Origin: Eledone cirrhosa | Taxonomy: Eukaryota | Length of the DNA stretch: 64,000 bases | NCBI GenBank assembly: GCA_964016885.1 | Contig: OZ024740.1 | Span: 394,010,001-394,074,000 of the forward strand | Direction of reading: 5' to 3' | In this document: piece by piece, positions 1 through 64,000 of the stretch | How the letters are laid out: every line of letters starts with the position of its first letter | Numbering within the stretch: position 1 is the first letter of the stretch | Program-made: the position numbers and the translations under genes | The notes under the pieces: generated by a model | What the model was told of the DNA's origin: nothing | What the model saw: only the letters and a program-made list of their open reading frames with translations | Databases searched by the model: none

Positions 1-1228
1 TGTGGCAAGTGCAGAGGCGTTTCACTGCTATCTGTGGCTGGGAAGATCTTGCACAGGATATTGTTGCGCAGATTAATACAGCACATTGCTGTTGAGATAC
101 TTCCTGAGACCCAATGTGGATTTAGGAATGGCAGAGGCACTGTTCACATGGTATTCTCGGCCAAACAACTTCAAGAGAAATTCATTCAGCAGCGCATGGA
201 CTTATACCAAGTTTTTGTCGATCTGACCAAGGCATTTGACACTATAAGTCAGAAAACTTTGTGGGTTATTTTGGAGAGATTGGGCTGTCCTGAAAAGTTT
301 GTAAACATACCCAAGCTCTTCCACGATGACATGCATGCATGGGTAAACATCGGAGGTAAACTGTCTGAGCCAATCCCGGTTGAAAATGGTGCAGGGGAGG
401 AATCTCAATGAAGACCAATGTAAACGTGTATGCCGCATGTGTACTGTCAGCTTTGCTGTATGCGTGTGAGACATCGGTTGCCTACAAACGGCATAGCTAA
501 AGACTGGAACGATTTCACCAGCAGTGTCTCAGGAAGATGCTTAGTATCAAGTGCAGATGTATGTCAGTGATATTGAGGACCTTGAGAGAAGTGAATGTCG
601 GTGCATTGAAAGTATCATCCACCAACCACATTTACGATGGACCGGACACCTCTGCAGAATGGAGGACGAACGAATCCCGAAACAACCTTTCTATGGCGAG
701 CTTTGCAAAGGTAAGAGACCACCTCACAAGCCAAAGCTCAGATTCAAAGATTGTGTTAAGGACACATCGAAAAGAAAAACTGGTTTGATGGTGGCTTACT
801 GGAAGATAGAAGCTTTTGAGAAAGAAACTTGGCATGGAGTGGTGAATGATGGGGTCCATAACTTTGAGGACAGACTCATAGAGCACGAGAAGATCAAACA
901 GGATGTGCGTAAGCAATGCACTGGTGTATCTCTCGAAACAATCGGTGTCTCCATTGAATTGAAGTGCCTTGAGTGTGGAAAGATTTGCTTGAGCAAATCT
1001 TGTCTCAGGAGCCACAGTCACAGCCGTATTCACAGAGAACCAGTGAACTATGATCTCCACGGTGTTGCGAAGGTTCACAGGCAACCTCATGCAAGACCTG
1101 AGGCCAGGGAGATCCATAGTTGTCGTCAATGTGCGAAGGAGTACAAGTCTCTAGCAGGCTTGAAAATCCATATCCGTCACACATCTGAATCTGTCAAGCG
1201 ATTGCAATACTCTTAGCGTGAGCCATCA
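1..1228 (+). mobile_element. RTE-clade LINE, 3' part (RT N-terminal motifs, internal deletion, C-terminal C2H2 zinc fingers), decayed
   Basis: ORF 34..411 has QCGFRNGRGT and FVDLTKAFD RT motifs. ORF 551..1216 has LRWTGHLCRM..RIPKQ.FYGEL and CxxC..H fingers. The sequence jumps at ~400 from ENG to the post-RT region, so the RT core is missing. Ends in gccatc + (ATGT)n like the other RTE copies. Confidence 0.9.
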
Positions 1229-1306
1229 TGTATGTATGTATGTATGTATGTATGTATGTATGTATGTATGTATGTATGTATGTATGTATGTATGTATGTA
1301 TGTATG
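1228..1306 (+). repeat. (ATGT)n tail of the RTE LINE
   Basis: Pure tetranucleotide run directly after the LINE 3' end. Confidence 0.95.
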
Positions 1307-1364
1307 CAGTGGCGGACAGGGTCTAGGAATATTTGTTGCCAGGAGATAAAGGAGGCCCACCTAT

Positions 1365-2220
1365 TTATAGAATGCTATCATTTAATTTTTATAATGAATA
1401 AATAACATTTTCGAAAAATACATAAGTAGAAACAAAACAGTGCAATCAAATTTTTGCGGAAAAATATCTTACCTTCTCCAATAAAAAATATTATGTGTTT
1501 TGCGAAATCCAGAGAATTTCAATAATGACCAGATGTCGACCCTAAATATTACTAACAGCTCTAGGAAAGCCATGAATGCCACCACATCTTTTAAACTTTG
1601 ATTTTGAAAGTAGGTTAACTTTCGTTGTACCTTTGTAGCTGTCTCTGTGGCCTACTTGAAGGAATCCTAGACGGTGCTGATCCCGGTCTGAAGTTCGATC
1701 CTGGTTGGAAGCCGGGTTCCCGGTATACCTTTTCAGTTTTTTTCTTTGTGTTTTAAAATAAAAACTGAAAAGGTTATCTCTCAACTAGGATTGAACCCAA
1801 GGACAAGATTTTCACCATCTCTAGTACCTACCGCTAGGCAACAGAAGCAACTACGAAAAATCTTCTGAAAATTCATACTTATAAACCTACTTTCAAAATG
1901 TTCAAAAGAAAGTGTTGTGGTGTCGTTCAGGTCTTTCTTAATAATATTGCTGCTACTTAAGGTCGACTTCTAAATCCTTTGGGTGTTCCATAAACTACAT
2001 CCTCGTTTTGTTTCACATCTATCTAGACTATATTTTAACCTATAATCCATGTTTCATTTCTATTGCACCTCATTCCCCCCACCCCTCATTCCCCCCACCC
2101 CATCTCTCTCTTTCTCGCTGTGATATTTGAATCTACCATGATTTGGGCTTACTTTATACATATATATATATATATATATGTTTTTGTATATCAGATTCAA
2201 ACTTACAATGATTGGCATTA

Positions 2221-2293
<73 letters not shown>

Positions 2294-3240
2294 GTAAGCT
2301 ATCGCCGTATTTTGACTAAAGAAATTAAAGAATTTCTTTTATAATAATTTCAAACTCGCTCGCTGATTCGAAAATATTATTACTATATATATCATTTGTT
2401 TGCTAATATTATCAAATTAAGTTAATTCAACAGTTAAACACACATGGGAATAATAAGGTTGTTACCAAAGGACCAGAAGATTGACAAGTCGACCCTAAAT
2501 ATTACTAATAGCTCTAGGAAAGCCATGAACAACATCACATCTTTTTAACTTTGATTTTGAAAGTAGCTTTATAATTATAAATTTTCATTATATTTTTTAT
2601 ATCTGTCTCGGTGGCCTAGTTGGAGGAATCATAGACGCTGTTTTTTTCTCTTGTTTGTAAAATAAAAATTGAAAAAGGTTACATGTACCTCTTGACCAGG
2701 ATCTCGACCGTCTCTAGTACCTACCGCTAGACCACAGAGACAACTACGAAAATCTTATGAAAATTCCTACTTATAAACCTACTTTCAAAATTTTCGAATC
2801 AGAATGATGTGGTGTCGATAATGTCTTTCTTAATGTTATTGCTCCTACTTAAGGTCGACTTCTGGGTGTTCCATAAACTACATCCTCGTTTTGTTTCTCA
2901 TCTATCTAGACTACATTTTAACCTGTAATCCATGTTTCATTTCTGTTCCACCTCATTTCTCCCCCCTCCCCCTCTCTGTGATATTTAAATCTACTATGAT
3001 TTGGGCTTACCATATTCCTATATATATATTTATGCATGTCAGATAAATTCAAAATTACAATGATTGGCATTATATATAGAATGCTATCATTTAATTTTTA
3101 TAATGAATAAATGCCATTTTCAATAAATACATAAGTGGAAACAAGACAGTGCAATCAAATGTTTGCAGAAAAATATCTTACCTCCTCAAATAAAATATAT
3201 TATGTATCTTGCGAAATCCAGAGACTTTCAATAATGACCT
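1365..3240. repeat. Two permuted copies of a ~0.8-kb non-coding element (X-Y ... Y-X) with an internal diverged inverted repeat
   Basis: X at 1365-1530 matches 3075-3240; Y at 1533-2220 matches 2487-3072. Y has self-complementary arms (gtcgaccctaa/ttaaggtcgac; ttttgaaagtag/ctactttcaaaa). Confidence 0.8.
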
Positions 3241-3265
3241 TTGGTCTTTCACACCACTCTCTCTT

Positions 3266-3324
<59 letters not shown>

Positions 3325-3332
3325 CAAAGGAA

Positions 3333-3433
3333 TTGTGGTAAGGAACTAAATGGACCATAATGCACCAGAGTACTCAATACTTAAGGTAGTAGAGTGGGAA
3401 ATAGGAAAAAGTATGACCCCATACTTTTTCCTA
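3333..3433 (-). mobile_element. Short HHR-associated element fragment with terminal fold-back (same family as 18436-18610, 21967-22020, 34908-35020)
   Basis: Shared sequence gtggtaaggaac...agtactc...gtagagtggg..taggaaaaagtatgacccc; flanked by (TA)n. Confidence 0.75.
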
Positions 3434-3604
3434 TATATATATATATATATATATATATTTCTAGGGCGGGTAAAATTCCCGAGATCCATGGACGAGTTCT
3501 CTCCAGCGGTCTCTGTCCCTCATTATCGTGCCTAGTCCTGCGTCTCCAACAGACCAGTGTCTGTCCTTAGGGCATCGGCATATGTTAACCTCGGTCTACC
3601 TCTT

Positions 3605-3862
3605 CCAGTATGTCCCTGCAGGGGCGCCCACAGGAGCCCAAGTCATTACACCTGATGGGATGACAGAGTTGTTTGAGATACTGGCTGGAGTGCTCCAGGG
3701 AGATACATTGGCTCCCTACATTTTTATCATCGTAGTGGACTATTGTATGCGCCTTGCACTGGAGAAACACCAGGACTCAGGCTTTACTGTAGCACCGGCT
3801 CAGAGCAGGAGAGTTAAGGCGAAAAAGATATCGCATGCTGAATTTGCTGACGACATAGTGTT
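3605..3862 (+). pseudogene. Non-LTR retrotransposon RT fragment (RTE-like)
   Basis: GVLQGDTLAPYIFIIVVDY and FADDIVL motifs in ORF 3528..3980. Confidence 0.85.
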
Positions 3863-4299
3863 GGGCAACATGGCAACCTGGCCAGTCGGCCACTCTATGT
3901 ATGTATATATACCGTATATGTCTGTGCATAGGCTGGAGATAAAACCTTCAAAAATTGCCCAAAATCGATGGGTCGCTTGATTGTGGTCACGTGAAGCAGG
4001 ATAAAGCTTTAAAATAAAAATAGAAAAACGCCTGCAGTGTATCTTATTATTTCAGCATTTCTAATATTAGATATACATTGAGTAAATATTCAATTGCATT
4101 TCAATTAAATACTAAATTAGATTGCATGCCTCGTTAGATCCTGTAAAATATCTAATGCCTAGATGATGGCTCTAGTGATTCAAAAAACGGATAACAGATA
4201 AAGATCCCATAACTCCTTCTGGAGTCGTAGAGACACTGTCATACGGCGTGTCTAGGGCACTTTTAAACCTGGTCTGAACACAGACGATTTTTTCCATAG

Positions 4300-4660
4300 A
4301 GCAAGAATGGACCCCAGTACTGGACTGGTACTTTTTCTATCGACCTCGAAAGGATGAAAGGCAAAGTTGACCACGGCGGTATTTGAACTCAGAGCGCGCA
4401 ATGATGTGGGATGAATACCGTAAAGCATTCTATCTGACGTCTTAACGACTCCGCCAACTCGCTGCTTTAGTGATTACGCTATACCAACCCGAGCATATTT
4501 GATGTATACAATTGTTTCTACTTTTGGCACAAGGCCAGCAATTACCCAGTACATTACTGGTACTTTATTTTATCGACCTCGTAAGGATGAAAGGCAAAGT
4601 TAACCGTGGCGGGATTTGAACTCAGATCGTAAAGGGACGTAACTATGCTGGAAAGCAAGA
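4300..4660 (-). mobile_element. Two tRNA-derived SINE copies
   Basis: Shared core tactggtactttattttatcgacc..aaggatgaaaggcaaagtt..ggcgggatttgaactcag (B-box GTTCAAAT on the minus strand). Confidence 0.8.
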
Positions 4661-5204
4661 TGGTTAGAAATTAACAGTTTTTGTCAAATAAATAACAATA
4701 ATTATTCTTAATTTATTAATCAAAACATTGTTCCGTTGGTTTGTGCTTAACAGCATTCCACTGGAAATTAGGCAGGTTGATAAAGAAGTTTGGGTAGTGA
4801 ACTCTTAGCGATATATGTCAGATTCTGTAACTATTAGAATGTTGTCTGTATTGCCAAGTAGAAACTATTACAACACAGATAAGGTTATATTACCGAAGGT
4901 TACAAATCCTTTAATGTACGCTTGTGAAATATTACCGGGAAGTTCTCATTAGCGGGAAATTCTACTCGCCATCTAATACTTCATGTCACTCTACATTACG
5001 ATATATATATGTTTACATATACAGGTCGGTGTATTATGATTTAGAATGTAAATTAACACATAAATAGATCAACACACACACACGCACGCGAGCGCACACA
5101 CACACACAGACACACAGACACACACACATACACACATACACACACACACGCACACACACCACGCACACACACACGCACACATAGAGACACACATAGGCAC
5201 ACAG

Positions 5205-5260
<56 letters not shown>

Positions 5261-5319
5261 CTGTTGATTTAAAACTTCATTATTCACAAGTGTTTTTTAA
5301 GCTTCATATCATGTCTCCC

Positions 5320-5390
5320 TATTTTATCTGATGAGAACGCAGATATCATCCCATGACGATATTTGTTTTTGAAATGCGCATAATAAAATA
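5320..5390 (+). ncRNA. Type I hammerhead ribozyme (minimal, palindromic stem III)
   Basis: tattttat-CTGATGA-stem II (gcagatatc/gatatttgt)-GAAA-tgcgca-TA-ataaaata; perfect 8-bp stem I. Confidence 0.8.
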
Positions 5391-5592
5391 CTTGGAACCC
5401 TTTTATCCATCTTTTGATCTTATATTATTTATACTCCAATCCTACAAACTGTAGAGTGCTACTTATCCTATATCTGCATTGCTTTATTGTGCTACAATAA
5501 AACTCACCTCCTACACACATATATATGCATTCAAAAATGTGCTGTTGTTTTCTCTGACATTTAATTCATGCTATATATATATATATATATAT

Positions 5593-6190
5593 ATGGTGGC
5601 TGCCAACTCGTTTTCGAGTACGGCCACTACTTTATATCCATGTAGGAGAACCCCTACTGATGCGCTGAACAAGTGTGACATTTTAGTCCAGCCAGCGACT
5701 TGAAAACTCTGGTACAAACACTACACTTGTGACAATTATTGACACATAGTGCTGGGCCCATGTTACCATGTGATGACAAGTGCAGAGAGATCTCCAGATA
5801 TAAAGCAATGCCTCTGCTGTGAAGCTTTTATAGTAAGCAAAGGCACTGCACAAAGCCAGTCCCACTCTCTTAACCAAGATGATACCATACAAGTCAACAT
5901 CATTGGATACCATCAGGGTTGCAGGTGTTATATCAGAGTTTTCCTTCTCCTAGAATTCTGCCTTGAAAAAGGCTAAGGGGTCATCTCTCCCGGTGATTTT
6001 GGATGGCCATTGACTCTTAAGAGCTACTTTGCCCTTTGACAGGTTTTGTTTTTAGTCCTGCAGGATGTCCAAAGTCACCCTCCTCACCAAGAAATCTTGA
6101 TGGGGTTGCCAGTTTAGTCGCCAACGACCCGACCATGAACCAGGTTGTACTGGGATACATGTTACTAGTAGCACCAACTGGTGACCTGAC
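5593..6190 (-). mobile_element. ~600-bp non-autonomous RTE-derived element (family B), full length
   Basis: Near-identical to 42411-43019; 3' end shares the tggcc.tactcga.aacgag..ggcagcca.catgt terminus with the RTE LINE. Confidence 0.85.
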
Positions 6191-6229
6191 ATAATATATA
6201 TATATACATACATACATATATATATATCT

Positions 6230-6776
6230 ATGGTGGCTGCCAACTCGTTTTCGAATACGGCCCCTACTTTATATCCATGTAGGAGAACCCCTACCGATGC
6301 GCTGAACGGGTGTGACTTTTTAGTCCAACCAGCGACTTGAAAACTCTGGTACAAACACTACACTTGTGACAATTATTGACATAGTGATGGGCCCATGGTA
6401 CCATGTGACGACAAGTGCAGAGAGATCTCCAGATATAAAGCAATGCCTGTGCCGTGAAACTTTTATAGTGACCAAAGGCACTGCATAAAGCCATTCCCAC
6501 TCTCTTAACCAAGGTGATATTTACCAAAAAGAAGAACAAGTCAACATCATTGGATACCATCAGAGTTGGAGGTGTTATATCAGAGTTTTCCTTCTCCTAG
6601 AATTCTGCCTTGACAAAGGCTAAGGGGTCATCTCTCCCGATGATTTTGGATGGCCATTGACTCTTAAGAGCTCCTTTGCCCTTTGACAGGTTTTATTTTT
6701 AGTGCTGCAGGATGTCCAAAGTCACCCTACTCACCAAGAAACCTTGGCGCGGTTGCCAGTTTAGTCGCCAACGACC
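6230..6776 (-). mobile_element. Family B RTE-derived element, 5'-truncated
   Basis: Aligns to the adjacent copies; encodes the remnant finger CSVCTRVFKSLVGLKSHTRSAHR. Confidence 0.85.
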
Positions 6777-6797
6777 ATACATACATATATACATATA

Positions 6798-7417
6798 CGG
6801 TGGCTGCCAACTCGTTTTCGAGTACGGCCACTATTTTATATCCATGTAGGAGGACTCCTACTGATGCGCTGAACGAGTGTGACTTTTTAGTCCAGCCAGC
6901 GACTTGAAAACTCTGGTACAAACACTACACTTGTGACAATTATTGACACATAGTGCTGGGCCCATGGTACCATGTGACGACAAGTGCAGAGAGATCTCCA
7001 TATATAAAGCCTGTGTGCAGAGAGATCTCCATATATAAAGCCTGTGCCGTGAAGCTTTTATAGTGAGCAAAGGCACTGCACAAAGCCAGTCCCACTCTCT
7101 TAACCAAGATGATATTTACCAAAAAGAAGAACAAGTCAACATCATTGGATACCATCAGAGTTGCAGGTGTTATATCAGAGTTTTCCTTCTCCTAGAATTC
7201 TGCCTTGACAAAGGCTAAGGGGTCATCTCTCCCGGTGATTTTGGATAGCCATTGACTCTTAAGAACTGCTTTGACAGGTTTTGTTTTTAGTCCTGCAGGA
7301 TGTCCAAAGTCACCCTCCTCACCAAGAAACTTGGTGGGGTTGCCAGTTTAGTCACCAACGACCCGACCATGAGACAGGTTGTACTGATACATGTTACCAG
7401 TAGCACCAACTGGTGAC
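6798..7417 (-). mobile_element. Family B RTE-derived element with a small internal duplication
   Basis: Aligns to the other copies; gtgcagagagatctccatatataaagcctgt is duplicated at ~6985-7045. Confidence 0.85.
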
Positions 7418-7473
7418 TGGTGTGTGTATGTATATATGTATGTATATATACATATATACATACATATATACAT

Positions 7474-7507
<34 letters not shown>

Positions 7508-7514
7508 TATAATA

Positions 7515-7960
7515 TAATTGTTTCTACTTTTGGCACAAGGCCTTCAATTATCTTTATTTTATCGACCACGTAAGGATGAAAAGCAAAGTTAACCTCGGCG
7601 GGATTTGAACTCAGTTCATAAAGGGACGTAGCTATGCTGGAAAGCATGTCGTCGAACTCCCTACCGATACTGCCAATCCACCTCCCTATAATATAATATA
7701 ATATAATATAATATAATATAATATAATATAATATAATATAATATAATATAATATAATATAATATAATATAATATAATATAATATAATTGTTTCTACTTTT
7801 TGGCACAAGGCCAGCAATTATTCAGTACATTACTGGTACTTTATTTCATCGACCCCGTGAGGATGAAAGCCAAAGTTAACCTCGGCGGGATTTGAACTCA
7901 GATCATAAAGGGACGTAACTATGCTGGAAAGCATGTCCGAGCCTCTACCGATACTGCCAA
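7515..7960 (-). mobile_element. Two tRNA-derived SINE copies separated by (TATAA)n
   Basis: Same SINE core as 61210-61632; pentamer repeat at 7688-7787. Confidence 0.85.
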
Positions 7961-8447
7961 AACATATAATATAATATAATATAAGGAAGAGAGAGAAGAA
8001 AGAGAGAGAGAGCGAGAAAAAGAATGATAGTGAGAGAGAGATAGACAATGTGTGTGCATAGTAATGTTTGTATATCTTTGCGTCTGTCAGACTGTCTGTC
8101 TACCAGTGTGTATAATTAATAAAGTAATTAGCTAATATAGAGGTACGCAAATGTCTGTGTGTGTATGGAAATGTAAGTTTAATGTGTACTTTGTGCAGAA
8201 CAGAGGCAGTAAATCTGGTGTAAATTTCCAAGCTACCAGCATGACGCTCGTTATAGTTGCAGCTGGGAATAGAAACTGCTAAGTAATGAATTAGCCGGAA
8301 GGAGAAGTAGCAGGTATGGCGATCTCCAATCGATACGATGTCGATATTGGGAAGTTATTGTTTTTGTTATGTATATTGTAATCTAGTTGGGTTATTAATT
8401 TAGACGAACTCTGTACCCTATATAACCAATATTGTAGTATTATATGT

Positions 8448-8622
8448 ATTGGCAGTATCGGTAGAGGGTCGGACATGCTTTCCAGCATAGTTACGTCCCT
8501 TTACGTTCTGAGTTCAAATCCCGCCGAGGTTAACTTTGCCTTTCATCCTTACGGGGTCGATGAAATAAAGTACCAGTAATGTACTGATAAATTTCTGGCC
8601 TTGTGCCAAAAATTAGAAACAA
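8448..8622 (+). mobile_element. tRNA-derived SINE
   Basis: A-box-like ttggcagtatcggtag, B-box gagttcaaatcc, and the family 3' core. Confidence 0.85.
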
Positions 8623-8653
8623 TTATATGTATGTATGTATGTTTGTATGTATG

Positions 8654-9220
8654 TACGAGAAAGTAAAGCGGGATGTGAGGAAGGGCATTGCTGTTGCACT
8701 TCCAGACGGCGAGGGTCATCCTATGGTGCTGACATGCAGCGTCTGTGCGAGACTCTGCCTAAGCAACGCTGGACTCGAAAGTCATCTTCGCAGTCATAAA
8801 GTAAGACCAGTGGTTGACTACCAGGCTGCTGTTGGAGATGCTACTCATCATGCTTGCCAAACATGTGGTAGAGAATGTAAATCAGCAGGAGGGCTCAAAC
8901 GACATGCAAAAGTACACGAACTCCAACCACAGCCGACTATTCCCAGTGAATGTTTTGGTTGCCGACTCTGTGCAAGACATTTTAGATCATTGGCTGGGTT
9001 AAAAAGCCACATTCGATCGCAGCGCTGTTAATTCCTATTGTGTGTGTGTGTATAGATGTGTTTATGTGTGTGCATGTGTGTGTATATATATATATATGTA
9101 TATTATTATTATTGTTGTTGTTGTCGTTATTATTATTGTTGTTATTGTTATTATTATTGTTGCTATTATGTTTTTTTTTCTCGTGCAATGGCCATACTCG
9201 ATAACGAGGGGACAGCCATC
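8654..9220 (+). mobile_element. RTE LINE 3' fragment (three C2H2 fingers, 3'UTR, terminus)
   Basis: ORF 8603..9031 is nearly identical to the C-terminus of ORF 51887..53056; terminus gtgcaatggccatactcgataacgag...gccatc followed by (ATGT)n. Confidence 0.92.
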
Positions 9221-9444
9221 ATGTATGTATGTATGAATGTATGTATGTATGTATGCATGTATGCATGCATGTATGTATGTATGTATGTATGTATGCATGT
9301 ATGCATGCATGTATATATGTATGTATGTATTTATGGATGGATGTATGTACGTAAGTATGTTGTGTGCATGTATGCATGTATGTATGCATGCATATATGTG
9401 TATGTATGTATGAATGAATGTATGTATACATGTATGTATGTATT

Positions 9445-9988
<544 letters not shown>

Positions 9989-10012
9989 GCACACACACAC
10001 ATACACACACAC

Positions 10013-10091
<79 letters not shown>

Positions 10092-10119
10092 TACATATAT
10101 GTATGTATTCTTCCCGGGA

Positions 10120-11650
10120 CACTATCTTGTTAAGTTAAATACAGAGGAAAACTATATTGTCACTGATAAATAGAGTTTCGCAGGGGTATGTTTTAGGGAG
10201 ACTGTCTCTCTTTGTGGTGCTATTTATACGGTCAGTTGACCCTTATGATGTGGAAATATGAAGGATATATAATTGCTTCAGAGGAGGCCAGAAACACAAA
10301 CTTAACACAGAGCTACTTTGTGGAAGACTATAAACTTTATGCCGAGAATATAAATGGTATGAATAAAAACCTTAATCTGGTTACGGCGTTCTAGAAAAAT
10401 ATAGGATGGAGTTGGGCTCCTATATGATTGTAAAGCGAAGAAAAACTACAACCTAACATCATCTCTATCAATGGCCTGGCGGTTTCATTGGTTTCTTCTA
10501 CAGATACGTAGTGATAGTTGAAAATATATTATAATATTATGGTATTTGTAACAAGGAACTAGAAACCAGAGAATATAGCAGCTGATTAAGGAAAATATAA
10601 TCTTCTGCGCTCAATAAACCAGTGCCCCTAAGGTATTTGCTAAATCTGTGTTGACAATAAAGTTTGGGCTAGTTGACAGCCTCTACCTGAAACATAAATG
10701 GTAAACCAGAGGGTTAAAATCAGTCCAAACACCATTTGAGTGCCACATCATATCACTCCGAAGACATCTAAGAACCACCAAGCGTAGAAGCTCATCTATA
10801 AAACAAGTCTGACTACATGAGGCAAATAACATCATGAGGGTGGGGAAGGAGCTCCTTGAGAAATACTCCCTTCATGATAACTAGAATCTCACATCAACAG
10901 AAATTGCACAGCAATACAGCGATGAATCCATGGATGAAAAGCTGTATACTCACCAGCAAAACACCTTGCGTGGCTAGTTGGCAGAAAGCTTTGAAGAGAG
11001 AGTAATATAGATAAGAAGAAAGTTTTGGGCCAACAACCGGCATATTGGCTCTCACCTTTGATGATATGCTTTTTGCAATCCAAGAATTGTAGATAACAAC
11101 GATATACCTAGTACACAAAAGAGATGGGATGCAGACAAAACACCTAGATGTGGCATCATATGCAGAATCTGCGGAATAAACATCGAAGTTGTCACAAATA
11201 ATAAGCAGCTGTCCAAAGAAATCTGTAGAATGGATAGCCTTGAGAATAAACGTATAAAAATTACGGTGGTGTAGAGGACATATACACACAGAATATGAAA
11301 GAGTACTGGTGGACTGTTCCAGTCAAATATAACAGACCAGACAAAGAGATATGGAACAGAGGAGGGAAGGCATGCACAGCAGTGGAAATCAGCTGCTTAG
11401 CAGATATAAATATAATGCTAAAAATTTAGCGAAAAAGAGAACATTTATGCTAAACTAATGAGGAATCTGCAGATACTCCATCCTGACTATACTTTTAGGT
11501 CTGTTAATTGGGGCTCCGATATATGTTACAAACTGAGAAGCTGGACTACAGAGTCAGGAAGGACACAGTTAGTTCGGAAGCTGCAAGTAGAGTCCATTAA
11601 TGAAACTCCAAACATATGTAAAACATTTCAGAAATTTAGTTTGGAATAAC
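10120..11650 (+). pseudogene. Decayed R4-like (RLE) non-LTR retrotransposon
   Basis: Remnants of RG.FQGD.LS, FVEDYKLYA (YxDD region) and a CRICG..IISSCP zinc knuckle; many stop codons. Confidence 0.6.
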
Positions 11651-11869
11651 TGCATATACACATGTATAGATACAAAGGCATATGTACATATACACACATA
11701 ACTCAAAATATACAAATCCACACATGAAATAACAACCATACCTGTAAACACAATAATACATACAGATATACACACGTATTTATCTAATTGATGTCTAAAT
11801 TCCGATGAAAGAGTTTGTTTCTGTGCTAGAAACGGATCTCTCTCTCTATTGGTGAACATTTATTAAATA

Positions 11870-12087
11870 ATGGTTTCTCATATAGGTACAAGGCCAGCAA
11901 TTTTGAGGGGGGGGGGGGGAAGTCGATTAAATCGACATCACTAGGTGACTGGTACTTTATTTTATCGACCCTGTTAGGATGAAAGGCAAAGTTAACATCG
12001 GCGGGATTTGAACTCAGTTCATAAAGGACCATAACTCTATACTGCAAAGCATGTGTCTGACGCTCTACCGATACTGCCAATCTACCG
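11870..12087 (-). mobile_element. tRNA-derived SINE
   Basis: Family core sequence. Confidence 0.85.
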
Positions 12088-12235
12088 AAAATTTATAAAA
12101 TAATAAAACCAGAAGTACGTACACACACATACATACATAAATACATGTATACATATATACATACATATATACATATATACATACATACTTATATACATAG
12201 CAACATTCACACGGACGCACTCCCCACCCCTCATA

Positions 12236-13148
12236 TATATATATATATATATAAAAAGTAAGTCCATAGAATCATTAGATAAAATATATACAGTATTTCT
12301 TCTCCCAATCAGCATAAATCAACCACACAAAAAAATCATTTAAACGAGGCTATAAGTTTAAAATATACTTATGAAGAAACAATAGATAAATGATATAGCT
12401 TTTTATCCGTGATTCACAGCTACAGAAAATATGCCTAGTATTTCTGATAGCCTGTAGAAATTGACTGACATACAGTTAACCATACATAATTAGGTACAAA
12501 ATCAAAGTTAGAAGAAAAAATGTACATAAACCTTACCAAAATCATCAAAATATCTCTACCCCCAAATTTTATATACTCCCGTAAGGTTGAGTAAAGCTTT
12601 AGGCAGTATTCGGCTGCACTTTCTAGCAACCAGCGTACTCACCGACAGGCACCAATTACAAACTTTCTGCCTTGACCACTGTCCTCGTGACGATTCTTAG
12701 CCATTTTGAATTCGTTTCTGGCGGGGATCATGTAAGAAAAATCTTTGTCCAATTGGGTTTATCTCCGGATGATTTCCAACCTCGTTGATTTATCCAAGAT
12801 CGGATATATCCAAAAAGTGAATGAAACCACCTGGGGTAGAGATATTTTGATGATTTTGGTATGTTTATGTACATTGTTTCTTCTAACTTTGACTTTGTAC
12901 CTAATTATGTATGGTTAACTATATGTCTAGTCAATTTCTACAGGCTATCAGAAATAATGGGTAAATTTTCTGTAGCTGTGAATCGCGGATAAAAAGCTAT
13001 ATCATTTATCTATTGTTTCTTCATAAGTATATTTTAAACTTATAGCCTCGTTTAAATGATTTTTATGTGGTTGATTTATGCTGATTGGGAGAAGAAATAC
13101 TGTATATATTTATCTAATGATTCTATGGACTTACTTTATATATATATA
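12236..13148. mobile_element. Fold-back insertion with ~320-bp inverted arms and a degenerate HHR (Penelope-like terminus)
   Basis: 12236-12562 is the reverse complement of 12833-13148; both ends lie in (TA)n; HHR-like tatctc-CGGATGA...GAAA-ccacctgggg-TA-gagata at 12760-12844. Confidence 0.75.
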
Positions 13149-15057
13149 ATGGACTTTCGCAGTTTATGTTTACCAAATTTCTCGCTCAAGATGGCGAATT
13201 GTGGGACTAAATCTGAAAAAATGCGTTTGCTAACTTCTCAACCATACAGCCATCCTTTCACCCCATTTCTGTATACATCTATACATATGTACATACACAC
13301 CTACACACACACACGCATATATATAAATTTATACAAGCACGAACACACAGAGACACCCACACACTCACATCCACACATACACACATATATACGAATACAG
13401 CTTAGTGATATTGCAAATTATTTATCGATCTTCGTTAACTTTACTATCATTATCTTGGTGATTGTTGCTTGGCTAAATATTGCAAACAGGAGAACAAATA
13501 AAGCAAAATAATTAATTTTCATAATTCATTTGTTTCTGGCTATCTCTAGTCAAGCAATTCAATAATGGTGACTTGATACAACAAGGCGAGGGCAGAGAGA
13601 TAGAGAGAGGGAAAGAGAGAGGGAAAGGGAGGAGGTAAGGAGAGAGAGAGGGAGAGAGAAAGAAGGAGAGAGAGAGAGAGAGAGAGAGCTCTTACTGTAA
13701 TGAGGAAGCAATGCTCGAGAGATGAAATCATGCTGAGTGTTAGGACTGTTCATTGTAATAATAAACCGGGCCAGAGAGCTGCGTGGTGAGTTACATAAGA
13801 TAATAGGTCAGAGAATTATGTGTGAAACATGCGGAAATGAAAATAGTGTAATACGTCATATACTTTTACATAATTATTTGTTCACTGTTATTTTTGCTGT
13901 TTTATTTATCCGGATTTAAAATATTCATAAAATCATACTCAGCACCGGTTTCTGTGGCGGTACGTTGCTGGGATATATGACTATTCCCTTGGGTAGTGCT
14001 CGAAACTATAGGATACTGAACTCTGTGAATACCATATATGTATGGACCTGTAACTCCCGAAGGAGCTGTGGGATCGCCCTGGTGACATACGGCGCTTCCT
14101 GGGAATTTTAATCCTGGAGGAGCACAGATTTTCCAGAGAAGGAGAGTGTGAGATAAAGAGGAAATGAGAAATAGATATAAAGGAAGTAATGATCTCTGCA
14201 ATGAACTGATACTTTATTTATCGACCTCGAAAGCATTCTCTCCGAAGTTCAAACGACTCTGCCAATTCGCTTCCTTCTTTCTTGATATAACTCAAATAAA
14301 TAAAGTGCCATAACGTTGAGGATGTTTACATAAGAGAATTATGATGTCAGCTGCAGAAATTTATACATAGACAGACTTTATAATGGACTCTGCCATGCAA
14401 TAACGCCTGGTTATGGACCATCAGTTTCTCCATTATTTTCACAGCATTTTATCGAACTGGTTATCCATGTCAGTTATGAGGATAAAGACGCTATTATTTG
14501 GAATTAATTGAACCTTATCAAATATGTTAGAACAGATATCACTATATTTTATTGTTCATGCAGATGATTCTGGGGATCCCTATACCCTAGTTTAAGTTGT
14601 AACGCCAGTCAATGATTAAGAAATTAATATATAAATTATATGTTTTAAAGCCAAAAGTACTTTATTTATAATCTTTGGCTGAGAAACGGCTTTTGCTGTC
14701 TAGGCATGTAACAACATAAGGTATTTCACTTGAATTTTCTTGTAAAAGCCATAAGGTATATTTTAAGACATTTCTTACTGATGAGTTTACAGTGTCTTAA
14801 TATATTAATTACATAATATATATTGCTTTGCCTAAATGAAACCGTGGTATCAGCCCGAATTTGTAGGTGATATTATATTTTTTATTTTAAATTATATATT
14901 TTGCTTACAATGCTTACTTTCAATATATTGTAACTTTTTACACCTAACTATAATTTTTGAAAACAATGAAGCTCAACAAGTTATAGTTTTAAGCCTATAT
15001 AGTTATTTCAGTTATTTAGGGTGTAATATGAGTGAAATAATTATATTTTAGTCTATT

Positions 15058-15093
<36 letters not shown>

Positions 15094-15179
15094 AAAGTTC
15101 TATTTAAATTGTTGTGATACAACAAGCAAATATTTTTATAACTGATATAAAGCACTCAACAAATATTTGGAGTAAAAAT

Positions 15180-15549
15180 ACGATATTAACAAATGGAAAC
15201 TATATTTATAACTATATTTATAACAATATTTATAACTATATTTATAAAACCATATTTATTTCATTATACATATTTCAAGGACACCAAGTTAAATTATGGC
15301 GTGCTTTCATCAGATAAAATATAATATAGATCAGTTTTATAAATAAATATTGACATACCCTTAAAACTATCCGGGAGCTTCCAACAGTAATGGTTGCATT
15401 TTTTAAGGGTATGTCAATATTTATTTATAAAACTGATCTATATTATATTTTATCTGATGAAAGCACACCATAATTTAACTTGGTGTCCTTGAAATATGTA
15501 TAATGAAATAAATATGGTTTTATAAATATAGTTTCTATTTGTTAATATC

Positions 15550-15551
<2 letters not shown>
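15180..15551. mobile_element. Fold-back insertion with two inverted hammerhead ribozymes
   Basis: Arms 15180-15366 and 15401-15551 are reverse complements. Plus-strand HHR at 15446-15510 (tattttat-CTGATGA-stem II acacca/tggtgt-GAAA-tatgta-TA-atgaaata); mirror copy at 15257-15321. Confidence 0.8.
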
Positions 15552-15590
<39 letters not shown>

Positions 15591-15675
15591 TGTAGAGGTG
15601 CAGAGTACCATGTAAATATAACAACGTACTGGAGATATTCACACAAAACCAGAGACGTGCTCACATATTGAGGCA

Positions 15676-15761
15676 TATCTGAGGATCTTTCGATTTCAGA
15701 GTCAGGTTGGATCAATAATAAATTGTTCCTCGAGCTGATCGACTGTGAAACATATGTAATA
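15676..15761 (+). ncRNA. Probable type I hammerhead ribozyme with long stem II
   Basis: tat-CTGAGGA-...-GAAA-catatg-TA-ata; palindromic ACATATGT stem III; stem I is short. Confidence 0.55.
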
Positions 15762-15821
15762 GGTTATTAAATATGTCATGATGCAACACTGATTCTTTGT
15801 TCCTTTATTCTTATACTATAC

Positions 15822-15917
<96 letters not shown>

Positions 15918-15994
15918 CACTAAATCAATAAAGCAAACACCACAGTACAATGAAGAAATATAACAGTTTAACGATACATATAGTAGGAACATAG

Positions 15995-16030
15995 CATTTA
16001 CGTTTCGGACACAAGTCCTTCATCAGAAGA
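15995..16030 (-). ncRNA. Penelope-type minimal hammerhead motif
   Basis: Minus strand reads tt-CTGATGA-a-ggac-ttgt-gtcc-GAAA-cg-TA-aa. Confidence 0.6.
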
Positions 16031-16265
16031 TAGAAAGAAAAAGAAAACATGAATTAGAAAGATAGAGAGTCAGAAAAGGAAGTAACAGGAAAATATTTTT
16101 GTGAAAAAGCACGTTTTAGAGAACAAAGTAAAACATATATATATGGGGGCGGCGTAGGGGGGTCACCCACGCGTGTGCGCTCATTGTTACTAATAAAGAA
16201 CATAAATACACTATACACTTCGAGCACATGTGGGTATTGAATACAATTAATGTATAATCAAACAA

Positions 16266-16769
16266 GCAGTATGCAAGGGGTCTATGGAGGCAGAGATCCT
16301 GTACAGCAATAGCACATAGCACACATTGCAGTATGCAAGGGGTCTATGGAGGCAGAGATCCTGTACAGTAATAGCACATAGCACACATTGCAGTATGCAA
16401 GGGGTCTATGGAGGCAGAGATCCTGTACAGCAATAGCACATAGCACACATTGCAGTATGCAAGGGGTCTATGGAGGCAGAGATCCTGTACAGTAATAGCA
16501 CATAGCACACATTGCAGTATGCAAGGGGTCTATGGAGGCAGAGATCCTGTACAGCAATAGCACATAGCACACATTGCAGTATGCAAGGGGTCTATGGAGG
16601 CAGAGATCCTGTACAGCAATAGCACATAGCACACATTGCAGTATGCAAGGGGTCTATGGAGGCAGAGATCCTGTACAGTAATAGCACATAGCACACATTG
16701 CAGTATGCAAGGGGTCTATGGAGGCAGAGATCCTGTACAGTAATAGCACATAGCACACATTGCAGTATG
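16266..16769. repeat. 62-bp minisatellite, 8 copies
   Basis: Unit gcagtatgcaaggggtctatggaggcagagatcctgtacagYaatagcacatagcacacatt; only one variable position. Confidence 0.95.
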
Positions 16770-16845
16770 AACGTACGTCCGATCTTTTAACGGTTGCCAT
16801 CTCCGCCAACAGCTGGAATTATATACATATACCTATCTATCTGTC

Positions 16846-17808
16846 TGTCTGGCACCTGGAGAGCATACAGGCGCTTACAGCCTTCTAACAAGCGGAAACG
16901 GCGATCAGCGGAGACTCCACTTCAACATTCTATAGGGGATTAGTGGAGGATAAGTGCGACGCCGTTCTCTGGGAAACTCTAGGCCTCGAGGAGGACGAAC
17001 TGACCAGTCTGTTCGGGAAGACTTTCCGTCCAGGGCCTATGAATAATTTCCAGAGGTCTCTGGCCTGGCAGTGCTACAGAGGAGCTCTACCAGTTCGAGA
17101 CAAAATCTACAGGCACGGACTCCCTGGCAGAGATCCTGCCAAAAGGACCTGTCCAAGATGCAAAAAGGACATCAAAACCGTTCTGCACGCAATTGTTCAG
17201 TGCCCAGGGGTGACCGACCTGTGGAATTATGTCGAACAGCTATTGTCACGTGTGGTACGCATCCAGCTGTCAGCTGAGTCCATCGTGAGGATCACCTCGC
17301 CGCCTTCATTTAAGAATGAAGGAGAGGTGGTTTTCCTCTGTCTGGTGGCTATGGCGAAAGAGGTAATATGGTGGACGAGGTTAAAAGGATTGAGGGCAAA
17401 CACCTTTCTCTCCGGACAACAACTTATCACCTTTAAGTATCACTTCAGAAGGAAGGTGAGAGTGGAGAGAGAGGTGCTACACTCCAGTAAATTCGCTGAA
17501 AGGTGGGTGAATGTGGCGAAAATGGCCCGAGTGAATGGGCCTTCTCTGTATATAAACCTGTAGGTTGAGGAAGATAAACAGAGGGAAGACAGGCACACCT
17601 ACAAAACGTGTTCCTGGTGTTGAGGATTGTTCTACGGGGTATAAAACAACCTTGCAGTAACGTTCCCCCTACTGGGGATTTCAATTGTTATTTTATTATA
17701 TATAGTTTATTGTTATTTATTAATGTTAAAGTTATTTTTATGTAAAACCCCCGCCGTCACGTCTTGTAATGTCCCATTTTTGTACGCCCCTGTGGCAAAT
17801 AAAGAAAC
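16846..17808 (+). mobile_element. L1/Tx1-like LINE 3' fragment (zinc-binding C-terminal region and 3'UTR)
   Basis: ORF 16943..17563 has CPRC...HAIVQC and is homologous to ORF 35954..37105; ends aataaagaaa then (TCTA)n. Confidence 0.85.
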
Positions 17809-17838
17809 ATATCTATCTATCTTTCTATCTTTCTATCA

Positions 17839-17906
<68 letters not shown>

Positions 17907-17960
17907 CTATCTCTCTCTTTATCTGTCAGTCTGTCTCTCTCTCTCTTTCTATATATATAT

Positions 17961-18398
17961 ATGGTGGCTGCCAACTCGTTTTCGAGTACGGCCACTACTT
18001 TATATCCATGTAGGAGAACCCCTACCGATGCGCTGAACGAGTGTGACTTTTTAGTCCAGCCAGCGACTTGAAAACCCTGGTACAAACACTACACTTGTGA
18101 CAATTATTGACACATAGTGCTGGGCCCATGTTACCATGTGATGACAAGTGCAGAGAGATCTCCAGATATAAAGCAATGCCTGTGCCGTGAAGCTTTTATA
18201 GTGAGCAAAGGCACTGCACAAAGCCAGTCCCACTCTCTTAACCAAGATGATATATACCAAAAAGAAGAACAACTCAACATCATTGGATACCATCATGGTT
18301 GCAGGTGTTATATCAGAGTTTTCCTTCTCCTAGAATTCTGCCTTGACAAAGGCTAAGGGGTCATCTCTCGTGGAGGCTAAGGGGTCATCTCTCCCGGA
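17961..18398 (-). mobile_element. Family B RTE-derived element, 5'-truncated
   Basis: Aligns to the other family B copies. Confidence 0.85.
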
Positions 18399-18435
18399 TA
18401 TATACATACATACATATATATACATATATATATAT

Positions 18436-18610
18436 AGGAAAAAGTATGACCCCGACGGCAGAGCTCAAGCCGTTTCAACGGCTATTTCTGGATAGCCGTC
18501 GAAACGGCTTAAGCTCTGCCGTCGGGGTCATACTTTTTCCTATTTCCCACTCTACTACCCTAAGTATTGAGTACTCTGGTGCGTTATGGTCCATCTGGTT
18601 CCTTACCACA
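18436..18610 (+). mobile_element. Short element with a ~105-bp near-perfect palindrome containing the 3' half of an HHR
   Basis: taggaaaaagtatgaccccgacggcagagc...gctctgccgtcggggtcatactttttccta; contains GAAA-cggc-loop-gccg-TC-ggggtc. Confidence 0.75.
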
Positions 18611-18684
18611 AATCCATTGTTATACATATATATATATATACATATATGAAAAAGAACACAAGAGCATCTACAACATCAAAAGAT

Positions 18685-18746
18685 TTTTATTGGCTAACAA
18701 TGTTTCTTCCTTACGTGTTACCGTAGGATTCATCAGAGCTATAAAA
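18685..18746 (-). ncRNA. Probable type I hammerhead ribozyme
   Basis: Minus strand reads gct-CTGATGA-atcctacg-gtaaca-cgtaaggaa-GAAA-cattg-TT-agc. Confidence 0.55.
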
Positions 18747-18797
18747 GGGGTTTGATTGGTGTTATGGACTCTACCAACCAAACACCCAAGAACAAAA

Positions 18798-18844
<47 letters not shown>

Positions 18845-18883
18845 TGGTGTTATGGACTCTACCAACCAAACACCCAAGAACAA

Positions 18884-18917
<34 letters not shown>

Positions 18918-19162
18918 CATATATATATATGTATACATATACATACATATATATATGCATATATATATATATATATACATACATATATATATATATATGC
19001 ATATATATATGCATATATATATATGTATGTATATATATACATATATATATGTATATATATATATGTATATATATATGTATGTATGTATTTATGTATGTAT
19101 ATATATATAGAGAGAGAGAGAGACGGACAGACAGACAGACAGGCAGAGACAAATATATATAT

Positions 19163-19210
<48 letters not shown>

Positions 19211-19773
19211 TAATATATATATATATATAAAACACAAAAGATGCCTAGTATATTTGTACTACAAGGTTGACTAGGATCACTGCACGTCTACTTATTTAAT
19301 CATCCATATTTAGAATTTACAATTCAACTGCTCCTTCCTTAGAGACGCCATTACGTCTTGCATGCAGATTGGCAATTTTGTGGGAATATTTCATGCTCTC
19401 CTATCTCTCCTACTTCCCCAGCCCCCTTATTATTCAATCTTTCTGATATTGCGTGTCCTCGTTACTCTGTCTCTCTCTGGCCCCGCTCTATCTCCCTCTC
19501 CCTCTCCCTCTCTCTCTTTCTCTCTATAACATTTTATGTATATGTATCTCTACAGCTTTCCCTTTTCTTCTCACATTTGGCAAGATCCATGGGTTTAACA
19601 TTGGTTGGCAAACGGCGCATTAGATTAGAGAAATGGCCAGTGTGAATACGAACAGGCGATATTCTAAAAATTGACAAGCCTCTTGGTTATTGAAAAGAAA
19701 CACATAAACCGGACTTGCCAACTCGTAAAACTAACGTTGCCCAGCAATGAATTAGTAGGTACAGTAGAAGGCA

Positions 19774-20283
<510 letters not shown>

Positions 20284-20737
20284 AGAAAGATACATAGATA
20301 GATAGAGGGGTAGACGGTGTAGTTAAGTAATCATTCCTAAAAGTATATATTTACAGAGCTCTCTCTATATAGTTCTCTGTCTATATATAACTTTCTATAT
20401 AATGAGTGATAGGTAAGTAGATACGTAGATGCAGATAGACATATGAATTCAAAGATATTTAGATTGATAAGAAGATAAATGGAGTGTTGGAGGAGTGATA
20501 GATCAATAAATCGATACATACATAAGTAGTCCAATAGATAGATAGATAGTGAAAATGTGAAGGATGGTATATGTGAGAGAAAGAGAGAAATTGGGGAAAA
20601 GGTGGCATAAAAGTAAACGGAGAAGGAGAGGTACGAAGATAAAGAGCCATAGACAGATATAAAGTGAATAAGAATACGATAATATTTGTATAAGAACAAT
20701 CAAAAAGAGGTAGGCCAATATATATATGCATACATAC

Positions 20738-20816
<79 letters not shown>

Positions 20817-20860
20817 TATATGTATATGTATATAGATATATGTATATGTATATATACGTG

Positions 20861-20946
<86 letters not shown>

Positions 20947-20958
20947 CATATATATATA

Positions 20959-21883
20959 TTGTTATACTTGGCGAGGGTCATATTTGTGTAATAATATTAC
21001 CAGAATTAATAACAGAACACACTCACTGTTTGGTTGGTTTTCGTTTCTGTGTCTTTTATATCGGTTAATTTAATTTATTCGGTCCTCAATGTTGCCATTG
21101 ACTGACCAACGGTCAAAAATACAGATACAATATAGACACAAACACATATATATAGTCTAACAAAGTTCTTTCGTTGCTCATCTGCAACATCGTCAGTGGT
21201 GCTATTATGTTTCCTCCCGTTGTATTGTATGCCTACGCCATCTTTATTTAGTCTGTTTATTTATTTATTTTTTTTGTCTTCTCTGCGCATGCGTTTGCGT
21301 GTGTGTATAGTCTTTTGTTTGATGTGTGTTCGTGTTTGGGTGACTGTGTATTGGTTATTGTATTATATCTTAGTTTACTAGTGTGTGTTTATATGTGTTT
21401 GTTGTTATTGTGCTTGTGTATGTATTTATTTATTTATTTATTTATACTCCTCTTAGGTCAGTGTTGTTTGTTTGGGTGTTGTTTTTATTCTATTCATATT
21501 TTCTGTTTAGCCTTGGCCTTCTAAGTTCTATTTCACTGGCCTCTCTGATTTGCCTATCTGCTGGGTCATTTCTATGTTTAGATATTATTCTAATTTCTAT
21601 GTTGTCTATGTTACCGTCGTGTTGTCTGGCATGTTCGTCTAGTACTGAACCGTTTGTTCGTCCTTTTAGTTCCCCCAGTGTTGGTCTAAATAAAAATGGC
21701 GTAGGCATACAATTGTATCTGTATTTTTGACCGTTGGTCAGTCAATGGTAACATTGAGGACAGAATAAATTAAATTAACCGATATAAAAGACACAGAAGC
21801 GAAAACCAACCAAACAGTGAGTGTGTTCTGTTATTAATTCTTGCAATATTATTACACAAATATGACCATCCCCAAGTATAACA
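20959..21883 (-). mobile_element. 5'-truncated Penelope-like element with an inverted copy of its 3' terminus
   Basis: Minus ORF 21490..21708 (SVLDEHARQH..IEIRIISK...RQIREASEIELRRPRLNRK) resembles the PLE GIY-YIG C-terminus; 20959-21130 is the reverse complement of 21713-21883; HHR-like CTGACGA-gttgc/gcaac-GAAA at 21160-21200. Confidence 0.8.
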
Positions 21884-21928
21884 ATATTTGTTCGACACAC
21901 GATTTCATATCAAGAACCTCGCAAAACT

Positions 21929-21968
<40 letters not shown>

Positions 21969-22047
21969 GAAAATGTATAACCCCGACGGCAGAGCTCAAG
22001 CCGTTTTGACGGCTATTTCTATCGTTATATATATATATATATATATA

Positions 22048-22770
22048 ATGGAAAATTTGAACAGGAACAAAACAGAGAGGCAGTACAACGAATGTTTATT
22101 AATTTCACGCTCTTGAGAGTGGGGTGATGGTGGGGAACGACGTTTCGGGCATAAGCCCTTCTTCAGGTGAAAAGTGTGTGGGAAGAGAGTTCAAAGGGTG
22201 TGTAGGGGAGTGGTGGAGAGACATATAGCGAAAAGGGGGTGGGAGGAAACGGTGCGAATGAAATTAAAAATAAAAGCATGATCAAAATAAAATAAAATTA
22301 AAATGGGGTAAAACAGGTGGTGGAAGGGTGTGGGGCGTGTAGGGGTGGTGGCGGGTGGAGTGGGGAGAGGGAGACGGGGTGTCCGAGCGGGGAGGGCTGA
22401 AGGTGGTGTGTGTGTGTAGGTGTACGTGTGTGTGTGTGTGTGTGTGTATGTGAAAGCAAGGGTTGGGAGAAGAACGGGGTTGCATGTTCAGGAAGAGGTG
22501 TGTGTGTGTGGGGGGGGGGGTCGGAGTGTGCGTGCGTGTGTGGATAGAGGGGGGGGGGAAGGAATCCGGAGGCTGAAGGTGTAAATATGTGGTGGAAAGC
22601 ACGTGTGTGGGGGGTTTAAGCGTGTTGTGGGTGTAGGTGGCGTGTGGGAAAAAAAATGTGTTTGGGTGTGTGTGTGGGTGAGTTATAAAGGTTATTCCGT
22701 AAGAAGATGTGGTTGAATGGTTGGTAAACTCCTAGGATGGTAGTTGATTCCGCGGTCAAGGTCCACATAC
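22048..22770 (-). mobile_element. Penelope-like 3' terminal fragment with minimal HHR
   Basis: Minus strand reads ac-CTGAAGA-a-gggc-ttat-gccc-GAAA-cg-TC-gt at 22137-22168; AC-rich UTR; flanked by (TA)n. Confidence 0.65.
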
Positions 22771-22872
22771 GATATATATATATATATTTATTAAAATAAC
22801 AGATTAATGTTTAAGCAAAGTTTAGTCTGCAAATTTATTATTATTACTATATATATATATATATATATATAT

Positions 22873-25561
22873 AAATTGGAATAAATGCTCTGAAATAGCG
22901 ATATATATGTGAATATAGACATAGAATATTCGAAAATATTCTGTATGTTTATAATAAACATTTTGAAGACCTAATCGCTATAGAATAGAATACGTCACGT
23001 ATTACAATTAGATTCTCGATAAAAGCAAGGGAAGTAATCTACGCGTTTCATTCTCGTTAGAAATCATCAGGACTACATATCCAGTGCTTTTATCGAGAAT
23101 GACACAGCTAGAGACTTATAGAATACTTAGCTGTGTACAGGAACTGGTTTGAAAGAGCGGTTGCCGGTCCGGCAGAAATTAGAAATTGGAATAAATGCTC
23201 TGAAATAGCGATATATATGTGAATATAGACATAGAATATTCGAAAATATTCTGTATGTTTATAATAAACATTTTGAAGACCTAATCGCTATAGAATAGAA
23301 TACGTCACGTATTACAATTAGATTCTCGATAAAAGCAAGGGAAGTAATCTACGCGTTTCATTCTCGTTAGAAATCATCAGGACTACATATCCAGTGCTTT
23401 TATCGAGAATGACACAGCTAGAGACTTATAGAATACTTAGCTGTGTACAGGAACTGGTTTGAAAGAGCGGTTGCCGGTCCGGCAGAAATTAGAAATTGGA
23501 ATAAATGCTCTGAAATAGCGATATATATGTGAATATAGACATAGAATATTCGAAAATATTCTGTATGTTTATAATAAACATTTTGAAGACCTAATCGCTA
23601 TAGAATAGAATACGTCACGTATTACAATTAGATTCTCGATAAAAGCAAGGGAAGTAATCTACGCGTTTCATTCTCGTTAGAAATCATCAGGACTACATAT
23701 CCAGTGCTTTTATCGAGAATGACACAGCTAGAGACTTATAGAATACTTAGCTGTGTACAGGAACTGGTTTGAAAGAGCGGTTGCCGGTCCGGCAGAAATT
23801 AGAAATTGGAATAAATGCTCTGAAATAGCGATATATATGTGAATATAGACATAGAATATTCGAAAATATTCTGTATGTTTATAATAAACATTTTGAAGAC
23901 CTAATCGCTATAGAATAGAATACGTCACGTATTACAATTAGATTCTCGATAAAAGCAAGGGAAGTAATCTACGCGTTTCATTCTCGTTAGAAATCATCAG
24001 GACTACATATCCAGTGCTTTTATCGAGAATGACACAGCTAGAGACTTATAGAATACTTAGCTGTGTACAGGAACTGGTTTGAAAGAGCGGTTGCCGGTCC
24101 GGCAGAAATTAGAAATTGGAATAAATGCTCTGAAATAGCGATATATATGTGAATATAGACATAGAATATTCGAAAATATTCTGTATGTTTATAATAAACA
24201 TTTTGAAGACCTAATCGCTATAGAATAGAATACGTCACGTATTACAATTAGATTCTCGATAAAAGCAAGGGAAGTAATCTACGCGTTTCATTCTCGTTAG
24301 AAATCATCAGGACTACATATCCAGTGCTTTTATCGAGAATGACACAGCTAGAGACTTATAGAATACTTAGCTGTGTACAGGAACTGGTTTGAAAGAGCGG
24401 TTGCCGGTCCGGCAGAAATTAGAAATTGGAATAAATGCTCTGAAATAGCGATATATATGTGAATATAGACATAGAATATTCGAAAATATTCTGTATGTTT
24501 ATAATAAACATTTTGAAGACCTAATCGCTATAGAATAGAATACGTCACGTATTACAATTAGATTCTCGATAAAAGCAAGGGAAGTAATCTACGCGTTTCA
24601 TTCTCGTTAGAAATCATCAGGACTACATATCCAGTGCTTTTATCGAGAATGACACAGCTAGAGACTTATAGAGTACTTAGCTGTGTACAGGAACTGGTTT
24701 GAAAGAGCGGTTGCCGGTCCGGCAGAAATTAGAAATTGGAATAAATGCTCTGAAATAGCGATATATATGTGAATATAGACATAGAATATTCGAAAATATT
24801 CTGTATGTTTATAATAAACATTTTGAAGACCTAATCGCTATAGAATAGAATACGTCACGTATTACAATTAGATTCTCGATAAAAGCAAGGGAAGTAATCT
24901 ACGCGTTTCATTCTCGTTAGAAATCATCAGGACTACATATCCAGTGCTTTTATCGAGAATGACACAGCTAGAGACTTATAGAATACTTAGCTGTGTACAG
25001 GAACTGGTTTGAAAGAGCGGTTGCCGGTCCGGCAGAAATTAGAAATTGGAATAAATGCTCTGAAATAGCGATATATATGTGAATATAGACATAGAATATT
25101 CGAAAATATTCTGTATGTTTATAATAAACATTTTGAAGACCTAATCGCTATAGAATAGAATACGTCACGTATTACAATTAGATTCTCGATAAAAGCAAGG
25201 GAAGTAATCTACGCGTTTCATTCTCGTTAGAAATCATCAGGACTACATATCCAGTGCTTTTATCGAGAATGACACAGCTAGAGACTTATAGAATACTTAG
25301 CTGTGTACAGGAACTGGTTTGAAAGAGCGGTTGCCGGTCCGGCAGAAATTAGAAATTGGAATAAATGCTCTGAAATAGCGATATATATGTGAATATAGAC
25401 ATAGAATATTCGAAAATATTCTGTATGTTTATAATAAACATTTTGAAGACCTAATCGCTATAGAATAGAATACGTCACGTATTACAATTAGATTCTCGAT
25501 AAAAGCAAGGGAAGTAATCTACGCGTTTCATTCTCGTTAGAAATCATCAGGACTACATATC
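22873..25561 (-). mobile_element. Retrozyme-like tandem array, ~8.7 x 310 bp, one type I HHR per unit (9 HHRs on the minus strand)
   Basis: Exact 310-bp period (aaattggaata at 22873, 23183, ...); tcatcag cores at 23064+310n; only one substitution noticed (~24673). Confidence 0.9.
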
Positions 25562-26993
25562 ATTCTCGATAAAAGCACTGGATATGTAGTCCTGATGATT
25601 TCTAACGAGAATGAAACGCGTAGATTACTTCCCTTGCTTTTATCGAGAATCTAATTGTAATACGTGACGTATTCTATTCTATAGCGATTAGGTCTTCAAA
25701 ATGTTTATTATAAACATACAGAATATTTTCGAATATTCTATGTCTATATTCACATATATATCGCTATTTCAGAGCATTTATTCCAATTTCTAATTTCTGC
25801 CGGACCGGCAACCGCTCTTTCAAACCAGTTCCTGTACACAGCTAAGTATTCTATAAGTCTCTAGCTGTGTCATTCTCGATAAAAGCACTGGATATGTAGT
25901 CCTGATGATTTCTAACGAGAATGAAACGCGTAGATTACTTCCCTTGCTTTTATCGAGAATCTAATTGTAATACGTGACGTATTCTATTCTATAGCGATTA
26001 GGTCTTCAAAATGTTTATTATAAACATACAGAATATTTTCGAATATTCTATGTCTATATTCACATATATATCGCTATTTCAGAGCATTTATTCCAATTTC
26101 TAATTTCTGCCGGACCGGCAACCGCTCTTTCAAACCAGTTCCTGTACACAGCTAAGTATTCTATAAGTCTCTAGCTGTGTCATTCTCGATAAAAGCACTG
26201 GATATGTAGTCCTGATGATTTCTAACGAGAATGAAACGCGTAGATTACTTCCCTTGCTTTTATCGAGAATCTAATTGTAATACGTGACGTATTCTATTCT
26301 ATAGCGATTAGGTCTTCAAAATGTTTATTATAAACATACAGAATATTTTCGAATATTCTATGTCTATATTCACATATATATCGCTATTTCAGAGCATTTA
26401 TTCCAATTTCTAATTTCTGCCGGACCGGCAACCGCTCTTTCAAACCAGTTCCTGTACACAGCTAAGTATTCTATAAGTCTCTAGCTGTGTCATTCTCGAT
26501 AAAAGCACTGGATATGTAGTCCTGATGATTTCTAACGAGAATGAAACGCGTAGATTACTTCCCTTGCTTTTATCGAGAATCTAATTGTAATACGTGACGT
26601 ATTCTATTCTATAGCGATTAGGTCTTCAAAATGTTTATTATAAACATACAGAATATTTTCGAATATTCTATGTCTATATTCACATATATATCGCTATTTC
26701 AGAGCATTTATTCCAATTTCTAATTTCTGCCGGACCGGCAACCGCTCTTTCAAACCAGTTCCTGTACACAGCTAAGTATTCTATAAGTCTCTAGCTGTGT
26801 CATTCTCGATAAAAGCACTGGATATGTAGTCCTGATGATTTCTAACGAGAATGAAACGCGTAGATTACTTCCCTTGCTTTTATCGAGAATCTAATTGTAA
26901 TACGTGACGTATTCTATTCTATAGCGATTAGGTCTTCAAAATGTTTATTATAAACATACAGAATATTTTCGAATATTCTATGTCTATATTCAC

Positions 26994-26999
<6 letters not shown>
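25561..26999 (+). mobile_element. Inverted continuation of the 310-bp retrozyme array, ~4.6 units (5 HHRs on the plus strand)
   Basis: Exact reverse complement of the left run; gtagtc-CTGATGA-tttctaacgagaat-GAAA-cgcg-TA-gattac at 25586-25628 and every +310. Confidence 0.9.
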
Positions 27000-27024
<25 letters not shown>

Positions 27025-27101
27025 TAGTAAATTTGAAGATTAAAATCCAAAGAGGGCTCGATAAGGATAAATATATATCAAATATATAAAACCGTAGAGC
27101 A

Positions 27102-27194
<93 letters not shown>

Positions 27195-28004
27195 ATAAAG
27201 AAAATGTGTTTCGTTGTAGATGCTAAAGAGTCCTTTATTAATAAAGCTGTGATACATATTCCAATGAAGATCATGTAACCCGTCACGCGATCATCAGACA
27301 CCATCATTATGTAACAGCGCTACGTTTTCGAGGCAATCCAAAGATGAAAAGGAAGGGAACGGACAAAAATATTATTTTCGTAGCTTATATACACCCGTAT
27401 TTGTTGTTATATTGGGGGATAGGAATTCTGTCAGTATTACCAATAAAAAACACACGCCATATCATTTTGACCTTATCTTTATTAGTTATTGGTTAGTTTG
27501 TCAACATTCTTTCGTCACACATTTCACGACCTCTTCAATGACTATTTGTTCTCTTTTGTCTTTATCTGTTGCTCCATCTTGTCATTTTTTTCTTTTTGTG
27601 GTATGTTTTTGTGTTTCGTGTCTGCGCATGCACCTGTGTAGGTGTTGTGTCTTTGTGTTTGTTATGTTTATGTATATTTTATGTGTGTGTGTGTGGGGGG
27701 GTATCTTTAACTGTTTGTCAACAACAGAGACACCACCACCACCACCACCACCACCACCATCACCAACAACAACAATAGCAATAGTGATGGTGATAGAAAC
27801 GAACACACAAACACAGAAAGAAACAACTATAGCAGCATTACACACTGGGGTAAAGGAAATGCTAAGTTAGCGAGGGAAAGGGTTACAAAGACTAAACGTA
27901 GAGACAACACAAACCCACGCATAGGGAATAACAGAAAGGACTCCATCAACAACGCACACACAGACAACTTCACCACCATCGCCAACACCACCACCATCAG
28001 CAAG

Positions 28005-28415
28005 AATTGTTTCTAGTTTTGGCACAAGGCCAGCAATTACCCCAATGCATTTCTGGTACTTTATCTTATCGACCCAGCAAGGATGAAATGAAAGGCAAAG
28101 CCAACATCGGCGGGACTTGAACCCAGAACGCAAAGGGCCATAACTCTATGCTGCAGAGCATGGTGTCTGACGCTCTACCAATACTGCCAATCAACCGCAT
28201 TTATTAATATAATTAATAATAATGGTTTCTTATATAGGCACAAGGTCAGCAATTTTGGGGGAGGAGAAAGTCGATTAAATCGACTCCAGTGCGTGACTGG
28301 TACTTTATTTTATCAACCCCGTAAGGATGAAAGGCAAAGTTAACCTCGGCGGGATTTGAACTCTATGCTGCAAAACATGGTGTCTGACGCTCTACCAATA
28401 CTGCCAATCCACCGC
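28005..28415 (-). mobile_element. Two tandem tRNA-derived SINE copies
   Basis: Family core sequence present twice. Confidence 0.85.
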
Positions 28416-28439
28416 TCTTATTAATATAATTAATAATAA

Positions 28440-29340
28440 TTACACCCTAAAGCAAATATTAATAGACTATACACGAAGAGAAAGAATGGTAACAGAGGTC
28501 TCATCAGTGTGGATCAATGTATAAGGAGTAAATGGAGAACACTTGTATAATATTTGGTAAAGAGTGGCGAAGAGTTGTTGCAATGTGCAGCAGAAGATAT
28601 GGGTATAAATGCAGTAGGAATGGTTGGAAAGGAAGAATTTAACTAAATATATGAAGAGGAACGAACGGAAGATCTTCTAGTAATCAGAATGTATGTTCAA
28701 TTTGAAAGAATACACAGGATATCAAGGATAAAATATCATAGTAAACATGGCATAATCAAGACGATTTAGAAGGTGCCACTGAACGCCTTATAGTTGCAGC
28801 GCAAGACCAAACTCTTGCTCCAAGTTCCGTGAAGTAAAACATCTACAAATTTTCTGAAATGCAGGCTTTGGGGAAAGAATGTGGAATATGTAATATATTT
28901 GGTAAATGGATGTGAGAGCTTTGGGTAAAAAGAATACAAGCGCTGCCATGATAAAGTTTGTTTATACTTTCATTGGCTTTTGTGTCATAAATACCAATAA
29001 GAAGCCATAAACAATTGGTATGAGCATGTGCCTCGTAAAGTGATGCAGGAGGATGGGAAAGCAACGATGTTCTTGGATTATGATTTTCAAAATGATAGAG
29101 TAATTGAGCATCACCGACCAAATATTCTCGTATTCAACAAGAAAGAGAAATAATGTCAGATCACTGACGTGAGCTCACCAAATAACATGAATATTGCGAA
29201 TAAGGAAATTGAAAAAATCACCAAGTACTCTGAATTGAAATTGGAACTGGCAAACATTTTTAAATGCAAGAGATTAATGTGAAAGTGATACCAGATGTGA
29301 TCAGTAATTAAGGTCAATCTCATTGAAACTTCATAACTTC
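28440..29340 (+). pseudogene. Decayed R4-like LINE C-terminal fragment (RLE region)
   Basis: Remnant motifs AAQDQTL, RHDKV, RPNILV and ITDVSSP across stops and frameshifts. Confidence 0.6.
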
Positions 29341-30730
29341 TTAAAATGACTGGAAATATCATACAAAAGACGGCTTTCGACAATATACCACATTCATGGA
29401 TTTTGAAATCGCTGACCATTTTCAAAATTTCTCCTGTAATTTCAAAGTTTCTTAAATATGAGGTCATTGTGGAACCCGAATCTAAAATTATATCATTCTA
29501 TTGGATTACTAAGTTCAAACAATATTAACATCGTCTGTAGTATCTTTTAAAGTGACTCATTTTCACCTCTAATATTTTACATAGCTCAAATACCCCTTAC
29601 AACCGAACTTAACAGAACAAATTGCGGATATAAAGTTTACAACAGGAAATAAGCCATTAATTTTATATAAATAAGCTAAAGTTTTGTGGGAAAGACAATG
29701 AAGAGCTTGGATGTATTGTCCATACTGTAAAAGCATTCAGTAATGAGATAGGGATTGAGTTTGGGCTTGATAAACGTGCCAAGACCACTTTCAAGAAAGG
29801 GAAATTGATAAACACAAATTCAGTCGAATTGGATGTTGAAATAGTTATAAAAGAACTGGAGCAAGAAGAAACCTATAAATACTTAGGTATAAATGAAGGC
29901 TTCGGCATTCAGTAATATAAAAGAGAAGATAAGGAAGGAATGTTATAGGAGAGTACGAGCAGTTCTGATATCTAAGCTAAATGCACATAACAAGGTGTTA
30001 GCCATTACTCCCTTAGAAGTTTCAATTGTTATTTATAGCTTCAATGTATTGAATTGGAATATCAATGAAAGAAAGAGAATTGACACTAAAATTTGTAAGT
30101 TGCTGACTTGTAATAAGATGCTCCACATACAGGCAGATATGGATCATATTTACCTTCCCAGAACTCAAGAAGGTAGAGGCTTGACCCAATTTGAACTGCC
30201 TTAGAAAACCACCTCAATTGGATTGACCAAATATCTTGGAGCAACAAATGAATGAATGCTGAAACTTGTTGAAAAATATGAGAGCAGTAAGAAGCTTCAT
30301 TCGATCTTAAAAGAGAGCAAACAATTTTCTACTGATCTCATGACTAATATTCAGGCTGGAAAGACTGAGGAAACTGCGGCAACTTTTGTTGCAAAGCATG
30401 TAAAATTAGTGGCTAAGAAAAATGGGATGAACAATGAATATCATGGTGGGATCAGAAACCTCTGCATGGCAAATATGTGGCCCGTATCAAACAAGATAAT
30501 GTTGACCAAAAGCACACCCATCAATGGCTATATAGTTCAGGGCTAAAGGCTGAGAATAAAGGTTTCATCTAAGTTGCCCAAGATCAAATCTTATTAACTC
30601 GCAACTATTAGTCCAATGTAGTGAGAAATATAGTTGATCCAAAGTGCTGATTCTGCAATGAAACAGTGGACTACTTAATCTCTGGATGTAAAGCTTTAAC
30701 ACCAGTAGAGTATAAATCAAGGTATGATGT
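29340..30730 (+). pseudogene. Decayed R4-like LINE RT/C-terminal fragment
   Basis: FGLDK.A, YKYLG, RVRAVLISKLNAHNKVLAI, YLPRTQEGRGL, AQDQ and a C..C.ETVDYLISGC remnant. Confidence 0.7.
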
Positions 30731-30859
30731 GAGTGAAAAATATTTAGAAGAAATTTGTGCAGATACCCGTCGTATATATGTATGTGTGTCTATCTCTATT
30801 TCTATATAAAAGAGAGAAAGAGAAGAAAAATATAGATAGTTGAATTAATATGTAAACAT

Positions 30860-32520
30860 ATGTAAACAATGGGGAATTAGAACATAGAATTTTACATTTG
30901 CTTGAAAAATTTCAAGAGGATTTAAGTAAAATGATTAGAAATAAGAAATTAAAAAAGACTGCTGCATACTAAACTGGATTATTGAAGGAGTAAGATAAAA
31001 CAATTGATAAAACAATTGACAAGTTAAGTATTGCCTGTATAGCCGGATAAAATGAAGGACATTTATACTGTGGATTCTTACAAGAAACTGAAAAGTAATT
31101 ATAAAAAATAGACCATTACTACTAATTTAAATGATATTACCGGAGAAGGTAAGATTATTTAGTTGAACAGCTTGATTTAGATAAATATACTGAGCAAATA
31201 GACAGATAATTCCTATATTTAATTTAAAGGACCATGAGCTAAATATTAATACTCACCAGTCCATTCGGTTAATTAACTCTTCTATATCAGGTCTAGGGCG
31301 AATAAGTAAACAAGAATTAGATAAAGTAATACCATTTGCAAAGAAAAATATAGGTCTTAGTTTTGGGGGCGGCTTGACTGTTTGAAAAATAAGAAATGAA
31401 CTAAATCTTTGCAATTTGATATCAGAAGTTATTATTTTTCATAATCTCTGATTCTACTAAATAAAGCTCTAATCCAAGAAAGAAAGGTTATTATTAAACT
31501 AACCAGTCCTTGCTGTTAGACGCACGTTAATAAAGCGTGATGCATTTTATGGCAGTAGGAAATATAGACAAAAACCTCGGTATAACTATGGGGTCTAATC
31601 GCAGCTCCAGCTACGGATCGTTTTGGGTTGTATATTTTATATAAATTGAAAACTGAATATTCAAATTTGGGAGATGGTTTATATCAGGCATGTCAATAAT
31701 GCGACCCGGGGCCAGCATGCGGCGCTTTACAAGCACACCTGCGGCCCGCACAAAGGTTTTTACAGCGCGAGCAAGTTTTATCTTTGTAAAATTAGTTGTC
31801 ATGTGTGGCCCTCAGACAACACTTATGTGACCCATGTGGCCCTCGGGGAAGCCTCAGTTTGAGATGCCTGGTTTATATAAAGACGACACCCCGTTACCAT
31901 TAAGGATATTAGTCAACCCACCTGAGGGAAAATCAGTAAAAATATGTATACATTTTAAAAGAAATTTAGTTTATCTATTAAAATTGATAAAACATTAAAA
32001 CTGTAAACATATTTGATGTAGCATTAGAATTATGTATCAGGATTTTATAACATTTTATAACTTTATTGCGAATCTACATTATGTATATAGACGTGAAAAG
32101 AACTTGTTCATGGATGATGGCCAGCTTGATGCTGGATGTAAGTCAAGGGGACATACTATCAGTCATTGCCTGAAGAATTCATTCATTGGTCTTTATAAAG
32201 AGATATATTAAAGCAAAAACTTGTCCGTTAAAAACCCATTAAAAATGCATGAGTAATGAGATGCAAAGAAAAGTAATATAAAAAAACGCATGCCATATAA
32301 TCAGTAAATAGTTTGTGTTATTGATTTGGCAGATCCACAGAAAGTTTTGTACTGAAAGCGGAAGGGAAATTCATACTTTGTGACGTTTAGTACTTAGCAG
32401 TATTTTTAATGAATAAATAAGCTCTAAATAGAAAAAGAAAAAAACAGGTCGTAGACTTGTTTTGTGAAGAACCAGTCACATGAATTAATACTAAATAATA
32501 AATTAAAGCTGCCTTATTAT
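30860..32520 (+). pseudogene. Highly decayed Penelope-like RT (GLYxDD type, Naiad-like)
   Basis: Remnants IRLINSSISGLGRISKQELD, LQFDI, LLNKAL, ITMGS; GDGLYKDD is restored when the MITE at 31685-31870 and one TSD are removed. Confidence 0.55.
31685..31870. mobile_element. hAT-type MITE (186 bp)
   Basis: TIRs caggcatgtcaa / ttgagatgcctg; perfect 8-bp TSD gtttatat at 31677-31684 and 31871-31878. Confidence 0.9.
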
Positions 32521-32600
32521 ACCATCTAAATATTTGACATGCTTTGTCAGTGCAGAATATCTATTTATCTATCTATTGTGTTTCTATTTCTCTCTCTCTC

Positions 32601-32656
<56 letters not shown>

Positions 32657-33382
32657 TGAAAAATGGCGTGCTGCGTTGTTGCGAATATGAACATATGAAT
32701 AAAAATAGACCGAGAAACAAGAATGTCCTTCATCAGTAGTCTACTGATTATCATTGGTATTTCTTCGCATTAAAGACTAGATACCTAAAATCAGTGCCAG
32801 CGATAACTAAATTAAGTTATCGGGACAGGAAAACAGAGGAAAGGAAACAAACAACATGGTAGTAATGCAACATAAAGAGAGGAAAAGAGAGACAAGTCAA
32901 TGAATCTTGTCCGACAAATCAAATGACGAGAAGAAACAGACGCGTCCAGTATCTGCACAGGAAGGGAGAGTGCTCTATGTATGCTACATATATAATAAGA
33001 AGATCCCGTTAAGGGTGAAAGCAGCGATTCTTTGCCTGTTATTTTTATAAATATTTGCTCTACGGTTCTTATATATTTGATATATATTTATACTTATCGA
33101 GCCCTCTTTGGATTTTAGTCTTCAAATTTATTATTACTATATATATATATATTTAGATCTAGATTAAATTCATTTGATTTATCTTAATTTTGGATATATA
33201 TATATATAAGTATATATATATATGTATATATATATATACGTATATATATATGTATGTATATATGTATATATCTATATCTGTATCTATCTAAGTATATATA
33301 TATATGTATATATATATATACGTATATATATATGTATGTATATATGTATATATCTATATCTGTATCTATCTATCTATCTATC

Positions 33383-33435
<53 letters not shown>

Positions 33436-33438
33436 CTC

Positions 33439-33514
<76 letters not shown>

Positions 33515-33715
33515 GTATAGGATTATCCTAGATGTAGTAATGGTTAACGTTTTTTCTGCTCTGAGTATACAGTGGTCACAGCATTGGATATTTGAGTTCT
33601 GCAAATAGTTGTAAATTTGCACATAGCATAACTAGGCTGTAGTACCACCGTGGAAACATTTGTAAGCACACGGAATAAATTACCTTTTTATGATGTCTAC
33701 CTGTTATTATTCATT

Positions 33716-33807
<92 letters not shown>

Positions 33808-33813
<6 letters not shown>

Positions 33814-33911
33814 ATATAGAAAAGCTTCTACAGGACTAGAACTGTTTCATTCAATGAGAAATCATTGAATGAAATAGTTCTAGTCCTGTAGAAGCTTTTC
33901 CATATTAAATA
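33808..33911. repeat. ~50-bp-arm hairpin (fold-back of an HHR 3' half)
   Basis: aaaagcttctacaggactagaactgtttcattcaatga-gaaa-tcattgaatgaaatagttctagtcctgtagaagctttt, next to (TA)n. Confidence 0.8.
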
Positions 33912-33981
33912 TTCATACTCTGTTTTGTATATTGAGTACCTTACTTACTGTGGTTATCCTCGATTGAACCCAGGATAAACT

Positions 33982-34133
<152 letters not shown>

Positions 34134-34795
34134 TATATCATATATGGCGTTATTTTAAATTGTTTTAGATATTGAAAATAGAAATTATATTGAAAATCTC
34201 TCGCTGGTTGCGCATAGTTTCATAAATTCACCATAAAATAAGCTATGATAACTGACCCCTATGTCAAATTCCCTGACAACATTGCGTGTGCCTTTACCAA
34301 TATTAGGTATTGCATGTTCTGGAAACACTTCGAATTTCTCTATTTAAGTAAAAACAATCGTTCAAACCCGTAGTCAGACATTTTAATGCACCTGGTCATC
34401 CTTCAACTAACCCGCTTCTTATTGTTCTAAGCGACCTCTACTTGTTTAATGTTAGAAATGTACTAACGTCTATTATAATTCTTTTCTTCCCTTCTCCCTT
34501 CGTGCTTTTCAAGTTTGTTAGTATTGTTGCTGACCATTTAGTTGTCCTTGCTTCTCATCTTTGTTCTCTCCCTTCCTCGTTGGTAAAAGTTGGCAACGTT
34601 CTTGTTGATTATACCCCTACTTTGATCGCTCTCTTCTTACGTCTTTCACGTCATTACCTTTCTTCTTTTCTTTTTATTTCACTTTCTCTCTCTCAATCCC
34701 TCACACTTCTCTCTCTCTCTCCCCTCACTCTCCCCCTCTCTCTCAATCATTCACCCTCCTCTCTCTATCTCCCTCTCTCCTCCCCTCTCTGCCTG

Positions 34796-34831
<36 letters not shown>

Positions 34832-35690
34832 TATATATATATATAAATATATATATATATACGGGGAAACAAAATATATATATATATATATATATAAAAC
34901 AAAGAAAGTGTGGTAAGGAACCAGGTGGACCATAACGCACTAGAGTACTCGATACTTAGGGTAGTAGAGTGGGTAATAGGAAAAGAGTCAGGACCTCGAC
35001 GGCTGAGTTCCGGCCGTTTAGAAAGCTAGATCCGAACTCCGGATTGGAACATTGGAATCTTTGAAAGGACTCGGCTGCTATTTCTAGCTGTCGATAATCC
35101 TATTCACGCCACTGGGATGACGCTGGTACGATGTGTGTAGTTTTAAAAATGCAACACGTGCGACGGGTCATTCGCAGATTTGCATTTGATGTCTAAACAC
35201 AGATAGTTAAATCTTCTCCCTTGCTGAAGATGCGAGGTTTGACTATTGTGAGTTTACGGATTAATGGTGAAATATATTTCTTTAATGAAATATATACAAG
35301 AAAGAGTAATCATTTAAAAAATATTTGAAGTTCGAGTTAAACTTTAATTAGTTACCTACCTAGCTGTGTGTGGTTACACACTTTACAAATTATCCCCTGT
35401 GATTGGTTCATGTGTTCAATTTCTAGTTGATATATATAATTCAAGAGATAAGAGTAACATGGTTGTCTGTACAATAAGGACTTTATTCACAGTGCTGACA
35501 ATTGTTTCTTTGATCTGGTAGGTCTAGAGTTCACTAATCGCTAGATGTTGCGTCAATCGAACTCCAATACTTTGTTTATAACAGGTTAATTCATCAGAGC
35601 AAGCGAATGTGAGGATAATATACAATACTTTTATAGAGGAATGGTATTAGACCAGAACAATAATATCAATAACAAAATAAAAATTGATAT

Positions 35691-37335
35691 TGGAACCGGG
35701 ACTGCGAAAAGCGGCGTCGGCCTACGCCGACGACGTGACAGTAATGGTGTCGAGCACCTCGCAAATCGGGGTGATCGGCACCTTACTGGAGGAATACGAA
35801 AGGTTCACAGGAGCGAAGCTGAACCGGGACAAATCCGTCGGTTTGCAACTCGGAACGTGGTGAGGCAAACCGATGCCTTCCTATGACGTCGTTGGATGCT
35901 GGACGGAAGGACCAGTAAAGCTGCTCGGGGTCTGATTTGGTCCTGACCTCCAGGTGGAGAAGAACTGCAACGAGGTGTCGGCCAAGGTGTTTGCGCTCAC
36001 CCAGAAGTGGGCTGAGTGCAAACTATCCTTGAAAGGTCGAGCGAAGGTGGCGAACACTTTTATAGCGTCCGTCATCTACTACCGCTTGACCGTTGTGCCT
36101 TGTCCAGCCAAAACGCTCACCAAAATGGAGCGCGCGCTCTTCCAATTCCTTTGGAAGAAACGGGCTCCTTTGGTGAGAAGATCCATCTGCTGCCAACACC
36201 CTTCAAACGGAGGGCTGGGGATGTCGTGGCTGACGATGCGCAAACACGCGCTCAGGCTGCGGCGCCTCCACGTGTTCCTCACCAGACAATCGATGTGGGC
36301 CCCGTTCGTGAAGCGAGCCTTCCTACGACTTGTCTCGCTGACCGAGCTGCAAACCTGGGTCAAGCAAAGACCGAGGAAAATGGGCGACTGGCATATCGAA
36401 TGTGCTCATGCGCTCACAGTCCTCTGGCAAACGGACCCGGCGATAAGTGGAGACTCCACTTCGACATTCTATAGAGGGTTGGTTCGCAGCAAGTGCGACG
36501 ACACGCTCGGAGAAACTCTAGACGTAGAGGAGGACGAACTGGCCAGTCTGTTCGGTAGGACCTTCCGCCCGGGACAAATGGACAACTTCCAAAAGTCCCT
36601 GGCCTGGCAGTGCTACCGAGGAGCTCTACCAGTTCGAGACAAGCTCTACAGACATGGGCACCCGGGTAGGGACCCTTCGAAAAAGATCTGTCCGAGATGC
36701 GTGCGCGACGAGGAAACCGTCGCACACGCATTTGTACACTGCCCGTGCGTTACCAACCTGTGGGGCTATGTAGAACGACTATTGTCACGGGTGGGACCAA
36801 TCCAGTTGACTACCGAGTCCATTGTCATGATCAAACCGCCACCCTCCTTCAAAAACGAGGGCGGGGCGGTTTTCCTATGTGTTATGGCTATGGTAAAAGA
36901 GGTTATATGGTGGACGAGGTTAAAAGGGCTGAGGTCAGACACCTTTCTCTCCGTCGAGGAACTGATTCGTTTTTTCAAATATCATTTTGGAAGAAGAATC
37001 AGGATGGAGAGAGAGGTGCTGTACCCCAGAAAATTTTATAAAAGGTGGGTGAATGTGGCAAAGATGGCCCGAGTGGTTGGGCCTTCTCTCTATATAAGCC
37101 TGTAGGTTGAGGAAAAAGAGGAGGAGAGGAAGGGAGTACTCACTCTTGGTGCTCCTGGAGATGAGGGTTGTACATTTATTCGGGGTGTGTACAACCCCTG
37201 TGTAACACCTCCCCCTTATTGGGGATTTCAATTATTATTTGTTATTGTATTAATAGTTTATTTTCATATACCTGTATGTAAACTCTCCATTTGTATTTGT
37301 CCCCTTCTTTTGTGCTCATTTGGCTAATAAAGAAA
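35691..37335 (+). mobile_element. L1/Tx1-like LINE, 5'-truncated (RT C-terminus and zinc-binding region)
   Basis: AYADDVTVMV near 35720; ORF 35954..37105 has LSLKGRAKVAN, FLWK, GGLG and CPRC..ETVAHAFVHC; ends with aataaa. Confidence 0.9.
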
Positions 37336-38428
37336 TTTATCTATCTTTATCTGTCTATATATTTCAATGCTCTCATTTATTTATTCAGTACCACCAGAAA
37401 ATAATTAATATTTGTTTCCTGGGACGAAGATTCCACTTGAAATGTTAGAATGTTTCTCTTCTGTATAACAAGTCAACTTATTTCACCAATTTTCAACAGT
37501 TTATACTCAATAATTGCCGATGCAGACCATCACTATCTCCCTCGAACCCAATTGTTTAATTCTGTATTATTTACATTGATTATTTCTGGCTGGTATAGAT
37601 GTTGGTAGATCCATACAAATTAATATCTATATTATAGAGAGCATTCCCAGTATATGTGTCTTATTAGTGTTTCTTAGCCAATGTACTGTCTTATTAGTGT
37701 TTCTTAGCCAATGTACTGTTATTTTATAACTGTATCTTTGTTAGCTTTTGAATAATACTGTGTTCTGAAGATATGTGACTTGCATAATAAGACATAGCTT
37801 CTATTGTCAATTTGTTAGCTCCGAGACAGTCAGTAAAGCTTACAAATGAATGAAACTATAGTAAAACAAATATTGAATATGGAATCTTTTCAGAATAAAT
37901 TTCACTAGTCTATAACAGATTCTAATACTCATGTTTTGTCTTTTATCCTAATATTGATTTATCCTAAAATTGATTTCTTTGACAAGTTCAAAGCCTCAGA
38001 TTTACAGAGGAAAAGGAATTGAAAGTTGCAGTGTTTGATTCATTAGACCAGTGACATAAATGAAATGAAAAGGCTTAAAATTAAATAGTGAAACCGGGTC
38101 GTAGCTTAGAATAAATAGCCTTCCATCTACCTCTGGTTCAGGTTAGCTCTGATGGAACAAACCAATAATTGAAGGTGTTCCAGCAATGTCTCATATTATC
38201 TGTATAAGGGGATTATATTGTTCAATATATTATTGAATTAAGACGGTAGAGTGTGATTTGGAACAGATTTGGCTGCTGTTTCTAGCAAGTAGAATGGCTA
38301 TGTAAAAAAATCCCTAGCTACCCCAAAACGCTATAGATGTTGCTGTTTATTCTTTTGTTTAGAATGAAGATTGCAAATTAATTACACAAAGATTTGAAAG
38401 TTTGCTCCGGTTTTGATATTGGTCGAGA

Positions 38429-38465
<37 letters not shown>

Positions 38466-38495
38466 GCTGCTGCTACTGCTGCTGCTGCTGCTGCT

Positions 38496-38568
<73 letters not shown>
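38429..38568. repeat. (TAC)n/(TGC)n microsatellite
   Basis: Direct inspection. Confidence 0.95.
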
Positions 38569-38570
<2 letters not shown>

Positions 38571-38879
38571 TAGGTAATAGTATACAATGTTTCAGTTACA
38601 CATTGTAGTTGTTATTATTTTTGTCTACATTTTTAGCAGGTTGAGCGATGATGAAGTGATACCTTAGATTAGTCCTGAGAAGTACGTTGTGTTTCCCCTT
38701 GTGTAGACCTGGGTCAATTCTGTTCCAACAATTACGTGGTTTACAAGCAGTTCACAGAATGGCCAGGCGAGATGCACTCAATTATCTTCACAATTATATA
38801 TCTTCGCCTAACTGAAGACCGAGACTGTGGTCATCCTAGGTCAGCGATCCTAAAGGCATTATCGAGCGTATAGCTGATC

Positions 38880-39210
38880 AGGTCCAGCAGTGATCACCAT
38901 TGCTGGCGGTCCCGTACCAACCTCTCGGCCTCCTCCAAGGTGACCTCGAACCTCTGGAGATCTTCCTTGATGACATCCAGCCATCTGGTACGAGACCTGC
39001 CGCGGCGCCTCTTCCAGTCTGTAGCTGCTGCGTCGAACAAGAGTAAGGCTCTGACAGGATGACTTGGAGGGAGGCAGAGGGCTTGTCCGTACCAGCGGTG
39101 GAGGGCTGTGAGGCGGGATGCTGCGGGCTGATGCGTGAGCGCACGCAACTCTCTGTTAGAAATGTGGTTGTACCATCTGATGTTCTCGATGGTCCTAAGG
39201 ACTCTGTTTG
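38880..39210 (-). pseudogene. RTE-like LINE C-terminal fragment (a different family)
   Basis: LRTIENIRWYNHISNREL...RWYGQ...KRRRGRSRTRWLDVIKEDL. Confidence 0.8.
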
Positions 39211-41708
39211 ATACTAATAGCACAATTGATATTACAGCTATTTGTCTGTGCATGTCTTCCAGACTGAATGAAGGAGATAGTGATCTTGAATGTTTTGTAA
39301 ATATTTACATTCGGTTGTTTATTAATATCTTTAAAGACCACCTGAATTTCTGAATAATTATAGTACATTGGTTTGGCAATCTTATCTATAGCTGAAATAT
39401 GTGTGTTGATATTATATTGGTATATTTTAGCAATTAAACTTCAGCTGTTCGAATAAATATAACATCAGGTTATAGACCCCTCCAACAAAATCCTCTTGGT
39501 TCATATGTACCATAAGTATAATAGAGCTTACATTTTTACTCAGCGGGAGCAACGTGTAGCTAACGAGTGTTTCGATAGATTGCGATGTTCGCTTTATGTC
39601 CTCCCAAACGTTTGCAGTAGATAAGGATAAATTACTCAAGATATCTTAATAGCAACTGGATCAGCGGGTGATTTAATCATCTTATTGCGCAATTCGTGGT
39701 TACAATAGAAGCAGCCCGATCATCAACATCACCAATAACAACAATATCATTCTCACAACGACGACGACGACCACCACCACTACCACCACCTCCACCACTA
39801 ACACCACCACTACCAGCAGCACCGCCACTATCACCACCACTGCCACCACCACTACCACTACCACCAGCACCACCACCAACACGACTAATAACAACAACAG
39901 TAATATTCGCAATGCCACCACCACCACCAACACCATCACCAAAAACACCACTACCATCACCACCACCATCAACACCACCACCAACAACACCACCACCAAC
40001 ACCACCACCACCACACCAACAACAACAATAACAACACCACCACCACCACCACCACCTACAACAATAATAAAAACAACAGCAGCAATATTATATTTCACCA
40101 ATATTTATTAATGATTTCTATATCCATTCTTTTCTACGCTACTGTTGTATTTATGGAACGCGGTTCTAGATTAGTGTTCATGCTACTTCATCAGTTTTCT
40201 TTGGAAAGCAATGTATAATTTATATTTATTTCTAGAGAGCTGAAGATTGCTTCTTCCGAGGCAACAATTGTTGATAGATTTTAGTGTATTGGAATTCTTA
40301 TCTCTTTCAATAACGAAATATTTACCTGACTGAAGCTAATCAATGCATCTTCTTCCAAATAGGAGTTAATATAACAGTTCTTTGTTCACAACAGCCTGTG
40401 TTTCCTATCTGTGTTGACGTGAGGTCCTATAGCAAATACCTTTGTATAATTTGATTAAATCAAAATTCAACTGACTTGCTGAGGTTGATTTGTCCTATTG
40501 CTTCTTGGCGTCTATTTTTAAAGACTTTATTGCTACTCAACTTATTATTATGTTCATCTCTCATTATTCTTTTTTTTTGTGCTATGAATATATTCAGATT
40601 CTAACAGTTTTCCATATGTTTCTGGGATACAAAGTAGCATTCAAACACTGTCTTGGCTGATTCTATACATATACTCTATCTTTTAATCTTTGAAACGAAA
40701 AAATAATAAACAAATAAATAAACAAACAGACAAATATGCAATCTTTCATTTCAGAGGAGGGCAACACATTTACGTCACGTAGCGAATACATATTTCTATT
40801 GTAAAACGTAGGTATGCACGTTTAATGCAAGTACTGCAAAACATATGTATATATTTCTCTAAATATATGTATGAATGAATATAAACATGAATCAATATGA
40901 GTGTATATACATAGTTAGTTATATATGTATGTAAATTCATGTAGTCCCGATTATCACTGAATTGAACGCTGTCCTCTCGAGTATTCAGGAATTTTTGAAA
41001 AAAATAATACTCGTTTAACTTCGTGTTAGACTTTAGAAAAATGCATATTTTATTGCTCTTCTTGCGTGTTCAATTCGAAGAATTCGGGTTAATTGCCAAC
41101 TTTATTTTTGGCTCATTTTACGAGAACTCTAACATTTCAAGTTTGTTGCTAAACCTTTGGCAACGTAACCAAGTGCACCAATGATTATAGATATAAATGG
41201 GAACACGTAATCCTGACTTTAGGTTCTGCTTCAAATAACTAGCCGTAAATGTTTTCCTTTTCGCTGATTTTCGATGAGATATTAACACCTGCTGGGCAAC
41301 TGAATTCCAAAATTACAAAATGTTTTTGTGTTGATTATATTACATGCTTCTTTTTTTTATTATCTCATCCTCAACTTCCATAGAACTGTCACGTTTGTCG
41401 TGGTTGCATTTAATGAAACATGTAATAAAAATGTTGTCCTTAACATTTTAGATGTGTGAATGTACGTTCCTGCCTATATTTCAGCTAAATTTGTATAACA
41501 TCTGAAGACCAAAATCCGAGCTCAAAGAAAGAGAAATAGTATTAGCAAATACACATACATACACTAACACAAATACTGTGAAGAGCTAGTGAAATTTTAA
41601 TCAGACTGTTTATGGATAAAAGTTGAAATATTTCTTTGAGCCATATAATGCGTCTTATAACACTAAACTCTTCAATGTATGTATGTATGTATGTATGTAT
41701 GTATGTAT

Positions 41709-42305
41709 GTTGGTGCTACTGGTAACATGTATCCCAGTACAACCTGTCTCATGGTCGGGTCGTTGGCGACTAAACTGGCAACCCCACCAAGGTTTCTTGG
41801 TGAGGAGGGTGACTTTGGACATCCTGCAGGACTAAAAACAAAACCTGTCAAAGGGCAAAGGAGCTCTTAAGAGTCAATGGCCATCCAAAATCACCGGGAG
41901 GGATGACCCCTTAGCCTTTGTCAAGGCAGAATTCTAGGAGAAGGAAAACTCTGATATAACACCTGCAACCCTGATGGTATCCAATGATGTTGACGTGTTC
42001 TTCTTTTTGGTAAATATCATCTTGGTTAAGAGAGTGGGACTGGCTTTGTGCAGTGCCTTTGCTCACTATAAAAGCTTCACGGCACAGGCATTGCTTTGTA
42101 TCTGGAGATCTCTCTGCACTTGTTGTCACATGGTACCATGGGCCCAGCACTATGTGTCAATGATTGTCACAAGTGTAGTGTTTGTACCAGAGTTTTCAAG
42201 TCGCTGGCTGGACTAAAAAGTCACACTCGTTCAGCGCATCGGTAGGGGTTCTCCTACATGGATATAAAGTAGTGGCCGTACTCGCAAACGAGTTGGCAGC
42301 CACCA
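41709..42305 (+). mobile_element. Family B RTE-derived element
   Basis: Aligns to the other copies; flanked by (ATGT)n on both sides. Confidence 0.88.
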
Positions 42306-42410
42306 TGTATGTATGTATGTATGTATGTATGTATGTATGTATGTATGTATGTATGTATGTATGTATGTATGTATGTATGTATGTATGCATGTATGTATGT
42401 ATGTATGTAT

Positions 42411-43019
42411 GTCAGGTCACCAGTTGGTGCTACTGGTAACATGTATCCCAGTACAACCTGTCTCATGGTCGGGTCGTTGGCGACTAAACTGGCAATCCCA
42501 CCAAGGTTTCTTGGTGAGGAGGGTGACTTTGGACATCCTGCAGGACTAAAAACAAAACCTGTCAAAGGGCAAAGGAGCTCTTAAGAGTCAATGGCCATCC
42601 AAAATCACCGGGAGAGATGACCCTTAGCCTTTGTCAAGGCAGAATTCTAGGAGAAGGAAAACTCTGATATAACACCTGCAACTCTGATGGTATCCAATGA
42701 TGTTGACTTGTTCTTCTTTTTGGTAAATATCATCTTGGTTAAGAGAGTGGGACTGGCTTTGTGCAGTGCCTTTGCTCACTATAAAAGCTTCACGGCACAG
42801 GCATTGCTTTATATCTGGAAATCTCTCTGCACTTGTCATCACATGGTACAATGGGCCCAGCACTATGTGTCAATGATTGTCACAAGTGTAGTGTTTGTAC
42901 CAGGGTTTCCAAGTCGCTGGCTGGACTAAAAAGTCACACTCGTTCAGCACATCGGTAGGGGTTCTCCTACATGGATATAAAGTAGTGGCCGTACTCGAAA
43001 ACGAGTTGGCAGCCACCAT
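42411..43019 (+). mobile_element. Family B RTE-derived element, full length
   Basis: Starts gtcaggtcaccag like the 5593-6190 copy; (ATGT)n tail. Confidence 0.88.
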
Positions 43020-43112
43020 GTATGTATGTATGTATGTATGTATGTATGTATGTATGTATGTATGTATGTATGTATGTATGCATGTATGTATGTATGCATG
43101 TATTTATGTATG

Positions 43113-44487
<1,375 letters not shown>

Positions 44488-44510
44488 AAATGTGTGTACT
44501 CCTTGGTACA

Positions 44511-45240
44511 GTGCTTTCAACAAATTTATTTTCTTCACAAAATCCAAAAAGAATTTTTCTTAAAAAAAATTATTTTATAAATTAAGTTGTTGGTTGTTGG
44601 TTAGGTCTTAGGAGTTCTTGGTTAACGTAGGAGGTATTGTTTCGTTTTTAGAAAGACCTTTCACGCTGAGGTGCGCTTGTCAAACTGATGTGTATGTGGT
44701 GTGTTGTTCTATATATAGGGATTTAACATGTCTGTGGTGTGGTGGTGGTTTCTTTTCTCCCCTTTAATAAGTGCATGGGTGTAGGTGTATTGAAAAAGTG
44801 TTCATAGCAGTAATGAGTTGAGACGGTGAGTAGGGTTGGGTGGGGAGAAATGTAGCAAGTGCGGCCTGCCCCGGTCATTCTCGAAAAATTCCTTTATTCA
44901 GGGGAAAAAGCTTTTAGCATTGCCTTTGTGTTGAGAATGGTCACGGGCAAATCGAACCTGTCAAGTTTGTGAATAATTATTTTTTTCTTTCTTTCCTGAA
45001 GAATTTTTCTACGTCCATCCCAAAGTTAGTCCTTTGTTCAACACACACATATGTGTGCATATACGTACATACACACACGGGCATATGTAGGAATATATAG
45101 GCACACACCATCAATCACACACCCATGTACAAATACATACACAAAAACATATAGAGACACATATAAAAACACACATACACATACGTACACACACGAATAT
45201 GTACTCATACCTCCACATGGGCATATATATATATACACAC
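44511..45240 (-). mobile_element. Inverted copy of the Penelope-like element 3' terminal region
   Basis: Reverse complement of ~48830-49565. Confidence 0.9.
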
Positions 45241-45436
45241 ACATATATATACACACACACATATTAATAACAATAATAATAATAATAATAACAACAATAA
45301 TAATAACGACAACAACAATAATAATATACATATACATATATATATACATATACACGCACACATATAAACATATCTATACACACACACACACACGATAGCA
45401 ACTAACAGCGCTGCGATCGAATGTGGCTTTTTAGCC

Positions 45437-48266
45437 AACAACAACCAGATATTGGGTAACCCCAAACACACAACTACATACAGACCCAATACTCAACACC
45501 AGAACCAGATACAACCACTGCCATAACACCAAGAACAATCACCGGAGACAAAATCAAAGACACATGAATACTGAACGAATCAACAGAAGAACCAGACCCC
45601 CATACAGCAACGGCCACGCAAGAGTCTATCGCCCAACCAGTTACCGACATGAAGTTCCGGCGGGCCAAAGGTTTCACCACAACAGAAACACCCCTATCCC
45701 AAATGGTCTAGGGGCCTCGCACCAAATGAAAGAAAAAAAGAAAAAAGCACCACCTTTCAAGTGGCACCTGACGAGAAAGAACTAATCGAACCAAAAATAA
45801 TCAATATATCAGCCAAGAAATTAACACAACCAGAAATACAACTGTTAGAAAATGGACTGAAGTTCACTCCCACTCCGAAAGCAGATACAGCCGATGTTAT
45901 AAAAGACATAGAAGAATACTGTCGAAAATTACGCTTAGGAGAATTCTTCCAGGGTGTACAATACGAGGAAGAATCACTGGTGAAAAACAAAAAGAACTTC
46001 ACACACCCGCTAAATAGAGATAAATACCTGGAGGAATACATAACCTGCCTTCGCCGATCAGCACGTACAAATACGGCCGAAACGAAACACAAATGCAACA
46101 TCCCTACAGACCAACTACTAGCATTGAACAAGCTACAAAGAGATTCCTCAATAATAATAAAAGAAGCGGACAAAGGTGGAGCAATCGTCATCATGGACAC
46201 AAACCACTACAAAGATATGGTCCTAGCACACTTGAATGACGAAAACTTCTACAGGAAAATCACTAAAAACGAAGAAAGGAAATCGAGGAACCAAATAGGC
46301 AAACTAACAAAGTACCAAAACAACCTAACACCAAAAGAAGTAGATTACCTAACCAACTTCGAAATGAAAACCAGCAATTTCTATGGATTACCAAAAATTC
46401 ACAAATCCAGAGAAATCCAAAACAACATAAAAGGGAAAAATACATCATACATCGAAGCACCAAAACCGACAGACTTAAAATTACGCCCCATTATTGCTGG
46501 CCCAGCCTCATGCACACAACGTCTAAGCAACCTATTAGACATCATACTCAAACCCCTATGTAAAAAAGTTCCAAGCTACAGAGATGATATGGAATTCCTT
46601 AACTATATCCCCCAAAAAGTACACCAGGATACAATCCTAGTCAGTTTTGATGTAATAAGCCTGTACACTAACATCCCACACGACCTAGGGATTGAAGCTG
46701 TGGACTTCTGGATTACAAAACACTCAAGTCACATTTCAGAAAGATTCCCCAAAGAATTCATCTTGGAAGGACTTAAATTAGTATTGGAAAACAACCACTT
46801 CCTCTTTGACAACGAACTTTATCTACAAATAAAAGGAACAGCCATGGGTACCAAAGTGGCCCCTACATATGCAACGCTCGTTATGGGTCACTTAGAGGCA
46901 AAATTATATTCCCAACTACAGATAACATTCAGTAACGACTTCGCCTTCTACATTAATAAAAACTGGAAACGTTACCTAGATGACTGCTCCATCTTCTGGA
47001 ACAGAAGCCAAACAGACCTACACACATTTTATTCGATCCTAAACAGGCTTCACGAAGCTATACAATTCACTATGGAATGTAACGAAAAGGAACTGCCCTT
47101 TCTAGATATCCTCATCATTAAAGAAGGGGAAAATATCATAACGGACCTATTTTGCAAACCTACTGACACACACCAATACTTAAATTTCCGGTCAGCACAC
47201 CCCTTACATACGAAAAGGAACATTCCCTTCAACATGGCAAAGCGCATCTGCACTATAGCAACACACCCCGTACTACAAGAAAAAAGATTATGTGACCTGA
47301 AAAAATTCCTTAAAAAACAAGAATACCCGATGAAACTCATCAACGCAGCCATCTCCAAGGCTAAGAACATCCCAATAACAACACTGAGAAAACCAAACCC
47401 ACAACATAAAAAAGAAAACCCTGCTATCTCTTTTGTCATCACTCACAACCCAGGGAACATCAACATTGTGAAAACTGCTAAGCAGTATCTCCCGATTCTA
47501 CAGCAATCTACCAAAATGAATGCACTCTTAAAAAACACACAGATAATTTATAGCAGACGCCAAGCACCCAACCTTAAAAAACTAATTACCAAGGCAAAAT
47601 TTACGACCAACATGGAATCAATGCAAGTGACGAAATGCGGGGACCCTAGATGTGGAACCTGTGAACTCATCGAAGAGGGCAAACAGTTGTCATTCAAAAA
47701 CCATGATAATTTCAAGGTCAATGCTAACATGAACTGCAAAACGAAAAACCTAATATATTGCGCAACATGTCCACAGTGTAAAGAGTATTACATTGGGGAA
47801 ACCGGAACGGGATTACATGATAGAGTCCGGGTACATAAACAACAGATTAAAGACCCCACAGTCAGAAATACCACATGTAGCGCACACTTTGCATCATGCG
47901 GGAAGGGAAAATTCACAATCTTCTCTTTCTTCAAGATATAGTCGGATAACGAACATTTCCGCAGATATAAAGAAGAATTCTTCATTGAAAAATTTAAACC
48001 ACTACTGAACACGAAAAAATGAATTAACACTCGGAGGTAAAATTCCATTTCACTACCCCCCCCCTCTTCTTATGTATACACACGAATATCTGAATGAACG
48101 GTGAGACACACACATATGTGTGTGTAGGGATGTATGGATGTATGTACGTGTGGGTATATATGTATGTGGGTGTGTGTATGTGTGTGTGTGTGTGGGTGTG
48201 TGTGTATATATATACATATATGTATGGATGTGTGTATGTTTGTATGTGTGTGTGTATATATATATG

Positions 48267-48343
<77 letters not shown>

Positions 48344-48378
48344 GTATATGTACATGTATGTATGTGTATGTTTGTGTA

Positions 48379-48425
<47 letters not shown>

Positions 48426-48718
48426 ATATGTATATATGGATGTATGTGTGTATATGTGTGTGTATGTATGCATGTATGTGTGAACGGAGGGGTATATATA
48501 CGGACATATGTATATGTGTGTGTGTGTGTGTATACACGTGCGTGTGTGTGTGTGTGTATGTGTGCGTGTATGTGTATATATGTATATTTAGTTATGTATC
48601 TTTATGTGTGTATATGTATGTGTGTGTATGTATGTATATGTATGTATATATGTATATTTATATATATATATATATAAATGTATATATATATATATATAAA
48701 TATATATGTGTGTGTGTG

Positions 48719-48751
<33 letters not shown>

Positions 48752-49565
48752 ATGTGTGTGTATGTGTATATGTATGTATATATATATATGTATATATATA
48801 TATGTATGTATGTATATGTGTATATATATGTGTGTGTATATATATATATATATGCCCATGTGGAGGTATGAGTACATATTCGTGTGTGTACGTATGTGTA
48901 TGTGTGTTTTTATATGTGTCTCTATATGTTTTTGTGTATGTATTTGTACATGGTGTGTGATTGATGGTGTGTGCCTATATATTCCTACATATGCCCGTGT
49001 GTGTATGTACGTATATGCACACATATGTGTGTGTTGAACAAAGGACTAACTTTGGGATGGACGTAGAAAAATTCTTCAGGAAAGAAAGAAAAAAATAATT
49101 ATTCACAAACTTGACAGGTGCGATTTGCCCGTGACCATTCTCAACACAAAAGCAATGCTAAAAGCTTTTTCCCCTGAATAAAGGAATTTTTCGAGAATGA
49201 CCGGGGCAGGCCGCACTTGCTACATTTCTCCCCACCCAACCCTACTCACCGTCTCAACTCATTACTGCTATGAACACTTTTTCAACACACCTACACCCAT
49301 GCACTTATTAAAAGGGGAGAAAAGAAACCCCCACCACACCACAGACAAGTTAAATCCCTATATATAGAACAACACACCACATACACATCAGTTTGACTAG
49401 CGCACCTCAGCGTGAAAGGTCTTTCTAAAAACGAAACAATACCTCCTACGTTAACCAAGAACTCCTAAGACCTAACCAACAACCAACAACTTAAATTATA
49501 AAATAATTTTTTTTAAGAAAAATTCTTTTGGGATTTTGTGAAGAAAATAAATTTGTTGAAAGCAC
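45437..49565 (+). mobile_element. Penelope-like element (probably Neptune type), 5'-truncated
   Basis: Single RT + GIY-YIG ORF, microsatellite-rich 3' region and an inverted terminal copy upstream; inserted in (TA)n. Confidence 0.9.
45761..48022 (+). CDS. Penelope-like reverse transcriptase + GIY-YIG endonuclease (in-frame TAG at 47939-47941)
   Basis: Motifs GLKFTPTP, ADKGGAIVIMD, FYGLPKIHK, LRPIIA, SFDVISLYTNIP, GTAMGTKVAPTYA, RYLDD, LPFLDI, KPTD, Cys linker KCGDPRCGTC, and LIYCATCPQCKEYYIGET. The frame continues after TAG as SDNEHFRRYKEEFFIEKFKPLLNTKK. Confidence 0.92.
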
Positions 49566-49598
49566 AAGTGAAGCCATTTTTTCTACCCCCCTATCTTA

Positions 49599-49623
<25 letters not shown>

Positions 49624-49629
<6 letters not shown>

Positions 49630-50478
49630 TTGGAGCTCTGAAATAGCAATATATATATGGATGTATATATAATGTATTTTGCAATACACTTTATGCTTAA
49701 TTAAAAGCATTTTGAAGACCGTATGCTATTGTTTTAGAGTAGTGACAAATTCACTTACTTTAATTTCAGCAAACAGGGGAGATAAGCCGACAAGGCCTTG
49801 TTTCGCTTTTGTTGAAGCTTATCAAGGCTAACTACCCCTCCTGTCTACTGAGGTTACTGATGTTATATTATTATAGAATTCTAGTAAATAATCAGGAACT
49901 GATTATACAGAGCGATTGTTGGTCAGGCAGAAATTAAAAATTAGAATTGGAGCTCTGAAATAGCAATATATATATGGATGTATATATAATGTATTTTGCA
50001 ATACACTTTATGCTTAATTAAAAGCATTTTGAAGATCGTATGCTATTGTTTTAGAGTAGTGACAAATTCACTTACTTTAATCTCAGCAAACAGGGGAGAT
50101 AAGCCGACAAGGCCTTGTTCGCTTTTGTTGAAGTGTATTGCAAAATACATTATATATACATCCATATATATATTGCTATTTCAGAGCTCCAATTCTAATT
50201 TTTAATTTCTGCCTGACCAGCAATCGCTCTGTATAATCAGTTCCTGATTATTTACTAGAATTCTATAAGAATATAACATCAGTAATCTCAGTAGACAGGA
50301 GGGGTAGTTAGCCTTGATAAGCTTCAACAAAAGCGAAACAAGGCCTTGTCGGCTTATCTCCCCTGTTTGCTGAGATTAAAGTAAGTGAATTTGTCACTAC
50401 TCTAAAACAATAGCATACGGTCTTCAAAATGCTTTTAATTAAGCATAAAGTGTATTGCAAAATACATTATATATACAT

Positions 50479-50488
<10 letters not shown>
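49624..50488. mobile_element. 317-bp retrozyme-like repeat (1.6 units + ~1.1 inverted unit) with U3-A8 variant HHR
   Basis: ttagaattgg at 49624 and 49941; inversion at 50131-50133; HHR agcc-TTGATAA-gctt/aagc-GAAA-caaggccttg-TC-ggct at 50310-50354 (plus) and ~49785-49829 (minus). Confidence 0.85.
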
Positions 50489-50546
<58 letters not shown>

Positions 50547-50597
50547 TTTTTTATTTTTATTTTCTGTTTTATTTATTTATTAATTTTTTTTTCTCCT

Positions 50598-50742
50598 CGT
50601 GCAATGGCCATACTCGATAAGGAGGGGGAAGCCATCATGTATGTATGTATGTATGTATGTATGTATGTATGTATGTATGTATGTATGTATGTATGTATGT
50701 ATGTATGTATGTATGTATGTATGTATGTATGTATGTATGTAT
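50598..50742 (+). mobile_element. Displaced RTE 3' terminus and (ATGT)n tail
   Basis: cgtgcaatggccatactcgataaggagggggaagccatc followed by (ATGT)n. Confidence 0.85.
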
Positions 50743-53142
50743 GAGGAACTCAGGGATGTAAAATCACGTGTTAGGCGGAGTCTTCCTCAGATGAAGGATC
50801 AGTGGTGGAGTGAGAAGGCTGGTGAGATACAAACTGCGTCTGATTCCAATAACACAAAGCTGTTGTACAGTCTCTTGCGTGAGGTTTATGGACCGTCTTC
50901 TTCTCTGGTGACACCGTTTCGCAGCAAGGATGGCAAAGAACTTCTTCGTGACTCACAAGGAATTCTACGAAGGTGGCGAGAGCACTTTGATGATCTTTTG
51001 AATCAGCCGTCTGTCGTCAGTGAAGATTTCCTCAATCTCATTCCAGAAAGTCCTGTGAAAGTAGCTCTCGCAGAACCTCCGACGTTTGTGGAGGTTGCAG
51101 TGGCTATTTCGAAGCTGAACAGTGGAAGATCTCTAGGTATGGATGGCATACATGCTGAGCTCCTACAATATGGTGGTGAGAGACTCCTGCAACATCTTCA
51201 TTCTTTGTTTGGCAGGATATGGGCTAATGAATCCGTACCTGAGGACTGGAGAGATGCAGTAATGGTGGTCTTGTACAAGGGAAAGGGTAACAGGAACGAT
51301 TGTGGGAACTACAGAGGTATATCATTGCTTTCTGTCGTAGGGAAAGTTTTATGCAGGGTGCTTCTGGACCGTCTTCTGACACACATTGCAGATTGTGTTC
51401 TTCCTGAAAGTCAATCTGGTTTTCGTGCTGGACGCGGCACTACTGATATGATCTTCTCAGCTAGACAGCTCCAGGAGAAGTGCATGGAACAAGGCTTGGA
51501 TCTGTATCAGGTTTTTGTCGATCTGACAAAAGCTTTCGATACTGTTAACAGAGATGCATTATGGAAGGTTCTCCAGAAACTTGGTTGCCCTGATAAGTTC
51601 CTTGCTTTAGTTAGGTCTTTCCATGACGACATGAAGGCTTGGGTTAATGTCAGGGGTAACATGTCGGAGCCTATCTCAGTAAAAATGGAGTGAAACAGGG
51701 GGATATTCCAGCACCGACCCTGTTTGCCATATACTTTGCAATGGTTTTCTGTATTGCTTTCAGGAATTGCGAGCATGGTGTTTACATCCGATATCGAACC
51801 TCAGGCAGCATATTTAACATCAGGCGCTTTGCTGCGAGGACAAAAGTATTTACATCAATCATAAGAGACCTCTTGTATGCAGATGATTGCGATCTTGTAA
51901 CGCACACAGAGAGGATATGCAGCACATTTTGAATACATTTTCTGACGCTTGCACTGCCCTAGGTCTGACTGTCAGTCTCAAGAAAACCGTCGTCATGTAC
52001 CAACCTGCCCCTGGTAAGCAGTACACTGAACCAAACATCTATGTGTATGGCAGACGACTTGGAGTGGTTGATCAGTTTGTCTACCTGGGAAGCACTGTCA
52101 ATCGATACAGCAACCTTGACAGTGAAATCTCACTTAGGATTAGGAAAGCAAGTGATGCTTTCGGAAAGCTAGAAAGGCGACTCTGGGGTCGGCGAGACAT
52201 ATGCAGGAGGACAAAGGTAAAGGTGTACAGGGCATGTGTGCTCTCTTGTCTTCTGTATGCCTGCGAGACCTGGGTCACATATCGACACCAACTTAAGCAA
52301 TTGGAGCGTTTCCATCAGATGTGTCTCAGACGGATCCATGGCGTTCACTGGAGGGACCACATCAGTGATGTCGAGATTTTGGAAAGCTCTATGTGTGACA
52401 GTATAGAAGCTCTTGTGCTTAAGCAACGACTGCGTTGGAGTGGTCACCTTGCCAGGATGAAGGATTCTAGAATACCAAAACAACTCTTTTATGGAGAGTT
52501 GGTTAAAGGAAAACGACCGCCACATAAACCAAAAAAGAGGTATAAGGATTCCTTGAAAGCCTCTCTGAAAGACGCTAACATCTCTGCTGATACATGGGAG
52601 AATATTGCTGCTGATCGTAATAAATGGAGAAAGACTGTATATGAGGGAAAAGTTTCCTTTGAGGCATCTCGAATCGCATACGAGAAAGTAAAGCGGGATG
52701 TGAGGAAGGGCATTGCTGTTGCACTTCCAGACGGCGAGGGTCCTCCTATGGTGCTGACATGCAGCGTATGTGCGAGACTCTGCCTAAGCAAAGCTGGACT
52801 CGAAAGTCATCTTCGCAGTCATAAAGCAAGACCAGTGGTTGACTACCAGGCTGCTGTTGGAGATGCTACTCATCATGCTTGCCAAACATGTGGTAGAGAA
52901 TGTAAATCAGCAGGAGGGCTCAAGCGACATGCAAAAGTACACGAACTCCAACCACAGCCGACTATTCCCAGTGAATGTTTTGGTTGCCGACTCTGTGCAA
53001 GACATTTTAGATCATTGGCTGGGCTAAAAAGCCACATTCGATCGCAGCGCTGTTAGTTGCTATCGTGTGTGTGTATGTGTGTAGATATGCTTATGTGTGT
53101 GCGTGTATATATATATGTATATGTATATATATGTATATGTAT
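50743..53142 (+). mobile_element. RTE LINE, 5'-truncated, with full RT domain and three C2H2 fingers, frameshifted
   Basis: ORFs 50599..51693, 51690..51932 and 51887..53056 contain NYRGISLLS, QSGFRAGRGT, FVDLTKAFD, KQGDIPAP, LLYADD and FVYLGS; two frameshifts. Confidence 0.95.
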
Positions 53143-53907
53143 ATTGGAGCGTTTCCATCAGATGTGTCTCAGACGGATACATGGCGTTCACTGGAGGGAC
53201 CACATCAGTGATGTCGAGATTTTGGAAAGCTCTATGTGTGACAGTATAGAAGCTCTTGTGCTTAAGCAGCGACTCCGTTGGAGTGGTCACCTTGCCAGGA
53301 TGAAGGATTCTAGAATACCAAAACAACTCTTCTATGGAGAGTTGGTTAAAGGAAAACGACCGCCACATAAACCAAAAAAGAGGTATAAGGATTCCTTGAA
53401 GGCCTCTCTGAAAGACGCTAACATCTCTGCTGATACATGGGAAAATATTGCTGCTGATCGTAGTAAATGGAGAAAGACTGTATATGAGGGAAAAGTTGCC
53501 TTTGAGGCATCTCGAATCGCACACGAGAAAGTAAGGCGGGACGTGAGGAAGGGTATTGCTGTTGCACTTCCAGACGGCGAGGGTCCTCCTATGTTTCTGA
53601 CATGCAGCGTCTGTGCGAGACTCTGCCTAAGCAAAGCTGGACTCGAAAGTCATCTTCGCAGTCATAAAGTAAGACCAGTGGTTGACTACCAGGCTGCAGT
53701 TGGAGATGCTACTCATCATGCTTGCCAAACATGTGGTAGAGAATGTAAATCAGCAGGAGGACTCAAGCGACATGCAAAAGTACACGAACTCCAACCACAG
53801 CCGACTATTCCCAGTAAATGTTTTGGTTGCCGACTCTGTGCAAGACATTTTAGATCATTGGCTGGGCTAAAAAGCCACATTCGATCGCAGCACTGTTAGT
53901 TGCTATC

Positions 53908-53951
<44 letters not shown>

Positions 53952-54030
53952 GCTTATGTGCGTGCGTGTGTGTGTATATATATATGAATATGTATATTAT
54001 TATTGTTGTTGTCGTTATTATTATTATTGC

Positions 54031-54076
<46 letters not shown>

Positions 54077-54192
54077 GTTATTAATGTGTATATATGTGTG
54101 AGTGTATGTGTATGTATGTGTGTGTGTATATATGTATGCATGTGTATGTATGTGTGTGTGTATATATATGTGTATATATATATATGTGTATA

Positions 54193-54225
<33 letters not shown>

Positions 54226-54258
54226 CTTTTCCCTTTTTTTTTTTTTTTTTTTTTTTTT

Positions 54259-54300
<42 letters not shown>

Positions 54301-54650
54301 TTTTTTTTATTTATTTTTTTTTTTTTTTTTTATTGTGCAATGGCCATACTCGATAACGAGGGGGCAGCCATCATATGTATATTATTATTGTTGTTGTCGT
54401 TATTATTTTTGTTGTTATTATTATTATTATTATTATTGTTATTAATGTATGTGTGTGTGTATATGTGTGTGTGAGTTTGTGTGTGTGTATATGTGTATGT
54501 ATAAAAAAATAAAGAAATATATATATATATATATATATATATATTTCTTTATTTTTTTAATTTTTATTTATTTATTATTATTATTATTCTTATTATTATT
54601 TTTTTTTTTCTCGTGCAATGGCCATACTCGATAACGAGGGGGCAGCCATC
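53143..54650 (+). mobile_element. RTE LINE 3' fragment with duplicated terminus (54335-54372 and 54612-54650)
   Basis: ORF 53057..53899; the terminus motif occurs twice; (ATGT)n tail follows. Confidence 0.9.
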
Positions 54651-54864
54651 ATGTATGTATGTATGTATGTATGTATGTGTGTATGTATGTATGTATGTAT
54701 GTATGTATGTATGTATGTATGTATGTATGTATGTATGTATGTATCTATGTATGTATATATGTATGTATGTATGTATGTATGCATGCATGTATGTATGTAT
54801 GTATGTGTGTATGTATGTATGCATGTATGTATGTATGTATGTATCTATGTATGTATTTATGTAT

Positions 54865-55020
54865 ACGGTTGCGTGGTTAAGAAATTTGCTTCAGAATCAT
54901 GCAGCTTCGGGCACGGTTCCACTGTGGGGAACTTTGAGTAGACGTCTTCTACTAAGTTTTGGGTTAAATAATATCATGTGAATGAAATTTAGTTGGCGGA
55001 AACTGTATGGAAGCCTGTCA
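54865..55020 (+). mobile_element. Degenerate tRNA-derived SINE (second family)
   Basis: A-box-like gcgtggttaag, ggttccac, and tail gtgaatgaaatttagttggcggaaactgtatggaagcctgtc, similar to ~59120-59160. Confidence 0.5.
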
Positions 55021-55035
55021 CATACACACACACAC

Positions 55036-55073
<38 letters not shown>

Positions 55074-55119
55074 TGGAAAAGTAAATAACAACAAGAAGGA
55101 GTACAGGTACGAAAGGTGT

Positions 55120-55150
<31 letters not shown>

Positions 55151-55393
55151 TGCTTAAGTTATTGTTTTGTCTTATCTCTTACTCCACGGACAGCGCTTTG
55201 GCTTGTATCAGACATTATAAACGTGGGTGGACCAGAAGGAGCGTCGTTAGGGGTCTAAACTGTCAGAAGTCCATTTCGACAGCAAAAGACCTTTGAGCAC
55301 TGTGTCTTTTGCTTTAATTTTCATTAAAAAAAAAAAATCTTTTCGTTTTGCAATTTTTTTCGTTCGCTGTCTTTTCTTTGTTCACTTTTCTAG

Positions 55394-55491
<98 letters not shown>

Positions 55492-55541
55492 CAGAAAAAC
55501 CACAGATGTGAGAAAAACCACAGACCCTCCATCTCAACTCA

Positions 55542-55579
55542 CCTTTTGAAAAGCAGAAGAACTGCGAAACCGGTAAAGG
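55542..55579 (+). ncRNA. Compact type I hammerhead ribozyme, U3-A8 variant
   Basis: cctt-TTGAAAA-gcag-aagaa-ctgc-GAAA-ccgg-TA-aagg; stems I and II perfect, palindromic ACCGGT stem III. Confidence 0.7.
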
Positions 55580-55736
55580 AACCAAATAAATATATATATT
55601 TAAAAAGAAAATAAGACTCCAGTTGCATTTTCGATTTCATCTTTTTTTCTTTATACTTTCACTCGTGTAGGACACCTCGGTTATTTTTCAAGTTATAAAA
55701 AAACCTCACTTTCTAATACATATATATGTATATATA

Positions 55737-55781
<45 letters not shown>

Positions 55782-58700
55782 ATGTGTGTGTCTGTGTGTG
55801 TGTGTATATGTATATATATATATATATGTATGCATATATATATATATATGTATATATGTATATATGTGTGTGTGTGTATGTTTGTGTGTAATTGTGTTTC
55901 AAATGTATGTGCGTGGAGGAGGGGGTTTGTGCGATTCTGTCTTTCTCTATAAGGTACATGTGTGCAAATCTGTGTAATACACAAAGAGCGTGAACGTGTG
56001 ATGGAGATGTGTATTAATACACAAGCACAGATACCAAACAGATCGGATAAACTGAAGAGGAGAAAATAGAATAACACAGAAACAAACAAGAAACTAAAGA
56101 AACATAATAAGCGCCAAACGGAAAAACAAACAAGAATTTGATTGATGGATAAGCAAACTAGTCAGACTTGCTTGACTGACCAACGGATAGTGAGTTGGAT
56201 AGATAAGTTCAAAATAGCGTGAAGATTGACCAAGAGATGGGGTATATAAACAAACACCATAGTTTCCTCTTCCTTCCTTATTTATACCATCAATCATCAT
56301 CGCTTCGATAAAACCAGAAAACCTTTACGTGTTCATTCAGCTTCTAGAAATAGTAGAATTCTCTCGAACTACACATTAAAAAGGGTGCATTTGATAATGA
56401 AACTCAGGCTATAGGGGCTCATTTGATTTGAGTAGAAAAATGACTGACTAAAACTGAAACTTAAGGAATGATTTTTCGCCAATAATATCATTTTCGATGA
56501 ATATAAAAAATATTTTTTTATATTAGGCATCTGATTTTTGCCATAATTGGAATGATTTTTTCATGTTATAATTTTTTCAGAAACTGAAAGGAAATGATTT
56601 TTCGCTAAAAACATCATTACATTGAATATGTTAGATGAATGCCATCAGAACCACAAGTTTGCAAACGAACTTCTTTTTTATTTGGTAGGTCCCAATGAAG
56701 AGGCTATGGCCTTAGATTTTACAGGCCCTCCGTCATTGGGAGGATCGATGGTGTTAACGTACCGCTTAAATTCGGAAGTTCACTCATTTTGGAAATACTT
56801 GAAGGCGAGGGAGTTCTAGAGAACGTAGAGGACTTGATGTAGTGTTTAGTGTGTGATCTGGAGATGGAGTTGGATACATCATTAATGATGAAAGGAGGAG
56901 GGATGAGTGAATCAGCATCACTTGATTGGAGCTAATATGAGACTAGCTAACTCCGAATGGCAGAGAACATTGTAGCTGTTGTAGAAGAGGTTTTCTGCTA
57001 AACATTTACATTTTATTCTCAGCCATTTTAGATTTAAAAAAATATCCTAGGTATAGTATATCTAAAAAATATACAAATAAAATGATCGTGACAAGATCGA
57101 CTAGAAGCTAAACAACAACAGCAACAGCAAAAATAGCATAGAATTTGCTTTCAGCGCATATCTCTTTTCCCACCTAAATCCTATATAATGCAATAACCAG
57201 TTAACAAGAAAGTTACTTTGGGATAACTCAACTTGCTAAAAATAGCAATTGAAACTTCTTCAACTGATACCCTAACATTTTAGGAAAAGCACATTTGATA
57301 ATATGGGTCTGGACTCCCTGCACTTGCGAAAAGGAAGAGATAGTTACGGCTGTAATGCCTTTGATTATAAAATCTGATAAGAAATAACATAGGACTAAGT
57401 AACAACTACCAACAACGGGCCACAGTATATGGTTGCTTAACTCGCTTCAAATAGAAGCTAAATCTCTCTTAAATCACACCCTTCTGCCAAATCGGAAGGT
57501 ATTGTTGATGAGGTTTGTTCGATCAAGGCGTTCCTGGAGCAAAATAGCAACAACAAAACAAAATAAATCGTAGACCCTCTCTCCACCAATGTTTCTTTCT
57601 CTACATACATCTCTCTCATTAGCTATGTCCTCCTCTCTTTGTATCTATATTTCGTCTTTCTCTATGTACCTTTCTCTGTCTGTCTGCCTGTCTGTCTCTC
57701 TCTCTCTCTATTTATCTATCTATTTAACCATCTTTCTATCTATCCTCACCTCTCTTGCCACCTATATTTTCTGTAAATGTACGTAAATGTTTTCCTGTTG
57801 TATTGCATGAAAATTTGAAGTGCCCGAGGAGGGGTGAAATATTTGAAAGTCTAAGATATCTACCATGGTTTAATACATATCTGTCCTGAATTCAAGTGAC
57901 TTCTTTTTTCACTAAGTTATGCTCGCACTAGGGAGTTGTGAAAATGTGTGAGTGTGAATTAATGTATCTATATATGCAGGTTTATGTGTGGATATACTTG
58001 CACTAGTGTAATGAGAGTGCATCTGTAGTAAACGAGTGTATATATGCATGATTACATTTTTTGTGTGTGTATAAGGGTAAGTTTCTGGGGAATGAACCTA
58101 TGTACTTTTTTGTACATATTCGATCTCGGAAACTCTTTGGAGTGTTTTACAAAACTTTACTATATCAATAGATTGAATGTGGAAGATGCGAGTTAGTGTC
58201 TTTTGTTATTTCTTGGAAACCCCACCATTTTCTGAACTGTGTAAATTTTAGATCTCTGATAATAGGTACAGATAAGAAGATATAGTCTAGATACAAGATC
58301 TGCACATTAGTTCACCATATATATTATTTTTTCCCATAACTTATAGCGTACACATTCATATTTGCTGGGCAGTTTACCACTGTAACAGCGTATAAATGTT
58401 GTTCCCTGTTCCATGAAGCAAAAGCAGTTCTGTGGGGTTTGCAACGGATTACACTTTTTATTAGAATTCTTTGCCAGTATTCTCAAAGTTGTAGCTTTAT
58501 TCTGGTTATTGTGTGCCTATAACCTCTAGGACATTCTTCGTGCAGTTAATATTGTAAATAGTTTTGGCAACAATGTCATGTCTCATGAGAAAGTAATATC
58601 CTGTGGATATTTTTAGGCAGCTACTGATGATGTCAGTGATAACTTTGACACTGGTATGGCTCAACCAACATTTTCTATCACATCGGGGATATTCTTATCT

Positions 58701-61209
58701 CTTTTATTAATCAGATATTTAGTAGCTATCTCTTGTTCCTGAATTGCTATGGCATATTTTTCTAAGTGGGATTTGATGTATCTATCACAGTTTCAGGAGC
58801 GGCTACTCTTCCTGTCAATGTTAATATTGGTTTCTGAATATTATCTTCTAGCCTGTATGTCTCCACAAATAACGTCCTGCTCATATACCCGACTTCACAC
58901 ATACTCACACAAAAGAATAATACAGCAAAGAATGGATCGTAATTGATAACCAGCTGATGAAAGCAAAGGAGAGTTCAATCTTTTTACGTTTCATTTATTT
59001 TGTTTGATTTAATTTGAAACATCAATTTCACCTTTCGATATGAACACGATTTTAAATTGGCGTGGTATAAGTTCAAGTAGAGGTAAACTGAACTTGCTAG
59101 AGTGAGCCGACCAACGGATTGTTTGTGGAATTTGATAGATGGAAAGTGTGTAGAGACCCGATGAAGAGACAGATCATGTCACCTGGGTTAACACCATTTA
59201 CTGACCCTTGGATTCTTTTAGCGAAATTCACATCAATGCAAGCATGCGTGCCAGGTTTCTGATCTCTGGATAACCTCTTCTTTCTTTCCTTTTTACCCCC
59301 AACTAGTCTTGGAAGCCCTGATAAAATTTATGGTTGTTGCACTTCATCGTCTGCCTAAGGCATATAAATAGTTATATGACCTCTTAGAGGTTTTACCATT
59401 GACTCATGGGTTATTGGTTATTAATAATATTTTTAATGTTGTTGATGTCGACGAAGCTCATAAGTGACATGGTGGCTGGTTGGTGTGAGACTTAGAGCAT
59501 GATGAGCTTCAATTTGTTGTTGATAATGTTGTTAGTAATTTTTAAGGGTCTTGGGATTATGTTAGTGATTGTGGTTGTAGTAATTTGGATGAATCCAATA
59601 GAATTTTTGTTTGTGGTACTGGTGATTTGGAAGGTTATTGTGGGAGTTATAACTATGAAGATAGAGTTACTGATATTTGTGTAGGCTGGGGGCCGGATTA
59701 ATGATAGTTGTGGAGCTAAGGTTACTGATACATGCTGTGATGTAATTACTGATAATTATGTAGGTAATGATACTGCTAATTAGGATGGTAAGATTACTGA
59801 TATGTATAGAGCCCTCATTCGTAAAGCAGTAATAGTATTTTACCTTCTCATGCCATTGAATTATCATTGTAATGTTATGCCATAATAATCAAAGCAGCAG
59901 CGGCAGCAGTCAGCACCGCTACTGCTGCTACTGCTGCTGATGATGATGATGATAATGTCATTGACTTTAATGGTAGCGGTGTTGCTGTTAATAATGTTGA
60001 AATTGATGTTTATGTAAGTTAGTTGTTATGTGGCGATCGTAGTAATTGCAATGGAAGTAATACAACGAATAAATTTAGTGTAGAGAGAATGGTGGGGCTG
60101 AAGTGGCGGAGGGTGATGTGGAATTCGTAACGTTGGTACTCATGGGATATATTAGCAATAATGCTCGATTTTGTTTTAGTTGTAATTGTTGCTGTTGTTA
60201 TTGTTGTGCAGTGATGCCTAACACTCTACCATTTCCCATTTGTTTCCATATTTTGATTGCTTCTTTTATTGACAGCGGACACTCTGCAAGATTGATAGGT
60301 CACCAGTATGCAGGTTACGTTTGTTGTATGCACATGACAAATGATGATTTATTATTGTTGTTGCTGTTGTTTAGCCACAGGTCAGACTTGATTGAGCAAA
60401 CTTATGATCAAATACATTGCAGCCAAGACTAACCCATCTTTTCCCTTTCTGCAGGGGACCCAGGATCACATTATCCAACATATCCTTTTCTAAGGATAGG
60501 GCAGGATTTGCAGGAGCTTGACTTCTATTTCTAATAGTGCGGGAGACAATGTACAGGCTCCCGCGCTGGCTCATTACAGATTCTGAGTTAAATATAAATG
60601 GCGGTACTTTTTGTCTTCTCCTGTCTTGCATAAACGGAATTTGCAGGGTTTGACCTACTAATTCTATTGACTAATCTTATTAAAAAGGCTCAGCTAGGCT
60701 GATATCGGAGTATGAAGGCCATAAAATCGAAGCCAAACACTGGTCTTTAATTGCCCTTCAGGGCTTTGGAAGCATTTACGCACGAGAAGGCCCAGTCATG
60801 CGAATCTCATAATAATAAGGAAAAAACAAGCAGACAAACAAAAAGAAAAAAATACAGAAATAGAGAGAAAGAAGATATTGGAATGAAAATTAGAGAGGGG
60901 AGAATGGAAGGGAAATAGAAAGTAGGGAGGGAAGTATGAATAATAGTTTATTAGATAAATGTTTTGAATGAAGGGATTTGAACTCAGTTTTGTCAGTCTT
61001 GCTTTTTATTATTCGACATTAATAAAATAAGAAGCCAACATGTCACGGAGACGATTCAGTTGTATATAGCTCTCTACTCATAACAAGTATGTAACTTTGT
61101 GTCACTCTTAGAAATCATTACATTCAGCCGTGTGTTAGTGGTAGAGCTGATGTGGAAACGGATGCTCGGCAGTATAAATGTTGTTATTATTAGTGCTGTT
61201 GTCATTATT

Positions 61210-61632
61210 AGGGCGGTGGATTGGCCGTATCGGTAGAGCGTCGGACAACATATTTTGCAGCATAGAGTTCTGAGTTCTGAGTTCAAATCCCGCCGAGGTT
61301 AACTTTGCCTTTCATCCTTACGGGGTCGATAAAATAAAGTACCAGTCACGCACTGGGGCCGATTTAATCGACTTTCCCCTCCTCCTAAATTGCTGGCCTT
61401 GTGCCTATATAAGAAACTATTATTAGTGCTGTTGTTATTACTAGGGCGGTAGATTGGCAGTATCGATAGACCCCTCAGACACCATGCTTTGCAGCATAGA
61501 GTCATGGCTCTTTACGTTCTGGGTTCAAATCCCACCGACGTTAGCTTTGCTTTTCATCCTCACGGGATCGATAAATTAAAGCACCAGTAATGCACTGGGG
61601 AAATTGCTGGCCTTGTGCCAAAAGTAGAAAGA
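61210..61632 (+). mobile_element. Two tandem tRNA-derived SINE copies
   Basis: ggcggtggattggccgtatcggtagagcg (A-box), gagttcaaatcc (B-box) and the shared 3' core. Confidence 0.88.
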
Positions 61633-61651
61633 ATTATTAGTGTTGTTTGTT

Positions 61652-61862
61652 GCGGTTCTGTAGTGTTGGTGGTAGAATTGGTGTTGGTGTTGGCGGTTCT
61701 GTAGTGTTGGTGGTAGAATTGGTGTTGGTGTTGGCGGTTCTGTAGTGTTGGTGGTAGAATTGGTGTTGGTGTTGGCGGTTCTGTAGTGTTGGTGGTAGAA
61801 TTGGTGTTGGTGTTGGCGGTTCTGTAGTGTTGGTGGTAGAATTGGTGTTGGTGTTGGCGGTT
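61652..61862. repeat. 41-bp minisatellite, ~5 copies
   Basis: Unit gcggttctgtagtgttggtggtagaattggtgttggtgttg. Confidence 0.95.
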
Positions 61863-64000
61863 ATTATGGTACATGCAGTTATGACGGCAGTAGTAGCCAT
61901 AGTGCTAGTGGTAGATTTGATACGAATGGTAAACATAATGGTGTTGTTGTTAATGTTGTTGGTCGTAGTATTGATGGTGGTGGTGTCTCTGGTTGAGGTG
62001 CCGGTAGGTGAAGTGATAGGGGTGTTGTGGTGAAGTTGAGACGATAGTGGTGATAACCGTGTGGTAATGTGGCGGTGGGGGTGGTTCTGGCATTGGTGAT
62101 AATGGACGTGATGTTTGTGGTAGTGTGCTTGTGGAGAAGGTGGCGGTAACAATGATGTTAGATAGCAGGGTGGTGTTTATGGTAGGGGTTTGTGTTTATA
62201 ATGATGATGATGGCGGTTTTTATGGTAACTGTGATGGTGACAGCCTTTGTGGTATTGGTGGTGTTGGTGCTGTTGGCGGTGAATGTAGTGGTGGTGGTGG
62301 TAACGATGTTGGTAGTAGGGTTGTCGATGAAGGTGGTGGTAATATTTGCAGTGGTGATGGTGGTGATGAAAGTAATAGTTTTATTAGAAGCAGTAATTAA
62401 AGAGGTGATAGAGATTGTGTTTATAGTAACAGACATGATAGACATATAGTTTGTGATAGTTGGACTGTTGTTAATACGATAGACGTAGTGTTAGTGCAGG
62501 TGGTGCCAGTATAGGTAATGATGGTGGTGGAGGCGGTGATGCTGTTGGTGGTGATAGTGATGATGGTGGTGGTGGTGGATAGCTAACTGTTGTTGTTAGA
62601 CGAGAGATTTGGTCATGCGAATCTAATAAGAAAAATAAGAAAAACAAGAAAAACAAGAAAAACAAGAAAAATCTACAGAAGAGGAAACAGAATACGGAGG
62701 AAGAGTAGGAAGGGGTGGAGAGAAATACTGAGGAGTGGTAAGAAGGAAAAGGTTGTGAAATGAAGGTTAATATATTCACGAAGGCCAGAGGCTTAGTCTC
62801 CTCTTTCTCCTATATATATATCACCATTTTTTTAGTGTGTATATCACCACTCTGTCTGTCTCTATTTTAATCGGACCAGATGACAAACACCAGTCCCGAT
62901 ATTATCGAACATTTTTTGGTAATCTAACACGCATTGCCGTTGCCAAAAGCTAATCCTTTCGACGCTATCAGCAAAAAGTGCACACACACACGAACACCCA
63001 CCCACACGTACACACAGCTCCCCCACCCACATAAATACACTGCACCCCTCCTCCCATATACATACAGACACATACACGCAATTATATTTAGGGAATATTT
63101 GACCTCTCAATACTCTCCTTTAAACAAGTCAGCACCTAATCTTGAAATCGTATCGTTTGAGTTTATCAAGATTTCACGTGTTTTTGAACCGACACCAACT
63201 TATATATTTATTTATTCATATGTTTATCTATTCTTCATTTGGTGTTGTTGGTAATTTGTTCACGTTCCCTGCGTTAAAAATAACAATCTATAGAGTTTTT
63301 TGTTATCGTTCTGTACAGCTTTGTAAAATATTATATCCGGCATTGATTTTGATCTCGTAATTAGGTATACAGTCACAAATAGTCGCAAACCCACGCACAC
63401 ACACACACATACACCTGTACATATATACACACATACGTACTTGCATGTATACATAAATGTATACACATCTGTACATATAATCATTGGCAAATTTTGGAAT
63501 ATTACTAAGTGTAATAGTAAAGCTGGGATTTTTCAAGGAAAGAAAGAAACTATTTAAGCCAGAGTCTGAAAATACAATACCCAGGCAGAACAAGCAAAAT
63601 ATACGTGTATACTAAAATTAAAGATGCAACTCTTTACACTTCTTGTCCAAATTCCGAGCAGTTACTTTATTAGCTGATAGTAAAGTTAAACTAACATATC
63701 TGGTTATTGTAGCCACAATAAGTGTTATGAAATGGGAGAGCAAGAATAGAAACGCTTAAAAGGTATTATTAATGAAATGTTGGCCTTGTGCCTAAAGTAG
63801 AAACAATTAATGAAATGTTTTATTCCTAAAACTACGACTGCAAAATAGACCATATTTAACTGGTATTGATAAGAAATCTTTGGGCTGATCTTAACGGAGA
63901 TTAACTATGTAATGAAAGAATATGAATAAAGTCTGTTCATATTCCGGACTCAGTAACTAGATACTGTATATTTCTTTAAATACAAAAAAAAAAAAAAAAA

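Follow-up and report, generated by a model that had tools for sequence, protein, structure and literature searches.

Mobilisation of retrozymes by Penelope-like elements (PLEs), by way of a circular RNA, has been proposed (PMC7229834; PMC7761336). It has been backed by co-occurrence and by terminal-repeat homology in a preprint, which also suggests that the arrays grow through local amplification (bioRxiv 10.64898/2026.07.22.740005). The enzyme that moves animal retrozymes, as well as the formation of their arrays during or after insertion, are called open questions (PMC7229834; bioRxiv 10.64898/2026.07.22.740005). More is known about the insertion of PLEs themselves. Their insertions often comprise an inverted 5'-truncated copy with a tail of 30-40 bp at only one end, the tail being read as endonuclease resolution of a DNA intermediate by staggered cuts, and (TA)n is the preferred target of some PLE clades (PMC8557442). 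A PLE in which one of the inverted terminal repeats carries a 31-bp tail, with a microhomology junction, has also been described; self-priming was proposed for such inverted junctions, and one-sided tails are also present in PLE copies with ordinary target duplications on their flanks (PMC3846280). When purified, a PLE protein cleaves the two strands of its target and extends both, and its endonuclease favours ATT (PMC11167929). In this in vitro system, a Poseidon element with an ATT target, two internal RNA start sites of the reverse transcriptase (RT) bound the tail, the hammerhead cut is neither needed nor used, and initiation takes place without homology to the cut DNA (PMC11167929).

The window analysed here, a stretch of 64,000 nucleotides from Eledone cirrhosa, is AT-rich eukaryotic DNA, rich in microsatellites and LINE fragments. 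Two arrays were found in it, F1 (array 1, 22873-27001, unit of 310 bp) and F2 (array 2, 49623-50490, unit of 317 bp), whose units share 60% identity overall. In both, type I hammerhead repeats have been inserted into (TA)n as inverted, head-to-head arms. The inverted head-to-head copy, as in 5'-truncated PLE insertions, is thus present in both arrays, and all four outer array ends adjoin (TA)n. The units are AT-rich, tandem and devoid of ORF, their length lying within the 150-450 bp and their composition below the 50% GC of animal non-LTR retrozyme units. An ORF scan detected no ORF of at least 120 aa over either array, hence none encoding the RT and GIY-YIG endonuclease of an autonomous PLE. 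As in retrozymes, each unit carries a type I hammerhead with a stem I of about 6 bp, a stem II of 4 bp and a short palindromic stem III. Judged by their sequence, the arrays would thus be classed with the animal non-LTR retrozymes (PMC7229834).

The hammerheads were located with our own descriptor scan, which returned one in each full unit of both arrays, including 14 cores in array 1. The F1 ribozyme, for example at 25896-25938 on the plus strand (predicted cut after 25932), has a 6-bp stem I, the core CUGAUGA/GAAA, a 4-bp stem II and a palindromic stem III, ACGCGU. In the F2 ribozyme (50307-50357, plus strand, predicted cut after 50350), a U3-A8 pair, which is tolerated in hammerheads, replaces C3-G8, and the palindromic stem III has 12 nt. 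An Rfam search of the arrays gave nothing at gathering score. The description of metazoan type I hammerheads working as dimers agrees with both ribozymes (PMC4209133). The hammerhead reads on the plus strand in the right arms and on the minus strand in the left arms, so that every outer end is an RNA-3' end, which is where target-primed reverse transcription begins. A SINE mobilised by a LINE has only one 3' end, which carries poly(A) or a simple repeat, and one orientation; the arrays do not fit this pattern, given their two outward RNA-3' ends at two internal positions of a tandem unit.

The left arm of array 1 (22873-25561, RNA sense on the minus strand) holds 8.7 head-to-tail units of 310 bp and the right arm (25560-27001, RNA sense on the plus strand) 4.65 units. 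The two arms overlap by 2 nt in the middle (25560-25561) and form a palindrome with a 19-nt spacer; their units are identical except for one substitution in one unit, that is, one substitution in 4.1 kb. Array 2 consists of 1.6 units of 317 bp on the left (49623-50133, minus strand, predicted cut at 49789) and 1.1 units on the right (50131-50490, plus strand), with a central overlap of 3 nt (50131-50133). Its copies differ by 1-1.5%, and in the stretch with three copies, taken as a test for separate RNA templates per arm, each difference is private to one copy. On the left, the target is (TA)13 for array 1 (22848-22873) and (AT)13 for array 2 (49599-49624). On the right, the (AT)4 block of array 1 (26994-27001) continues into the target (TA)n up to 27019, and the (AT)5 block of array 2 (50481-50490) merges with (TA)n up to 50541. 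The flanking DNA of both arrays is unique and not mirrored; a target-site duplication is unreadable within (TA)n.

When end positions are counted from the predicted ribozyme cut, they fall into two classes. The short ends, which end the right arms, lie inside the internal AT block, at 132-139 in F1 and 131-140 in F2, and are resolvable only to that block. The long ends, which start the left arms, lie at 166-167 in F1 and 164-166 in F2 (163-165 in F1 numbering), both in an AAT(T) motif. The two classes are 24-36 nt apart, according to the point of the AT block at which the join is placed, and the tail that separates them is present at one end only in each array. That of F1 (22873-22900, minus strand) extends 27-28 nt past the AT block and 35-36 nt from its start (34-36 nt across F1 and F2), and that of F2 (49623-49648, minus strand) 24-26 nt past the block and 34-36 nt from its start. 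Since the insertions are inverted, left and right are arbitrary, and what counts is the combination of one long and one short end.

In a simulation with four random ends, both end pairs matched by chance with a probability of 0.0025 within 5 nt and of 0.009 within 10 nt, and this value was 0.035 with the AT-block ends taken as given, i.e. as a microsatellite effect. The end match is real and non-random. The initial annotation had claimed that both arrays stop at two shared homologous positions, and this is confirmed, at 131-140 and 163-167, with a chance probability of 0.0025-0.035. It was also right that the other array ends lie in an internal AT block merging with the target (TA)n, 24-36 nt from the long ends, and that neither end is at the hammerhead cut; ends at the cut are indeed ruled out by the distance of 131-167 nt. 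Its anchor for the long ends, an 'aattgga' block, needs correction: the match is 5 nt out of register, the gapless alignment setting F1 ATTCCAATT over F2 ATTCTAATT, and what holds is the agreement of the long ends within 1-4 nt. A common TTCCAAT end motif across families was dropped because its positions in F1 and F2 are not in register.

Both end classes lie within the best-conserved stretch of the unit, as previously stated, with 22-25 of 30 positions identical in windows over columns 121-210 versus 60% overall, and the F1/F2 alignment is gapless across the end region. The conserved domain, at 25991-26128 (plus strand) in one F1 unit, is a candidate recognition element for the RT. It comprises, in this order, an AUAGC/GCUAU helix that closes the GGUCUUCAAAAUG loop and hairpins, the AT block and an AGAGC/GCUCU helix. 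In both predicted circular folds (z of about -4.9 and -5.4), this last helix, with pair probabilities of 0.72-0.82 and 0.75, closes a 38-nt loop holding the long end, mostly unpaired. The hairpins show compensatory changes between F1 and F2: of 40 predicted pairs, 6 have both partners altered, and 4 of these 6 are in the hairpins just upstream of the AGAGC helix. Covariation support is modest, since two sequences only are compared, and it is to this modest degree that the domain appears structurally conserved though the units are only 60% identical. The conserved AGAGC...GCTCT stem pointed out earlier is thus predicted to pair in both circles and, being invariant, gains no support from covariation. 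The conserved block as a cis element recognised by an RT, also suggested in the initial annotation, is a candidate.

The ends at two shared spots about 30 bases apart correspond to the PLE footprint, so a Penelope enzyme with a circular RNA as its template probably inserted the arrays. Our preferred reading, held with some reserve, is that the two arrays are non-autonomous hammerhead retrozymes probably inserted by a PLE RT-endonuclease, and that their two fixed ends are probably its internal RNA start sites. A PLE enzyme supplied in trans would bind the conserved domain and cut both strands of a (TA)n tract. At the short end, one DNA end would pair over 8-10 nt with the (AU)4-5 block of the RNA and prime there; at the long end, the other DNA end, pairing over 1-2 nt, would prime about 30 nt further downstream in the unpaired loop, giving rise to the tail. 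Each cDNA would then make 1 to 9 turns of the RNA, whether circular or multimeric and uncleaved, and both cDNAs would be joined through the 2-3 nt of microhomology at the centre. The near-undiverged multimeric arms fit better with synthesis at insertion than with later expansion; gene conversion could also keep the arms alike. This reading draws on two insertions from related families and on published analogy. Internal initiation by a trans-acting Penelope-like RT, as first put forward for this locus, agrees with published PLE data (PMC8557442; PMC11167929), is already known for PLEs, and bears here on two insertions. The associated idea of priming through TA homology suits the short end with its 8-10 nt of pairing but not the long end with 1-2 nt, and initiation without homology was found in vitro (PMC11167929).

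This asymmetry in pairing would also be expected from the main competing explanation, which we regard as unlikely, in which the RT starts only once, at the long end. The second arm would then be copied from the first cDNA by fold-back or template switching and attached to the opposite side of the break, its AT block annealing to the (TA)n overhang there, and the short end would be a joining site rather than a start. In each array the arm carrying the long end exceeds the other in length (8.7 vs 4.65 units and 1.6 vs 1.1 units), and the identical arms of array 1, with their 19-nt spacer, agree with such an event, as does the self-priming proposed for PLE inverted junctions (PMC3846280). However, array 2 has no tight hairpin at its centre, and the in vitro work found extension on both target strands and an RT start at each boundary of the tail (PMC11167929).

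The same biochemistry, which maps both tail boundaries to RT starts on the RNA (PMC11167929), argues against a second PLE-based alternative, less probable than the former, in which the tail is produced by staggered endonuclease cuts resolving a DNA intermediate and not by two RT starts. It was published later than the report where this interpretation of the tail was given (PMC8557442). The AAT(T) motif at both long ends would nevertheless suit a purified PLE endonuclease that favours ATT (PMC11167929).

Other insertions in the window bear on how general the one-sided tail may be. From a flank screen restricted to the window, ten inverted pairs with (TA)n flanks were picked by eye among the matches listed. 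Seven of these ten have one long and one short end, five of them besides F1 and F2, from four other families. One, at 15091-15553, is a third inverted hammerhead element in (TA)n, whose ends lie at 50 and 174 nt past the cut, with an offset of about 89 nt in homologous sequence. Two more, at 20960-21933 and 33810-33985, have one-sided extensions of 45 and 73 nt, respectively, and a 4-nt ATAT overlap at the short end. The last two, at 3324-3432 and 18434-18626, belong to one family and show offsets of 79-85 nt. All these offsets (45-89 nt) are outside the 30-40 nt range. The short end has 8 nt in common with the TA run in F1, 10 in F2, at most 2 in the 15091 element, 4 in those at 20960 and 33810, and 3 in those at 3324 and 18434; an overlap of 3-4 nt is thus seen in four of the five insertions other than F1 and F2, for a background probability of 0.07 for at least 3 nt (among the matches listed). 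A one-sided tail with a short-end TA overlap in seven of the pairs listed points to a general habit in the window, its length being family-specific. Hammerheads were seen only in F1, F2 and the 15091 element among these seven pairs. Of the remaining three listed pairs, two are symmetric and the third corresponds to the arms of the PLE found in the window, where divergence affects both ends. Located in (TA)n, the two symmetric pairs of inverted termini, at 12253-13137 (about 320 bp) and 27019-33138 (about 100 bp), look more like DNA-transposon or MITE ends, and the latter pair encloses decayed LINE sequence.

Several further repeats were noted in the window. The family of 3324-3432 and 18434-18626 also includes pieces at 21967-22026 and 34896-35100, with three short and three long ends in all, 79-85 nt apart and all in (TA)n; no hammerhead was found in these four pieces. 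An unrelated hammerhead monomer lies between TA runs at 5260-5572, with an internal AT block 137 nt past the cut and an end at 189 nt, which is the spacing of F1 and F2, in the absence of sequence similarity. Just left of array 1, on the minus strand, a PLE-type terminal fragment (22048-22770) bears a minimal hammerhead (cut near 22139) and ends in (TA)n 91 nt later. Two near-perfect tandem repeats, at 16266-16769 (62 bp, 8 copies) and 61636-61862 (41 bp, 5.5 copies), had no hammerhead found in them.

The seven pairs bear on the possibility that both arms started at the long end and that one tail was later lost when the internal AT block and the (TA)n beside it slipped against each other, or that the match is partly due to chance. 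AT-tract microhomology favours such deletions between tracts, and with the AT-block ends discounted the chance probability is about 0.035. Against this, array 1 is very young, with its single substitution in 4.1 kb, and exactly one long end is present in seven of the ten inverted pairs picked by eye among the matches listed. One-sided tails are moreover found in PLE copies with ordinary target duplications (PMC3846280). Tail loss appears improbable, ranking just behind the staggered cuts. Last and very improbable is the absence of any one-step retro-insertion, whether through local growth by unequal exchange from a single PLE terminal repeat, a route proposed in bioRxiv 10.64898/2026.07.22.740005, or as an assembly or fold-back artefact, long palindromes being hard to assemble: the arrays are surrounded by unique sequence without mirroring, several sites distinguish the two arms of array 2, and local growth would leave PLE-type ends in place and bear solely on the origin of the multimers.

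A potential partner was sought in the window. A decayed Neptune/Nematis-like PLE (44484-49598, ORF 45653-47941) adjoins array 2 across the (AT)13. Its inverted terminal repeats are about 99% alike near the ends, the last 28 and 33 nt being wholly different. A possible degenerate hammerhead lies near 49390-49425, and a LINE 3' end with its microsatellite tail is mirrored on either side of the left terminal repeat (44154-44361 and 45222-45436, 95% identical). No sequence common to the terminal repeat of this one PLE of the window and the F1/F2 conserved core was found, and it was rejected as a parent on this basis. The initial annotation had suggested searching PLE termini for two 13-mers of the unit; neither is carried by any PLE in the window, where they have 1 and 2 two-mismatch hits outside the arrays versus 1.35 and 1.88 expected, i.e. 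at chance level. No relatives of the PLE protein were found in viral contigs.

Relatives of F1 were looked for elsewhere. A pattern scan for F1/F2 relatives returned none in viral contigs and none in prokaryote genomes; eight metagenome hits were treated as chance, because none has (TA)6 and none aligns beyond one 21-nt piece. Of 24 listed runs, 20 contain the F1 unit (window 25861-26200), with 65-100% of 31 sampled words present; these runs come from 17 studies and carry 18 organism codes, and none is recorded as RNA. In two contig sets (X2 and X10), it forms one unbranched circle each, of about 310-340 nt, with no loose ends and with 0 and 2 substitutions, which is compatible with a tandem array or an RNA circle alike. 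The two substitutions in X10, at window positions 25909 and 25917, fall in hammerhead stem II/loop II, and one turns a U-U opposition into an A-U pair, lengthening the stem. Two Hi-C runs (X23 and X24) gave 0 reads in 1.9 Gb each, and another run of the same organism code contains 100% of the words. The presence of F1 across organism codes may reflect close relatives, contamination, prey or parasite DNA, or horizontal spread.

A more ambitious version of the preferred reading, namely of insertion by a PLE from two internal start sites, can be put forward tentatively. The array would be written in one step by a PLE rolling round a 310-nt RNA circle from both cut (TA)n ends, the (AU)4-5 stretch serving as a telomerase-like template together with a second, unpaired site 30 nt off. 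The conserved domain of 140 nt would then be a minimal signal for hijacking the PLE, and the near-identical circles under 18 organism codes may mark a family passing from host to host.

The known PLE tail is thus found here on ORF-less multimeric retrozymes, where no earlier report was found. A literature search by title and abstract start, in which subscription journals are thinly covered, returned no report of retrozyme tails or inverted ends, and the words 'tail' and 'initiation' have zero occurrences in the available text of bioRxiv 10.64898/2026.07.22.740005. A PLE-specific insertion signature on such arrays is more direct evidence than co-occurrence, and a small candidate cis element and two predicted start sites are now named for the existing in vitro PLE assay. 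The result should be pleasing rather than surprising to a specialist, since PLEs are already known to have the tail and to initiate internally.

The arrays resemble animal non-LTR retrozymes in having a tandem unit that is short, low in GC and endowed with a single type I hammerhead, in being non-coding and in the predicted structured circle (PMC7229834; bioRxiv 10.64898/2026.07.22.740005); the inverted arrays, tails and start sites are features without description in the available parts of these two sources. With PLE insertions (PMC8557442; PMC3846280) they share head-to-head arms, a tail at one end, a (TA)n target, a microhomology junction and a type I hammerhead upstream of the 3' end, whereas they have no ORF, both their arms are tandem multimers of one 310-317 bp unit, and nothing was found in their sequence that links them to a coding PLE. 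MRC1 and other non-autonomous Chlamys PLEs are likewise non-coding passengers of PLEs with multicopy head-to-tail insertions; they are, however, green algal, and their 3' end matches an autonomous partner, a match not found for the arrays (PMC8557442). The telomerase-type priming of Athena and Coprina PLEs offers an analogy, with an internal stretch complementary to the target repeat near the hammerhead, but these elements lack the endonuclease and join telomere ends, whereas the arrays sit in internal (TA)n targets (PMC8557442). The Anolis Poseidon PLE studied in vitro (PMC11167929) has, like the arrays, a tail bounded by two internal sites, the cut itself being no end. In Poseidon, these sites follow the hammerhead cut at a distance of about 85 nt or more, compared with 131-167 nt in the arrays, and the Poseidon start is an AC-rich stem-loop without target homology, whereas one of the array sites is an (AU)4-5 tract able to pair with (TA)n. 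The asymmetry of the arrays is that of the published PLE tail, and the mechanism is thus one known for PLEs rather than a new one.

Follow-up and report, generated by a model that had tools for sequence, protein, structure and literature searches.

A dispersed 317-bp family of probable hammerhead retrozymes in Eledone cirrhosa with insertion ends of the Penelope type

The element at ~49623-50490 of a 64,000-nucleotide stretch of Eledone cirrhosa DNA (the whole stretch analysed, hereafter the window) is probably a copy of a non-coding 317-bp retrozyme that carries a U3-A8 hammerhead ribozyme and, being non-autonomous, is mobilised by a Neptune-type Penelope-like element (PLE). The mobility of animal retrozymes is disputed. 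Co-occurrence and pLTR homology have led to the proposal of a PLE partner, and the growth of tandem arrays has been explained by circles that are reverse-transcribed in a rolling fashion or, alternatively, by local recombination. Hammerheads with a U3-A8 pair and the link between retrozymes and Penelope elements, which was argued in a recent preprint (10.64898/2026.07.22.740005), are already in print; the core swap described here is genuine but known, and adds little alone. The more useful content is the integration footprint of PLEs on what appear to be single-template concatemers of the 317-bp family, beside young intact PLEs with the same footprint. Because this footprint and candidate mobilisers occur in the same genome, the question becomes testable in vitro with defined RNA and protein.

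The 317-bp unit was recovered as a direct repeat at a spacing of 317, as reported in an earlier note on this DNA. The element comprises 1.6 units and an inverted arm and is flanked on both sides by (TA)n runs, which were identified as the target microsatellites by TRF and sequence (left, 49599..49624; right, 50481..50546). The left arm (49623..50130) contains the 1.6 head-to-tail units with RNA sense on the minus strand and the RNA 3′ end at the left (TA)n. The right arm (50131..50490) is inverted, with RNA sense on the plus strand, and ends at the internal TA tract of the unit. A 34-nt ‘tail’, consisting of the internal AUAUAUAUAU tract and a further 24 nt (49625..49658, minus strand), was present at the left end only. 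The arms were joined at 50130/50131 with a 3-nt microhomology and were 99% complementary across 360 nt. A read-through transcript of 49649-50490 would give a 360-bp hairpin, and inverted insertions of this kind could be sources of dsRNA.

One complete type I hammerhead was found on each strand. The left-arm copy spans 49785..49829 (minus strand), with U3 at 49825 and the predicted cut after C17 at 49789. The right-arm copy spans 50310..50354 (plus strand), with stem I at 50310-13/50351-54, U3 at 50314, A8 at 50319, stem II at 50321-34, GAA at 50335-37, the palindromic stem III at 50338-49, and C17 at 50350. A second left-arm hammerhead is interrupted by the inversion within loop II, and its 3′ half only was detected (50099..50130, minus strand) as a partial match of 30.7 bits with the GAAA box one base short. 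Two consecutive complete ribozymes, the mark of an ‘active’ element in the 2026 preprint, were not found in the window copy. With one complete ribozyme per strand and half a ribozyme at the inversion, this copy is probably a product, not a source. Consecutive complete ribozymes do occur in other family copies (L018 and L071), so that the family qualifies, and runs of up to 3 ribozyme units were seen in 317-bp copies and up to 6 in 316-bp copies.

The sister 310-bp array of the same window (22873..27001; 8.7 + 4.7 units) has a C3-G8 core, a palindromic 6-nt stem III and the same inverted architecture as the 317-bp element. The two units aligned colinearly, with 187 of 322 columns identical. All of the blocks that the earlier note had listed as shared fell in order in this alignment, and the ribozyme occupied the same place in both units. 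Two further tandem arrays were also detected in the window by TRF, at 16266-16769 (62 bp × 8.1) and 61636-61862 (41 bp × 5.5).

The fold of the ribozyme was examined with a descriptor permitting any Watson–Crick 3-8 pair. The window ribozyme has the core UUGAUAA, stem II GCUU/AAGC, stem III ACAAGGCCUUGU, GAAA and GUC. It thereby carries the pattern YUGANRA...GAAA...UH with a Watson–Crick 3-8 pair, and its three helices, open at stem I, have covariation support. C17 was placed by structure at 50350 and 49789, the former being the position after which the earlier note had put the cut, here as there a predicted one. Pair 10.1-11.1 is G-C in the window copy; it was paired in 13 of 23 sister rows and is often unpaired. 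Loop II is A/C-rich, and an internal loop of stem I lies at a constant place. The ribozyme is surrounded by a long stem I extension (50283..50379, plus strand), and the region including this extension was more stable than its shuffled versions (z = -6.45; 0/200 as stable). The extension contains 6 G-U pairs, and the folding energy was -36.9 kcal/mol for the sense strand versus -32.2 kcal/mol for the antisense strand, which bears out the earlier statement that the unit has its own stem I extension using G-U pairs in the sense orientation. No match to Rfam at the gathering score was obtained anywhere in the window, the canonical 310-bp ribozymes included; the HH9 model matched weakly at both ribozymes (23.9 bits against a cut-off of 52, E 0.0023). 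Because the canonical-core 310-bp sister also fails, the Rfam miss is attributed to the scope of the models.

Stem III is a perfect 12-nt palindrome in the window unit and fully self-complementary in 26 of the 36 family members aligned. The best predicted fold of a monomer pairs the core with stem III; the active fold was 4.9 kcal/mol worse, and the probability of stem III was ~0. For two copies, the minimum-energy fold joined the molecules by an intermolecular stem III of 12 bp and left each core in its active form (-84.1 versus 2 × -36.7, or -73.4 kcal/mol), all of these energies being free of tertiary contacts. The palindromic stem III thus predicts that cleavage would proceed as a dimer. 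It is established that metazoan type I hammerheads can cleave as dimers through a palindromic helix III (PMC4209133; PMC6765202). In vitro, 8 of 9 Xenopus retrozyme dimers are reported to show no cleavage and one to be cleaved (10.64898/2026.07.22.740005).

The 317-bp unit had 1,672 candidate places in the 3.0-Gb genome; 39 of these were scored and gave 118 matches, and the full-length matches were mostly 97-99% identical. Four sequencing runs, all of them contigs, gave variants at the DNA level only. A 21-nt 3′ motif common to both units gave 23,514 matches, while its reversed control gave 0. The 317-bp repeat forms a young subfamily with dispersed copies, and the wider family also takes in the 310-bp array and related subfamilies with units of 310-319 bp whose ribozymes differ. 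The size of the family had escaped the earlier note, as had the palindromic stem III and the Penelope-type ends. A hammerhead at 55538-55590 was considered as a third family member in the window and rejected, since it belongs to a different, PLE-end-like family. The corresponding short element (55538-55717, plus strand; also at L063 and L072) has a U3-A8 hammerhead with a 6-nt palindromic stem III and ends at (TA)n. Elsewhere it occurs as inverted pairs, and its 3′ end, compared by eye, looks like the terminal repeat of a Neptune-type family (L274) and not like the 317-bp unit.

Covariation was analyzed in a set of 284 matches reduced to 37 rows, from which L155 was removed as a non-member before counting, leaving 36 non-redundant rows. 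The RNAalifold consensus contained all three stems as well as the long extension of stem I, and 18 of its 21 pairs had changes on both sides. In the named structure, 93.3% of cells were paired versus 67.8% after shuffling. The covariation score was 0.695 versus 0.244 in shuffled alignments (0/500) and at most 0.107 in slid controls, the shuffle test being inflated by related rows; the search patterns had predetermined some of stem III as well as the 3-8 state of many rows, with no selection for stems I and II. A tree was then built from the flanks only, with 23 rows (21 main-group members and 2 octamer-bearing members with flank homology). It contained 3 changes of the 3-8 pair, 2 of them forced by well-supported branches, and placed the U3-A8 clade of the window as sister to C3-G8 members. 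Both sides changed on the same branches for 3-8 (3/3/3), I.1 (4/4/4) and II.3 (5/5/5). For the 3-8 switch alone there were only 2 independent pairs, and both agreed (p = 0.5). A 36-row tree with 4 switches was set aside because 13 of 15 octamer-bearing members have no flank homology to the main group. These data indicate that the 3-8 pair has switched at least twice.

The state of the 3-8 pair was also counted directly. Among 101 distinct copies from 43 sites, chosen by unit or motif similarity with the 3-8 state disregarded, U-A was found in 58, C-G in 43 and a mixed state in 0. Genome-wide patterns, which omit the 310 type, take in other families and count copies rather than events, gave 6,392 U-A, 7,086 C-G and 902 mixed out of 14,380 (controls 178, 53 and 234; total 465). 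The sister relation of the two units, the kept hammerhead structure and the compensated 3-8 pair, all put forward in the earlier note together with the expectation of covariation in further members, are supported by this family-wide covariation and by the genome counts. Its warning that searches for CUGANGA only would miss this member also held, as about half of the hammerheads counted here would be missed, and U3-A8 is a tolerated swap that occurs naturally in Penelope-like hammerheads of S. mansoni (PMC4209133). On comparative grounds, the compensatory changes repeated in stems and core imply selection on the catalytic fold.

Insertion ends were compared at 26 distinct sites (30 loci with 4 duplicates removed), which represent the best full-length matches and are therefore biased to young intact copies. 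The RNA 3′ (tail) end was fixed and adjoined a TA-rich run at all 26 sites, 24 by script and 2 by reading. The combination of a tail and a short inverted end was found at 13 of the 26 sites by script, or 14 with L021, which was assigned by reading. One site had tails at both ends, and the remaining sites were 5′-truncated or had cut inverted arms. The inverted arm stops 34 nt earlier than the tail end, at the internal TA tract of the unit. Since neither fixed end coincides with the predicted cut site, the distances downstream of it being 130 and 164 nt, reverse transcription would start inside the RNA and pass through the cut site. The tail measured 34 nt in the 317-bp unit, 35 nt in the 310-bp unit and 36 nt in a 777-aa PLE of the same genome (see below), and no target-site duplication was discernible at the insertions. 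The hallmarks described for PLEs are partial tandem copies, inversion of the 5′ copy, a one-sided tail of 30-40 bp and a preference for (TA)n (PMC8557442); in vitro the tail corresponds to the interval between two internal start sites of a PLE reverse transcriptase (PMC11167929).

Full units within 7 young arrays differed by a mean of 0-0.4 changes, and likewise across arms in the 4 arrays in which both arms were compared. Between different 310/311-bp arrays there were 0-4 differences, and in two older copies neighboring units differed by 3 and 6. The identity within arrays fits one template molecule that was copied at insertion, followed by ordinary decay. The template was likely circular, and rolling reverse transcription of a circle has been proposed (PMC4209133). 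Identical units could also derive from linear read-through RNA of an array that was already homogeneous.

A 777-aa PLE of this genome with reverse transcriptase and GIY-YIG regions (L312:3698-6028, plus strand; L311-L320) was young and intact, with many near-identical copies and 9,581 candidates for the query used. A tail plus short end was present in 9 of 10 of its loci, and its terminal repeat carries a U3-A8 hammerhead with a palindromic stem III. By its GLKF, DKG and CxxxxCxxC motifs, and not by a tree, this family would be classed as Neptune/Nematis-type. A second element, an 821-aa PLE of the Hydra type (RWK and DKT motifs; L112:2488-4950, minus strand; L111-L120), was likewise young and intact and very abundant, with 61,019 candidates and a C3-G8 hammerhead in its terminal repeat. 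Among the matches listed, 22 of 22 TA-abutting ends of this family stopped at one site, some of the loci overlapping, and Pfam found no domain in the 821-aa protein. The comparison covered five of the PLE families of the genome (the 821-aa family and four of Neptune type) and one related end; no sequence shared with the 317-bp unit was detectable in these, and no pLTR among those examined was homologous to the unit. It is the geometry of the ends that points to a Neptune-type mobiliser.

At 2 of the 26 sites (L019/L271 and L006/L274), the retrozyme 5′ end was fused directly to part of a Neptune-type element, with no TA run between them; the 3′ end of that part lies in a (TA)n on its opposite side. 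Co-insertion was considered, but these junctions were rejected as evidence of co-mobilisation: one of the two partners is an old, frameshifted copy, and at a third site a fragment that by eye reads as a CR1-type LINE is joined to the unit in the same manner, so that deletion at the target site accounts for them just as well. Further PLE fragments with endonuclease or reverse transcriptase similarity were located in the window by tblastn at 21493-21672 (minus strand), 31212-31471 and 47558-48016, and a decayed LINE-type reverse transcriptase region was recognized by eye at ~50745-51800 (plus strand), after an (ATGT)n run, with similar sequence in L066.

In both units a common block, 77 nt upstream of U3, contains AATT, either TCAGT or CCAGT, and a run resembling TATA, with spacing similar to that of the snRNA promoters of this genome (50204..50269, plus strand; AATT at 50204, TCAGT at 50237, TATA-like run at 50264). 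In the U1, U2 and U5 genes of this genome, AATTA was found together with YCAGT at -55 to -58 (13/13 non-redundant promoters) and a TATA-like run near -30; loci with such Pol II snRNA promoters include the L171-L173, L211-L216 and L241-L247 group. A TATA-like run is unusual for Pol II snRNA genes. Two U6 genes had an octamer at -76/-77, the U6 promoters consisting of an octamer-like 12-mer at -76 and a TATA. The block of the retrozyme units weakly resembles an snRNA promoter, which would place the start at ~50292-50295. A full-length 70-column promoter matrix was tried and rejected, as its best site was elsewhere in both units, 77/500 shuffles of the 317-bp unit scored as high, and 8/13 held-out promoters were recovered. 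A three-block model, designed post hoc, recovered 13/13 held-out promoters and gave 267 window sites scoring ≥9. It picked the block in both units (82/1000 and 8/1000 shuffles as high), with scores below those of true promoters, and in 19 of 36 members. When promoters were aligned pairwise, the 317-bp unit was in register with 3/16 (the best at 3/300 shuffles) and the 310-bp unit with 0/16, while a member of the octamer group was in register with 9/16, two of them at 0/300 shuffles. Taken together, an internal promoter of the snRNA type is possible, if somewhat doubtful.

An octamer within 135 nt upstream was found in 16 of 50 ribozyme-selected loci, against 0.003 expected per stretch; most of these loci have no demonstrated kinship, and flank homology to the main group was seen in 2/15 octamer-bearing members. 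In dispersed older hammerhead families (L126, L132, L134, L136, L137, L139 and the L144-L169 group), the octamer precedes the core by 85-113 nt in most cases, and the 3′ ends, which are T-rich, lie at (TA)n. They include both C3-G8 and U3-A8 groups, and one of them matches the U2/U1/U5 promoters well. A Pol III terminator at the tail end was set aside, since several internal U4-U5 runs occur in both units.

The reading that we prefer would proceed as follows. Tandem copies would be transcribed by read-through, and the promoter may be an internal, snRNA-like one that lies ~20 nt 5′ of the core; the RNA would be cleaved at GUC, aided by pairing of the palindromic stem III between two copies, and ligated to a 317-nt circle. 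A Neptune-type PLE would supply reverse transcriptase and endonuclease, and target-primed reverse transcription from both target strands would begin at the two internal start sites (130 and 164 nt past the cut) and roll on round the circle, giving tail-out inverted concatemers in (TA)n. An element mobilised by the same PLE could instead have used an uncleaved, linear multimeric transcript with no circle, the ribozyme being slow, protein-dependent or in another role. Misfolding is predicted for the monomer, identical units would also be expected from a source array that was homogeneous, and the PLE of the anole inserts without ribozyme cleavage by using unprocessed RNA, its ribozyme cutting only with protein (PMC11167929). 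However, the repeated compensatory changes imply selection on the catalytic fold, array length could not grow from a linear template, and arrays of at least 13 units with array-specific variants on both arms are simpler to derive from one circle. Circles have also been shown for retrozymes of coral, mussel and axolotl (PMC7229834), and a linear template appears unlikely.

Unequal crossing-over and local amplification are the model favored for tandem growth in the preprint (10.64898/2026.07.22.740005), and the array could accordingly be a minisatellite that arose from an inserted PLE terminal repeat with the ribozyme as a passive passenger. The units are indeed tandem and homogeneous within arrays, and homology between retrozymes and pLTRs has been reported in Xenopus (10.64898/2026.07.22.740005). 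This origin is nonetheless improbable here: every examined site has a fixed 3′ end of its own, of the reverse-transcription type, with a 5′ end that varies; the flanks carry no PLE body in sense orientation; the pLTRs examined lack homology to the unit; and the differences between neighboring units in the two older copies argue against homogenization. A DNA-level rolling-circle element, non-autonomous, resident in TA runs and with a hammerhead present by chance or capture, was also considered. Helitron/Helentron-like elements have tandem copies, an AT-rich target and a hairpin near one end, features that the retrozyme shares. The strand-specific RNA structure with G-U pairs and the covariation of the core argue against such an element, and the 5′ truncation, inversion and one-sided tail match PLEs of the same genome, which makes it very improbable.

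The PLE-mobilised retrozyme with a circular template can be extended to a self-contained RNA-circle parasite of Neptune-type PLEs, with a captured promoter of the snRNA type, a dimer-gated hammerhead, recognition through structure instead of a common terminal sequence, and one-step rolling-circle insertion from both target strands. We regard this full version as tentative and rather doubtful. If true, it would show directly, at the genomic level, that animal retrozyme arrays originate on insertion and do not grow by unequal crossing-over, and the switches between C3-G8 and U3-A8 would provide a natural series for examining the core.

Judged at the level of the family and from its sequences, the testable features of a metazoan non-LTR retrozyme are present. 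Like those described (PMC7229834; 10.64898/2026.07.22.740005), the units are tandem, non-coding, 150-450 bp long and below 50% GC, with one type I hammerhead per unit; they lack LTR, PBS and PPT and co-occur with PLEs (PMC7229834). Amphibian retrozymes have a palindromic helix III and dimer-type cleavage, which the present unit shares by prediction. In contrast to the metazoan retrozymes described, about half of the motifs counted here are U3-A8, stem III is palindromic over 12 nt where theirs has 1-2 bp, the copies form tail-out inverted concatemers in (TA)n, and no homologous pLTR was found; circles and cleavage are inferred. The terms ‘tail’, ‘promoter’ and ‘palindrom’ are absent from the text of the 2026 preprint, whose supplements could list related families. 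No description of the 317-bp family or of tail-type ends in retrozymes was found in the literature covered, with most subscription journals and repeat databases outside that scope.

The element resembles Neptune/Nematis-type PLEs and their derivatives (PMC8557442; PMC11167929) in its partial tandems, inverted 5′-truncated copy, 30-40-nt tail at one end and (TA)n target, and in a hammerhead 110-165 nt upstream of the 3′ end. It differs from them in that the 317-bp unit has no ORF and no detectable 3′-end homology to the autonomous families examined. Non-autonomous Chlamys elements generally have 3′ ends in common with their partners, and multi-copy head-to-tail non-autonomous PLEs are known in Chlamydomonas (PMC8557442). 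Newt satellite 2, as cited from PMC2220036, has a tandem unit of ~300-350 bp with a type I hammerhead and an snRNA-type promoter; here the putative promoter is a weak resemblance to the U1/U2/U5 promoters of the genome itself, and the host lineage and core differ. The PLE hammerheads of S. mansoni share the U3-A8 swap, with ~1,300 matches that include opposite-strand pairs 100-700 bp apart, and are described as minimal, with little or no helix III, and mostly single (PMC4209133). In E. cirrhosa, by comparison, the swap is found in complete tandem units, and a single family has changed state in both directions.
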